Assembly (NCBI RefSeq): GCF_006345805.1
Contig: NC_043017.1
Span: 15,872,001-15,936,000, forward strand
Source of the DNA: Octopus sinensis
Lineage: Eukaryota
Length of the DNA: 64,000 nt
Direction: 5' to 3'
In this document: in pieces, positions 1 to 64,000 of the stretch
How positions within the stretch are numbered: the first letter of the stretch is position 1
Layout: each line of letters starts with the position of its first letter
Translations under genes and position numbers: made by a program
Notes under the pieces: model-generated
What the model was told of the DNA's origin: nothing
What the model saw: the letters and a program-made list of their open reading frames with translations, nothing else
Databases searched by the model: none

Positions 1-194
1 CACACACTCAGACCTATCCCTTAACTCTCATTCATAACCCATTCGACACACTTAGTAATGTCTATGATCACAGATAAACTGCTTTGCTATTCTGTGAAAA
101 TGCCACATGTTACACCAGTTGTAATTATTATTATCATTATTATTAAAAACGTTCTTTATCTGATACACTGATGACCTCTTGTCTTTCTCACAAG

Positions 195-366
195 ATGGTG
201 TGTTCCATTGTCACAGAAAGGGGACTCCACATGAAATCCCCATTCTCGGAAAAAAGTTGGACTGTTCCACTATCATGAAAAGAGGACTCCACATGAAGTT
301 TCCATTCCCAGAGATTGGATTGTTTTACTGTCACAAAAAGGGGACACCACATCAGATCCCCATTTC
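195..366 (+). repeat. Decayed ~60-bp tandem repeat x3
   Basis: TTCCA(T/C)T.TCA.A.AAA.G.GGAC.CCACAT.A units start near 203, 265 and 323. Confidence 0.7.
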
Positions 367-1156
367 TATTTAGCACCCTGATTTAGGCTACCCCGCATCC
401 AACGTAATCAAGACACACAGTGCCTTTTGCCCCAACAGGGACCCTTGAGTTCTTTGACAAAGTCCCAGCTGGTCTCATCTTCATATCTTACAGTCACAGC
501 AACAATCTCATTGTGGTTCCTGTCACAGATTTATTCTTCAATCCTGCTAAAATGCCATTTTTCCTCATTTATCCTTCCATCGTTATTTAGGATTATTTAC
601 TGAAAGTAGGTTGTAATCTGGTCTTGGGTGTGTCCATGCATATACCACATGTGGAGGTGTGTTTTACTTGTGTTAACATATGTAGAGTGTGCCACATGTA
701 TTATGTCACATTTGTGCTGTGTGCCACATAAGATGTCGGTCACTCTGTGTCCTGTCATTGTCTGTTGGCTAAAAAAAAAATGATGAGATGAAGGTGCTGA
801 TGATGACGATGACGATGATGATGATGTTGGTTGAAGAAGCCAATAGGTGAAAGTCAAATTTTACAGTACACATACACACACATGCTCGTACACACACACA
901 CACACACACATATGCACATACACATGCACACAAAACTAATTTAATGGTAAGCTGTTTTGTTTAAAAAGAAAAAAAAGGAAGACGAGTCAACATCTTCTGC
1001 AGGAGACAACTCCTGATATGTTATCATTTTATGCTGACCTCATTAGCCAAGTATAGAGAAGCAGTGATGTGTAAATCAATAAATGAATGGATATATTCAT
1101 ATATGCATTCATGGATATATATATATAAAGTTCATTCATACCTATAATTGTGTGTG

Positions 1157-1192
<36 letters not shown>

Positions 1193-1198
<6 letters not shown>

Positions 1199-1307
1199 GA
1201 GAAAAACGGAGACGATTCGGGTGGTTATTGACAAGAAAACCGTAGACACATATATGTCTTCTGTCTTCTTGTTGCTAAGCATCGAATTGTCTGTTTTCTC
1301 TTAATTT
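1193..1307. repeat. Decayed fold-back element next to (TA)n
   Basis: AAATTAGAGAAAAACGGAGACGATTCG...ACAAGAAAAC pairs imperfectly with GTCTTCTTGT...CGAATTGTCTGTTTTCTCTTAATTT. Confidence 0.6.
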
Positions 1308-2044
1308 ACTGTATTTTTTTGTTGTTTTGATCCAGTTTTTGTCTTTTATTGCTGACTGCAAGGACACAAGTTCAAAAGGAACCCATTCTTTAGGGAATCA
1401 TTGCTTTCCCATTGTCCACGGATATCATCCCTTCTTCACCCCCACATCCAGTTGTAACAAAGCTAGTTTGGTGTGAACTCTCTTCAGGTTTGTATGGGAA
1501 CCATCTCAAAGTTCATGTGAACTTTTTTTTCTTCGACCATTGTTTGATGCTGAACTTGTCCAGAAATATGTTGTCGTTGATGTTGTTGTTGATGTTGTTG
1601 TTAGAGACTAAGCGTGACTAATGACCTTGGGACACCATCTGCTAGAAAAGCAACAGTCAAGTCAATGCTTTTTTTTTTTTTACTTTTCTTTTGTTTCAAG
1701 TGGAGGCATGTGACTTATTGGTTTGGGTATAGTGCTCAGGATTGCAGTTTCAATCCCTGAACTAGAATGGTTTTGTTGTGTTCTTGAGCAAAACACTTCA
1801 TTTGCCATTGTTTAAGTCCACTTAACTGCGAATGAGTAATTTTGCAATGGACTGGCATCGCATTCAGGGGGAATGATGCGGTGTCGGTCATTTGCATGCC
1901 CTGGAAACTGGGGAACCAGCTCTTATGAGTCCTACAACTTGAGACACTGATGCCCAGGGGACTTATTTTTTTACTACTAGGTTTTGAGGAAGGTGCAGTG
2001 CCCATGACCTTCATGGCCCCTCCCCTCCAAAGTGGTGACGTTGA

Positions 2045-2530
2045 TAATGTTTCCACTTAAAATATTGTGAGTTGCAGGACAGACATGTAGAGGGGGGAAG
2101 GAATTTGAGGGGACCAAGATACTGGTGGTAGGGGAAAAGACTGGGTGCAGGGGTTATTGTGAGGTCTAGGCATGATAAGAAGGGGAGAAGTGAATGAGTC
2201 ACAAGTGCCTGAGTGGGTCAGTCGTTTCTGAGGAGCATAGGCCTTTGTAGTAGTGGTAGAAAAGGCAGAGAGATGTAACACAGCATGTCTGTGAATGCCT
2301 TAATGCCAGTCAGTCTTATTCTACTTGGGATTCAAGGTATGTCTCCAGGAGCAGCATCATCTTCCCAGATGTGTGAGTAGGACCCTGTTACGTGCGTGTG
2401 AGGCTCACTTAAGCTTTATGGCGAATCAGCTATTGTTGGGATGAGTGGAGCATCATCTGGGCCTGAGGAGACTGGCCAGTGTCTGTGATGTGGTTCTGTC
2501 TGTTTCAAGAATGTGGGATTGTCAAGGGAA
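2045..2530 (-). mobile_element. Decayed CR1/L2/Jockey-group LINE, RT C-terminal region
   Basis: Minus-strand translation gives HKA*V..SYSHIW and SLCLFYHYYKGLCSSE (2226-2273), then QSF..W..YFKW. This matches the YKAQVRP.LEYCSHIW / SLCLFYRYY.G.CS.E / SFFPRT..LWN motifs of CR1-group ORF2, with stops and frameshifts. Confidence 0.75.
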
Positions 2531-2605
2531 ATCCTCACACTTACTAACGGGGGAAAGGAATTTAATTAATTAATGATAGTGATGGAGTAACGAAGACAAT
2601 ATTAG

Positions 2606-3102
2606 GGCTGTGAGCTGACAGAATCGTTAACATGCCGAGTGAAATGCTTCGCGGTATTTCGTTTGGTGTTACATTCTGAGTTTAAACTCCGCCAAGGTCA
2701 ATTTTGTCATTCATCTTTTTGGGGTCAATTAAATAAGTGCCAGTTACACAATGGGGTTGATGTCAACAACTGAAACCCTTTGTCCTTGTTTGTCCCCTCT
2801 ATGTTTAGCCCCCTGTGGGGAATAAAGAAATAAATATTAGTTTAATGAATAATATTGATTTAAATGTTAGGGCAGTGAGCTGTCGGACTCATTAGCTACC
2901 AGACTCGTTAGCACACTGGGTAAAATCCTTAATTGCATTTCATCTGCCTTTTTGTTCTGAGTTCAAATTCCACAGAGGTTGAGTTTACCTTTCATCCTTT
3001 TGGGGTCAATGAAATAAGTACCAGTTGAGCACTGGGGTTGATGTAATTGATTTACCCCCTCCCCCAAAATTGCTGGCCTTGTGTCAAAATTTGAAACCAG
3101 TA
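2606..3102 (+). mobile_element. Two adjacent tRNA-derived SINE family B copies (2606-2832, 2871-3102)
   Basis: Head GGC(A/T)GTGAGCTG.CAGAATCGTTA, B box GAGTTCAAATTCC, body TTTCATCCTTTTGGGGTCAAT..AATAAGTACCAG. Confidence 0.8.
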
Positions 3103-3589
3103 TTAATTTAATTGTTGAGCCTCATTAGTACCAAGGTGGGTGATTGCTTGAGAAACTTAAGTGCTGAAAACCTGACCTTTTGTTCTTAGGTGGTCAACTG
3201 CATCCAGTATCCAGTTTAAAACCACCAGTTAGTTCCTGGGTATCTTCAATAGGGTCTACCCTGTTGTACCCTAGTTTATTACTACCACCTGGTCCTTGGT
3301 TACTTTTAGTAGAGTCTACCCTGTTAAACTAGGTCCCTGGTTTGAGGAGTCTTCTTCCCTTCCTTCTTCCTTGTCCCCACTGTCTTTGAGGCCCTTTAAA
3401 AAGTCATGGGCTTTTCCTTCCCGCCTGATAAAAGGATAAAAATAATCTGATTCAGGCAAATATGAGAGACAACTCAGGATATATTTCAGTCTTATGAAAT
3501 CTCTTTAGCTTCAAATACTCGCATTCTACAATGTTTGAATATTTCATGGAGCAACAAACAAGGTAGTCTCTACATGGCTTTCTTGTTCT

Positions 3590-4000
3590 GCTAGAAATAG
3601 GAACCAATCAAACCTTCCTCAAATTATGCTCTATCATTGTAAAAACAGAACGTGTTGTGTAACCCCAGATCAACCATGATCCAGCAGACCTATGATCAAA
3701 AGACATTCCAGCCATGACCATTCAGTCTTGTATCTAGAACTATGTTATCCTTCCTTTTTATTGTTCAGCTCCTAATTCAGCAAAGAAATTTATGATCAAG
3801 GTTGTTCCAGATATGACCATCTCATCATTTACCCAGATATAATATACTAATGTATGCTTTCTTGTTACTGTTTAGCCCCAGGTTAGCCCTGTTCCCTATA
3901 AGAGGACGTTCCAGTCATGACCATCCCATCTTTTATTCAGGCGTAGTGTATCTAAGACTCTATTATCAAGTGTGCTGTTTCATTGTGTTATTAAACAAAC
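3590..4000. repeat. Unclassified dispersed repeat family E (also ~11620-12030, 13520-13790, 18080-18300, 40330-40980, 45240-45610, 52830-53200, 63760-63920)
   Basis: Recurring motifs CTAGAAATAGCAGCCAAAT and AGACCTATGATCAAAGACATTCCAGCCATGACCATC on both strands. Confidence 0.65.
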
Positions 4001-4655
4001 AAGCCTGTCCTTATTGCCCTTTATCAATGCTGAAACACTAACAATAATAATTGCATGCTACTAATTAAGTACTATTTAATGAGCTAATAATTACGTCAGA
4101 CTTCATTGGGAAAGGGTTTGAAATTTTAACCATATATTTATTCTGTGGCATTTATCGTCATCATCGTCATCATCATCATCGTCATCATCATCGTCATCAT
4201 CATCATCATCATCATCTTCATAAATGATGATGATGATTTAATTTTCTTTTATTTACATTTTACTCTTTTAGTGTTTTTGTGAGGTGGAGGTTCAGTGCCT
4301 GTGGTCATGCTGGAGCACTGCTTTTCAAGTGGACGGAGGTATAGTCAGTGGCAGTAGTACTCAACATGAGTGCAAAGGGATGTAATGAAAAGCATTTTCC
4401 TTCAATACCCTGATTCTGCTGTCCCCTCTTTTAACATTTCGCTTTCTCCATGCATCAAGGCCAATCTTCTATAGCTGGGTGCTCTTCCTGTCACTTATCT
4501 CCACCTGTTTCCAAGTGAAGGTGATATTTCCCCATGGCCAGACATATTTTTATGGAAGATTGGTAACAGACACTGCAGTATGACAGTGATACTTTTTTAC
4601 AGCTATCATGTGATATCAAAATAAGGAGACACTAACACACACTAACATTCATTTG

Positions 4656-4717
<62 letters not shown>

Positions 4718-4740
4718 ATATATATATATATATATATATT

Positions 4741-5543
4741 CTCTTTTTTTTTTTACTCTTTTACTTGTTTCAGTCATTTGACTGTGGCCATGCTGGAGCA
4801 CCGCCTTTAGTCGAGCAAATCGACCCCAGGACTTATTCTTTGTAAGCCTAGTACTTATTCTATTGGTCTCTGTTGCCAAACCGCTAAGTTACAGGGACGT
4901 AAACACACCAGCATCAGTTGTCAAGCGATGTTGGAGGGACAAACACAGACACACAAACATATACGACGGGCTTTTTTCAGTTTCCGTCTACCAAATCCAC
5001 TCACAAAGCTTTGGTCGGCCCAAGGCTACAGTAGAAGACACTTACCCAAGGTGCCACGAAGTGGGACTGGACCCGGAACCATGTAGTTCGTAAGCAAGCT
5101 ACTTACCACACAGCCACTTCTACACCTATATATATATATATTATATATATATATATATTCTCTTTTTTTTTTTACTCTTTTACTTGTTTCAGTCATTTGA
5201 CTGTGGCCATGCTGGAGCACCGCCTTTAGTCGAGCAAATCGACCCCAGGACTTATTCTTTGTAAGCCTAGTACTTATTCTATTGGTCTCTGTTGCCAAAC
5301 CGCTAAGTTACAGGGACGTAAACACACCAGCATCAGTTGTCAAGCGATGTTGGAGGGACAAACACAGACACACAAACATATACGACGGGCTTTTTTCAGT
5401 TTCCGTCTACCAAATCCACTCACAAGGCTTTGGTCGGCCCAAGGCTATAGTAGAAGACACTTACCCAAGGTGCCACGAAGTGGGACTGGACCCGGAACCA
5501 TGTAGTTCGTAAGCAAGCTACTTACCACACAGCCACTTCTACA

Positions 5544-5577
<34 letters not shown>
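4741..5577. repeat. 419-bp tandem duplication (whole family A SINE + TA tract)
   Basis: 4741 aligns to 5160; I see only two substitutions over ~385 bp of non-microsatellite sequence. Confidence 0.9.
4756..5126 (-). mobile_element. tRNA-derived SINE family A (second copy 5175-5545)
   Basis: The minus-strand head GGTGTAGAAGTGGCTGTGTGGTAAG...GGTCCAGTCCC carries Pol III A/B-box-like motifs; the tail is AAATGACTGAAACAAGTAAAAGAG. Confidence 0.8.
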
Positions 5578-5583
<6 letters not shown>

Positions 5584-5589
5584 CATATG

Positions 5590-5885
5590 TATATTCGATA
5601 GACTCTCCCTTCGTTAGACGACATATGAGGGTTCTGCAATTTCTTACTCAACAACCACACAGATGATTTGTTTGTAGTGATCAAATGTTTGTGTAGACAT
5701 AAGCTCATTCCCTCCATCAAATCGATATTACCTGCACAGGTGCAACTGGGTGCCACATGTTAGATGTCAAAATGATTGCAGAGCAACATGAAATCAAGTG
5801 CTTTGCTCAAGAACACAATGCAATACCCGGTCTGGGAACTGAACCCACGATCTTGCAATCATTAGTGCAACACCCTAACCACCAA
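5590..5885 (-). mobile_element. SINE family C variant (others at ~1715-1950 +, 8200-8447 -, 51040-51250 -, 53345-53612 -)
   Basis: Shared TTTGCTCAAGAACACAA...GAACCCAC...CAACACCCTAACCAC head in reverse orientation. Confidence 0.65.
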
Positions 5886-6154
5886 GAAGTTTGACTCGTC
5901 TCCATGCAAAGTTCTGGAGGGCAATGAAACTTTGTCACATGGAACCAAGTCAAACTGTTATCAAAAATAGATGCAGCTTCTACCCAACCTGTAGAGGACC
6001 ACCTTTTCTTTGTTTGCCCACTCACCCGTGTGTGTGTGTGTGTGTGTATTTATATATATATGCATACATTCATCCTATAGGCTTTCATCAGTTTGTAGCT
6101 CGGTGGACTGTGCCACACTGTGTCATCAACTTTTGTGGTGGCAGTGACCCATGC

Positions 6155-6290
6155 ATTGGAGAATCCAGCACAGCGCACCAAAGAAGACACGGGCGAAACA
6201 AATTGAGGAAGACTTGAAGTTGCAGCATCTCAACTTCAAGCAGTGCCATAAATTGGAAAGGATGGAATAACATCATCACCAGAGTCCGTC
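6155..6290 (+). mobile_element. RTE LINE ORF C-terminal fragment
   Basis: PKKTRAKQIEEDLKL...AINWKGWNNII resembles the RTE GRPKKTW...EDL...A.DR..WR terminus. Confidence 0.5.
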
Positions 6291-7026
6291 ATCCAATGGC
6301 TCCTACAGCAGTGTATTGGTTGAGGGGACAGCCTCCCTCTCTTGTTGCCAGCTAGGGATTTAAAAAGATGTCACCCAATCACATCTTGGCAGACATGCCC
6401 ACATGGTGGTAACAACAGCTGGTGCTCATGCTTCATGCTTATTAAATCTCTTCAGCAAAGCATCACTCACCCCCCACCACCACCACCACCATACCGACCG
6501 GTTCAGTGATGAGATAATCACTGCATTGATGTATAACAGTGGTTATCAGCCATTTTTCACCCCTGGGCCCGTTTGATTGCCATCTGATGACTCAGATAAT
6601 TCCTCATGGCCACACAATGTTAAAAAGAAATAAAATTGTTAAAATGCTTTGTGCATTGTAGAAGAATAAGCAATTTATTGGCAATAAATTTTAAGACCAA
6701 AATCTTAAATGCACCCCTAAGGGCCATAGGTACCCCGGTTGGGAACCACTGACTTACTACAATAATGAACACAATAATGGGTGTCAGTAATGAACATGAC
6801 TGAGGGAAAATTACCCAGAGACTCCATTTGCTTGAAAAAACAGCAGTCAGGTTAATGCTGCCACATTTGGGTTGTCAGGTAAATAACCTCTATTCTAAAG
6901 AAAAGAACTCCAGGTATTTATTTCACCATTCAGTTGATCAATGTTTAGTGGAAGGTGTGACTATGAAGACAAGTAGACAATACGCTCTTGTTTCAATTCA
7001 GGTGTGACTGAATATTAATATTAATT

Positions 7027-7262
7027 AAGGTGAAGGTGACAAACTGGCAGAATTGTTAGCGTGCCAGGCAGAATACTTAGTGGCATTTTGTTTATCTTTA
7101 CATCCTGAGTTCAAACTCCACCAAGGTCGACTTTACCATTCATCCTTGCGAGGGGGGGGGTCAATAAAATAAGTACCAGTTATGTATTGGTGTCAATGTA
7201 ATCAGTATACCCCACCTTCTCTGAAATTGCTGGCCTTGTGCCAAAATTTAAGACCAATATTA
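7027..7262 (+). mobile_element. SINE family B
   Basis: Same head, B-box and body motifs. Confidence 0.75.
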
Positions 7263-8736
7263 ATTAGGGATTTCTCAAAGAACTTGTCAGGTAGACAGGT
7301 ACTTAAGCTGCCCTCCCTTTTAATGCAGGTATGACAATTATTTATCAACCATTTAGCCAGGTCATTACTTTGTACTTTGTTTCAGCACAGGTGTCACAAC
7401 CTATATCTATTAGTAGTCAGGTAGGTAAGCTGTACTCTCCAGAAAGTTACCTCAGTGTCTGTGTGTCACCCTCCACCAATCTTCAACTTCAATATCTTTA
7501 AAGGTGTGACTGATTTCACATTCCATTTACTATAAAACAACTTTTTCAAAACCTTCACAATGCAAAAAAAAAGAAGAAAAAAAAAAAAAAAACCACCATC
7601 CTGTTTCTTCACCCCTCCCCCCACCTCACTTCCCCTCCATTACTCCTTTTCTTTCTTGCAATAAATTTACATACACACACACACACACACATATATATAT
7701 AAACACACATGCATGTATATACACATATTTATAAACACACACACAGATATACATATATACATACAGATTTTTTCCTTTTTTTTTTTCGGCCCAGTTCGTA
7801 TGTTCACTCTGATAAACCTATTCTGTGCCCCACCCCTTCTCCCCTTTCTCTTTCTCTCCCTTTTTTTCTCTTTCTCTCCCACACAAACATTTATTATGTC
7901 ACTCATTACACACCTATTCTGTTCTTTCTCATTCAACTCCTTTATTTAACTGGAGTCAACTTACATTGTCTATCACATCGCCACCCTTACTCCACCTTCC
8001 TTTTGTTTGTCTCTCCCCCCCGCCCACACCACCCTAATTCTCAAAACCCCTCACCTCCATGTCACAGTCTACACCTGTATATCCTCTCCCTCACCTCCAC
8101 TACTCCCAAATCTTTGACCTTGTACCCTTGTGAGGAATTATCCCACCCCAATGCCAGGGATTAGTAGTCCTGAATGTATATATCTCTGAACATTGCTGTC
8201 TCGAGTTCAAGTACTCGAAGGGTCGACTCCCCAGTTTTCCATGGGACATAAGTGATCCAAATCACAACTGTCCCCACTGGACGGGACACCAGGCCATAGC
8301 AGGGTCACTCATTTGCAGTGGAGTTGACTCGAACGATGGGAAATAAAGGGTTTGGCTCAAAAACACAACACCTGGCCTAGGAATTGAAACCACAACCTTG
8401 TGATTGGGACTACAACACCCTAACCACTAAGCCACAAGCCTTCACTAAAGAGATGGAACAAATACATCATCAACTCCTGGTTACTCATTTTGCATGGCAT
8501 GAAAGTGGCTGAGAGGAAGAACAAACACACACACAACAAAAACATTTATATGTGTGTGTAGATACACACACACACACATGCTTACAGCTGTTTCTGCTGT
8601 AGGATGCAGTGTGCTCAAAGCTTAGTGGTTGTGCATCATAGCTTCCTCAGATTCATTTTAGAGACTCTGAGGAAGCTATAAGGTGATGCACAAAAACTTG
8701 ACTCTGAGCGCACTGCATCATACATACATGTATATC

Positions 8737-8880
8737 ATCATCATCATTTAACATCCATTTTCCATGCTGGCATGGGTTGGATGGTTTGGCCAGAGCTGGT
8801 AAGGCACAAGGTTCCATTGTCTGTTCTGGCATCGTTTCTACAGCTGGATGCCCTTCCTAGTGCCATTAACTTTATGGAGT
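8737..8880 (-). mobile_element. Family D RTE 3' end
   Basis: (CAT)nTTAACATCCATTTTCCATGCTGGCATGGGTTGG...CTGGATGCCCTTCC. Confidence 0.7.
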
Positions 8881-9124
8881 GGACTCTGTGTGTGTGTGCA
8901 TATATATATATATATATATATTTGCTCCATCTATACCGGATGTCGCTTCTCCCACCACCATTATAGGTGTCTACTCTTCGAACCCCCCTCTTCAATACGC
9001 TATTTCACCATGCATTACCCCTCTCTTGATATCCTACGTTCTACTTGCCTAGAACCTGTCATCATTTCTCTGAACCACCCCTCCCCACTGGTGCTCCCCT
9101 ATATATTTCTGCCCCCCCCCACAT

Positions 9125-9352
9125 AAAAGCACCATCCGAACGTGGCCGATGCCAGACCCCTCTGGCACCTGTGCAGGTGGCACGTAAAAAACACCCACTA
9201 CACTCGCGGAGTGGTTGGCGTTAGGAAGGGCATCCAGCTGTAGAAACACTGCCTGACTAGGGGCAGTCCCGAGCTCCCCAGACCCCGGTCGAAACCGTCC
9301 AACCCGTGCTAGCGCGGAAAACGGACGTTAAACGATGATGATGATGATGATG
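9125..9352 (+). mobile_element. RTE-derived (GAT)n-tailed repeat (family D)
   Basis: GGCACGTAAAAAACACCCACTACAC...GGCATCCAGCTGTAGAAAC...CGTTAAAC(GAT)n. Confidence 0.75.
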
Positions 9353-9364
9353 ATATATGATAAT

Positions 9365-9702
9365 TAGGTCTGATGAAGGCAATGGCCAAGACCTTTGGCA
9401 TTATGTCCATGCTTGGGAAGAAGACCCATCAAGCCAAGTAAAATCGCAGTCATGGCAGATAATGGTGTCACGCAAATTGACACACACCCCAGTTTCACAC
9501 AAATGGCACCTGTGCCAGTGGCACATAAGAGCACCCATTACATTCTCAGAGTGGTTGGCATTAGGAAGGGTATCCAGCCATAGAAAACCATGCCAAATCA
9601 GAATGGAGTCTGGTGCAGCCTTCCAGCATGCCAGCTCTGATCAAACTTTCCAACCCATACCAGCATGGACAATAGACGTTAAATGATGATGATGATGATG
9701 AT
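9365..9702 (+). mobile_element. RTE LINE 3' end
   Basis: LMKAMAK/DLWHYV terminus followed by the shared 3' UTR (TTGGCATTAGGAAGGG...CCAACCCATACCAGCATGG...(GAT)n). Confidence 0.7.
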
Positions 9703-10611
9703 GTTTGTATGTGTGTGTGTGTGTGTGTATACATACATACTCGATAATCTTACACACAGTTTCCATTCTACCGAATTCACTCACATGGCATTGGGCCATC
9801 CCTGGGCTGCAACAAAAGACACACTTGTCCTGTGTGTGCTGCACAGAAGGAATGAACCTGAAACCTCTTGGTTGAGGAGCAAACTTCTTAACTACACAAC
9901 TATTGCTGCATCTTTGGTTGGAATTGAACCACTGATCCCTTGTTTACTAGTCAGATGTCTTACCTTTCTGTTTGTAGTTGGTTTGTAATATTTAATGAAA
10001 GAGGAATGAGAGATTACACTTTGTGTATAAGTGAGGGTAGGGGTATTGTTAATTAGATTCAACCTCAGTGTATGACTGGTACTTAATGTTATCATTCCTG
10101 GAAGGATGAAAAGATAAAGTGAGCCCTGGTAGCATTTGAACTCAAAATGCTGGAGAACGCATCTAAAATACCACAACACTTTCTGAATTCGATTTCGCCC
10201 ATAAAAATATGAAATTCCTATTATCAATAACATTGATGGCTGATTGGTGGGGGTGGCGGAGGTGGTAGCAGTGGTGGTTTGTCTGTGCATGGTTGGATGG
10301 TTTCGTTGGTGGCATAGTGATCATGTGATGATGGTGGTATCGGTGGCTGTGTTGTTGGTATGAGTGGTTGTTCTGCTGATGATTGCGGTGGTTTCTGATC
10401 ATATTGTGTTGGCGGTCGTTGTTGGTCCATACACTGGTCGACTTGGTGGTGGTGGTGGTGGTGGTGGTAGTAGTGATTAAAAACCCGTCAATATTCTATA
10501 ATAAACCCCTCACCCGACATATCTTCTGGCTGTTACTTACAACCACTGCTACTTCCACCTCTCTTTCGCTCTTCCCTCCACCCTCTCCGATAGTAGTGGT
10601 GATGGGTGATC

Positions 10612-10643
<32 letters not shown>

Positions 10644-11420
10644 TGCTGTTTAAATTGAGATCAACTCTGATCGATCTGAGCTATGATCAAATATATTCCA
10701 ACCGTGACCCTCCAGTCTTTGGAAGTGAGAGAGAGAGAGGAGGATAATCTAGAACTCCATTATGTAATGCGTAACCTTCCCTATATTAAAGACTGCAGTG
10801 TAATTTGAGGGAGATTGTACTGCTGCTTCTAACAGGTCGCCGCTCCGCCGTAGTTTCGTGGTGGTGGTGGTGGTGGTGATGGTGGTGGTGGTATCTTTCA
10901 CCACATTGCAGTCAATTCCTCCTCCTTCCACATCGTTTCCTTCTCTTACCCACCCCCTTCCATGTTTCCTCTGATGTTTTATTGATTTTCCTCCTCCTCC
11001 TTCCTCCTGCTGCTGCTGCTGCTGCTGCCTTTTGCACTGTCATGTGAGAAAGACGTACCGTGTGTGTGTGTGTATGTGTGTGTGTAAGTGTGTGTGTAAG
11101 TGTGTGTGTAAGTGCATTGTGCATGTGTAAATGCACCTCTGTATGTGTGTGTATGTGTCATATACATAGAATTGTTGCCATGCTGACATCGCCCTCTTTC
11201 ACTTACTTTACCTATCGTTCTCTTTCTCTCTCTAACACTCTCTATTACTTACCCTTTCTCTATGATTCTCTCTCTCTCTATCACATCAATTTATCTTTAC
11301 TCTCTCTCTCTCGTTCCCGCCATTTAGCGAATGTTTTTTTCTTCTTCACAGAACGAAAACACAACTAGGCTACTCTCTTCCTCCCTCCCTCCCTCTCTTT
11401 CTCTCTCTTACTCTCTCTCT

Positions 11421-11455
<35 letters not shown>

Positions 11456-12112
11456 ACATTAAAATCTTCTCCCTCCGTGTTGACCCATTTCAACCATCCA
11501 ACATAATCAACAAGCTGTCCGTCTGTCCGCATGTCCGTCCTCCCTTTCGCTTCTCTGATCATTTAGCCTTATATCTCACCTTAGCTATCTTAGAATGAAA
11601 CGCATTTAATGGCTATAGCAGGCAGATGTAGTCCTAGATACACTATGCCTGAATAAAAAGTTGGGATGATCATGGTTGGAACATATTTGATCATTAGTTG
11701 ACTCGGGGCTAAATAAATAACAACAAGGTATTGACATTTGTATGAAGGACAGCTTTCTTCGTCAGTGCTCAACGATTCGTTAATTAGTGATGACCTTATC
11801 GCTAATTAATTTCAGTTTATTTGGTCAAACATCGGCAAAGATTATTGTTTGTATAAACGAGACAAGGGGAGCCTCTTAGCAGTCGCTTGACATGCCTGGA
11901 TTAACAGCCGAGTCTCTTTCAGATCTGCACCCTTAAACAAAAATGTTTCCCTGCACATTGGAAAAAAAAGACAGGATGGTCACAGTTGGACTGTCTTTGT
12001 AGACCTGTTGGATCAGTGTTGACCTGGGATTATTAAAAATAATTTTGTGTAAACCAGAAAATTACTATTTTTAAATCTCACGAGAGATATTCAGCAACAG
12101 TACTTTGGAGTA

Positions 12113-12464
12113 AAGGTTGTTTGCCAACATAACATGGCAGTCCTGGTTTAGGACGAATGTTGCTGTAATTTAGCCCCAGGAGAATCGTCTCTAGCTGTCT
12201 ATCCGACACGATCTGTGTCCTTATATTTTCGAACAAGGGAATTTAGCACACACACCCCACTCAGCACAAAAACAAACAAAAAAATACGGAAATCACGATA
12301 TACAGATATTGTTTTGAGCTGAGTTGGGGTGCTAGAGTCCCTTGTTTGAAAATATAAGGACACAGATTGTCGTATAGCCAACTGAAGACGATGTCTCCTG
12401 GGGCTAAATTACAGCAACATTCGTCCTAAACCAGGACTGCCAGGTTATGTTGGCAAACAATCTT
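12113..12464. mobile_element. MITE with ~155-160-bp terminal inverted repeats
   Basis: Arm 12113-12273 is the imperfect reverse complement of 12310-12464 (e.g. GGCAGTCCTGGTTTAGGACGAATGTTGCTGTAATTTAGCCCCAGGAGA is perfect). Confidence 0.85.
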
Positions 12465-12906
12465 GTGTAAACCAGTTGAATAAATGAATTTCTTCATGAC
12501 TTGCTGGAAATAGCAGCCAAAATGTAGGGACCCTTTTAACAACCAGGGAAGGTATGCAAGTTGATAACAAAATGTGGGGTCTTTGTGTTTAATTCTCCCC
12601 ATTCATTTTTAGTCTTCAGGATTAAGGCATTTTTTTTGTAGAATGATTAACATTAGGAAAGACATCCAGCCATAGAAGCCATGCTGGAGCAGACACTGGG
12701 GCATGATACCTGTTGGATCCTCCTCTCAAGCCACCCGACCCCTGATAGCATGGAAGGCAGACGTTTAACCCTTTCGTTTCTGTCTGTTGAAATTCATTGC
12801 CTTTGTTTTTTAAAAGACCAATAGAATAAGTCGTGGGGTCAATTTGTTCAACTAAAGGTGGTGCTCCAGCATGGCCACAGTCAAATGACTGAAACATGAA
12901 TATTTC

Positions 12907-12999
12907 TATTAATATTTAGCAGAAGTGACAGAGTGACTCAAGGGACGAGAGTTTCGTGTGGAGGCACTTAGCAAATTAGGCTTCTGCTAAATATTAATA
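12907..12999. mobile_element. Small MITE-like element, 19-bp perfect TIR
   Basis: TATTAATATTTAGCAGAAG ... CTTCTGCTAAATATTAATA. Confidence 0.6.
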
Positions 13000-13281
13000 A
13001 AAGATCTCTCTGAAGCCCCTGAAAGAGGAAAAAGTCAAGTTGACCTCATTGGAATTTGAACTCAGAACATCCGAGAGCTGATATAGCCAATGCAAAGTTT
13101 TCTCTGCAACTCTAACAATTGTACCAGCTCACCTCTTGCAGTCCTTCTGCATATACTGTTGATGAACAAAGAAGATGGGATGGTCATGGAGGGGTTGTCA
13201 TTGATTATAGGTCTGGGGTTATTGGCTTGTAGAGATAGTTTGGGAAGAATCTGTGTGATTTGGGTGTATTGGAACTGTACA

Positions 13282-13445
13282 CACGCACACAGACATACAC
13301 ATACATATGAACACAGACATACACATACATATGAACACAGACATACACATACATATGAACACAGACACACACATACATATGAACACAGACATACACATAC
13401 ACACGCACACAGACACACACATACATATGAACACAGACATACATG
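13282..13445 (+). repeat. 24-bp minisatellite (ACACAGACATACACATACATATGA)x~6
   Basis: Directly visible tandem units. Confidence 0.9.
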
Positions 13446-15279
13446 CACAAATACATACACATGTTCATTCACTATTTGTAGTGTTTAGTATTGCTGCTGC
13501 TGCTGCTGCTCTGATTCAGCAGAACTATGATGAAAGACATTCCAGATGTGACCATCCAATCTTTTATACAGACAGTACATCTTTGAATATATTATCCAAA
13601 GTGACTTTCTTTATGAAGCTAGTCAGATGTGGTTTAAAAATCACGTGGCTTATTTCTAGCAGGACAGGTGACCATCCATCCATGACCATCACCAATAGGA
13701 CGTAGGTGGTCAGGCTCAATAGTCTCGAGACAGTTTCATCTATTTTCAAGTCAGTAAGGTGTAATTTGATTGTTATTTCTAGCAGATTGACCAACTGTGA
13801 AGAGTGTGTGTCAGTTGTTGATGATTGAAGTGAGAGATATGTAGGGAGGAAGAAGTGTTGTGAGAGAAGGATTGGACAAAAGGTGAAGCAGAGGGGGAGA
13901 AGCGGGTGTGCTACATGGAATTATGGGTAATGTGGATAGGAGCAATGAAATGGTACTTGAAAGAAAATGATGGTACATTGTGGTGTATATTTGTTGTTGA
14001 GACATTAGCCCCCTCCACCTGCACTCCACCCCCACCACACTCTACTCCATCTCCATAAACTCCACTCTACCTCACCTCACTCTATGTCACAACACTCTAC
14101 TCCATGGTCTTAACTACAAATGTAATATTATATTTGTGAAAGTACTTTCCGAAAGGCCTGCCTAGCTCATTGTTTTCAGTTCAAACTCCCATCAGGTGGA
14201 GCAGATTAAAGTGGTGCATCTTCTTACTAAACTACAATAAATGAGCATCTGTGCAGTCACTTGACTTGCCAGAAGTTGCAACCAGGGAATCAGAAAGTAT
14301 AACACTGCAAGTGCAAGGAGGAAGGTGACTGTGCTACATGGAATTCCTCCATCACGATCCTTTCAACAATACAAAGTTCAGACACATCTTGAATGTAAAC
14401 AATGATTATGTAATTATTCATACGTACAAGATGGGCTTCTTTCAGTTTCCTTACACCAAATTCCTTTGCGATTGATGGGAGGATCTTGTCCAAATATTTA
14501 CAACAAACAGGATGCAGTCTGCTAAAGACAATCAAGAACAACCAGTTGTTGCTGGTGGTGGTGGTGGTGTTAAACCAGACACCAGATTATGTCTACCAAC
14601 CACCCATCCAGCCGTCCATATTTGTATTTGAGTTTCCTTTTCAATTTTTCAATGGTGTTCAGAACATGTTTGTGTTGTCTACAGTTACAAAGTGATAAAA
14701 CTAGTTTAGTAAAATGACTTGAAGTATTTCTTGCTGATATTTCAGTGAAATTATCTGTTTCTAATGATTTCTATAGAGGCCGGCTAGAAACTAGAGCAGA
14801 GCAGATGACAATATGGCTACCAGGTACAGGTTTGCCTATTGTTGTTTGCGGCTTATTATAGATTACATTGAAACTATGTGATTACCACATTGAAGCTAGC
14901 TGGATTGCTAGGCAGATAATCAGCTGCGAAATTGGACATTGGACGTGACAGGACATGGTTATCTGGGAATATATTGAAACAATGACTGTGGATTGATTTA
15001 ATCTTTGTTTTTTAAACTTTAATCAAACTGCTGTTTAGATCAGGTTTCTGGAGGGAGCGGCGAGGGTGGGAGAGAAGTAACTTTGTGTTAATGTATTTCT
15101 CTGGTGGTATGTCAGATATATTTATTGGAAATAAAGATATGCTGATGTACGCAGGTAAGGACATAGGCATTGATACGTATATAGATGGGTGCGTATATAT
15201 ATACAGAGAGAGAGAGAGAGAGAGGTATATAGATAGGTAGGTGTCTTTCTCTATATAGTGATAGGTGTATGTATGTGCG

Positions 15280-15310
<31 letters not shown>

Positions 15311-16953
15311 ACAATGATATATAGGTTACATATATATATATGTGTGTACAATGATATATAGTCACACGGGCAAATAGATGAAAAGCTAGCCGGCAAGAAA
15401 AGCTGACAGGCAAACATAGACAGGCAGACTGTTGGACGTGTAGACAGAGAGATAGGCATTGAGATAAACTGATACGCCGACAGATAAACGACGACACAGA
15501 AATAGGCAGACAGAGAAGAAGACAGACAGACAGACAACTAGGTAAATAATTAAGTTATAATGTTAAGACATTTAATCCAAGAACCTTCAAGAAATAATTA
15601 TGTGCTGAAGAATAAACAATATTTGTCAATGATTCATATTATATAATTTCAATAAGTTCCAATAGGTAACACCAAGCATGTCTGGCTTTTAATTAACACT
15701 TAATTATTATTCTCTAAACTAATCTGGTTTTCTGTGTTAACTAAATTACATCTTTGTACCTTCAGTTAGTGAATTGTGAAATTGTTATAAATACAGAGCA
15801 TATAGGAGGCTGTGCTTTACTGATGAGGTTGCAACAAGAATGAAACACATCCAGAGTTATCTGTGCTTGATATATCAATTAAAGATAATATAAGGATATC
15901 TTAGGTAAAAAGGCAGTGAGCTGGCAAGATTGTTAGCATGTCAGACAAGATGCTAAGCAGTTCTGTATGTTCTGGTTTCAAATCCTGCTGATTTTGTCTT
16001 TCATCCTTTCAGGGTTGACAAAATAAGAATATCCATCAACTTGTCCCCTCCCCTCAAAAATTTCTGGCCTTGGACCCTGTAACGGACCAGTGTCCTGCTC
16101 AGGGGGAGATATTGCAATCTCAGTTACTTATACACTCATGGAGACTGGGCTTGGGGTAAAAGGTTGGAAATTTGGAATGGGGGAAGGGACCCCTGAACCC
16201 CTTCCCCTCACCTGATTTGGGTTAGTATTTTATTTTATTGACCTCAGAGGGGTGGCACACAGTAAACATCGGTGAGAATTGAACTGTTATGAGCTATTTT
16301 GTATCATTTTTCTAAATGCATGATTATTTAATGTTCCCAACTTGAAATACATTAACACTGACTTAACTATTGTTTCCATGTGGATGGAGACCCTGAGTAA
16401 TGTATAATGTACACTTATCACTTGGTCATAGATTAGTTCTGATTTATCCGAACTATGATTAAAGACATTCCATCCATGACCATCCAATGTTGCAGTTTGG
16501 AGCAGTGTCTTATCAGTGTCTTCTGCAATGGCTCCTATGGTGACCGATGCCTTCTGAAAGAAGCAGATGGTTGATATGATGATGATGATGATGGCTGGTT
16601 GGTGCAGAAACCAACCAGGAAAGGACAAAGAATTATTTTATGTAAAACCAAGAAATAACATCTTGGAAAGAATGTGAAAAATACTTTCAGTTTGACCTAC
16701 AAGGATCAATATATTTGATTGATTTATAAACAGGTTTACAAATTGGTTTCATTCGGAATTGGTTTCTTCAGATTGATGACTCTACTCTACCAGTATTGAG
16801 TTCTTCAATTGATTTGTGGCTGTTCTTTTTCCTTTGACCAACCAAATCCCAAGAAGTGTGTGTGTGTGTGTGTATGATTGATTGATTGATTGATTCTAGT
16901 TTCAGCTTATGAGCTGTGGCCATGCTGGGGCACCGCCATTGTATATATGTATG

Positions 16954-17013
<60 letters not shown>

Positions 17014-17066
17014 TAGATAGATAGAGAGAGAGGTTTTATTAAAACTGAAAAACTTAGCAAACTGTT

Positions 17067-17132
17067 GCTCTGGGTTTCATGTCATTGATCTTCTGACAAG
17101 GGTCTGAAGATCAACGACATGAAACTCTGAGC
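17067..17132. repeat. 66-nt hairpin, 31-bp arms
   Basis: GCTCTGGGTTTCATGTCATTGATCTTCTGAC-aagg-GTCTGAAGATCAACGACATGAAACTCTGAGC. Confidence 0.75.
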
Positions 17133-17496
17133 TTAAATAAAACTCAATATTAAACTCTACCTTTGGAGTACAAGTGACATATCCTGTACATCACTGTGTG
17201 ATTAGGTGCTGACATGTACGCACATATGCAGAAATATGTGTGCATAGATATGTATATATATATATATATACACACACACACAATTTACTTGCAGCTGAAT
17301 TTTGTTTTTAGAAGGTTTGCTTTGAGAGTTGCATTCCCTCAAGACTTTCATGTGTTGGCATTTATCAAAGTAGTTTCTAATCAAGAGGATTCCATTTATA
17401 TATTGGTGATAAAGATATTTCCCTGGACTGTTCCAGAACAAATCATAAAAAGCAATTACAAGGTCATGTGCATTATGCATATTTTACATATATGTA

Positions 17497-17551
<55 letters not shown>

Positions 17552-19422
17552 CAACAGAATGTTAGAATGCTAATCCTACATTCCAGAAGTAATGAGTTTG
17601 AAATCTGATGCAAACATAAGGTGAAAGTTAGATTGGGACCTGTCGAAGGTGGTGAAGGTGGTGCTCCTTGTCTTTATTGAGGAACAACGATGTAGGGGAA
17701 GGGAGCTGTGGTCCAAGGAAGAAATGGCTGTTGTCTGGAGTGGGTGGGTGAGAGGAGGAGATAATGGAATGAACTGTCCTCCTCCCCACTCACCCTAAAA
17801 CCTTAAGCCCCCCCCATTCCCCTCTACACCCCCCCACCGTCTTTAATCTTCAGCTCCTTAAGTGTAGTTAAGTGGATCTATAGAGGAGAGATGTGTGAAG
17901 ACATGCAGTTCTTGCTGTCACCATCATCATCACCATCACCACCACCATTGTCATCATCATCACCGTCACTATTTTACCATCACTACGGCTGTCATCATCA
18001 TCACCATCACCATCATCACCATCACTGTCATCATCATCATCATTGTCCTAATAAATATCGTTAGACAAAATCTTGCCTGAGACTCAAGATGCTGTTTAAC
18101 CCTTGGCCAACCATGATCAAACAGACTTATGATCATAGACATTCCAACCATGACCATTCAGTCTGTTTTACATGAAGAGGTTTTATGTGAGACTGTATAG
18201 GATTACAGCATCCTGTGTGTCCTTTCCTTTTTTTAACGACATTAGGATAGGATTTGAGGGAGAGCTGGCTGCTATGTCTTGCATGTCATGGGGTTACATA
18301 GAGGTCCCTCTGTCTTGTACTCTCTTGTAGGTTTAAGGGTCATTAGAAAGGGATTGCTGGGTTAGTTTTAATTATAGGGATCAAGCCAATGTATTTGACA
18401 GTGATCGTCATTATGATAATAGTTATGATAGGAGTTATGACAATATTTATGACAATGGCAGTGTGTATAACATTGACAGGAGTTATGACTGGCAAAATTT
18501 ATGATGGTAGTTATGACACAGACAGCAGCTATGGCACTAGTTCTGACAGCAATTATGATAGTCTTTATGATAGTGTTATGTTAAATATGTTGCTAAGACC
18601 ATCTGTATTGTTGGCTCCTCTTTCTGCTTGTAATGCTCTTCATAAAAATGTATCTTCACAGTATCAACTAGACATCAGATGCTGTTATACACTGCTAGTC
18701 ACAATGCACTTCCAGTTCCCTCTTAATTCCACCATTCTTTTCCTCTTGAACCCTTAATGAAATTGTCTCTCCATTGTCATTGAGGACTTCCAAGTAACCC
18801 TTTGCCAATCTCTAGGATATCACTCAGCAACTGCTCAAGTCCACCTTGGTGTCTGTGAACCTTGTGACATGTCTGGCCCAGTGGTTCTTGCACTTTTGGT
18901 ATTTTGTAACCACATCATTCAACCTGATCCATTCTTGGCTTATCCCATTTTTGAAAAATGCAATCTTAATCCTTTAGAATTCAGTCAAAAGTAATAATGT
19001 GAACATAACAAAAACAGGCTGAATATTCTGGCCAGATTTGGCTCAAGTGCTGAAAGGGTTACATAACACACACGCACACACGCACACGTGCAATTAGCAT
19101 GTTTAACATTTTGTTTGCTCAGACTTCAAAACACACAGAATTTAAAATTTCTGAAGTGAACATTGAGTGTCAAACACTGTTAAATAATTTTATTTACTCT
19201 GCTGGGGGAGGTGGTGGTGGCGACGGTGGTGGTGGTGGTGGTGGTAGTGGTGGCGACGGTGGTGGTGGTGGTGGTGGTGGTGGTGGCGATGGTGGTGGTG
19301 GTGGTGGTACTGGGGTTATTTCATGTGACTCAGGGAAAAACCCTTGTTGTCTTATACAATTCTTGGTAATTAATGCTCACACATCTATGTACATATGCAC
19401 ACACATATGCATGTATGTGCAT

Positions 19423-19471
<49 letters not shown>

Positions 19472-19570
19472 TGTATTTAAGTTTTGTTATTTCTGTTAAA
19501 CTGTCTTAATTGTCTAAAATTGCATCAAAAATAAATAGATCTAGTTTTTGGAGTGTTTTCTTAATGCATA

Positions 19571-19606
<36 letters not shown>

Positions 19607-20099
19607 CACATGTGCACACACACACGTTTCGCTAATTTATTTTTGGGGGATTGTTTCTTCATCATCATCATCATCATTAGTCTCCTGATTGTCCTTATTG
19701 TCATTATCGACTCCACCCTCATCATCATCATCATCATTATCGTCTTATTAACCACATCCTCATCATCACAATCATCCATCTCATAAATTCGTCATTGCCA
19801 TCGTCATTGTCATCACCACCACCACCATTATTTGTCATCATCATCATCTTCATTAACATCGTTATCATCATCATCACAATCATCAGCCTCATGCAGTTCG
19901 TCATTGCCACCACCACCACCACCATTTGTTGTCATTGTCTCCATCATCTTCATCGTCATCATCATCATCATCATCATCATTAGGCTACGCGGCACTGATG
20001 TGGTGTGAATTGGTGCCACTCCAGTTGTGTAGCTTTGGTCGTTTCGAATGACTTAATTGTTTCTTTATGGCTATAGTAGTTGTTGTGAATCTGTGATGT

Positions 20100-20345
20100 T
20101 CATGCATTTCTAAAAGTCATCAGTGGCTGGCCTGTGACTAAAAAAAAAAAAATTATTTCACCCCTAAATGAAAGTGGATCACCTTTACCTGAACGAGAAC
20201 CTCTCACTGGGACCACCATGATGGTCCTCGATGTAACCCTAACACAAAACCATCTCCCTGTTGTCTTCTTCCAATTTACAGGTGCATACTCCTCCTCCAC
20301 CCTCACTTTCCTGAAAAGTTGATGAGGGTTTGGTCAAAGATTAAG
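20100..20345 (-). mobile_element. Decayed copy of the same Tx1/L1-like 3' end
   Basis: LINF..RKVRVEEE motif on the minus strand. Confidence 0.45.
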
Positions 20346-21160
20346 GTGTCTGTCATTGATCCTTTCAGTTTAGGGCCCATAATAAGTTGTAACTTCTATA
20401 CTTAGAGAACCCGGGAGGTCATCCTGATAGGAATAGCCATCATACTAGGAAAAGTGCTAGCAACCAGGTGTTCAGGCCCATAACTTTATTGACCCCGAAA
20501 AGTTGAAAGGTAAAGTTGACCTTGGCAGAATTTGAACTCAGAATGTAACAGCAGACGAAATACCACTACACATTTTGCCTGACATGGTAACAATCCTGCC
20601 ATGATGATTTATTGGCCACAAGGTCGTATTTATAAAAATAGATATTATGAATGATAAAAGAAGGAAGGGTTTGGCCCTGGAGGTGGAAGCGTTGTTGACA
20701 TATTTTACCAAACAAGTCATGAAGATTAAACAGATTTAACGAGGTTAAGAAATTAACATGGGTGTGTCGTACTTTAGAAAAATAGGTTTGTCTCTTTGAT
20801 TGAACTGACTGTTTGATCATGAGTCATCGACTGGATCAGAGTTGACCTGGGGTTAATTAGCAAAAGCAACTGTGTTATTGTTGTTTTGATCAAAGGTTTA
20901 CTGGATCTGGATTCTCCTGGGGCTAAACAACAACAAAGTGTGTGAGGGTTTGATTAGCTCTGTCTTTTATCTCTCTGAGGTCAATTGCTGAGGGATCAGC
21001 TCATGCCCCTCCCCTCAAAATTGATGGCTTTGTGTCTCAATAAAAAGAAATTCTTATTTGTGTTTCCAGACATAAGGTTGTCTGTTAATAATAATAATAA
21101 TAATAATGGTAATGATGATAATGATGATAATGATGATAATGATGATGATGATGATCCTTT

Positions 21161-21370
21161 CTATTACAGGCACAAGGCCTGAAATTTGGGGGAGGGGGAC
21201 AGTTGATTACATCAACCCCAGTATGCAACTGGTACTTAATTTATTGACCCTGAAGGGATGAAAGGCAAAGTCGACCTCAGTGGAATTTGAACTCAGAACA
21301 TAGCAACAGGTGAAATACTGCTAAGCATTTCATCCAGCACACTAACAGTTCTGCCAGCTTGTCACCTTAA
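21161..21370 (-). mobile_element. SINE family B (partial second copy to ~21545)
   Basis: GGCACAAGGCCTGAAATTT...GAATTTGAACTCAGAAC...TCTGCCAGCT. Confidence 0.8.
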
Positions 21371-21564
21371 TAATAAAGATAGGCCCCTAAACCTGAAATT
21401 TGGTGGGAAGGGTCTTGTCGATTACATCAACCCCAGTGCTCAACTGTTACTTGTCGACCCCTGAAAGGGTGAAAGGCAAAGTTAGCTTTGGTGACAGATG
21501 GACAAACTATTACTAACCCTTTTGTCTTGTGTGTTAATGATTCTGCCAGCTCCCTACCGACAAC

Positions 21565-22000
21565 AATAATAATAATAATAATTTCTTTTATTGGGCCCAA
21601 GACATGGAGGACAATATCGAAGGATGAGTTACAACACAGAAACAAAAATTACAAAAATCCTGTGGGTTTAGCTTGAATGAAGGGGAGAGACTACCACATT
21701 AAAGGATATAACAGAGAATATATAATAGGGAGTTGAGAAATAAATAATAAACAGAATCCCCAATAGTTGGGGGCAGTCCACTTAGAGTAATCTGGGGTAA
21801 ACCCCACACAAAAATCCCAGATTCTTCTGCCATCTCCAAGGCATAGGAAAGTGTTGTCTTGCAGTTTCTTTCCTCCTGCTTAGAAAAGCAAACTCAGAGT
21901 CGGTCCATTCAGTCTGACCAGTCTGACCACTACCTTTTGATAAGAACCTCCCTCCCTACCCTCACCTTCCTTCTCAAATGATATTTGAAGAAGTTAATTA
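21565..22000 (-). mobile_element. Tx1/L1-like LINE 3' end
   Basis: FLINFFKYHLRRKVRVGREVL terminus, a 3' UTR, and AATAAAAGAA followed by an (ATT)n tail. Confidence 0.6.
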
Positions 22001-22717
22001 GGAATGTGTCTGTCTTCACACCTTTCGGATGGCTCCACCACACGGCCTCTTTTGCCACAGCCACAGTTGCTAGTAGAGTGGCTGTGGCAGCAATTTGGAT
22101 GGCAAAGAGAGGAGAAATCAATTATTTTGTCTCCAGTATTTTACTGGTACTGTATTTCATTGAGCAAAAAGGATGGAAATCAAAGTTCACCTCAGTATTG
22201 ATAGTGGTGATGATGGCGGCAGTGGTGGTGGTAATATGGCTAGTAATGGTGGTGGTGTTGATGCTAGCGGAGGTGGTGTAGTGGTTATAGTAGGTAGTGT
22301 GAGTGGTTGTGGTGATGATCCTAATGGTGGAGGAGGTTGTAGTGGTAGTAGAGTACATTAGGATGATGTCAGTGATGATGATGGTGGTGATGGTGGTAGG
22401 GATGTTTATGATGTCGATGATGATGATGATGGTGTAAAATAGATTCCCAATTCATTGATTTCTTTCAGTGAGTAAAGTCATTGATCTCTCTCGTGGACTA
22501 ATGTCTTGCTTCATCTTCTTTGAGTAGCTTAGCTACTGGCGGTGGAGGGCGAGGATGGAGAGAGAGAGAGAGGAGAGGATCATTGTACATTTGTGTGTGT
22601 GCGTGTGTGTATCGGTGTCTGCTTGTGTGTGTGGTGTGTGTGTACATATAAGTATACATACACACACATATATATATAATATATATATATAGATGCACAC
22701 ACACACACATATATATG

Positions 22718-22775
<58 letters not shown>

Positions 22776-23517
22776 TACGCACATACATATAAGTTATACA
22801 TACATATACAGTGTGTATATATATATATATTTATACATACATGCACGTGTGTATCTGTTCTTGTATACATATATATATGTATACATTTGTATATATATAT
22901 AAACACATATGCTTATATATATATACATATGTATGTATGTATGTATATACATATGTATGTATGCCCATCTCATCTTTCGTCTATATAAACTTACATCCAT
23001 ACTCGTACATGTACAATGATACTTATGCACAATTACCAATACATATTCACACGCATACATGCACTCTTCCACACACATGCGCACACTCACATACAAATAC
23101 ACTTTACGCACTCATGCAAATACCAACTTAAACATGCACACACACACCAACTGCAACAGTATATATATGTATATATATGTATGTATATATGTGTTTCTGG
23201 CATGATTGATTTGTCCGCCTCTGCCCACCCCCTTCCAGCTCATCATCTCTGTATAAACCTCTCACCCTGTTTATTTCCCCTTCTACTCTTCCTCGATGCT
23301 ACGCAGCCCCTCCGCATCCCCTGCCCTACCATGATGTCATAGAATCACTCTACACACAGCGCTAAAGTAGAATAGTACAAAACTGGTGGAACTGTTGCAA
23401 GAAAGCAGAGTCTCTTCTTCTCTCGTATCTATATTCATAGCTTTCTGATTATACTAATACATATACATATATATATATATCCTTATGATTATACTATATA
23501 CATACATATATATGCAT

Positions 23518-23555
<38 letters not shown>

Positions 23556-24042
23556 GTATTTAGATACAAACGCGTATTAGATATATATTGAACAACAGCT
23601 TTGTTTGGTCAGTCCTTCTGTTGACCATCAGTATCATGTTGATTGTGTGTGGTTAGCCAAACAACTGACCAAATAATGCTATTCACATAAATTAACATAC
23701 ATTAGACTCTACACACTGTTATTGAGTACTTTTATGTAAGAAAAACACATATAACAGCGTATCTCTCCCTGTCTTTCACAATATATATAAGTGTGTGTGT
23801 GTGTGTGTTTAATTAAATAATTAAGTGATCTGCTGTTGTAAAAAGCATCCGATATATTTAAGTCCTGTAGTATTATAGTATTATAAAGATTTGTGTTGGT
23901 CAATATGGTACAAGTTACAACGTGTTTCACCGTGGGGAAGCAGTTCAGCCGAGATACAGGGAAATAGGTAGCATTTAATCATTTAAATTGTAAATAATTT
24001 AAATGCTTCAATGTGTAGGTGTGTGTGTCCATATATATATAT

Positions 24043-24225
24043 CATCATCATCATCATTTAACGTCCATTTTCCATGCTAGCATGGGTTGGACAGTTTAAC
24101 CAGGGCTGGCACACTGGGAAGCTGCACCAGACTCCGGTCTGGTTTGGCATGGTTTCTACAGCTGGATGCCCTTCCTAACACCAATGACTCCGAGACTGTA
24201 GTGGGTGCTTTTAAGTGTCACTGCA
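24043..24225 (-). mobile_element. Family D RTE 3' end
   Basis: Same motifs in reverse orientation, beginning with (CAT)n. Confidence 0.7.
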
Positions 24226-24234
24226 CAGCTCTGT

Positions 24235-24235
24235 T

Positions 24236-24268
<33 letters not shown>

Positions 24269-24893
24269 TATATATATATATATTTCCTTAAGAGCAACCA
24301 TGAACCTCGCTGTCAGGTGAAAATATATATATATATTATATTTTTATTTGTTTTAATCATTTGACTGTGGCCATGCTGGAGCACCACCTTTAGCCAAGCA
24401 AATCGACCCTAGGACTTATTCTTTGTAAGCCTAGTACTTATTCTATCGGTCTCTTTTGCCAAACTGCTAAGTTATGGGGACGTAAACACACCAGCATCGG
24501 TTGTCTAGCAATGTTGTGGGGTGAGGACAAACACTGACGCACAAACATATACATACATACAAATATATATATATATGATGGGCTTCTTTCAGTTTCCGTG
24601 GCACCTTGCAGGATCATATGTATATATGTTGTGGAGTCGCAACAAAAAACTCTGATTCCTCCCTCGCCTATTGGCACCTCCGACTCTGACCCCTCTTTAT
24701 GTAATCAAGTGATTGTGGTCTACACATCCAATAAAGCATACGCTTGTACTTTGAGTAGGTCTACCTCTTATAAATGGTTTATATTAAAGAATAAAGATAC
24801 TGTGAGTCAGAGTCAGTAAAACCATACCGACTCTGACTCCAGCTACCCCTTAATAGTTTCCAACTCTGCTTGCGACTCCACAGACTGTGTGTA

Positions 24894-24931
<38 letters not shown>

Positions 24932-25544
24932 TATATATATATATATTTCCTTAGAGCAACCATGAACCTCGCTGTCAGGTGAAAATATATATATATATTA
25001 TATTTTTATTTGTTTTAATCATTTGACTGTGGCCATGCTGGAGCACCACCTTTAGCCAAGCAAATCGACCCTAGGACTATTCTTTGTAGCCTAGTACTTA
25101 TTCTATCGGTCTCTTTTGCCAAACTGCTAATTATGGGGACGTAACACACCAGCATCGGTTTGTCTAGCAATGTTGTGGGTGGGACAACACTGACGCACAA
25201 ACATATACATACATACAAATATATATATATGATGGGCTTCTTTCAGTTTCCGTGGCACCTTGCAGGATCATATGTATATATTTATGTGAGTCGCAACAAA
25301 AACTCTGATTCCTCCCTCGCCTATTGGCACCACTCCGACTCTGACCCCTCTTTATGTAATCAGTGATTGTGGTCTACACATCCAATAAAGCATACGCTTG
25401 TACTTTGAGTAGGTCTACCTCTTATAAATGGTTTTATATAAGAATAAAGATACTGTGAGTCAGAGTCAGTAAAACCATACCGACTCTGACTCCAGCTACC
25501 CCTTAATAGTTTCCTCCAACTCTGCTTGCGACTCCACAGACCTT

Positions 25545-25545
<1 letters not shown>
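24235..25545. repeat. ~660-bp tandem duplication (SINE A fragment + MITE), differing by small indels
   Basis: AGAGCAACCATGAACC at 24291 and 24953; the offset shrinks to 656 by the end through many 1-2-bp indels. Confidence 0.9.
24630..24882. mobile_element. MITE with 13-bp TIR and internal CGACTC(T/C)GACTC motifs (second copy ~25285-25540)
   Basis: TGTGGAGTCGCAA ... TTGCGACTCCACA, with repeated CGACTCTGAC / GAGTCAGAGTC subterminal motifs. Confidence 0.65.
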
Positions 25546-25580
<35 letters not shown>

Positions 25581-25584
25581 ATAA

Positions 25585-25880
25585 TACGGTAGTTAAGGCA
25601 TGTGACTTACTGTTTGGCTTTTTGACTCATGAGTCTGATTCTTGGTGGTGTTGTGTCCTTGAGCAAGATCCTTTATTTCATGTTGCTCCAGTCCACTCAG
25701 CTGGCAAAAATGAGTTGTACCAGTAATTCAAAGGGGCCGGCCTTGTTGCACTCTGTGTCACACTGAATCTCCCTCAGAACTATGTTAAGGGCACACGTGT
25801 CTGTGGAGTGCTCAGCCACTTGCATGTTAATTTCACGAGCTGACTGTTCCGTTGATCGGATCAACTGGAACACTCGTCAT
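25585..25880 (+). mobile_element. tRNA-derived SINE family C with CORE/V-like central domain
   Basis: GTGTCCTTGAGCAAGATCCTTTATTTCATGTTGCTCCAGTCCACTCAGCTGGCAAAAATGAGT. The domain name is assigned from memory. Confidence 0.7.
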
Positions 25881-26854
25881 CATAAGCAGTGGAGTACCAA
25901 ATCATATAATCGTGTGATTCCTTTAGTTGTGTCTCACCAAGAACCACTTGACTCTTCTGGCGCTGGTACCATGAGAAAATGCACTCAATACTCAATGCAA
26001 AGTGGTTGGTAATAGGAAGAGTGTCCAGGCGTTGAAGCCAAGCCAAGTGATGTGAGTGCTGCCGCTTGGGAGTGGTAACTCCTAAAAAGAAATGACCTGT
26101 GCTGTGGCACCTCGTCCAACCTCCACCATTGGCAGAATGGAAAGCAGGTTTAAGAGGTTGGGGATGATACCTTGTCTAACTTGTGATGGTATGGAAAAAA
26201 AAAAACGGGCACAAAATGAGTGTGTGTGAGTGTGTATACTAATCCATGTTTTATGCACACACACACACACCTGTTAAACCTGTGCCCTCTTTTGCTGAAC
26301 TGCTGGGTTACGGAGATACAAACACACACACACGACGAGCTTCTTTCAGTTTCCATCTACCAAATCCACTCCCAAGGCAGTAGTAGGAAACACTCGTCCG
26401 AGGTGCCACACAATGGGACTGAACCCAAAACAAGCTTTTATGTATGTAATTTTAATTATTATTAATTATCATTATCATTATTATTAACATTAGTAAAAAT
26501 AGTAATATTCACATCTGTATTTTGCCTTTTGCAAATGTCCAAGGGGGTTGAACCTGTGTCTTTACTTTCATCTCCCTCTTCATGCAGCGAAAGGTGAAAA
26601 TGCAAGAGGGAACCCTGAGGCCAACCCTTCAGCATCTTCAAACGGATGATGGCCAAAGTGTTTATAGTTCCATTCACTAAACAGTTTCTTTCATCATAAC
26701 CACCAGATATAGAAGATGATTCCCCCCACCCCCGTCTAAAGGAATGAAGTGGAATGATAATCACAATGGACTCAGCTGTAACCATCCACCTACACATCAT
26801 GGACAGCTGTTGGGCATAATTTCACAAGATGGTTTGGGTGATGATGATAATAAA

Positions 26855-27289
26855 ATGCCCTGATGCAGTACCAGGCAGTGGCTCTCATGGCTTCTCATCT
26901 TAACTGGTTGGAAGTGCTATCATGTACATTGTTTTGTCTTCATATAAAAGATGGACAACACCAAATATTCTGCTCAATACCACAGATTTGCTTGTCAGTT
27001 GTTTGACCGTAAGCATTTGAGCATGTCCCTTAGTGGCTGACGATATGTGCATCTCTGATCACGAGCAGAAGTAGTGGGGGAGCATCATAGCCATGTGTTG
27101 AGAGGGATTCTTTGGGGTTTGAATAATTCACCTCTGGAAACATAGGTGTTTCATTCGACAACCTTTAACAAACTTTATCCAAAGATCATCTGAGTGGGAT
27201 GGGCTACTTGATCTGGTATATTGAGCTTCGTATATTTGTACCCCAGTGTCATTTTGATGGCATTCACTACTCTCTCACTCAATAATAAT
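26855..27289 (+). mobile_element. (AAT)n-tailed repeat, probable LINE 3' UTR
   Basis: It begins after TAATAAA and ends CTCTCTCACTC(AAT)n. It resembles a high-copy octopus repeat I recall; no coding motif supports the class. Confidence 0.4.
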
Positions 27290-27950
27290 GATTTCAAATT
27301 TTGGTTGAAGACCTGCAAGTTTGGTGGGAGGGGGCATAAGTTGATTACATCAACCCCAGTGCAGGACTGGTACTTATTTTATCGACCACAAAAGGATGAA
27401 AGGCAAAGTTGTCCTCTGCAGAATTTGAACTCAGAATGTGAAGATGGACGAAATACTGCTAATCATTTCATCTGGTCTGCTAACGATTCTGCCAGCTCAC
27501 TGCACTACTACTACTACTACTACTACTACAACTAACAATAATAATAATAATCCCTTTCTACTATAGGCACAAGGCCTGAAATTTGGGGGAGGGGATTAAT
27601 TGATTACGTCGACCCCTGTGTTTTACTGGTAATTCATTTATTGACCCCAAAAGGATCAAAGGCAAATTCGACCTTGGCAGAATTTGAACTCTGAACATCT
27701 TGACGGGTGAAATACCGCTAAGCATCCCATCCAGAATGTTAGCCATCCTGCCAGCTCGCTGCCTTAAATAATAATAAGAAGAATAACAATAATAACAAGC
27801 CTTTCTACAGTGGGCATAAGGTGTGAAATTTCTTTTTAGGGGAGGGGTGTAGTTGATTCTATTGACCCTTGTGCTCAACTGGTACCTATTTCTTTGACCT
27901 CAAAAGGATAAAAGGCAGAGTTGACCTCAGTGAAATTTGAACTCAGAACC
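27290..27950 (-). mobile_element. Cluster of three family B SINEs
   Basis: GAATTTGAACTC at ~27421, ~27681 and ~27932, separated by (ACT)n/(AAT)n tracts. Confidence 0.8.
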
Positions 27951-29472
27951 TAGAGATCCTGAAGAAAAAAAATGCTTCCGAAATCCTTCTTATAGTTATA
28001 ATCATTAGTGCTGTGCATTGGTAGAACTGGTGTAGTAATGGGTGGTGTGGAGGTGGTGAGAGGGAATTGGGGGTGGAATCGGTGCAGTGCCAGGTCGGGG
28101 GATGGGTAGAGTTGATGCAACATCAGGATTGGGGGATCGGTAAAGTGTTTGACAGAATGCTTTGCAATGTGTCGTTCTGAGTTCAAATCCTGCTGATCTT
28201 GACTTCACATTTCCACCTTTCAGTGTGGATCAATACAAATCCTCTATCAGTCACCTACTGGGAGGGGGGGGGTGTATCGATCCTTACCATTGATACACAC
28301 TTCTCCCTTCTTCCAAAATTTCAAGGTCATGTGACTGTCAGAATTTATTGTTTTTGTTTGTTTTATTTTTGGTGTTCAGAATTTCTATTTCTTCAGTTTT
28401 TCTCTCTTTTTCCTTTTTCTTCCCCATCGTTTATATTCTTATTTGCTTACTAAAATAGCTTCTGTTAAAATTAGTTTCTAAGGCTGGCTGCAGCAGTAAC
28501 AGCGAGCAGGATTTCAAATGATATTTTTTTTTTTCATCTTCAACATTGATTTTTCTTTCCCCTCACCCCCCACCCCACATCACCGTTTCCCCTCCTCAAC
28601 TCCACTTAATGTTGGAGGAGAGATCTCTGCCAGTGACATGACTCCACCCCGTACCCTCCTCTCTCCTCCACCGATGCCGCCTTCCCTCTCCTCCCACCAC
28701 ACCCTCCTTCTTCCTCCCCCTCCGTTCCAGTTCCTTGTCCCAGTTTAGGATCGTTGTCGGTTAACGCAGTCATTGCTCCGCAGTTCCACAGTAACCGACG
28801 CCAACACTCTCACCTGGATTCTTAAGAGTTGTGTGTGTGTGTGCGTGTGTGTATCGGTGTATGTGTGTATGTGTATGTGTGTGTATGTATAGAGGCATTT
28901 GTATTTATGTAAGTGTATGTGTGTGTGAATAAGTCTGTGTTTATGTGTCTGCATATAGGTGAATGTGTGCATATTAACGTGTGTTCATGTGTGCGTGTAT
29001 ATATACACACATACACACACACATGCATATACACTACAAAATTCATTCATCTAACCTCTACAAGTGCTACATAGAGTGATGTGTGCAATGCAAACGTCAG
29101 ACCCCTGTGTGTGTGTATATATGTATGTATATACACATTCCCATATATACTGAAATACACACAGATTATTGAAATATAAAGGCAGTGCCCCAGTATGGTC
29201 TCAGCTTTGTTGATTTAAACAAAGTAAACAATATGCTTATACACACAGGAACACACATTCACTCTCCACTCATAAAGTACACCATACACATACATTATGT
29301 ATTGTACTTACATAGACATACCTACAGCACACAGACACAGATATGTGTACACATACACACACACACACACACACGCATAGATATATACATACATGTATAT
29401 ACACACACACATGAATATATTCCTTATGTATCAACTATTTTCCCTCCAGTTGTAAACAATTTTTCACCAATC

Positions 29473-29504
<32 letters not shown>

Positions 29505-29917
29505 TGCATATATATGCATGCACACACACAGAAATACACACAAACATGTAGCACCACTGTCTGACCCCCCCACCACCCCCACTCATTTACAACTTCATCC
29601 ACCAACGACCCAACCAACCAACCAACCAGACAAAGGAACACCATTATGTTCCTGCAATAAAGTAGAAAGGTGTCTGATAGAAGCTAATGGAGTTAGGATA
29701 ATAAGTAAATGTGCAACTGACATCACACACACACACACACACACACCTTTGTCCCCCCCCTCTAATGTGTGTGTGTAAGGAATATGTTTACTGTGTTATT
29801 TTTCCTTCTTTTCTTCATGTCTGTAAGAAAGGAAAACAGCTATTCTAGAATTATTGATGATGGTGGTGTGTACGATGGTGATATGTATGTGTGTGTGTGT
29901 CTGTAAATGTATATATA

Positions 29918-29974
<57 letters not shown>

Positions 29975-30789
29975 GTGTGTGTATGCATACAATCATACGT
30001 ACATATGCATACATATATATCTATATACATATGCATACACACATACGTATATGAATGTATGTATTCATGCATGGATTGTATGTGCTTATTTTCTTCTTCA
30101 TTGCCAATAAAGAAACTTGATTAATTAAAAAATTTTCTTGCTGGCTACATTGTACATGGGCACCAGCTTATATAATGTATGCCTATATACATACACACAT
30201 ATTTATATATGTATACGTATCATGATATGTATACATTATAAATAGAAAAGCACGCATGCATACACACACACACACACACCCATATTTTTGTCATTCATTC
30301 AGGTTGGGGTGGGGGTACACACAGTCTCTAATTCTTTAGTATTCAGATTACACTGTCAAATGGGATGCTTTTTATATTCACATTGTCTTGAATTAATCCT
30401 GCATTATCTCGTTGCTTTGAGATTTCAGTGATGTGATTGTTTATTTTTAGAATGACATTGTTGGATAGGTGTGAAAGGCCTGATCTGGTCAGTTTGAACT
30501 TACAAAAAAGGTTGAATATTTGGGCCAGATATGATTGGTTTAAATGCTAACGGGATATATATATATATATATATATTACAAAAATAAGAACATATGATTA
30601 CATATATACATACACTGTAATTCCTCAACTATCGTGGGTGTTACGATTCCACCCCCACCACTGTGATAGGTGAAAGTCCACGAAGTAGAAACATTACTGT
30701 GCTGTATATTTTTTATTATTATTTTTATAATTTCTATATATTTATTTTATTCTAAATGCAAAACAACACCACGGAGGAATCGACGTAAG

Positions 30790-31620
30790 CTGGAATGATA
30801 AGCCAGGATATGGAGAGGGATTACTGTATGTGGCATTTGCCGTCTGTGGTGTAGAAACTAGAACAACATGCAGAGCAATGGAGAAAGAGATAGATGCCTG
30901 TGAGATGTGGGTCTTTTGTAGATTGGACAGAATCAGATGGGAAGACAGGGCAGCAAAAGCTGTGGTACTAGGAAAGCTGAAAAAATCCAAAGACATCTAT
31001 TGTTATGAATCAAATCCACTAAACTCTTATATTTTGGAGGTACAATGGAACAAGATTCATTATTCAACACCACAATGACAGGATGTGTGGAGATGAAGAG
31101 AATAAAAGAGAATAAAAAGGCCATAAAAAGAGTTTGTGGACTAATGGCATCAAAGATTGGACTGGAAACAGAGCCTGGATGATTGTTTGAATGCAGCACA
31201 ATACAAAGGAACTGGGTGAGGTTTTTAGCAAAGTGGTCTCCTGGGTTCAGGGATTGCATGTCACTGATGTGTGTGTTGGTACTCACAGAGGGGATGAGTA
31301 GGGACCAAGACTGCTGGGGGTTTGCTGTGCTTGAAGAGTCACATCAAGCTAAGTAAAAGCGGGGCTTCCTTTGCACACAGGCTCATCCCTTGCAACCCTC
31401 TTCACTAATCTTGTGGGCTCGTAAGTGCTGGGGCCACATAAAAATCACCCAGCACATTCTGTAAAGTGGCTGGTGTTAGAAAGGAGCAACCAGCTGTAGA
31501 ACTCATGCCAAAACGGACAACTGGAGCCTGAACAGCCCTTCAGCTGGTCAGCTCCTATCAAACCGTCCAACCCATGCCAGCATGGAAAACAGATGTTAAA
31601 TGATGATGATGATGATGATG
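30790..31620 (+). mobile_element. 5'-truncated RTE LINE (ORF2 C-terminus + 3' UTR + (GAT)n tail)
   Basis: LLYVAFAVCGVETRTTCRAMEKEIDACEMWVFCRLDRIRWEDR matches the RTE pattern LLYGCETWTL..AMEKRLDAFEMW..RRILRISW.DR. It is followed by YFGGTMEQDSLFNTTMTG and WTNGIKDWTG, and ends GCATGGAAAACAGATGTTAAAT(GAT)n. Confidence 0.85.
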
Positions 31621-31636
31621 ATTTATATTTGTATGT

Positions 31637-31668
<32 letters not shown>

Positions 31669-32728
31669 TGTTTTCTTAATGACTATGAACACTAAGTGTT
31701 AAAATGAAAATGAATGCATGAATTAAAAAATAATTATTGATGCAAAATCAGTTGACAGTGACTTCTAAGTTCCCCAAGGAAGGTTTATCAAACAACCCTT
31801 TTGATAAGCCTTCCACAGTGAAACTTTGAAGTCAGTGAAATCTTTTAAAATAAACGTGTGTGCATTTGTGTGGGCAATCCCAAGATTAATCAACCAAAAT
31901 TGCGAGGATGATCTGGTTCTTGACTGAAGATAAAAGGCTTCAAATGACCCGTCCTTGTTTTTTTGTATCGTCTATCTGGATGTTTTGTTGTCCCTTTTTG
32001 CATCACCTAGTTGTCTGGATGTTTTGCGTTCTTGTCCCATTTTGTATTTTATTTTATATATATGTATATAGCAGCGTACGTACACTTTGTTCTCTTATAT
32101 GTAAGTACACATTTCATTATATATATATATATATACATACATATATATATAACTAAATTATAATCTTATTCTAAAGATTGAAGATATCATTCAGACAGGA
32201 AAGGATTCAGTATCATAGAATGTATCTTGTTTACCTCTCTAATTGCAAGTGCACATACATATGTACGTACGTATGTACATACGATTGCATGCATAAATGT
32301 GTGTGCACACAGAATTAGAGCTGTAAACAAGATACACCAGTGAAATAGGTGGGGATATATTTAACAAGAAGGACAAATGAGAGAGAGAGAGAGAGTGAAT
32401 GAAATGTTGTATGATGTGTTTATGCATGTATGTGTATATCTATGTATTTATATATATATAGATGTGTGTGTGTGTGTATATAGATAGATAGTGGTATAGA
32501 GTAAATGTACTTTGCTCTTTGATGTCTCTGATATTGTTGTTATTGTTTCGAATCTTAACCCCACCCCACCCCCCTCCCAACCAGTTGGCATTTTCCTTCC
32601 CTCACCATAAGATCTCTAGGATTGCAGCCAATTCTTCGATATACTTGGCAAATTGTCAACTATAAAGGATTAATATTTCCAATATCTTTTATTTCAGAAT
32701 CATATCTCAGTGTCTGCCTGTCTATTCA

Positions 32729-32763
<35 letters not shown>

Positions 32764-33809
32764 CTTTCTGTATGTGTGTCTGTATGTCTACCCACCTGCT
32801 GTGTGTGTCTGTATTTAAGGGTACCAACTCCATAACCGATACTCTCCTACGTAGATGGGTGGTAGAACTTGTTTGTCTGAAGTTAATGGTTACTCAGGAC
32901 GCTCAGAGAAGCCACTGAGTAATGGACAAATAGAGATACAAGGAACTGAGTCTTGTTGGAATGACTCATCGACTTTGAATTAAGATTCATCTATCACCAT
33001 CATCACCATCATCATCATGGTCATCGATGCTATCGTCATCATCATCATCACCACCACCATCATCATTAATGTTGTTACTTTATGTCTGCTTTTCCATGCT
33101 GGTAAGGGTTGGATAAGTTTGTCAGTGTTTTATAGTTAGAGCCCCTTCATATTGCCGACCCCTTTTTCTGTCTCTTATGTTACATAGAGCCATGGTGTAC
33201 ATACTGTGAAACGAAGATAGACATTGTGTGTGTGTGCATGTGTGTATATGTGTATATGGGATATGACACATTCATCAATAACGCATACAGCAAGAGCGTG
33301 TGTGTATGTGTGTGTGTGTGTGTGTGAATATATATCTTAAAAGATATTCATGAGAAAATATCAATGACTGTATTTAAAAAAAAAAACATGTAAAAACAAA
33401 ATTGTAGCAAAATAAAAGAATACATATTTTATACATCATTGGAATGAGTCACTGCATATCAGCATCCTGCTCTTCATTGCCATTGTCATCTTCATCATCA
33501 TCATCATCGTCCTCATCCTTGTCGTTACCATTTTGTTTATAATCTGTTATGAGTGAGATGAAATTTTACTTTGGCAGATTTTCTACAGCTGGATGCTCGT
33601 CCGGTCACCAACCTTTGTTTCTGATGTCAAATATTAGTCATTCCCCACTTTCTCTCATCACATGAACAATAAGGAACTAAGGAACATTTGTTCACTGAAG
33701 AAACTAAGCAATCGATGTCTTTGGTTTTGGCGGCACCAATAAGGATGGCAGTGTGTTGGAGGGACATTTACGTAGATTCATTCCTCAGCGACACAAGTGT
33801 GACTGACAC

Positions 33810-34090
33810 ACCGTTGGTGTCCCAGTTGATCTGATCAACGGAACGGAACTGCTCATGAAATTAATGTGCAAGTGGCTGAGTACTCCACAGACATGCATAC
33901 CCTTAATGTAACTCTCAGGGAGATTCATTTGACACAGAATGGGACGTGGCTGGCCCCGCTTTGAATTACTGGTACAACTCATTTTTGCCAGCTGAGTGGA
34001 TTGGAGCAATGTGAAATAAAGGGTCTTGCTCAAGGACACAACTTGTAACCCTTATGATTGCAAACTGTATGCTCTTACCACTAAGCAAAG
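33810..34090 (-). mobile_element. SINE family C
   Basis: Reverse-complement homologue of 25585-25880. Confidence 0.7.
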
Positions 34091-34441
34091 CACCAAAGTC
34101 ATATGCCTATGCTCTGTGGAATTGCCAACCTGGGGCGTTGCTTCGGCACTGCCCCCCCCCACACACACACACACATTCCTACACATATATATGGTAGGAT
34201 TCTGTACAGTTTCCACGTCTGAAAGCTCCACTCACAACATATTGGTAAAATGATTTGGTGTAATCCAGAGTGGCTGAAGGCACTAAGAGAAATGGTGGGA
34301 GTGTCTGTGGGAAGAATATAATATGAGAGGGGGGATAATGTGTGAGTGTGCGAGAGAGAGAGAAAGAAAGAAAGGGGTAGTGCTTGTGTGAGAGGGACAG
34401 AGAAAGACTGGTGTATGTGGGAGATAGAAGTGGGCTTGATT

Positions 34442-34480
<39 letters not shown>

Positions 34481-34602
34481 AACTCATATACATAGAATAA
34501 GAGAGAAAGAAAGACATATTATATGATAGAAAGATAGATAGATACAATCTATGATTGATTAAATTGATAGAAACACTATATAAGAAGCCATTTACTGTGT
34601 GC

Positions 34603-34640
<38 letters not shown>

Positions 34641-35082
34641 GCAAGAAAGTGGTAGAGTGATTGAGTGAGATAAATGTGTGGGAAGGCAGAACAATTGATG
34701 ATGTCTGTGATAAGAAATAATTGATTGATTAATTAAATCAGGTTATTAATATTTGTAATTTCCTCTCTCTCCCTCTATTATAAGCAATGGTTGCTGTCTT
34801 CTGAACAAGGCCCCACCCCCACCCCTGCACTTATTGGCCACCCAACAACACTAACTACTCCCCCTCCCCATCATTATAACATTCACTTTGCCATACTCGC
34901 ATGGGTTGGGCATAATTTATTGAAGCAGGGATCTTATAGCTGGATGCCCTTCCTGTAGCCAACACTTGCCCATTACTAAGTAAGATAATATTTATCCATA
35001 GTCAGACAAGTTTATTCCAAAGATTGGAGATGAAGCAGTGGGGATTATGTGTTTCTTTTGGTTAATATATCATGTGTATGTG

Positions 35083-35470
35083 AGGCGTGGCTGTGGGGTA
35101 AGAAGCTTGCTACCCAACCACATGGTTCCGGGTTCAGTCCCACAGCATGGCACCTTGGGCAAGTGTCTTCTACTATAACCTTGGGTTGACCAAAGCCTTG
35201 TGAGTGGATTTGGTAGATGGAAACTGAAAGAAGCCCATCACATATGTGTGTATGGGGGGATATGTTTGTGTATCTGTGTTTGTCCCCTCACCATTGCTTG
35301 ACAACTGATGTTGGTGTGTTTACATCCCCGTAACTTAGTGGTTCAGCAACAGGGACTGATAGAATAAGTACTAGATTTACCAAGAAACAGCCCTGGGGTT
35401 GATTTGTTCAACTAAAGGCGGTGTTCCAGCATGGCCACAGTCAAATGACTGAAACAAGTGAAAGAATAAA
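35083..35470 (+). mobile_element. SINE family A, full length
   Basis: A box TGGCTGTGGGG, B box GGTTCAGTCCC, conserved body, tail CAGTCAAATGACTGAAACAAG. Confidence 0.8.
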
Positions 35471-35499
35471 AAAGTACACACACACACACACACACACAT

Positions 35500-35905
35500 G
35501 GAAGAGGGAGACCCAAGAAGACATGAGATGAAGCATTGAAGGCCGATCTCAAAATGCTGAGCCTTTCGAAGAAGATGACAGAGGACTAAGATATGGGATG
35601 CATTGCTGTACTCAAGAAGACCCACCCACCCGCCACAAGAGAACTGAGATCCTAAAACCAGGGTGCCATGCAAAAAGCATTGGTGTGAGTGTTGGTGCCA
35701 TATAAAAAGGACCAGTGTTGGTGCCACGTAAAGAGCACCCAGTACACTCAATAAAGTTGTTGGTGTTAGGAAGGGCTTCCAGTTATAGAAACTCAGCTAA
35801 AACAGACTATGGGACCTAGTGTGGCCCCTGGCCTCGCCAGTTCCTGTCAAGCCACCCAACTCATGCCAGCTTGGAAAACAGATGTTAAATGTTGCTGATG
35901 ATGAT
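35500..35905 (+). mobile_element. RTE LINE 3' end
   Basis: RGRPKKT*DEALKADLKMLSLSKKMTED...IAVLKKT followed by the common (GAT)n-tailed 3' UTR. Confidence 0.8.
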
Positions 35906-37318
35906 ATATATGTGTGTGTGTGTGTGTATAGATATATATATATATGGTGGTGCCCCAGCGTGGACACAGCCTTAGGGCTGAAACATAAAAGAATATATAT
36001 ATATATTGGTGAGAAACTCCACTCCAAAATGCTTTTTTAAGTGCCGTCTCTTGCTATATTTGTTCTGTCTCAAAACACAGACACTCCCTAGTCACTCTTG
36101 AATGAGATTTATAAGGAACCATTAAACAGTCCCCTGTTAATCTGTTGTTCACAAACTACAATATAAAACAGAACAGGAATAGATCAATAAAGTCAGTGGC
36201 TATCTTCATTGTGGCTTTTGTGTTTTGGACTGTCCTTGGGTACTTCTGACCTTGTCTCTATCTTGAGGTACATCTGACCGTGATTAAACTTCTTGGTGCA
36301 TTTGGCCACAACTAAATACAAGGGTACATATGATCAAATCTGACCTTCACTCCATCCCTGGGTACATCTGACTTCAACTAAATTCTTGTCTCTATCTAAC
36401 CTCATTTAAATCCCTTGGCTTATCTGGCTTTGTCTAAATTCCTGGATTCACTTGACCCCGACTCTGTCCTTGGGTAGGACTAATAAAGGTGTCAGTTGCA
36501 TTGAGCATGACCTAGATCTTATCTGGGTCACACCCAAGTGTTGTTGACCCAGATTCAGATTATCCCTGGATGTGGTTCACCTACATCTGATCTTGGCATC
36601 TCACCACCACCAGTCCTAACCCCAACCTCCACCCTAAACAAGCTGACCTTCACCCCCCTCTCTCCACCCTCACACTCTGCTGACTCTTTAAACTCTGAAG
36701 ATTACAAAACAATCACGTAAAGTTAGTCATAAAGTTGGCTGAAGAATTTAATTTGGAATCTATTAACATGAATTTTGATGCAAGATAGTGCTTATAAATA
36801 ACTACTGACTCTCCTTCACGACCACCACCACTGCTATGTTGCTATCTGTTTGTAGAGGTGGTTGGAATGGGTTGTGTATGTGTGTGTGATTTTTGTTTGT
36901 TTGTTATTTGGCTGATAAGACAAAAAAAAAATGCTGAAATAGTTGACTGACAAAGATATTGGTGTTCCTTGGAGATGGCAGAAATTGGCACCATGACAAC
37001 GCTTGTATGTCTCCTTCTCTAGCAGACATACTTAGTTACTGAGTTGATCGTTTATCTGGCATGTTTAAATGTGCAAGAAGGACACAATAGCCACCCTTAT
37101 TTAAGTGTATTTATAAATACTTAGGTTAGCATGCTGATAAAGTTGGGTAGTTGGTTGAAATGAGGGTGTCACACCGAGAAACACTTGCCATCCAGTTAAC
37201 CTCGACTCCTGCTGATTTCAGCAGAGGAATTAATGATGGTTGATGGACTTGCTAGAAACAACAATCAAATCTCCCTCAAATTATATAATATCACTGATAT
37301 ATATATGTGTGTGTGTGT

Positions 37319-37356
<38 letters not shown>

Positions 37357-37762
37357 GGTGGTTGTCTACTCAGAGTTTGATCACCTCCTGTACTTACACC
37401 CAAGATCCATCATGGCATCTTATGTGGCCTTTTAAGCATGTGCAACATGTGGTCAAGCATTGTCTTGCAAGAGAACTGGCCTGTCTCTATTGACCGATTG
37501 TTTAATTACAAGTTCACTCATCATTTCATCCAATTGGTTGATGTATAACATCCGCTGTAACTGACTTCCTAGATGTCATGAAGCTGTAATGGATGTGGAA
37601 ACATTCACTGAAGCTCTACATAGCGCCGATAGCTTACCAGCTGCTATTTCTAGCAATGGTCATGCATCATGTTCATCGACTTTGTATATTTATAATTCTA
37701 CCGTTTATGGCGCTTTATTCTTCCTGGATAGTAATACTATTCTTGATGATATCTATATTTCT

Positions 37763-37794
<32 letters not shown>

Positions 37795-38517
37795 ATGTTT
37801 GTTTTAATGACATCATAAAAGCAATTTTACATTAAACTGAAGGGTTATGCAATAAATTATGGTAGAGAACAAATTTCTTATTCTCTAACAAGACTAGAGT
37901 TGTCAGTGACTTTGGACTTTCACGTAGCTAAGCCATCATCATCATCATCATGAGACTGACGATTGCTTTGCTGGCCAAAACTTCAAAATCATTGTCAACA
38001 CCATCCTTGTTAAAGAATATATATGTGGCAATGTGAACATGAATTGATTGCACATACACAGTGTATGTGTTCTGTTTATGCAGTGAATTTGCTGCAAGGT
38101 AACATCTGGGGAAGCTCCCTAACACTTAGTCTTGTGTAAGGTGCTTTCCCAGACACTATTCTGCACCAAATTTCACTTATAAACTGTGTAGTCATAGCTA
38201 CATTGCATTTGATCATAGGACCATTCAATGGAGGCCAATCTAAGCCTAATCAGCCACAACAACATCTAGGGCGCAAGGAGCAAGAATTGTTGTCTAGTCT
38301 ATCTGTCTTTCCCTGGTTCTGTCATTCTTCAGACGTTTGGCATTCACTTAGCAAGTGTCTCAGAGTGAATCCTTCCAGATTCTGTTCTCTATCAACCCGT
38401 CTTTGTCGTTCAGCAAGTTCAGTTTTTGTTTATTTTTAACATTTCCAGCTATTTATTTTGGCAACAACAGAATTCACCACCATCTAGCAAAACCTGACTC
38501 AATATCGCTCTCCAAGG

Positions 38518-38552
<35 letters not shown>

Positions 38553-38576
38553 CATATTTACATATACATATATACA

Positions 38577-38637
<61 letters not shown>

Positions 38638-38707
38638 CACATACATACATATATACATACATACATATATACATACATATATATATACACATACATACAT
38701 ATATACA

Positions 38708-38741
<34 letters not shown>

Positions 38742-38758
38742 TACACATACATACATAT

Positions 38759-38801
<43 letters not shown>

Positions 38802-38835
38802 CATACATATATACATACATATATATATATATATA

Positions 38836-38883
<48 letters not shown>
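38518..38883. repeat. Compound (TA)n/(TACA)n microsatellite, ~365 bp
   Basis: Directly visible; similar blocks occur at 22640-22960 and 60550-60790. Confidence 0.95.
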
Positions 38884-38885
<2 letters not shown>

Positions 38886-39002
38886 CCGTATATACTATCG
38901 GTATCCGTTATCCCAGGCATTGGTGTGCAGGTACACCATACATGTGGAGTGCAGATAACAACAGGATAAACAAGAGTTTATGAAGAACCAATGCAAATAA
39001 TT

Positions 39003-39186
39003 AGAAAATGAAAAAAACCACAGATTAACCAACACATCGACTGGACCACATTTATTGCTTATTTTTCAATGCAAGCATGACATAACAGAATAACACCTTT
39101 TTTGTTGTCATACTTTGTAGTAAAAAATAAGCTATAAATGTGGTCCAGTCGATGTGTTGGTTAATCTGTGGTTTTCTCCATTTTCT
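39003..39186. repeat. Fold-back element, 42-bp perfect core inverted repeat
   Basis: 39014-39055 is the exact reverse complement of 39134-39175, and the arms extend imperfectly to ~64 bp. Confidence 0.85.
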
Positions 39187-39242
39187 TATTAATGTATATA
39201 TATATACACACATATATACACACACATAATATATATATTATG

Positions 39243-39468
39243 TTAAAAATGGAGAAAGCCGGTTTATGGGATTACTTTAGGTTTCCCGTCCAGAAAGGGT
39301 TTAGCTTTATGGCATATTGTCAGATCCCAAAACCCTGTTGGCCCAAGACCTCTTCAAAATATGGAGGAGGAAAACAAATTTTGGGATCTGACAATCCGCC
39401 ATAAAGCTAAACCCTTTATGGACGGGAAATCTAAGGTAACCCCATAAACCGGCCTTCCCCATTTTTAA
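39243..39468. repeat. Fold-back element, ~90-bp arms, 46-nt spacer
   Basis: TTAAAAATGGAGAAAGCCGGTTTATGGG...GATCCCAAAA pairs with TTTTGGGATC...CCCATAAACCGGCCTTCCCCATTTTTAA. Confidence 0.85.
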
Positions 39469-39573
39469 TATATACTGCTCTACATCTTAGAGTGGGCTTC
39501 TTCTTTTGGATTGATGCTTTTTACAAACGATATATTTATATATATATATATACACACACACACGCATACACAC

Positions 39574-39606
<33 letters not shown>

Positions 39607-41536
39607 TAAACATACTCATCATATATATAAACACACACATACTCACATGTGGGTGTCTTTTAAGTTTAGAGATGCAAAGCTCCAAACTAAAGCCACCCCT
39701 CCCATCCACCCTGTTGGTGCCAGACAATCTATTTATTTCCCCATTAAACAACAACCTCCATTTAATCATTAACCTGCTTCTTTTTTTGTTTATTTCTTTC
39801 TATTTTTAACTATTTTTTTTGTTTTTTTTTTTGTTTTTTAACTTTCTCCAGATTTTTGTTGAGTTTTGGTTTCCAAGAATAAATTGGACGAAAATAAAAC
39901 AACAAAAAGGTGAAAATAATTAGCATTGAAAATTAAGCAAAATAATAAAGACTATCCTTTCCAAAGAAGCCCACCACCCACAAAAACAATGAATTATTTA
40001 TTGACACACCCAGTTAGTGGCCTATATTTGTTACCCCACAACCCTGGAAGGGGGACACTCTGATACCCTGCTTCCCTTTCTGTCTCTCCTCTTCCTCTCT
40101 CTCTCTCTCTCTCACTCATAGCCCTCTCTCCTTCTTTCTCTATATATCCCTCTCTCTACTTCTCGTTCTCTCTCCCCCTCTCTCATCCATCTCCCCCCCC
40201 CTTTAATGCCCCCCCCCCGTCCACTCCAAAATATCGATTAACATTCTAATTACAAATATAACTCATTAAACTGTTTCCTTTCTACACACAACTAGTGGTT
40301 ACTGTTAATCTAACTGACTGAAGATCAAAGCTGCTCCATCCTTGACCACCCTATCTTATTCCAACAGTGTGTCCAGTACAGCATTACCCAATGTGTGCTT
40401 AACATTTTTCTTAGATAGTACAGTGATATTTGAGAGAACTTTGGCTGCTATTTTTAACAGGTCAAGGAATAAGTGTTGTTGGTGGTGGTTTGAGGTAAAG
40501 GTGTATGGCTGTTTGTGTTGTTATTGTTTAGCCTAAGGTCAGTACTAATCCTCCACACTTACAATTAAAGACATTCCAGCTGTGACCAACCTGTCTTTTT
40601 TCCCATTAACAGAGAATCCTCTTTGTAGGAAAAATGGGGCCCTTTCTAAGATGTTGCGTTGATTTGAAGGTGATTTGGCTGTTATTTCTAGCACACCATG
40701 GGTCAACAGGCCATGTAGAGGCTTTTCCAAGAAGAGGTGGTAGTATGTAGTGGTGTGTTCCTCAACACTACCACCTAAACCATCACTGCACCACCACTAC
40801 CATTACTACCACCTCGACTTTCTAGAAATAGCAGCCAAATCTCCCTCAGATATATCCACGCTACACCATTCCAATTGTATTTTGGCAGTAATGTGGTTCT
40901 GAGTCCCCTGTACATAGGAAAATGAAGGGATGGTCGTGGATGGATCCTCATCTGCTTGATGAGGGTTGACTTGGGGTTATACTGCAACAACCATCTTTAA
41001 ACCATCAACACCACCTCACCACCACCACCACCACCATCTTCACCAAATTATGACTCACACCTTATATTTTGCCTCCTGGATAACTGCTCCGTCAGCAAAC
41101 TTGTCTGTGAAACAGGTGGGGGGGGGGATGTTGGTGACAGTTTTTACTGAATGTGATGGTCATGTAGCCATTGATGATGATGATGATGATGATGATGGTG
41201 AGGTAGACACTTTAGTCAAAACATCTGTGTACGCCTACATTCGCACAAAACTTTCTGGCACCCTCATAACAACTCTCACACACTTCATACGATTCAAAGA
41301 AACAAACCCACTTCTACGGCACACACACACACGCACACACACACACACACACACCACACACACACACACACACGGTTTTATATAGTCTGTTTCTCCCATG
41401 TTCTCTCTATGTTGTGCACCTACAACAACAACAACAGCAGCAATGGTCTCTAATCTAGGCACAAGGGGAGTAATTTAGATGGGAGAGGATTAATTGATAC
41501 CATTGGCTCACCACTTTTAATAATAATAATAATAAT

Positions 41537-41762
41537 AATAATGATAACCCTTTCTACCATAGGCACAAGGCCTGAAATTTTTGGGGAGGGGACAAGTTGA
41601 TTACACCAACTTACTACACAGCTGGTACTTAATTTATTGACCCCGAAAGGATGAAAGGCAAAGTCGACCTTGGTGGAATTTGAACTCAGAACGTAGTGAT
41701 GGATGAAATGCAGCTAAGTATTTCACCCAGTGTGCTAATGACTCTGCAAGCTCACTGCCTTA
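41537..41762 (-). mobile_element. SINE family B
   Basis: Same motifs reversed. Confidence 0.8.
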
Positions 41763-42467
41763 ATAACAACAACAACAACAACAACAACAATAATAATTGT
41801 TTAAAGTTTCACTGATACTGGCTTCCTAAGTATTGGCAAAGCTTTGAAGCCACTGTCAGATTAGGTAAATTAAACAGGTTTCCAAAGATTTTTAATGGTT
41901 TTGAATTTTCATTGAGATGTAAAACTGCTGCAGAATCAGTGGCTGTGGAATATTGAGAATGTCTTTGAGTGGGTTTGAAACTGAAACAGAAAATTTGCTT
42001 CTTGTAGTTTTTGGCAGCCAGGAAAATGGTTGAAATTGCTGTCAGCTGAGAGTGGAAATAATTTATGCCAAATCTTTTATTATATGTCACATATAAACCC
42101 ACAATTGCGTTGTAATCTAAGCCTATTCTCATTAACATTCCTCATTAAATCAGCTGAGAATGCCAATTTTAATAATAATAATAATGATAATAATTCACCC
42201 TTTCCAAGTTGAGGCAGAACACAGTTTTTCTCATTGGAAACAAATAAAGCCACACCTCATCCAAAGTTATGAAATTGTAAAATAACTTTGCCCCAATGGC
42301 GCCTTCTTACAGCAGAGTGTTATGAACAAATTGCACCATTCCTCCAGTATTCTTCCCCCGAAATATTTTTAAAAACTGGTGATAACTGAATGCAATGATT
42401 GAACAAGATCCACTGTTGGTAGATTGGTGGAATCAGCTTTGATTGGTCTCAATTTGGTGGCACACTG

Positions 42468-42670
42468 GCCGAATCCTTAGTGGACCAGGCAAAATGTTTA
42501 GTAGCATTTTATCGATCTTTACATTCTGAGTTCAAATTCTGCCCAGGTTAATTTTATTTTTTTATCTTTTTGAGGTCGATAAAATAAGTTCCAGTTTAAA
42601 ACTGTGGTTGATGGAATTGATTCTCCACCCTCTGTGAAATTGCTGGCCTTGAGCCAAAATTTGAAACTGG
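42468..42670 (+). mobile_element. SINE family B
   Basis: TTCTGAGTTCAAATTCTGCC...GAGGTCGATAAAATAAG. Confidence 0.7.
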
Positions 42671-43989
42671 TATTTCCTGAAAAACGTCATCTTTAGAATG
42701 AGGCCATGGAACTCAGTCAGGTTTATACATCCTCTGCCATCACAAGCTTTATACACCCTTTGCAGTAAGAATCCTTGCATGTCTTTTGCCATCCCAAGTT
42801 TTATACATCTGGCTGTGTTCCAGCATGGCCACAGCCTCATGGCTGAAACGTGTGGAAGACTAAAAGGATAAAACCATTTCCTATGCCACATTTTTTGTTG
42901 CATCAACTGTAATACATTGTAGACATTTCCCGTCCCGAATGAAACCAATTATTTGTTCACTCATAGTTTACCATTTCCCTGTGACCAGACATGTTTTCTT
43001 GGAAAGCCGGGAACAAATAACAGCATTTGTTTGATAGTGATGCTCGTTTACAATTGTGCAGTGTCAAATCAAGAACACATACACTGACACACACACACAT
43101 GCACACACACAGACACACACACACATGCACACACACACACTCTCCTCCCATGGTGTTGAAAATAACAAGACATTCTTAAGTTTGATTCGGTTACATGTTA
43201 TGTTTTTTTTAACCTTTTTTGTTTCCAATATTATAAAAGAAGCCGTAAGAACCGATGAGTGAAAGCGTTCGGTGAAAGAGAGATTTTCTTGACTTTGGCC
43301 AAATGGCTGTTGAAGCCAAAGTCTCTCATTGCTCCTTATAAGGGCGGTAAGAAACTAGAAATGTCAGCTGTTGTCATGGGTGAATCACTACACATTTTCT
43401 GACATAAATTCAAAACTACAATGCAACATGAGGTTAAGGGTTAAACTATTTTTAGTTTGGATAAAATGGTGATATGAACATGACACTGTCTTGCTCACCT
43501 GCTTTCTTGAATGGGCATTTTCTGTCACTCCCTTCTCTCTTAGAAATTGAGATACATTTAAACTATATTATGGTGGCATATGAAGGGCAGTTAAGTTTTT
43601 GTTGTTTTGTTCATGTCGGAAGGTGAAGACATTTGCTGTTTAAAATATCACATTTAGAGAAACTTTGAATTTTTACCAAGAGAAGGCGTCCCGCTTTTGT
43701 TTGTATTCATATAAAACTGTGATCTGTTTGATGTCGCAGCAGAGAACAGCAGAAACAAGTGTTTTTGTATGCAGCATCAGCCATTGCTATTGGTGTAAGG
43801 GTGGCTGTGTGGTCGAGACATTTACTTCCCATCCACATGGCTTCCGGTTCAGTCCTAGTTTGTTGCACCTGGAGCAAGTATCTTCTATGATAACTATGGT
43901 TCTCAACTGGGGCCCATGTGACTCAACCTCTCTGGAGCTGCTAGATTTGATACGGATATAAACAAATTGGTTGTTTTTCTGGGATTGAT

Positions 43990-44045
43990 GTAGACACCTG
44001 ATGAGACTCCAAAAAGGGTCAAAAATCGATTAAAAATTGGTGTTT
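43990..44045 (+). other. Degenerate minimal type I hammerhead relic
   Basis: AGACAC-CTGATGA-GACTC(caaaaa)GGGTC-AAAA (GAAA mutated)-AT...ATT-G-GTGTTT. Stems I and II pair, but G12 and H17 are non-consensus. Confidence 0.5.
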
Positions 44046-44124
44046 TTCAGTCTACAGAGAAAAAGGTAAAAATTGACATATTCATATATATACAACATAG
44101 GTTTACATACATACATACACAGAC

Positions 44125-44740
44125 AATACTATCCAAAGGCATATACATCAAAGGCATGTCAGAACCAGCAGGTATTCACACCTTTAAAAACAAGGAATAT
44201 TGATAGAACGACCCAATAAAATCATCAATTTGTTGCAAACATAACAGACCAGATATTGTTCTGTGGGTCAGAGGAAGAAAAGTCCTGCACTGTTGTAGAG
44301 GTCAGCTGCCCAGCAAATGTGAATGGAGGACAATGAAAAGTCCAGGAGAACATTTGTTGTGAATTAATGCAGAACTTGTACCCTGACTGTGAATTCCCAT
44401 TTGTAGCTATCATTATGGGTGTATTAGGTTATTTACCGACAAATTTACACAAAAACCTAGAAATACTCAGTTTCACGGAGAAAGAAACTGATGCCAAGCC
44501 CCCGAATCCAATTTGTTTGTGGCACAGTGAAGATCTGTAAAACATTCTAGAAATTCTCCATATGAGATTCTTATGTCAATAGATGTATATACACTTCGGT
44601 GTATATACATCGACAGTTCAACCAACACACCAACAGATTCACAGACATCGGGAACTCTCTTAACTCGAAAAAGTTTTGTTGCTTTGTTAGCAACCGGTTT
44701 GAACTCTCTTAAGGACTTCGACTAGGCTCAAAGAAAAATC
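44125..44740 (+). mobile_element. 5'-truncated R4/Dong-type LINE (restriction-like endonuclease C-terminus + 3' UTR)
   Basis: KEY**NDPIKSSICCKHNRPDIVLW (HNRPD at 44240), then EEKSCTVVEVSCPANVN, LYPDCEFPFVAIIMGVLGYLP and GTVKICKTF* (44521-44550). This is the PD-(D/E)xK RLE signature of R4/Dong elements. (TACA)n lies on both sides. Confidence 0.8.
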
Positions 44741-46861
44741 ATACATACATACAAACAAACAAACACATACTACATACAAACACATACATATATACATACA
44801 TACATATACATGCATACAAACACATACATTCATTCGTTTGTTCATGTTTGTTTTTATGTTAAGTTATAAAAGAATCCCTTTTACATTAAACTGAAGGGTT
44901 AGTCCGTACTCTTTCTGCAGAGTACAGATTTATTACTCCTTAGCAAGAATAGTGTTGATAGTGATTGTGAAGTTTCAACCAGCTGAAGCCATTGTTACAA
45001 AATGAGCTTCTGTAGTTTCCATGAAGCAGATTCCTCTAACAAGGTGCCACTAATGCAAAGCTTCAAATGGAAGACACGCACCCATGGTGCCTTGCTGTGA
45101 GATTGAGCCTAAACCCTTCTGCTTTTGAAATTAACTTATTTACCAAATAAATGTGTTTTTTTACACATGACCTTTAAAATGTTCTACTTTTTTCCCCCTG
45201 GAATCTCAACACAGACACAAATACAAATGTCAAACAGGTTATTTGATACAGCAGATCTATGATCAAAAAGGTTCCAATCATGACCACCACATCTTTTATT
45301 CACACATAGTGTATCTAGGACTATATCACTTAACCCTTTCGTTACTGTCTTTCCTCATTGTTGCCTTTTAGCCCCAGGTCAGTCCTGATCCAGCAGATTT
45401 CTGTTCAAAGCAGTTCCAGTTATGACCACCCCATCTATTTTTTTATTCAGACATAGTGTATCTAAGACTACATTATTCAACATCTTTGCTGGTTGTTGTT
45501 TAGTCCACCACACGATGACCTTGGTCTATGATCAAAGATATTCCACCTGTGGCCATCCCTTCTTTTTATTTGGACACAGTACATCTCAGAGTACATGATT
45601 TAATGTGTCTCTCTTTGTTGTTGTTGCTGTTCTTTGACCCCCCCCCCATCATTTCAGATTCAAAGATGTCCCCACCACATCTACCCCACCACCACCACCA
45701 CCTCTAGATGCACACTCCTACATCACCCCCCCATCAGATACACATGCACACCCCCTCCATCACCACCAGATATGCACTCCGTCACCACAACTCTGCACCA
45801 CCACCACCACTACTAACCCCCCTCCCGGTCTTATTAGTTACATTAAGTGGAGTGTAGTTAGTGGTTGAGGTGGGGATGGGGGGATGGCATGTTATTCCCC
45901 CCTCCACATTCTCCTCATCCTCTTCCCCCCCATCCCCATGCACAACATGTAAGCAGGGATGGAGGGGAGGGGAGGGTAGAGGGAACCCCCTCCATCCCTT
46001 GTTAACCCCCTCCTTTCCTCAGCCCCCTCCCCCCACCTTGCTCTGCAGATTATCAGGGATCATCACCATTGATAGCTGCTCCCTGTTTCAACTTAACGAA
46101 TCTCATTAGAATTGTTGAAGCTTGATTCAATTTCCTTGTTTTTGTTGTTGTTGTTAAATGTGGTGGCGGTGGTGGCGGTGGTGGAAGGGTGACGGTGGTG
46201 ATGGTAAGAGTTGTGGTGAAGGTGGTTGCATTGGTGGGCGGTGAAGGTGGTGGTGGTGGCGTTCCAGAAAACGGAAGTGAATGAGAAAGCAATTATGTTA
46301 AAGAAAGCAGTCAGAGAGAGAGAGAGAGAGACGAAGAAAATTCAGGATGATTAACAATAATAATAATAATAATGATGATGATGATAATGATGATGGTGAT
46401 GTTGGTGATGATGATGTTATGATGATACTGATGATAATAGTGATTGTTTCATAATACACCGCATAGACAACATTGAAATATCAATACAATATGATGTGTG
46501 TGTGTATGTATGTATGTATGTGTGTGTGTGTGTGTGTGTATTTATATAATGTGTGTGTGTAGAAGATTGTGATCTGGTAATCTTGTTAGTCCACAATTAT
46601 GAAAGTACTTGACTTTGAATACAATAGATTTTATAAATGAGTTTCTAGGAATAAATCCATCTATTTATACACACACACACACACACACACATTGTTGTAG
46701 TTCCTCAATACTTTGTACATCCTTGGGTTCTACATGTATTGTTGTTGCTGTTGTTGTTGTCATTTTGTTGCCTTCGTCCAGATTGCGTCATTTCAAAACG
46801 GTTCTGAAGTCAATGAAGACAGAACATGAAGCTACTTGATGCTCTTCTTCAGTTCCAGTCT

Positions 46862-47068
46862 GTCTCATACAAAGTTCCTGGCTTTAAGGATATCGTCAAA
46901 AGCTTGGTTGGAGGCCCAACCTTCTGAGTTCTTTTACAAGGCTTATAAAAACTGAAGGACCGCTGCAATGTGTGAATCTGAGAGGAGAATATGCTGAATA
47001 AAATCCTAACAGATCCTCCTCCTGTGTTATCTTTTACCCAAAGCCAGGATCTTTTCAGCCCCTTTCAT
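46862..47068 (+). mobile_element. Non-autonomous mariner deletion derivative
   Basis: WLEAQPSEFFYK..KLKDRC.CVNLRGEYAE* matches a mariner transposase C-terminus. Inverted ends AAAGTTCCTGGCTTT (46871) / AAAGCCAGGATCTTT (47040). Confidence 0.75.
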
Positions 47069-48016
47069 TTATACATCCACTTCTGTACCACTTCTCTTAA
47101 ATTCATTTCTCAGTAACTTGAGAATATACCTTGATACATCTTCTCTCGCTTTTCCCATCTGGGGTAGCCATGGATCTCCTCTACAAGACACCTGTTTCTG
47201 TGCCACTGTCACACTTTATCTTCTCATCACCCGGCACAAAGCCACCTTCCGCAATACCACTCTCCATTGCTTTTAAGAGGTCTTGCATTGCGAATTACTT
47301 GGTGACTTTAGTCGAGTTGGTGCCATGGTAAAAGTACCCAGTCCACTCTGTAAAGTGGTTAGTGTTAGGAAGGACATCTAGTGGTTGAAACCATGCCAAA
47401 GCAGAGAGTAAGGCTTGGCAGAGCCCTCTAGCTTGTTGGTTCCCATCACACCTTCCAAGCAGTGTGTGAGTGTGAAGTCTGACTATAAAAATGGTATGAA
47501 CTATGTCTGTAACTGGTCTAAAACAAAATATTTGTTTCTCTTCCGTTGTTTGGTTTAATCTTCATTGTATGAAGAAGGGTTCCATAGGACCCTTTCCTCG
47601 ATATTTACAAGAGGAGGACTGTGTTGGAGTTTGTGGGGTTTTACCTGTCACTCTTTTTATAAAGAAATACAGGGGTCACACACACACACAATTCATGTAA
47701 TAAAATGTGTGGCATCAATGTTTCAGTATTTCATCTGAATGTCAGATGCTGGACCGATACTGGTTCTTTGTTTCTTCTTTTATTCCATACAAATGATTAT
47801 CAAAGACACACGGACAGACACTGCATGCTTGGGCATACATACATACATACGTACAGTTCCTCAGCAGCAGAGAAAAAGCACACACACAAAACAAAAAAAA
47901 ATACATAAATATTTATTTACTTTTTGTTAACCTATAATGTTGTCTGCTTCCTGGAGTTCAAATGATTTTTTTTCTTTTAATTCTTGCAGCATCCATTTAT
48001 CTAATCTGCATACGGG

Positions 48017-48059
<43 letters not shown>

Positions 48060-48448
48060 AGCTGTTTATCTAATATCCGTCTGTCAGTCTCTACCTATTT
48101 TAATCCGTCTTTGCTCTCTTTCTATATTTAGTTGATCTCTCTTTATTACTATGTGACTGTCTGGCTACTCAGGGATGTATTTTTGTCTGCGCAGGCATAT
48201 ATGCACATGCATATGCACTTATGCCTATCTGCACCCTTTCATAACACACACACACACACACGCACCCTCGACACACACACACACTTAATATGCAGTTTGA
48301 AAATACAATTTGTAAGCTGGACGTTATTGTTGAGAAGCTACACATGGTGAGTCAAAGGCTGAGAATTTCCCAACTGCTCTGGCTTGAAAGTCTTGGCCCT
48401 TGAGCCAGTTATGCAACTTTGCATCAAACGTGTGTGTATGCATGCATG

Positions 48449-48483
<35 letters not shown>

Positions 48484-49379
48484 TGTTTTTATGTGAAGTT
48501 ATATGAACCTAGAGTAGAGAGAGAGTGTGCCATTGATGAGCTTGAGAAAGGTGACGAAAGGACTTTGATAAACCTGGGTGATTGACTTGATTGATGGACT
48601 CAATGATTAATCAAACAATTGATGAGTTAATTGGGTAAATGATTAACCAGTTGACTTATAATAATGATAAAGAAGTGAAATAGTACCAGTGTGTGTGTTT
48701 ATTGGTATAATGACCCTCCTGGGATATGAAAAATACATCAAAAGAATTTAACAGTAAACTGAAATATTACTCCATACTTTTTAGATGCATATTTATTAAA
48801 CTTTTATAAGGAAAAGGTTGATAGTGACTTCGAAGTTTCAGTGTAGCTCATCTTCATCAAATGTGTGTGGGTGTGGAGAGAGAGAGGTGGGGGGGGGAGT
48901 ATTTTTATGTATTATTTGATTTCTTTAATACAAAAGAATATAAGCGTAATGCGAATAATAGAAATTTTATTGAATTATTGAGTGGGATTAAAAGATTAAA
49001 GGATTAAAGCATTCATACAAAAATTGTTTATCAATGAAACAATTAATTTAGTGTTCACAGCTGACTGATGCCTCTGTCCCCTCCCCTGCAATTTCTAATT
49101 GTTCCTCTTCCTATTGAGCTCCTAATTATTGCCATAGACGACTCTTTCAGAATCTTTTAGACTCCATTGTTATCCTGCTGGAGTTAATGGCAGCCAAACC
49201 GTCCTCCGACACTCAAACACTCAGTGTCACTACCTTGCTGATGTCGGGGGTGGGGGTGACTGTTACAAAGTGTGGGAGGGATATATATGGCTATCAGCTG
49301 ACTCACCACTTCCTTTTGTATGGAATTCTGGGTCATCTTCCTCTTTCTGCTGCTGGCTGCAGTAAAAGAAATCAAGATA

Positions 49380-49700
49380 TGCATTGAAAAGATGTGAGGA
49401 CAGAACTGTTCCACTCAGACCAAGCCCTCTGCTCACCCTCAATTTCTTTAAGTACCACTTACAGAGGAAGGTTTGGGTAGAGAAGGAGGTGCTGCCATCT
49501 ACTAAACTTTATAGTTTCAGTGGGTGTGGTTCAATGACCAACTCTGTTGGCTGCTGTCAACAACTGGTTGAAGCTAGTTACTGCCTTGTCCATATATATA
49601 ATCCAAGATTTTGTATGGAGTTGTTCCCTAATTTGGCCCCTCTTTCTTCATACTTTCTCTTTATTTTTATTATTGTTATGATTTTGTCTTATTTCCATAG
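49380..49700 (+). mobile_element. Tx1/L1-like LINE 3' fragment (same family as 21565-22000)
   Basis: LNFFKYHLQRKVWVEKEVL is homologous to the 21945-21995 motif. Confidence 0.6.
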
Positions 49701-51269
49701 ATACTGTACGCTCCATCATGTAGTGGTCACTTGTCATGGACACAGGGTGACTGTGTGGACCCATGTAGACATTGTGCATTCTAACAGGTAGTGGTCACTT
49801 GTCTGGGGTACCATGTAACAGCCTGTTGCTCGCACCACTGTCCAGTGTAGTCCTGTATACTTCTGCTTGTCGTTGGTTGTGGTGGTGTTTAGCCCCAGGC
49901 CAATCAAAAGTGTTCCATTCATGACCATCCCATATTGTCGTCATGTATCCATGACAACAGTTTTCTTCTACTTTTTCTGTTTACATTGAAACAATATGAT
50001 TTGAGAAGTGAGTTGGTGGGGTTTGGTGGTGGTGATGGTTGCAGTAGAGGTGGGCAGAGATGGATTTGGTCAGGATGTGACAACTGGATGAATATAGAAC
50101 ATAGCATAATCATGTGCTGTGAAGAATATTGTGTTACAAAGAACTGAACGGTGATTCCATCAGATTTTAATTATGAAAACTGACAAAGTCTTCTTAGAAT
50201 TTAACTCCAATGATCTCTCCGCTATTCTCGGTACACATCACCACCCTTTTGTCTCTGCAACACCAGGTACACACCATATATGGGTAAACCATAAAAGAGT
50301 TGGTGTTTTTGCTGATTTCTTTTGTTTTTCTTTTCTTTTCTTTTTTGATATTTGGAGATGAAAGCTTTGCGAGTGAGAGGTGTCAACTGTTTCAGCAATG
50401 GTGGTGTGTGGGCACCCATATACTCATATAAACACAAACACACACACACACACACGGATATGCATACACACGTGTGTGTGTGTGTGTGAGTGAGTGTGAG
50501 GAGTCCCACAATGAGATAACATAGAAATACTAATTTAATGCTAAAAGCTGGCATTACTTATGGGACACATCATCTATCTATCTAAAGAAACTATATAACA
50601 TTGTGTGTGTGTGTGTGTGAGTGTGTGTGTGTGTGTGTGTGAGTGTGTGTGTGTGTGTGAGTGTGTGTGTGTGTGAGTGTGTGTGTGTGTGTGTGAGTGT
50701 GAGTGTGTGAGTGTGTGTGTTGCGAGAGAGAAATGTGTATAAGTATGTCTACTGACAAATAGTTATGTTGCTTTGTGATACATCAGGGATTTGAGAGGCA
50801 AAAATTAGTTTATTTAGGATGAAAGGGGTGTTGGGTGGGAGATAACATAGAAAGGGGTGTTGGGTAGGGTGCTGGAGGATGAGATTGTTTCTCTGAGTTC
50901 TACAGCACTTTTATGGAAGTTTACATACATGCATACATTACATATATTTATATATACACACACACGTGTGTATATATATATATATATATAGGGTAAAGTG
51001 ATCCCTTTCGTGTTGTACAGTCTCCTAAATCTGGTTGTCTCCTTTCTGTGGCATCTATATTCCACCGCTCCTGGATGGGACACCGGGCCCTCACAGGATT
51101 ACTCACTTTTGGCAGCTGAGTGGATTGGAGCAATGTGAAATGAAGTGTTTCCTTCAAGAACACAATGCATCACCCAACCCAGGAATCGAAACAACAACAT
51201 TCCTACAATCATGAGTCCAACACCCCTAACCACTCACCCACATACCCCCACCATTTAAATCTCTAATCG

Positions 51270-51302
<33 letters not shown>

Positions 51303-51306
51303 AATG

Positions 51307-51342
<36 letters not shown>

Positions 51343-51359
51343 TGTGTGTGTGTGTGTGG

Positions 51360-51640
51360 CTGATGCCAGTACCCCCTGACTGGCTCCCGTGCTGGTGGCA
51401 CTTAAAAAGCGCTATCCGAACAGGATTGATACCAGGCCCGCTTGACTGGCTCCTCTGCCAGTGGCACGTAAAAAGCACCCACTACACCCTCGGAGTGGTT
51501 GGCATTAGGAAGGGCATCCAGCCATAGAAACTCTGCCAGATCAGATTGGAGCCTGGTGCAGCCATCTGGCTCTCCAGACTTCAGTCAAGCTGTCCAACCC
51601 ATGCCAGCATAGAAAACAGACGTTAAACGATGATGATGAT
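51360..51640 (+). mobile_element. Family D RTE 3' end
   Basis: GTGGCACGTAAAAAGCACCCACTACAC...GACGTTAAAC(GAT)n, with an internal duplicated 5' segment. Confidence 0.75.
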
Positions 51641-52175
51641 CATCATCATCAACATTATGCATACATGTATGCACGTAAGTATGATGCACATGTGCACCAC
51701 AGTAAATGCACTCTACTGAGAGAGGAAGAGAGAGGGAGAGGGAGGGTGACAGTGAAGCAGTAATTTAATAGTGTAACAGTGCCATTTGGCAATCTTTGAA
51801 TTTATGCCAATAAATCAATAGACTCTATAACTTGTATTGAGCACTTGTTACCAATTCTGTTAACACACACACATGTGTATATGTATGTATACACACACAC
51901 GTTTGTGTGTGATGATTGCTATCATCTTGTCAGATGATAGCCATCTCCATTATTCATTGCTCAGCCAAAACATACAAGATGCCCTGATTACATCATTGGA
52001 TTATTGTGACAAACGACTTATATGTCTCACACACACACACCACCCTGCAAACATCCCTATTAAATATCCAGTGAGAAACAAGAACACGAAGACCAGAACC
52101 TATTTCAACTGGGGTTGTTGTTTTCCTTTTATCAAAAGGGACTTCTAGATTTTTTTCCACTGAAAGAGTACCTTA

Positions 52176-52207
<32 letters not shown>

Positions 52208-52446
52208 TTATGCATTCACATATCTGCATTACACACACATACGTATCAAAGACTTATGTCTATGTATATATGTCTCATTCTATCTATACACACACACACA
52301 CACACGCATGCGTGCGCATATATGATTATGAAATACTTAGCTGTAGTCTCTCTAATATTTCTGCTTATACAGATATTTATCTGTTGTTGGAGTAATTTGA
52401 AACACACAGGCTTATATATATATATGTATATGTATGTATATATATA

Positions 52447-52487
<41 letters not shown>

Positions 52488-52490
52488 ACA

Positions 52491-52525
<35 letters not shown>

Positions 52526-52569
52526 CAAGCCTGATGCTTCTTTCATCTGTTCCCCTGTGGTAAACGCTC

Positions 52570-52720
52570 TGTCCTTGTTGTTTACTAACCCAACTTCCCT
52601 TAGCTCTTCCACCCCCGCTCCTTCCAGCTACCATTTCTATGACTAAGCAATCCCTGGTGGGGCGTTACCTCTCTTCATTCTGCTCTTTGAATTCCTCTTT
52701 CCTCTCAGCAGCAGCATCCA
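52570..52720 (-). mobile_element. Possible RTE ORF C-terminal relic
   Basis: EMVAGRSGGGRAKGSWVS resembles IEGKRGRGRP..SW. Confidence 0.35.
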
Positions 52721-54326
52721 CCACCAGAGTCTACAACATAAACATTGCCACTCGCTACCCAGACATCTCTTCTCTGTTGTCCGACTTCAGAACAAAGAAA
52801 CTGCATTTTTAATAACATAACAATGGAGAGTGTTGGTGTGCTAGAAAGAGCAGCGAAGTCTTTCTCAAATCACAGCCAAATGTCCTTTTGAGAAGAATCC
52901 TTTTTTTTTAACCCTTTTGCATTCAGATTATTCTTTTGGAAGTAATGCTTTTTCTTTCACAATATGTTGTAACTTTGGAATTTTGATCACGTGATTGTAG
53001 ATTTTACAATGGCATTGAAGGGTAGGTGTGATAGGATGGATCTGGCTGGTTAGAACATAAAACACGGTCTGTTTAGATGCTAAATGGTCAATGTAGTCCT
53101 AGATAACTGAATATGAAAAAAAGATGAGATGGTCACAGCTGGAATGCATGTGATTATTGGTTGGCTCAGTCAGGGCTGACCCAGGGTTAAACTACAACAA
53201 CAACAACAGAAACAAAAGTTTAACTTTAAATTATGTTGGAAGGTTTATGGATCCATTATGAAAGAATTCTTTTGGAATTTGGTTGTGTAATGGAACCAGA
53301 AATGGTCGTAGTTGAGTTGGTGCCTCAGAACTAGACTTTCTCTAAGGTGGGATCATCATCAGACCCTGCACATTACTGTCTTTGAACCCTAGGGCTCACC
53401 GGACCACTTTCCCAGTTTCCATGGGGTGTAAGTGACCAAGATCGTAACATTTCTTCTCCTGGATGTGATGCTAGTCCATTCACAGGGTTAATTCATTTAC
53501 AGCTGAAATGAAGCATTTTGCTCAAAAACACAATACGTGGCCAGTCTGGAAATTGAAACCCTGATCTTTTGATTGTGAATGCAATGCCCTGAGCACTAGG
53601 CTAGGTGCCTTCATTTGAGATGGGTCAGCATTGAAGAATTAAAGGTTGTCTGCAGTGGGTTTGGTACCACACAGCCGAAAGTTATCAGAGGTGAACTGGT
53701 GTTGAAGTTCCAGAGGTTGTCTAATGTGTGAGACTATAATTTGGTTTTGTTAATCAATCTTTTGATAATGAATATATATTCAGTTTTGATGTATATTTAA
53801 TTTACAGTATCTGTGACCTTGGGTATAATTGTTGCCTTGGTAACAATGTATATATGCAATTAATTAATAGTTTTGCTAATTAAGAATGTTGTGAACATTT
53901 TTACTGTGGTGGCTAATATAATTGATGGAGACAGCCAAAGTAATTAAGTAAAATTATGGTTGTAGCAAAGAGAAAATAACCTTTATTTAATAATTGATTC
54001 TGATGGAGAAAAGCAAACGAGAAACATGTAAAATTTAAATGGATTTAAATTGAATATTGGCAACATGGGTGTGTGTGAAGGGGGAGGGGCGTGTATGGTG
54101 TTTGGTAAAAACGGATGATAACTTTGGACATATTTCAGTCTTATTTCACCTCATCAGTGTTATGTAACATTCAGTGATAGATGACAAATTGGCAGAGTTG
54201 TTAAATTGTCAGGTAAAATACCTTGTGGTATTTGTTCTGCCTCTGAATTCAAATCTTGCCAAGGTCAGCTTTGCTTTCCATCATTTTAGAGTTGGGAAAT
54301 AAATTTGGTTATATATTGGGGTAGGT

Positions 54327-54359
<33 letters not shown>

Positions 54360-55127
54360 TTCTCTCTCTCTCTCCCCTCTTTCTCTCTCTCCCCCCTCTC
54401 TCTCTCTTTCTGACTCTATGTTACATATTTTACAATGTGATAGGATCAGGGTCACTAATTGTAAAACCACCCAAGAAATCCCTATTAGGGACCGATTAAA
54501 CCTGTAGGTGTCAGCTGAAAGGAGGGCTCTGTATTCTCTCTAAACCTGCTAGAAATAGCAGCCCTGAGTTCATATGAGAGAACCAAGGCAGTGTTGGGCA
54601 GTTAAGGGTTAAGGGAACCATGTCACTCCTCAAGCCTCTTGCCATCTTTGAAATAGGGGTGGCGTGTTTAAAGTTAGTGTTAATTTTAGAACAGTTTGTT
54701 ATCCACTTGCACAATAACCGTGTGGTTTTGGGTTCAAAGCCACTGTGCAGCACCTTAGGCAAGTATCTCTTCTCTAGTCCTTAGTTAATGTGTGTTTGTG
54801 TTTCCTCATTTTCACATTGTGTTGGCTGTTAACCAATGCCATAAATTTGCAATCTTGCATGAAAACCTGCCCCGGCCATTGTGATGTTTGTGCTTAAAGG
54901 AGTCTGAGGGGAGATATCACCTTGCTTGGAAACGGACGAATGTAGGGAACAAGGAGAGCATCCAGCCATAGAAACTCTTCCTCAAATAAACTCTGTCAGA
55001 TCCATGCAAGCAGGGAAGTGTGGACATCCAACAAGGATGATGATGGGGATGATTAAGGATTGGTTTTTGAATGTCTGTTTGCAATTAGTTTGGCGATAAT
55101 TAAATAATATTCATTAGAATTCTCAAG

Positions 55128-55340
55128 GCAGCAAGATGGCCAAAATGCTTAGCATGCAGGGCAAAATGCTTCGTGGCATTTCGTCTGTCTTTATGTTCTG
55201 AGTTCAAACTCCTCTGAGGTCAGCTTTGCCTTTCATCCCTTTTAGGGCTTGATAAATTAAGTACCAGTGAAATACTGAGGTCAATGTAATCAACTTGTCC
55301 CCTCCCACCAAACTTTCAGGCCCTCTGCCTTTAATAGAAA
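55128..55340 (+). mobile_element. SINE family B
   Basis: Same motifs. Confidence 0.75.
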
Positions 55341-55374
55341 GAATTCATTAGGATTCTTACAAAAAAAAAAATAG

Positions 55375-55527
55375 GCATAGGTGTGGCTGCGTGGTAAGAA
55401 CCATATGGTTCTGGGTTCAGTCCCACTGCGTGGCACATTGGGCAAGTGTCTTCTGCTATAGCCTTGGGTCGACCAAAACCTTGTGAGTGGATTTGGTAGA
55501 CGGAAACTGAAAGAAGCTCGCCGTGTG

Positions 55528-55560
<33 letters not shown>

Positions 55561-56110
55561 TTACCCCCCCCCCCCATCATCGCTTGACAACTGATGTTGG
55601 TGTGTGTACGTCCCCATAACTTAGTGGTTCTGCAAAAGAGACTGATAGAAGAAATACTAGGCTTGTAAGGAATAAGTCCTGGGGTTGATTTGTTCGACTA
55701 AAGGCAGCGCTCCAGCATGACCGTAGTCAAATACTGAAACAAATAAAAGAATGGCTGTGTGGTTAAGAAGCTTGCTTTGCAGCCAAATGGTTTTGGGTTC
55801 AGTCCCAGTCCACACCACCTTGGGCAAGTGTCTTCTATAACAGCTCCAGGATGACTAATGTTTTATTAATCAGTTTGGTGGATGGAGACTGGGTGAAGCC
55901 CATTGTGTGTGTGTGTGTCTACCCCATGGCCACTGCTTGACAACTGGTGTCAGTTTGTTTATGTCCCTGTGACTTAGCAGTTCTGTAAAAGAGATTGATA
56001 GAATAAATACCGGACTTCAAAAAATAACAAAGTATCAGGGTTGATTTGTTTGACTTACAATCCTTCAAGGTGGTGCCCCAGCATGGCCACAGTCTAGGAA
56101 CTGAAATAAG
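55375..56110 (+). mobile_element. Two head-to-tail family A SINEs
   Basis: Heads at ~55378 and ~55750 and two tails (55740, 56100); the copies are diverged from each other. Confidence 0.8.
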
Positions 56111-56702
56111 TGAAAATACATGATTACCCAATATTTAAAAATTTATCTCCCCCCCACAACAAAAAAAAGCAAAAACTAGTTACTTGGAATTCTGAGAAAT
56201 ATGGCAAATCATTTCTTGTAGTTTGAACCTGGTAACTTCAGCCATAAAAATGGCCTTATTGGCCCATAAACATGTATGGGACAATGTTTATAGATGAACA
56301 GGTAATGAAGTATTTAGGTTAGACAAGGGTTTCTAGATTATTCAAGTTATTCAAGCTTCAGTTTGTTACACCTATAATCAGAGGTCACCTGGATTAGGTA
56401 ACACCAGGTGAAAACAGATCAGTTGACTTTCTCATACAAAGAACAACAAAATAGTTTAAATTTTCTTTCATGAATGGTTTTGCAGAAATATCTAAAAAAA
56501 AAAAAAACGAAAAAGAAGAGTTTTCTGTAAAATTCCACAACTTTACAATTCCATTGTTGTCTGGGAGATTTGGTCAGATTCTATGGAAGAATTCTGATAA
56601 ATGAATAAGGCATCACTGTGTGTGTGTGGGGGGGGAGTACATGTGTTTGTGAGTATAATTGTGTCTACGTATTTGTGCATATATCCATTTGCATGTGTAT
56701 AT

Positions 56703-56742
<40 letters not shown>

Positions 56743-57343
56743 CATGTCTGTATGTATGTATGTATGTATGTATGCATGCATTTGTATATGTACTTGTGTA
56801 TGTGTTTTATGTGTGTGTGTGTATATATGTATGTACACATACACAGAAAGCGTATGTGATATACACGCTGATATTCCTAAATCCTGCTTGTGTATATATT
56901 GGGGTGTGTGTGTCCTTGTTCCTGATATCTTGCAATAGTCGTAAATGAATGTCACTGTCATACAAGTGGTGTCCTTCCATGAAAACATGTCCAGCCTTGG
57001 GGAAATCTTACAGAAGATCTACGTCAAAGAATTCTAACCCATGCAAGCATGGAAAACTGGATGTTAAACACACACACACACACACACTCTCTCTCTCTCT
57101 TTCTATATTTCAATGTTATTGTCACAGTTTCTGTATAAATTTCTTTTCTTCTTTTCCAGGTAAGTGGTTCCACTTCACTAAAAGATATTATTATTACTGT
57201 ATTCTTTGAATACCTGGATCTCCTTATACTCCTAACTGAGCATAGGTAAGTCACTTTGGTTATTCCATAACGATCTGAATTAGCCACTGCCAGTTGTTTC
57301 ATAAACTGCTTAGAATTGGTAAAATATCAGAGAAAACAACTTG

Positions 57344-57385
<42 letters not shown>

Positions 57386-57681
57386 CCTTCGAAACGTGGA
57401 GCAGACGAAACAGGGGCAACTGAAGAAGGGGAATATTCCTTGTATTGTTCGTCTTGTACTCTGTTTTTTCGTTGTTTGAAAACAGGTTTGTTTCCATGTT
57501 TTTGTGTTTATGTTTTCGTTTCTCATTGTGTTCAATGTTTTTTTGGTGTCCTGTACCCATATATGCATGTATATGTACATATATATGTAGGTATGTGCAT
57601 ATATATATGTATATATGCATTTATTTTTTTTATATTATTATATGATCGAATACCACACATCCTTTTCCAAGTAAGTTTTAT

Positions 57682-57734
<53 letters not shown>

Positions 57735-57959
57735 ATCAATATAGGGTGGTGAAAAAAATTTTGTAGAATTCTTTTTGCCACCAGCGGCCTAGTGGGAAAA
57801 AAATTAAATAGTCATAGACCATTTTTAAGTTCAACATCAACAATCAAGGAACGGCCATAATAGGCCATTCACCCACTAGAAATAACAGCCAAAGCTTCAA
57901 CCGCAAATAAAGATCAATTCCGTAAACAGGAGAAAATTTAAAAAAACATTTACCCTGTA

Positions 57960-58065
57960 ATTCTTGTACGATGCACCGTTTCGTCTGCTGTTTAATGGTA
58001 AACTAACCTGATTAAATTAAATCAAGCCAATCTTCCATAGGCCCTCAGATTCTTCAGCAAGAAAT
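57960..58065 (-). ncRNA. Type I hammerhead ribozyme (direct copy 1)
   Basis: Same sequence with one T fewer in the stem I 3' strand (6-bp stem I); predicted cleavage between 57967 and 57966. Confidence 0.75.
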
Positions 58066-58451
58066 AGCCAAGTCGGAACAGATATTTTCACGAGGCATTT
58101 CCGACCCTGCCAAGTTAATATCTGACCTAAAATTTTCAAATCGTCGCACTCGCGCCAAATTTATCGGCAGCAAATAAATATAAGCCGTCGATTCCATTAC
58201 GGAATTAACCAGAAAATTCATAATTAATCAATATAGGGTGGTGAAAAAAATTTTGTAGAATTCTTTTTGCCACCAGCGGCCTAGTGGGAAAAAAATTAAA
58301 TAGTCATAGACCATTTTTAAGTTCAACATCAACAATCAAGGAACGGCCATAATAGGCCATTCACCCACTAGAAATAACAGCCAAAGCTTCAACCGCAAAT
58401 AAAGATCAATTCCGTAAACAGGAGAAAATTTAAAAAAACATTTACCCTGTA

Positions 58452-58558
58452 ATTTCTTGTACGATGCACCGTTTCGTCTGCTGTTTAATGGTAAACTAAC
58501 CTGATTAAATTAAATCAAGCCAATCTTCCATAGGCCCTCAGATTCTTCAGCAAGAAAT
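58452..58558 (-). ncRNA. Type I hammerhead ribozyme (direct copy 2)
   Basis: Reverse complement of 58836-58942; predicted cleavage between 58460 and 58459 on the minus strand. Confidence 0.8.
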
Positions 58559-58835
58559 AGCCAAGTCGGAACAGATATTTTCACGAGGCATTTCCGACCC
58601 TGCCAAGTTAATATCTGACCTAAAATTTTCAAATCGTCGCACTCGCGCCAAATTTATCGGCAGCAAATATTGATTAATTATGAATTTTCTGGTTAATTCC
58701 GTAATGGAATCGACGGCTTATATTTATTTGCTGCCGATAAATTTGGCGCGAGTGCGACGATTTGAAAATTTTAGGTCAGATATTAACTTGGCAGGGTCGG
58801 AAATGCCTCGTGAAAATATCTGTTCCGACTTGGCT

Positions 58836-58942
58836 ATTTCTTGCTGAAGAATCTGAGGGCCTATGGAAGATTGGCTTGATTTAATTTAATCAGGTTAGTT
58901 TACCATTAAACAGCAGACGAAACGGTGCATCGTACAAGAAAT
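58836..58942 (+). ncRNA. Type I hammerhead ribozyme (inverted copy)
   Basis: Stem I ATTTCTTG (58836-43) pairs with CAAGAAAT (58935-42). Core CTGAAGA 58844-50, long stem II 58851-58918, GAAA 58919-22. Stem III ACG/CGT around GTGCAT, cleavage triplet GTA (after 58934). The 10.1-11.1 position is A.C rather than G-C. Confidence 0.8.
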
Positions 58943-59061
58943 TACAGGGTAAATGTTTTTTAAATTTTCTCCTGTTTACGGAATTGATCTTTATTTGCGG
59001 TTGAAGCTTTGGCTGTTATTTCTAGTGGGTGAATGGCCTATTATGGCCGTTCCTTGATTGT

Positions 59062-59105
<44 letters not shown>

Positions 59106-59108
59106 TAT

Positions 59109-59174
59109 AATATGACCATCCCCATGTATAATATATATATATATATATATTATACATGGAGATGGTGTCATATT
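59109..59174. repeat. Short fold-back with (TA)n centre
   Basis: AATATGACCATCCCCATGTATAAT vs ATTATACATGGAGATGGTGTCATATT. Confidence 0.7.
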
Positions 59175-59202
59175 TTTTGCCCCCAATTAAACACTTGCGC
59201 TA

Positions 59203-59362
59203 TTTATTTGATCTTCCCATTAGGTTTTAGCTTTCATTCATATTATTTTTAGTTTTTACGTCTGTCAAAGTCCTTTCATCACAGAAAGTGTGCCGAAAGA
59301 ACTTTGACAGACGTAAAAACTAAATATAATCGCAATAAAAACTAAAGTGAAGATCAAATAAA
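59203..59362. repeat. Fold-back element
   Basis: 24-bp perfect inverted repeat 59248-59271/59301-59324 plus a 14-bp outer pair 59203-59216/59349-59362. Confidence 0.8.
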
Positions 59363-59459
59363 CAGGGAGTGGCAGAAAAAAGATGATGATGATACACGTT
59401 TTCACATCATGAACCTTGCAGGACAAATACGTGTGTGTGTGTGTGTATATAGGCCCGCC

Positions 59460-59630
59460 TTACTACTCCTGTGCTGGTGGCACGTAAAAAGCACCCACTA
59501 CACTCTTAGAATGGTTGGCGTTAGGAAAGGCATCCAGCTGTAGAAACTCTGCCTGACCAGACTGGAGCTCTCAGTCAAACCGTCCGACCCCTGCCAGCAT
59601 GGAAAACGGATGTTAATCGATGATGATGAA
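59460..59630 (+). mobile_element. Family D RTE 3' end
   Basis: Same diagnostic motifs and (GAT)n tail. Confidence 0.7.
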
Positions 59631-60227
59631 GAGTTTCTTTACATTGTGAGTTCCTTTCTCTGAAATATGAAGTCATGTGATTTATGCTGGAGGCCATGGT
59701 ATTAGTGGACTGTCCGTAATCAGAGGAGTGTCAGACAAAATGACTGGCTGTATTTAGTTACATCATTCTGTGACCTTTTTAGTGAAAACACAACAGAGAT
59801 CAACTTTCACTCCTTCTGTGATTTGTTGATGAAATAAAATACCAGTCATATAATGAGGTTGAGTCTTTATAACTGAATTCTCCGTTTTTGTTCCAGTATT
59901 TAACCCTTGCTGGTTTTAGTCATTGGACTGTGGCCATGCTGGGGCACTACCTTGAAGGGGTTTTAGGTGAACAAATTGACCCCTCTACGTATTTTGTTTC
60001 TTTAAGGTCTGCTACTCATTCTGTCAGTCTTTTCTTGCTGAACCGCTAAGTACAAGGACATAAAGAAACTAACACCGGTTCTCAAGGGGGGGGGGTAAAT
60101 AAAAAAGGCACAATGTTGCATGCACATATAGATATATGTGTGTATACATGATATACAGATGTATATAGATGTGTGTGTGTGTGTGTGTGTATAGGTATGT
60201 ATTTGTAAATGTATGTGTAAATGTATG

Positions 60228-60258
<31 letters not shown>

Positions 60259-60269
60259 TATATTTATAT

Positions 60270-60482
60270 ATCATCATCATCATCGTTTAATGTCTGCTTT
60301 CCATGCTAGCATGGGTTGGACAATTTGACGGAGGACTGGCGAACCAGATGGCTGCACCAGGCTTCAATCTTGATCTGGCAGAGTTTCCACAGCTGGATGC
60401 CCTTCCTAATGGCAACCACTCTGAGAGTGTAGTGGGTGCTTTTACATGCCACCGGCACGAGGGCCAGTCAGGCGGAACAGGC
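60270..60482 (-). mobile_element. Family D RTE 3' end
   Basis: Same motifs reversed. Confidence 0.75.
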
Positions 60483-60536
60483 AATGTGTGTATACTTATA
60501 CATATGTACGCGTGTGTATATATATATGTGTCTGTG

Positions 60537-60692
<156 letters not shown>

Positions 60693-60720
60693 GTATATAT
60701 ATATATATAATATATATATA

Positions 60721-60770
<50 letters not shown>

Positions 60771-60812
60771 ATATATATATATATACATACGTATGTACGT
60801 ATAAGAGAAGAA

Positions 60813-60956
60813 CTTTCAGTTTCCGTCTACCAAATCCACTCACAAGGCTTTGGTCGACCCGAGGCTACAGCAGAAGACACTTGCCCAAGGTGCCAATCAG
60901 TAGGACTGAACCTGTAACCATGTAGTTGGGAAGCAAGCTTCTTACCACACAGCCAT
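60813..60956 (-). mobile_element. SINE family A, 5' half
   Basis: CTTTCAGTTTCCGTCTACCAAATCCACTCACAAGGCTTTGG...CTTACCACACAGCC. Confidence 0.75.
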
Positions 60957-61099
60957 GCTTTCTTTAAAGGGTCTGTTGTCAACAGCATCTTTGTTTGTCC
61001 CTTTTTATTGCCAAAGATCTGTAAGGAACTAAACCAATCTGGATTGCTGCTACAACATTTAATAATGGTTAATGAAGGTTGTTAAGAAAATATTGTTGC

Positions 61100-61545
61100 T
61101 TATTCCTTTGCACATCCAAAACCTTTTCGTAACTTTGTCCTGAACGTCCATTCTTGTTTCCAGACTTGTTTTAGTCAGCCCTCGTTTCATACGTTCTGAG
61201 AAACATAAGCCTTTCCTTTTACAAATTCCAAATCACTCTAATGGTTGAAAACAATGTCTAGATGCCAGAGAAATATGTTTTGTGTATCAGATGTGATGGA
61301 CAAATGGTTAAGCCCACCATCAGGCCCCTGTTGCAACCACAGCATCACAAACTATGGAGACAATTGTTTGACATTTAAGACTTTTGCCTGTCTAAAACAT
61401 TTTCATAGCTTTGCCCTAAAAATCTGTGCTTGTTTTCAGGCTTTTAGTCAGCCCTTGTTTCCTATGTTCTGGGTAACATAAAGCTTTCCTTTTGCAAGTC
61501 TCAGATTGCTGTAATGGTTAAAATGCAATTCAGAATGTGTATCAT
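61100..61545. repeat. Diverged ~273-bp-period direct duplication
   Basis: TTTTAGTCAGCCCT.GTTTC.TA.GTTCTG.G.AACATAA..CTTTCCTTTT occurs at ~61169 and ~61442. Confidence 0.75.
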
Positions 61546-61887
61546 ATATGGTGCAGGGGACCATATCAGATGTCCAACACAGGGCAGGCAGAGGTTTTAA
61601 ACTATATTTTCTACCTTTTATCTACTGTGATAAAGATATGGAAGTGGTTTTAGCAAAATAAAATTTCTTGGGAAAGAGAAAAAAATGACACTTCTCAGGA
61701 AAATATATATCTTCAGATAAAAGAAAAAAAGGAAGCATCGTGCCTAAAAGATAAATGATTTTCTGTTACTGATAGAATTTAAGAAGAAACAGAGAGATAA
61801 GGGAAAGTTTCAGTATCTGCCACAGGAATTTTATGAAGTGAATATGGAGTAGATGTAAGAACGCTTGTATGAATAACAAACTTCCTC

Positions 61888-61930
<43 letters not shown>

Positions 61931-62310
61931 ACACACTTATTTATTTATGCCCCAGCAGCTTATTTTGCTGAACTCTGTCAAATTGAACAATTATTGTAGG
62001 TATTGAAACTGTGATGATATTTGGTCAATTAGTGATGCGGGGTCCAGCGGGTTTCCTGTTTTTCTGTATGTCTCTTCGTTATCTCCCTGGGCCAGACTTG
62101 CATTACACACACACATAAATGTAGTGAATGGGAAATCAAATGAAAGTATAATTCTAGGAAACTAAGTCATTTGATCTCTTCGAAGCAACCCACATTCGTT
62201 CACACTGATATGCATCCTCACGCTTTATTGGAAAAATGTGTCATGGGAATGGAATTTAGATTGTTGCTGAAGGTCAAGGTTGAGGCTTCACTCACGTACA
62301 CACACACACA

Positions 62311-62360
<50 letters not shown>

Positions 62361-62365
62361 AACAT

Positions 62366-62427
<62 letters not shown>

Positions 62428-62984
62428 CACATACAAACATGCACACATACCAAATTCACTCACAAGTCATTGGTCGACCAAGAGTGGTAGAATTCTAGTT
62501 TGACCCCAAATTGATCAATACTCAAGGTGCTGTGCAGTGGGGCTGAACCTGAAACCACCAGCTTAAGGAGTGTACTTCTTAACCCCAGTCATGACTACAT
62601 TTGTCTCATTATTGAAATAAATGAAGGAATTTGCTACTTTACCGAATATAACCAAATTGGTGAAACAGGGAGAGAGAGGGACCTCTTCATGGTAGCATTA
62701 GATGCTAGAAATAGCAGCTAAATTCCTTTCAAATTAATCCTCAGCCAAAGATATGGCCCAAATGCTTACTACAGAGTGAAAACCAATAAAAACACTCAAG
62801 GACCTAGGGACAACATTATTTTAATGGTTTTGATATATAAAAGGGAATGGGTTTTCACAATAACTCACTAGGTAGAGTGCAGGACTGTTGAAAGTTATCA
62901 AAATGTGTAATCGTTAGATCAGTTCTCCAAACGTGTCTCATGAAATCCTGCTTTGTTGTAAAGGGGTCAGCTGGGAGAATGGTT

Positions 62985-63485
62985 ACTGCACTGGACAAAG
63001 TGCTTAGCGACATTTTGTCCATCTTTACATTCTCAGTTCAAATTTACCTGGGTCCACTTTGCCTTTCATCCATTCAGGGTTGATAAAATGAGTACCAGTT
63101 GAGCACTGGGGTCGATGTAATTGATTTACCCCTCCCCCTAAATTGCTGGCTTTGTGCCAAACGAATATATAAAAGAGAGTGTAGGAATGTTTCAAGTTGT
63201 AGGCAACAGTTTTTACACTGAGGCAGTTGAGATTCTGTGTAAGGGTCCATACTTTTCAAGCAGAAATGCACAAGTTATGAGAGTGTCTCTAGCCTAAGGT
63301 GTTCTTTTCTACTCTAAGCACAAGGCCCGAAATTTTTGTGGGAGGGGCCAGTCAATTAGATCGACCCCAGTACACAACTGGTACATAATTTATCAACCCC
63401 GAAAGGATGAAAGGCAAGGTCGGCTCAGCAGAATTTGAACTCAGAACATAAAGACAGACAAGCATTTCACCTGGCATTGCCACCT
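62985..63485. mobile_element. Two family B SINEs in opposite orientation (62985-63160 +, 63312-63485 -)
   Basis: B-box motifs on opposite strands. Confidence 0.7.
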
Positions 63486-64000
63486 TTCTTGCTGAAGATA
63501 TTGATTAAACCAGGTAATAAGGCCAGGTGCAGCTACAGCTTGAAATATTAGCCAGGTGAAGGATTCATTGGGAAGAAACCTGCCCACATATCTGAACAAA
63601 AGCAATCGTGAAAAAAAAGCATTTGTCTCCTGGCATTTGTTTTTTGTAGTTGGTGGCACATCTCTGGCCCATATGTGGTGCACCTGTGTGACACACTTGC
63701 GCACTGCAGGTGTGTTTTATGCTTGAAAATGACTGTCGTACAGTTGTTGCTTAATCTGCTAGAAATAGCAGTCAAATTTACTTGGAGTCACAGTCAGAAA
63801 GATACACTGGAGACTGTAGTTGTTGATAAAAAGAAAGAAGAAAAAAGACAGGATGGTCATGGTTGGAATGCCTTTGATCTGAGGCTTGTGGGATGGGATT
63901 ATAGGGCTGATTGTAGGGTAAACAATGACTATCACCTTGATGATGATTTCCACCACCACCACCATTGCTGCTACTACTACTACTACAAAACTATTTCCCC

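What the first reader, a model, noticed from the sequence alone, without database searches (positions are those of the whole stretch)
58836..58942. Type I hammerhead ribozyme with a very long stem II and a self-complementary stem III, present three times
Seen: an 8-bp stem I (ATTTCTTG/CAAGAAAT) closes CTGAAGA...GAAA and a GTA cleavage triplet in type I order. Stem II (58851-58918, 68 nt) folds as a rod: TCTG/CAGA at the base, an internal loop, then 4 bp + mismatch + 14 bp (with G-U) around TAATTT. The stem III segment ACGGTGCATCGT is self-complementary over 12 nt with two G-U pairs. Established: short, palindromic stem III is the hallmark of hammerheads that cleave as dimers, as in Penelope-like elements, newt satellite 2 and metazoan retrozymes. 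Inference: this is an active or recently active ribozyme. The long stem II and the A.C at 10.1-11.1 are atypical and may define a distinct variant. The other copies are 58452-58558 and 57960-58065 on the minus strand.
Basis: partly seen in the sequence, partly recalled or inferred. Interest (0 to 1): 0.92.

Follow-up and report, generated by a model that had tools for sequence, protein, structure and literature searches.

The report
Hammerhead ribozyme repeat in octopus-like DNA
A young 1.3-kb mobile-element insertion in an octopus-like genome carries three near-identical copies of a self-cutting hammerhead RNA motif with an unusually long arm, and it looks like an odd member of the known animal "retrozyme" elements, not a new kind of ribozyme.

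Summary
At 58836-58942 (+), 58452-58558 (-) and 57960-58065 (-) there is a complete type I hammerhead layout: helix I of 8 bp, CUGAAGA, a 68-nt helix II rod, GAAA, a 12-nt self-complementary helix III, and a GUA cleavage triplet. The minimum-energy fold is the hammerhead junction. No match appeared in 300 shuffled windows.

The three copies are one event, not three. A 493-bp, 37% GC, non-coding unit is present as 1.9 head-to-tail units on the minus strand plus a 0.8-unit inverted copy, all inside a (TA)n microsatellite. The copies differ only by two homopolymer lengths. Partial tandem plus inverted copy in (TA)n is the published signature of Penelope-like-element integration, and tandem type I hammerheads define metazoan non-LTR retrozymes.

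Best reading: a young retrozyme-like, Penelope-mobilised element whose hammerheads pair through helix III to cut out a 493-nt RNA.

Cautions:
- Position 10.1-11.1 is A.C, not the conserved G-C.
- Rfam scores it 18 bits against a threshold of 34.
- No relatives could be retrieved, so there is no covariation evidence.
- Catalysis is untested.

It is a variant of a known kind, of moderate interest.

The parts
57685..57731 (.). (TA)23 microsatellite, left flank of the insertion (target site)
   Evidence: TRF; sequence
57732..58669 (-). Sense array of the 493-bp unit, 1.9 units. It covers monomer positions 284-493, then 1-493, then 1-240. The 3' end abuts (TA)n, with the boundary ambiguous by about 4 nt.
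   Evidence: blastn; alignment to a trimer of the monomer; direct repeats D6/D7 at spacing 492-493
57960..58065 (-). Hammerhead copy 1. Helix I is 6 bp because one A is missing in the 3' strand. Predicted cleavage between 57967 and 57966. A10.1 = 58050, C11.1 = 57983.
58452..58558 (-). Hammerhead copy 2, identical to the plus-strand copy. Predicted cleavage between 58460 and 58459. A10.1 = 58543, C11.1 = 58476.
57967..58459 (-). The only complete excisable monomer at this locus: 493 nt between the two minus-strand cleavage sites, 36.7% GC, no ORF longer than 55 aa. Predicted fold -140.2 kcal/mol linear (z = -5.1) and -135.2 circular.
58667..59065 (+). Inverted partial unit, 0.8 unit, covering monomer positions 226-493 then 1-132. 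Its 5' end meets the 5' end of the sense array head-to-head with 3-nt ATA microhomology at 58667-58669. Its 3' end abuts (AT)n.
   Evidence: (I1-I3)
58836..58942 (+). Hammerhead copy 3, the reported one. Helix I 58836-58843 / 58935-58942; CUGAAGA 58844-58850; helix II 58851-58918; GAA 58919-58921; helix III 58922-58933; A17 at 58934, with cleavage 58934|58935.
58851..58918 (+). Helix II rod of 68 nt: A10.1.C11.1 mismatch, 4 bp, tandem A.G / G.A plus a G-C, a 4x4 internal loop, 4 bp, an A.A mismatch, then 14 bp (5 G.U) and loop UAAUUU. It is strand-specific: -23.9 kcal/mol sense against -10.7 antisense.
58829..58948 (+). Extended helix I. Beyond the 8 bp lie an internal loop (GCU / UA) and a 4-bp closing stem, CUUG 58829-58832 with CAGG 58945-58948. 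This is a possible 'loop 1'.
   Evidence: fold with 30-nt flanks, (z = -1.35 for the 167 nt, so weak evidence)
58328..59065 (.). Inverted repeat of about 342 bp, near-perfect (arms 58328-58669 and 58725-59065, 55-nt spacer), formed by the sense array and the inverted copy. It is a long hairpin in any read-through transcript.
   Evidence: I2, I3; generic miRNA-precursor CM hits
59064..59154 (.). (AT)n microsatellite, right flank of the insertion
   Evidence: TRF; sequence

Best explanation
The locus (57732-59065) is one young insertion of a non-coding, non-autonomous retroelement of the metazoan 'non-LTR retrozyme' kind, placed in an octopus-like genome by Penelope-like-element (PLE) machinery. 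Its 493-nt unit carries one type I hammerhead.

Proposed cycle:
1. A transcript spanning two or more units is made.
2. The monomeric helix III is too weak (-0.2 kcal/mol), so hammerheads of neighbouring units pair through their 12-nt palindromes into a double hammerhead.
3. Each cuts after GUA. On the minus strand the cuts fall at 58460|58459 and 57967|57966, releasing a 493-nt RNA with 5'-OH and 2',3'-cyclic phosphate ends.
4. A host RtcB-type ligase circularises this RNA.
5. The compact, highly paired circle or multimer is copied by a PLE reverse transcriptase at a nick in (TA)n, giving more-than-unit tandem cDNA. Priming from both nicked strands (twin-priming-like) adds the inverted copy.

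Shown: the motif, its fold, dimer energetics, the 493-bp periodicity, near-identity of the copies, head-to-head 5' ends with microhomology, and 3' ends in (TA)n.

Inferred by analogy: cleavage, ligation, circular RNA, and PLE mobilisation.

My estimates: about 0.75 that it is a retrozyme / PLE-type hammerhead element, and about 0.5 that this particular sequence (A.C at 10.1-11.1) cleaves at a useful rate.
For: - Complete type I layout, which is also the minimum-energy fold.
- 0 of 300 shuffled windows match the descriptor.
- Head-to-tail units with cleavage sites 493 nt apart.
- GC is 36.7% and there is no ORF longer than 55 aa. This fits the description of metazoan retrozymes as short tandem repeats with GC below 45-50% and no LTR, PBS or PPT (PMC7229834).
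- Helix III: hairpin -0.2 against self-duplex -17.5 kcal/mol. The cofolded dimer is a double hammerhead at -76.1 against -59.0. The inter-unit helix III appears in the minimum-energy fold of the 937-nt genomic transcript.
- Structure is strand-specific: helix II is -23.9 sense against -10.7 antisense, and the monomer has z = -5.1 against -3.7.
- Partial tandem plus an adjacent inverted copy, with (TA)n as target, is the published PLE insertion signature (PMC8557442).
- Retrozymes are argued to be PLE pLTR derivatives (bioRxiv 10.64898/2026.07.22.740005).
- The host is octopus-like, and Octopus vulgaris has young Penelope families (PMC13282606).
- Mussel retrozyme hammerheads also lack the canonical loop-loop nucleotides, yet they cleave and give abundant circRNA (PMC7229834).
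Against: - A10.1.C11.1 replaces the highly conserved G10.1-C11.1 pair in all copies (PMC4209133).
- The Rfam score of 18.0 is well below the gathering score of 34.
- Helix II is not capped by a loop, so the canonical loop 1 - loop 2 contact is not evident.
- The 493-nt unit is above the 170-400 nt typical of described animal retrozymes.
- There is only one locus in 64 kb and no homologue anywhere I could search. There is therefore no covariation and no proof of a multi-copy family.
- No PLE ORF lies in the window.
- At this locus the inverted copy would trap hammerhead copy 2 in a duplex of about 342 bp in any read-through transcript.
Confidence: 0.7

Rival explanations
1. Dead-on-arrival or decayed copy. 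The repeat descends from a hammerhead-bearing retrozyme or PLE pLTR, but this lineage's motif is catalytically crippled by A.C at 10.1-11.1 and the lack of a loop-loop contact. The element was copied from uncleaved multimeric transcripts, so the ribozyme plays no part here.
For: - The core-adjacent pair is non-canonical in all three copies.
- Rfam is sub-threshold.
- PLE min-hammerheads cleave poorly in vitro, and Naiad PLEs proliferate without hammerheads (PMC4209133, PMC8557442).
- The tandem structure can arise from reverse transcription of a multimeric linear RNA.
Against: - The other 14 core positions, the GUA triplet, all three helices and the palindromic helix III are intact in a copy that is essentially undiverged.
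- The template RNA that produced the insertion already had A.C and was still mobilised recently.
- Compensated changes at 10.1-11.1 occur in cricket satellite hammerheads (PMC2837043), so the pair is not absolutely fixed.
Confidence: 0.2
2. Chance hammerhead-like motif inside an unrelated AT-rich repeat or satellite. The match to the descriptor is fortuitous.
For: - A genome of about 2-3 Gb would contain a handful to tens of chance matches at about 1e-3 to 1e-4 per 64 kb (estimate).
- The Rfam E-value is only 0.045 even on 131 nt.
- There is no covariation evidence.
Against: The chance motif would also have to coincide with:
- a head-to-tail repeat with a PLE-style tandem/inverted (TA)n insertion architecture (PMC8557442);
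- a palindromic helix III (about 5% by chance);
- a helix II that is stable only on the hammerhead strand;
- being the unconstrained minimum-energy fold.
Confidence: 0.04
3. The tandem/inverted arrangement, and hence 'three copies', is an assembly artefact such as a chimeric palindromic long read or a collapsed or expanded repeat. The genome may hold one unit, or a longer array.
For: - The copies are identical except for two homopolymer-length differences, a typical sequencing-error class.
- PLE tandem/inverted insertions are known to trouble assemblies (PMC8557442).
Against: - The junction has an asymmetric 55-nt spacer and 3-nt microhomology.
- Both outer ends sit in (TA)n at different unit positions (240 and 132). 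This looks like a biological integration product, not a read artefact.
- This rival changes the copy number, not the nature of the element.
Confidence: 0.07

Closest known systems
Metazoan non-LTR retrozymes (Acropora, Mytilus galloprovincialis, axolotl; Cervera & de la Pena 2020, PMC7229834)
   Same: - Type I hammerhead once per unit in head-to-tail repeats.
- Low GC, no ORF and no LTR.
- The unit is predicted to fold into a compact, highly paired RNA.
- Weak helix III, with dimer-dependent cleavage as in the amphibian elements.
- The mollusc (mussel) hammerheads likewise lack the archetypal loop 1 - loop 2 nucleotides.
   Different: - The unit is 493 nt, against 170-400 nt.
- Helix II is a 68-nt rod, not about 4 bp plus a loop.
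- A.C at 10.1-11.1.
- Only 1.9 + 0.8 units at this locus, with an inverted copy.
- Expression as circRNA is not known here.
Hammerheads of Penelope-like elements and their pLTRs (Cervera & de la Pena 2014, PMC4209133; Craig et al. 2021, PMC8557442)
   Same: - Type I order.
- Palindromic helix III suited to dimeric cleavage.
- Longer-than-canonical helix II.
- Insertion architecture of partial tandem plus adjacent inverted copy, and a (TA)n target.
   Different: - No RT / GIY-YIG ORF.
- Helix III is 3-4 bp plus a palindromic loop, not absent or 1 bp.
- Helix I is 8 bp, against 4-5 bp.
- There is no single extra nucleotide between A9 and a G10.1-C11.1 pair. Both sides are unpaired (A.C) instead.
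Satellite-DNA hammerheads acting as dimers: newt satellite 2 and Dolichopoda cave-cricket pDo500 (PMC2837043; Forster et al. 1988 as cited in PMC7761336)
   Same: - Hammerhead in a repeat of about 330-500 bp.
- Double-hammerhead model.
- Changes at 10.1-11.1 are seen in the cricket family.
   Different: Those are long satellite arrays with short helix II. Here there is a dispersed-type insertion of fewer than 3 units bounded by a microsatellite.
Rfam Hammerhead_1 (RF00163), e.g. the Schistosoma Sm-alpha type
   Same: Consensus boxes, helix order and cleavage triplet all align across model positions 1-45.
   Different: - A 58-nt insertion in the helix II loop.
- A non-canonical first pair of helix II.
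- 18 bits against a gathering score of 34, so standard annotation would not report it.

Membership tests
Hammerhead ribozyme, type I (Rfam RF00163 / clan CL00010) | Core boxes C3-U4-G5-A6-N7-G8-A9 and G12-A13-A14, the A15.1-U16.1 pair, and H17 (not G) at the cleavage site | tested here: met
   CUGAAGA, GAA, A...U closing helix III, and GUA|C are present in all three copies
Hammerhead ribozyme, type I (Rfam RF00163 / clan CL00010) | Three helices around the core, with helix I open-ended (type I order) | tested here: met
   The unconstrained minimum-energy fold gives the junction, -29.5 kcal/mol, z = -3.44. Copy 1 gives -28.3, z = -2.77.
Hammerhead ribozyme, type I (Rfam RF00163 / clan CL00010) | Conserved G10.1-C11.1 pair at the base of helix II | tested here: not met
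   A58851 lies opposite C58918 (A.C), flagged as non-canonical in the cmscan alignment. It is the same in all copies.
Hammerhead ribozyme, type I (Rfam RF00163 / clan CL00010) | Score at or above the family's curated gathering threshold | tested here: not met
   18.0 bits against 34. There is no hit at gathering threshold in the window.
Hammerhead ribozyme, type I (Rfam RF00163 / clan CL00010) | Canonical metazoan periphery: helix I about 6 bp with loop 1, and helix II about 4 bp capped by loop 2, making a tertiary contact | tested here: not met
   - Helix I is 8 continuous bp, then an internal loop GCU/UA.
- Helix II has 4 bp plus non-canonical pairs, then a 4x4 internal loop and a long rod, with no capping loop.
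- A contact between the two internal loops is conceivable but untestable here.
Hammerhead ribozyme, type I (Rfam RF00163 / clan CL00010) | Covariation supporting helices I-III among homologues | not testable with these tools
   - There are no further copies in the window.
- Pattern scans of the metagenome, viral and prokaryote collections gave only chance hits in coding DNA.
- ORF look-ups and a protein search found nothing.
- No eukaryotic genome collection is available.
Hammerhead ribozyme, type I (Rfam RF00163 / clan CL00010) | Site-specific Mg2+-dependent self-cleavage | not testable with these tools
   Needs in vitro transcription or RNA-end mapping.
Metazoan non-LTR retrozyme | [quoted passage not shown] | tested here: met
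   Cleavage sites lie 493 nt apart on the minus strand, in 1.9 units. The size is slightly above the published 150-450 bp.
Metazoan non-LTR retrozyme | Low GC (below 45-50%), non-coding, no LTR | tested here: met
   36.7% GC. The longest ORF is 55 aa, with no homologue. No tRNA-like part. PBS and PPT were not tested.
Metazoan non-LTR retrozyme | Multi-copy dispersed family in the genome | not testable with these tools
   Only this locus is present in the 64-kb window, and the source genome is not searchable here.
Metazoan non-LTR retrozyme | Expressed as linear and circular RNA of unit length | not testable with these tools
   No transcriptome data are available.
Penelope-like element insertion (autonomous PLE or its non-autonomous derivative) | Partial tandem arrangement with an adjacent inverted truncated copy; microsatellite, especially (TA)n, as target | tested here: met
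   - The sense array covers monomer positions 284 to 240 (two units later), and the inverted copy covers 226 to 132.
- The 5' ends meet at 58667-58669.
- Both 3' ends lie in (TA)n.
- Compare PMC8557442.
Penelope-like element insertion (autonomous PLE or its non-autonomous derivative) | RT plus GIY-YIG endonuclease ORF | tested here: not met
   There is no ORF longer than 55 aa in the element. None of the 8 window ORFs scanned has a Pfam domain. It can therefore only be a non-autonomous derivative.
Double (dimeric) hammerheads | Helix III too weak alone and self-complementary, with a second copy available in the same transcript | tested here: met
   - Hairpin -0.2 against duplex -17.5 kcal/mol.
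- Dimer -76.1 against 2 x -29.5.
- The inter-copy helix III appears in the minimum-energy fold of the 937-nt transcript.

The most novel reading that the evidence does not exclude
Editing-gated hammerhead. The host is an octopus-like cephalopod, a group known (from my own knowledge, not tested here) for pervasive ADAR A-to-I editing.

The one defect in the core, A10.1 opposite C11.1, is an adenosine mismatched with cytidine at the foot of a long (~30-bp, imperfect) double-stranded rod. From my own knowledge, that is the preferred context for ADAR. Deamination would give I10.1-C11.1, which is isosteric with the canonical G-C.

On this reading the long helix II recruits ADAR, and the ribozyme, and hence circRNA release, is switched on by editing.

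The evidence does not exclude this, but nothing tested here speaks for it beyond the geometry. The 3' neighbour (U) is not a favoured ADAR context.
Probability: 0.03. Interest if true: 0.85.

Novelty: new variant of a known kind. Interest (0 to 1): 0.38.

Why it matters
If the family is real and active, it would extend circRNA-forming retrozymes to cephalopods. It would also give a hammerhead whose loop 2 is replaced by a long rod and whose 10.1-11.1 pair is A.C, which makes it a natural test of how much of the periphery and core a type I hammerhead needs.

The locus is also a clean single-insertion example of a retrozyme-like unit integrated with the hallmarks of Penelope-like elements: tandem plus inverted copies, a (TA)n target, and microhomology. 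That bears directly on the current proposal that animal retrozymes are non-autonomous PLE derivatives.

Practically, it shows that Rfam thresholds miss such variants.

Tried and rejected
1. Rfam at gathering threshold over the whole window found nothing. The permissive scan of the whole window was swamped by microsatellite and miRNA-precursor noise. The strong MIR8007 and mir-8515 hits at 58580-58815 are just the long inverted repeat.

2. The search for relatives produced nothing.
- The pattern CTGAAGAATCTG-N50-64-CAGACGAAAC gave 6 hits in metagenome contigs, 1 in viral contigs and 2 in prokaryote contigs. All lie in acidic coding sequences, so they are chance hits.
- Exact look-ups of four ORFs in and beside the element were not on record.
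- A protein search with the 55-aa ORF found no candidates.
- No covariance model was built, because there is only one distinct sequence.

3. A second hammerhead near the element was rejected. The relaxed descriptor hits at 57416-57505 and 27032-27155 rest on 4-5 bp helix I and G.U-only helix II, and are compatible with the shuffle rate of 0.05-0.3 per window. The core-box look-alike at 57399-57427 is not significant by local alignment, and Rfam finds nothing there.

4. Neither a tRNA-derived SINE origin nor a coding origin for the unit is supported. No tRNA was found between 56.5 and 60.5 kb, which includes the element. The 8 best window ORFs, all outside the element, have no Pfam domain.

5. 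An alternative register that restores G10.1-C11.1, or the PLE-type single bulged nucleotide after A9, does not fit, because both strands have one unpaired base.

6. The literature held here has no report of cephalopod retrozymes. It has only a count of 235 Rfam Hammerhead_1 hits in the giant squid genome (PMC6962438).

Full report
**1. What is in the sequence**

On the plus strand:
- AUUUCUUG (58836-58843) pairs with CAAGAAAU (58935-58942) as helix I.
- CUGAAGA (58844-58850) and GAA (58919-58921) are the two core boxes.
- 58851-58918 is a 68-nt helix II.
- ACGGUGCAUCGU (58922-58933) is helix III, closed by A15.1-U16.1.
- A58934 is H17, so cleavage would fall between 58934 and 58935.

The unconstrained fold of the 107 nt is this junction: -29.5 kcal/mol, z = -3.44, 0 of 200 shuffles as stable.

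The two minus-strand copies (58452-58558 and 57960-58065) are identical to it, except that copy 1 lacks one A in the helix I 3' strand. That leaves 6 bp, and copy 1 still folds as a hammerhead.

Rfam's Hammerhead_1 model aligns end to end. It scores only 18.0 bits against a gathering score of 34, with a 58-nt insertion in the helix II loop and the first helix II pair flagged as non-canonical. Nothing in the window reaches any Rfam gathering score.

**2. Is it more than chance?**

I wrote a type I descriptor requiring helix I of at least 6 bp, at least 4 of the first 5 helix II pairs, helix III of at least 3 bp, and H17 not G.
- It finds only these three sites in the window.
- It finds none in 300 dinucleotide-preserving shuffles.
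- Looser descriptors give 0.05-0.3 hits per shuffle and pick up two weak extra sites that I regard as noise.

A rough product of the individual probabilities gives 1e-3 to 1e-4 per 64-kb window. A genome of gigabase size would therefore hold some chance matches, and the motif alone is not decisive. The context is what matters.

**3. Context: one composite insertion**

The three hammerheads are not independent.
- blastn of the repeat against the window finds only three pieces, at 57728-58220, 58220-58669 and, inverted, 58681-59065.
- Aligning them to a trimer of the monomer shows the minus-strand array runs from monomer position 284 through two cleavage sites to position 240. The inverted plus-strand copy runs from 226 through one cleavage site to 132.
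- The only differences are one A and one T in homopolymer runs.
- The two 5' ends meet head-to-head at 58667-58669, sharing ATA.
- Both 3' ends run into (TA)n: 57685-57731 on the left and 59064-59154 on the right.
- The cleavage sites on the minus strand are 493 nt apart, so one complete 493-nt monomer (58459 down to 57967) is flanked by two ribozymes.
- The unit is 36.7% GC. Its longest ORF is 55 aa, with no relative among 5.8 billion proteins, and it has no tRNA-like part.

**4. RNA-level features**

- Helix III alone is marginal (-0.2 kcal/mol), but as a self-duplex it gives 12 pairs and -17.5 kcal/mol.
- Two hammerhead segments cofold into the classical double hammerhead, -76.1 against 2 x -29.5 kcal/mol.
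- In the 937-nt genomic sense transcript, the two helix III palindromes pair with each other in the minimum-energy structure, while both helix II rods form.
- Helix II is stable only on the hammerhead strand (-23.9 against -10.7 kcal/mol), because 5 of the 14 distal pairs are G.U.
- The whole monomer is more structured in sense (-140.2, z = -5.1) than in antisense (-103.2, z = -3.7).
- With 30-nt flanks, helix I continues past an internal loop (GCU/UA) into a 4-bp closing stem. Helix I and helix II each carry an internal loop about 8 layers from the core. Whether these touch is speculation.

**5. Host**

The window is microsatellite-rich eukaryotic DNA. A SINE-derived ORF at 60303-60710 is 68% identical to a hypothetical protein of Octopus vulgaris. 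The source is therefore an octopus-like cephalopod; the species is not established.

**6. Comparison with what is known**

- Metazoan non-LTR retrozymes are short, low-GC, non-coding head-to-tail repeats with one type I hammerhead per unit. They are expressed as 170-400-nt linear and circular RNAs. In amphibians the weak, palindromic helix III makes cleavage dimer-dependent. The mussel hammerheads lack the archetypal loop-loop nucleotides yet cleave (kobs about 0.1 per min) and give abundant circRNA (PMC7229834, PMC7761336).
- Canonical metazoan hammerheads have helix I of 6 bp, helix II of 4 bp, helix III of 1-2 bp with a palindromic loop, and a highly conserved G10.1-C11.1 pair (PMC4209133).
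- PLE copies typically form partial tandems with an adjacent inverted truncated copy and favour microsatellites, (TA)n among them (PMC8557442).
- A 2026 preprint argues that animal retrozymes derive from PLE pLTRs (10.64898/2026.07.22.740005).
- Octopus vulgaris has young Penelope families (PMC13282606).
- The giant squid genome annotation lists 235 Rfam Hammerhead_1 hits (PMC6962438).

The locus fits this picture closely in architecture. It departs from it in four ways:
- a 68-nt helix II in place of a capped 4-8-bp stem;
- A.C at 10.1-11.1;
- an 8-bp uninterrupted helix I;
- a 493-nt unit.

**7. Mechanism**

My best-supported reading is a retrozyme-like, PLE-mobilised element. Multimeric transcripts fold into double hammerheads through helix III and release a 493-nt monomer. 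A host ligase circularises the monomer, and the circle or multimer templates more-than-unit cDNA at a nick in (TA)n. Priming from both strands then yields the inverted copy.

The architecture and energetics are shown. Cleavage, ligation and the identity of the reverse transcriptase are inferred.

At this particular locus, the inverted repeat of about 342 bp (58328-58669 and 58725-59065) would bury hammerhead copy 2 in any read-through transcript. This copy may therefore be a poor circRNA source and a good source of hairpin dsRNA.

**8. Rivals**

- A crippled relic (A.C, no loop contact) that was copied without ribozyme action: about 0.2.
- A chance motif: about 0.04.
- An assembly artefact affecting only the copy number: about 0.07.

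The most novel reading not excluded is that the A.C mismatch at the foot of a long duplex is an ADAR site, and that A-to-I editing restores an I-C pair and switches the ribozyme on. That would be attractive in a cephalopod, but it is supported only by geometry (about 0.03).

**9. Verdict**

This is a structurally unusual member of a described class, seen as a single young insertion, with no comparative or experimental evidence for activity obtainable here. Novelty: new variant of a known kind. Interest: about 0.38.

Noticed in passing
window 58328-58669 and 58725-59065: The sense array and the inverted copy form a near-perfect inverted repeat of about 342 bp with a 55-nt spacer. It produces strong but sub-threshold hits to many miRNA-precursor models (MIR8007 at 106 bits, mir-8515 at 62 bits). 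These reflect a generic long hairpin, not a miRNA. Any read-through transcript would be long dsRNA, a likely Dicer, ADAR or piRNA substrate.
   Followed up: partly
window 57399-57427 (+): The sequence 'AGCAGACGAAAC aggggcaa CTGAAGAA' has a 12-mer and an 8-mer identical to the two hammerhead core boxes, but in reversed order. It lies about 300 nt upstream of the insertion. The local alignment score is within the shuffle null and there is no Rfam hit. It is probably chance, though it could be a scrap of an older element.
   Followed up: partly
window 58667-58669, 57732 and 59065: The inverted copy starts at monomer position 226 and the sense array ends at position 240, so the outermost template coordinates overlap by about 15 nt around TTGATTAA after three units. 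This could be coincidence (about 6%). It could also hint that the RNA template had defined ends there and was not a circle.
   Followed up: no
window 59480-59625 (-) and 60271-60480 (+): These are copies of an octopus-type SINE (catcatcatc...gtttaa.gtc.gctttccatgctggcatgggttgg). The ORF at 60303-60710 is 68% identical to an Octopus vulgaris 'hypothetical predicted protein', which is therefore probably an annotated SINE fragment.
   Followed up: partly
window 59246-59326: An isolated, near-perfect hairpin of about 80 nt (tttttacgtctgtcaaagt ... actttgacagacgtaaaaa), with sub-threshold miRNA-model hits. It could be a MITE end or a small foldback element.
   Followed up: no
window 1-64000: The whole window is dominated by TG/CA/TA microsatellites and SINE debris (39% GC). 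None of the 8 ORFs scanned has a Pfam domain, and the long ORFs are low-complexity translations of microsatellites. The ORF at 30731-31075 ends in a motif (…RAMEKEIDACEMW) that, from memory, resembles the C-terminal part of LINE reverse transcriptases, but Pfam gave no hit.
   Followed up: partly
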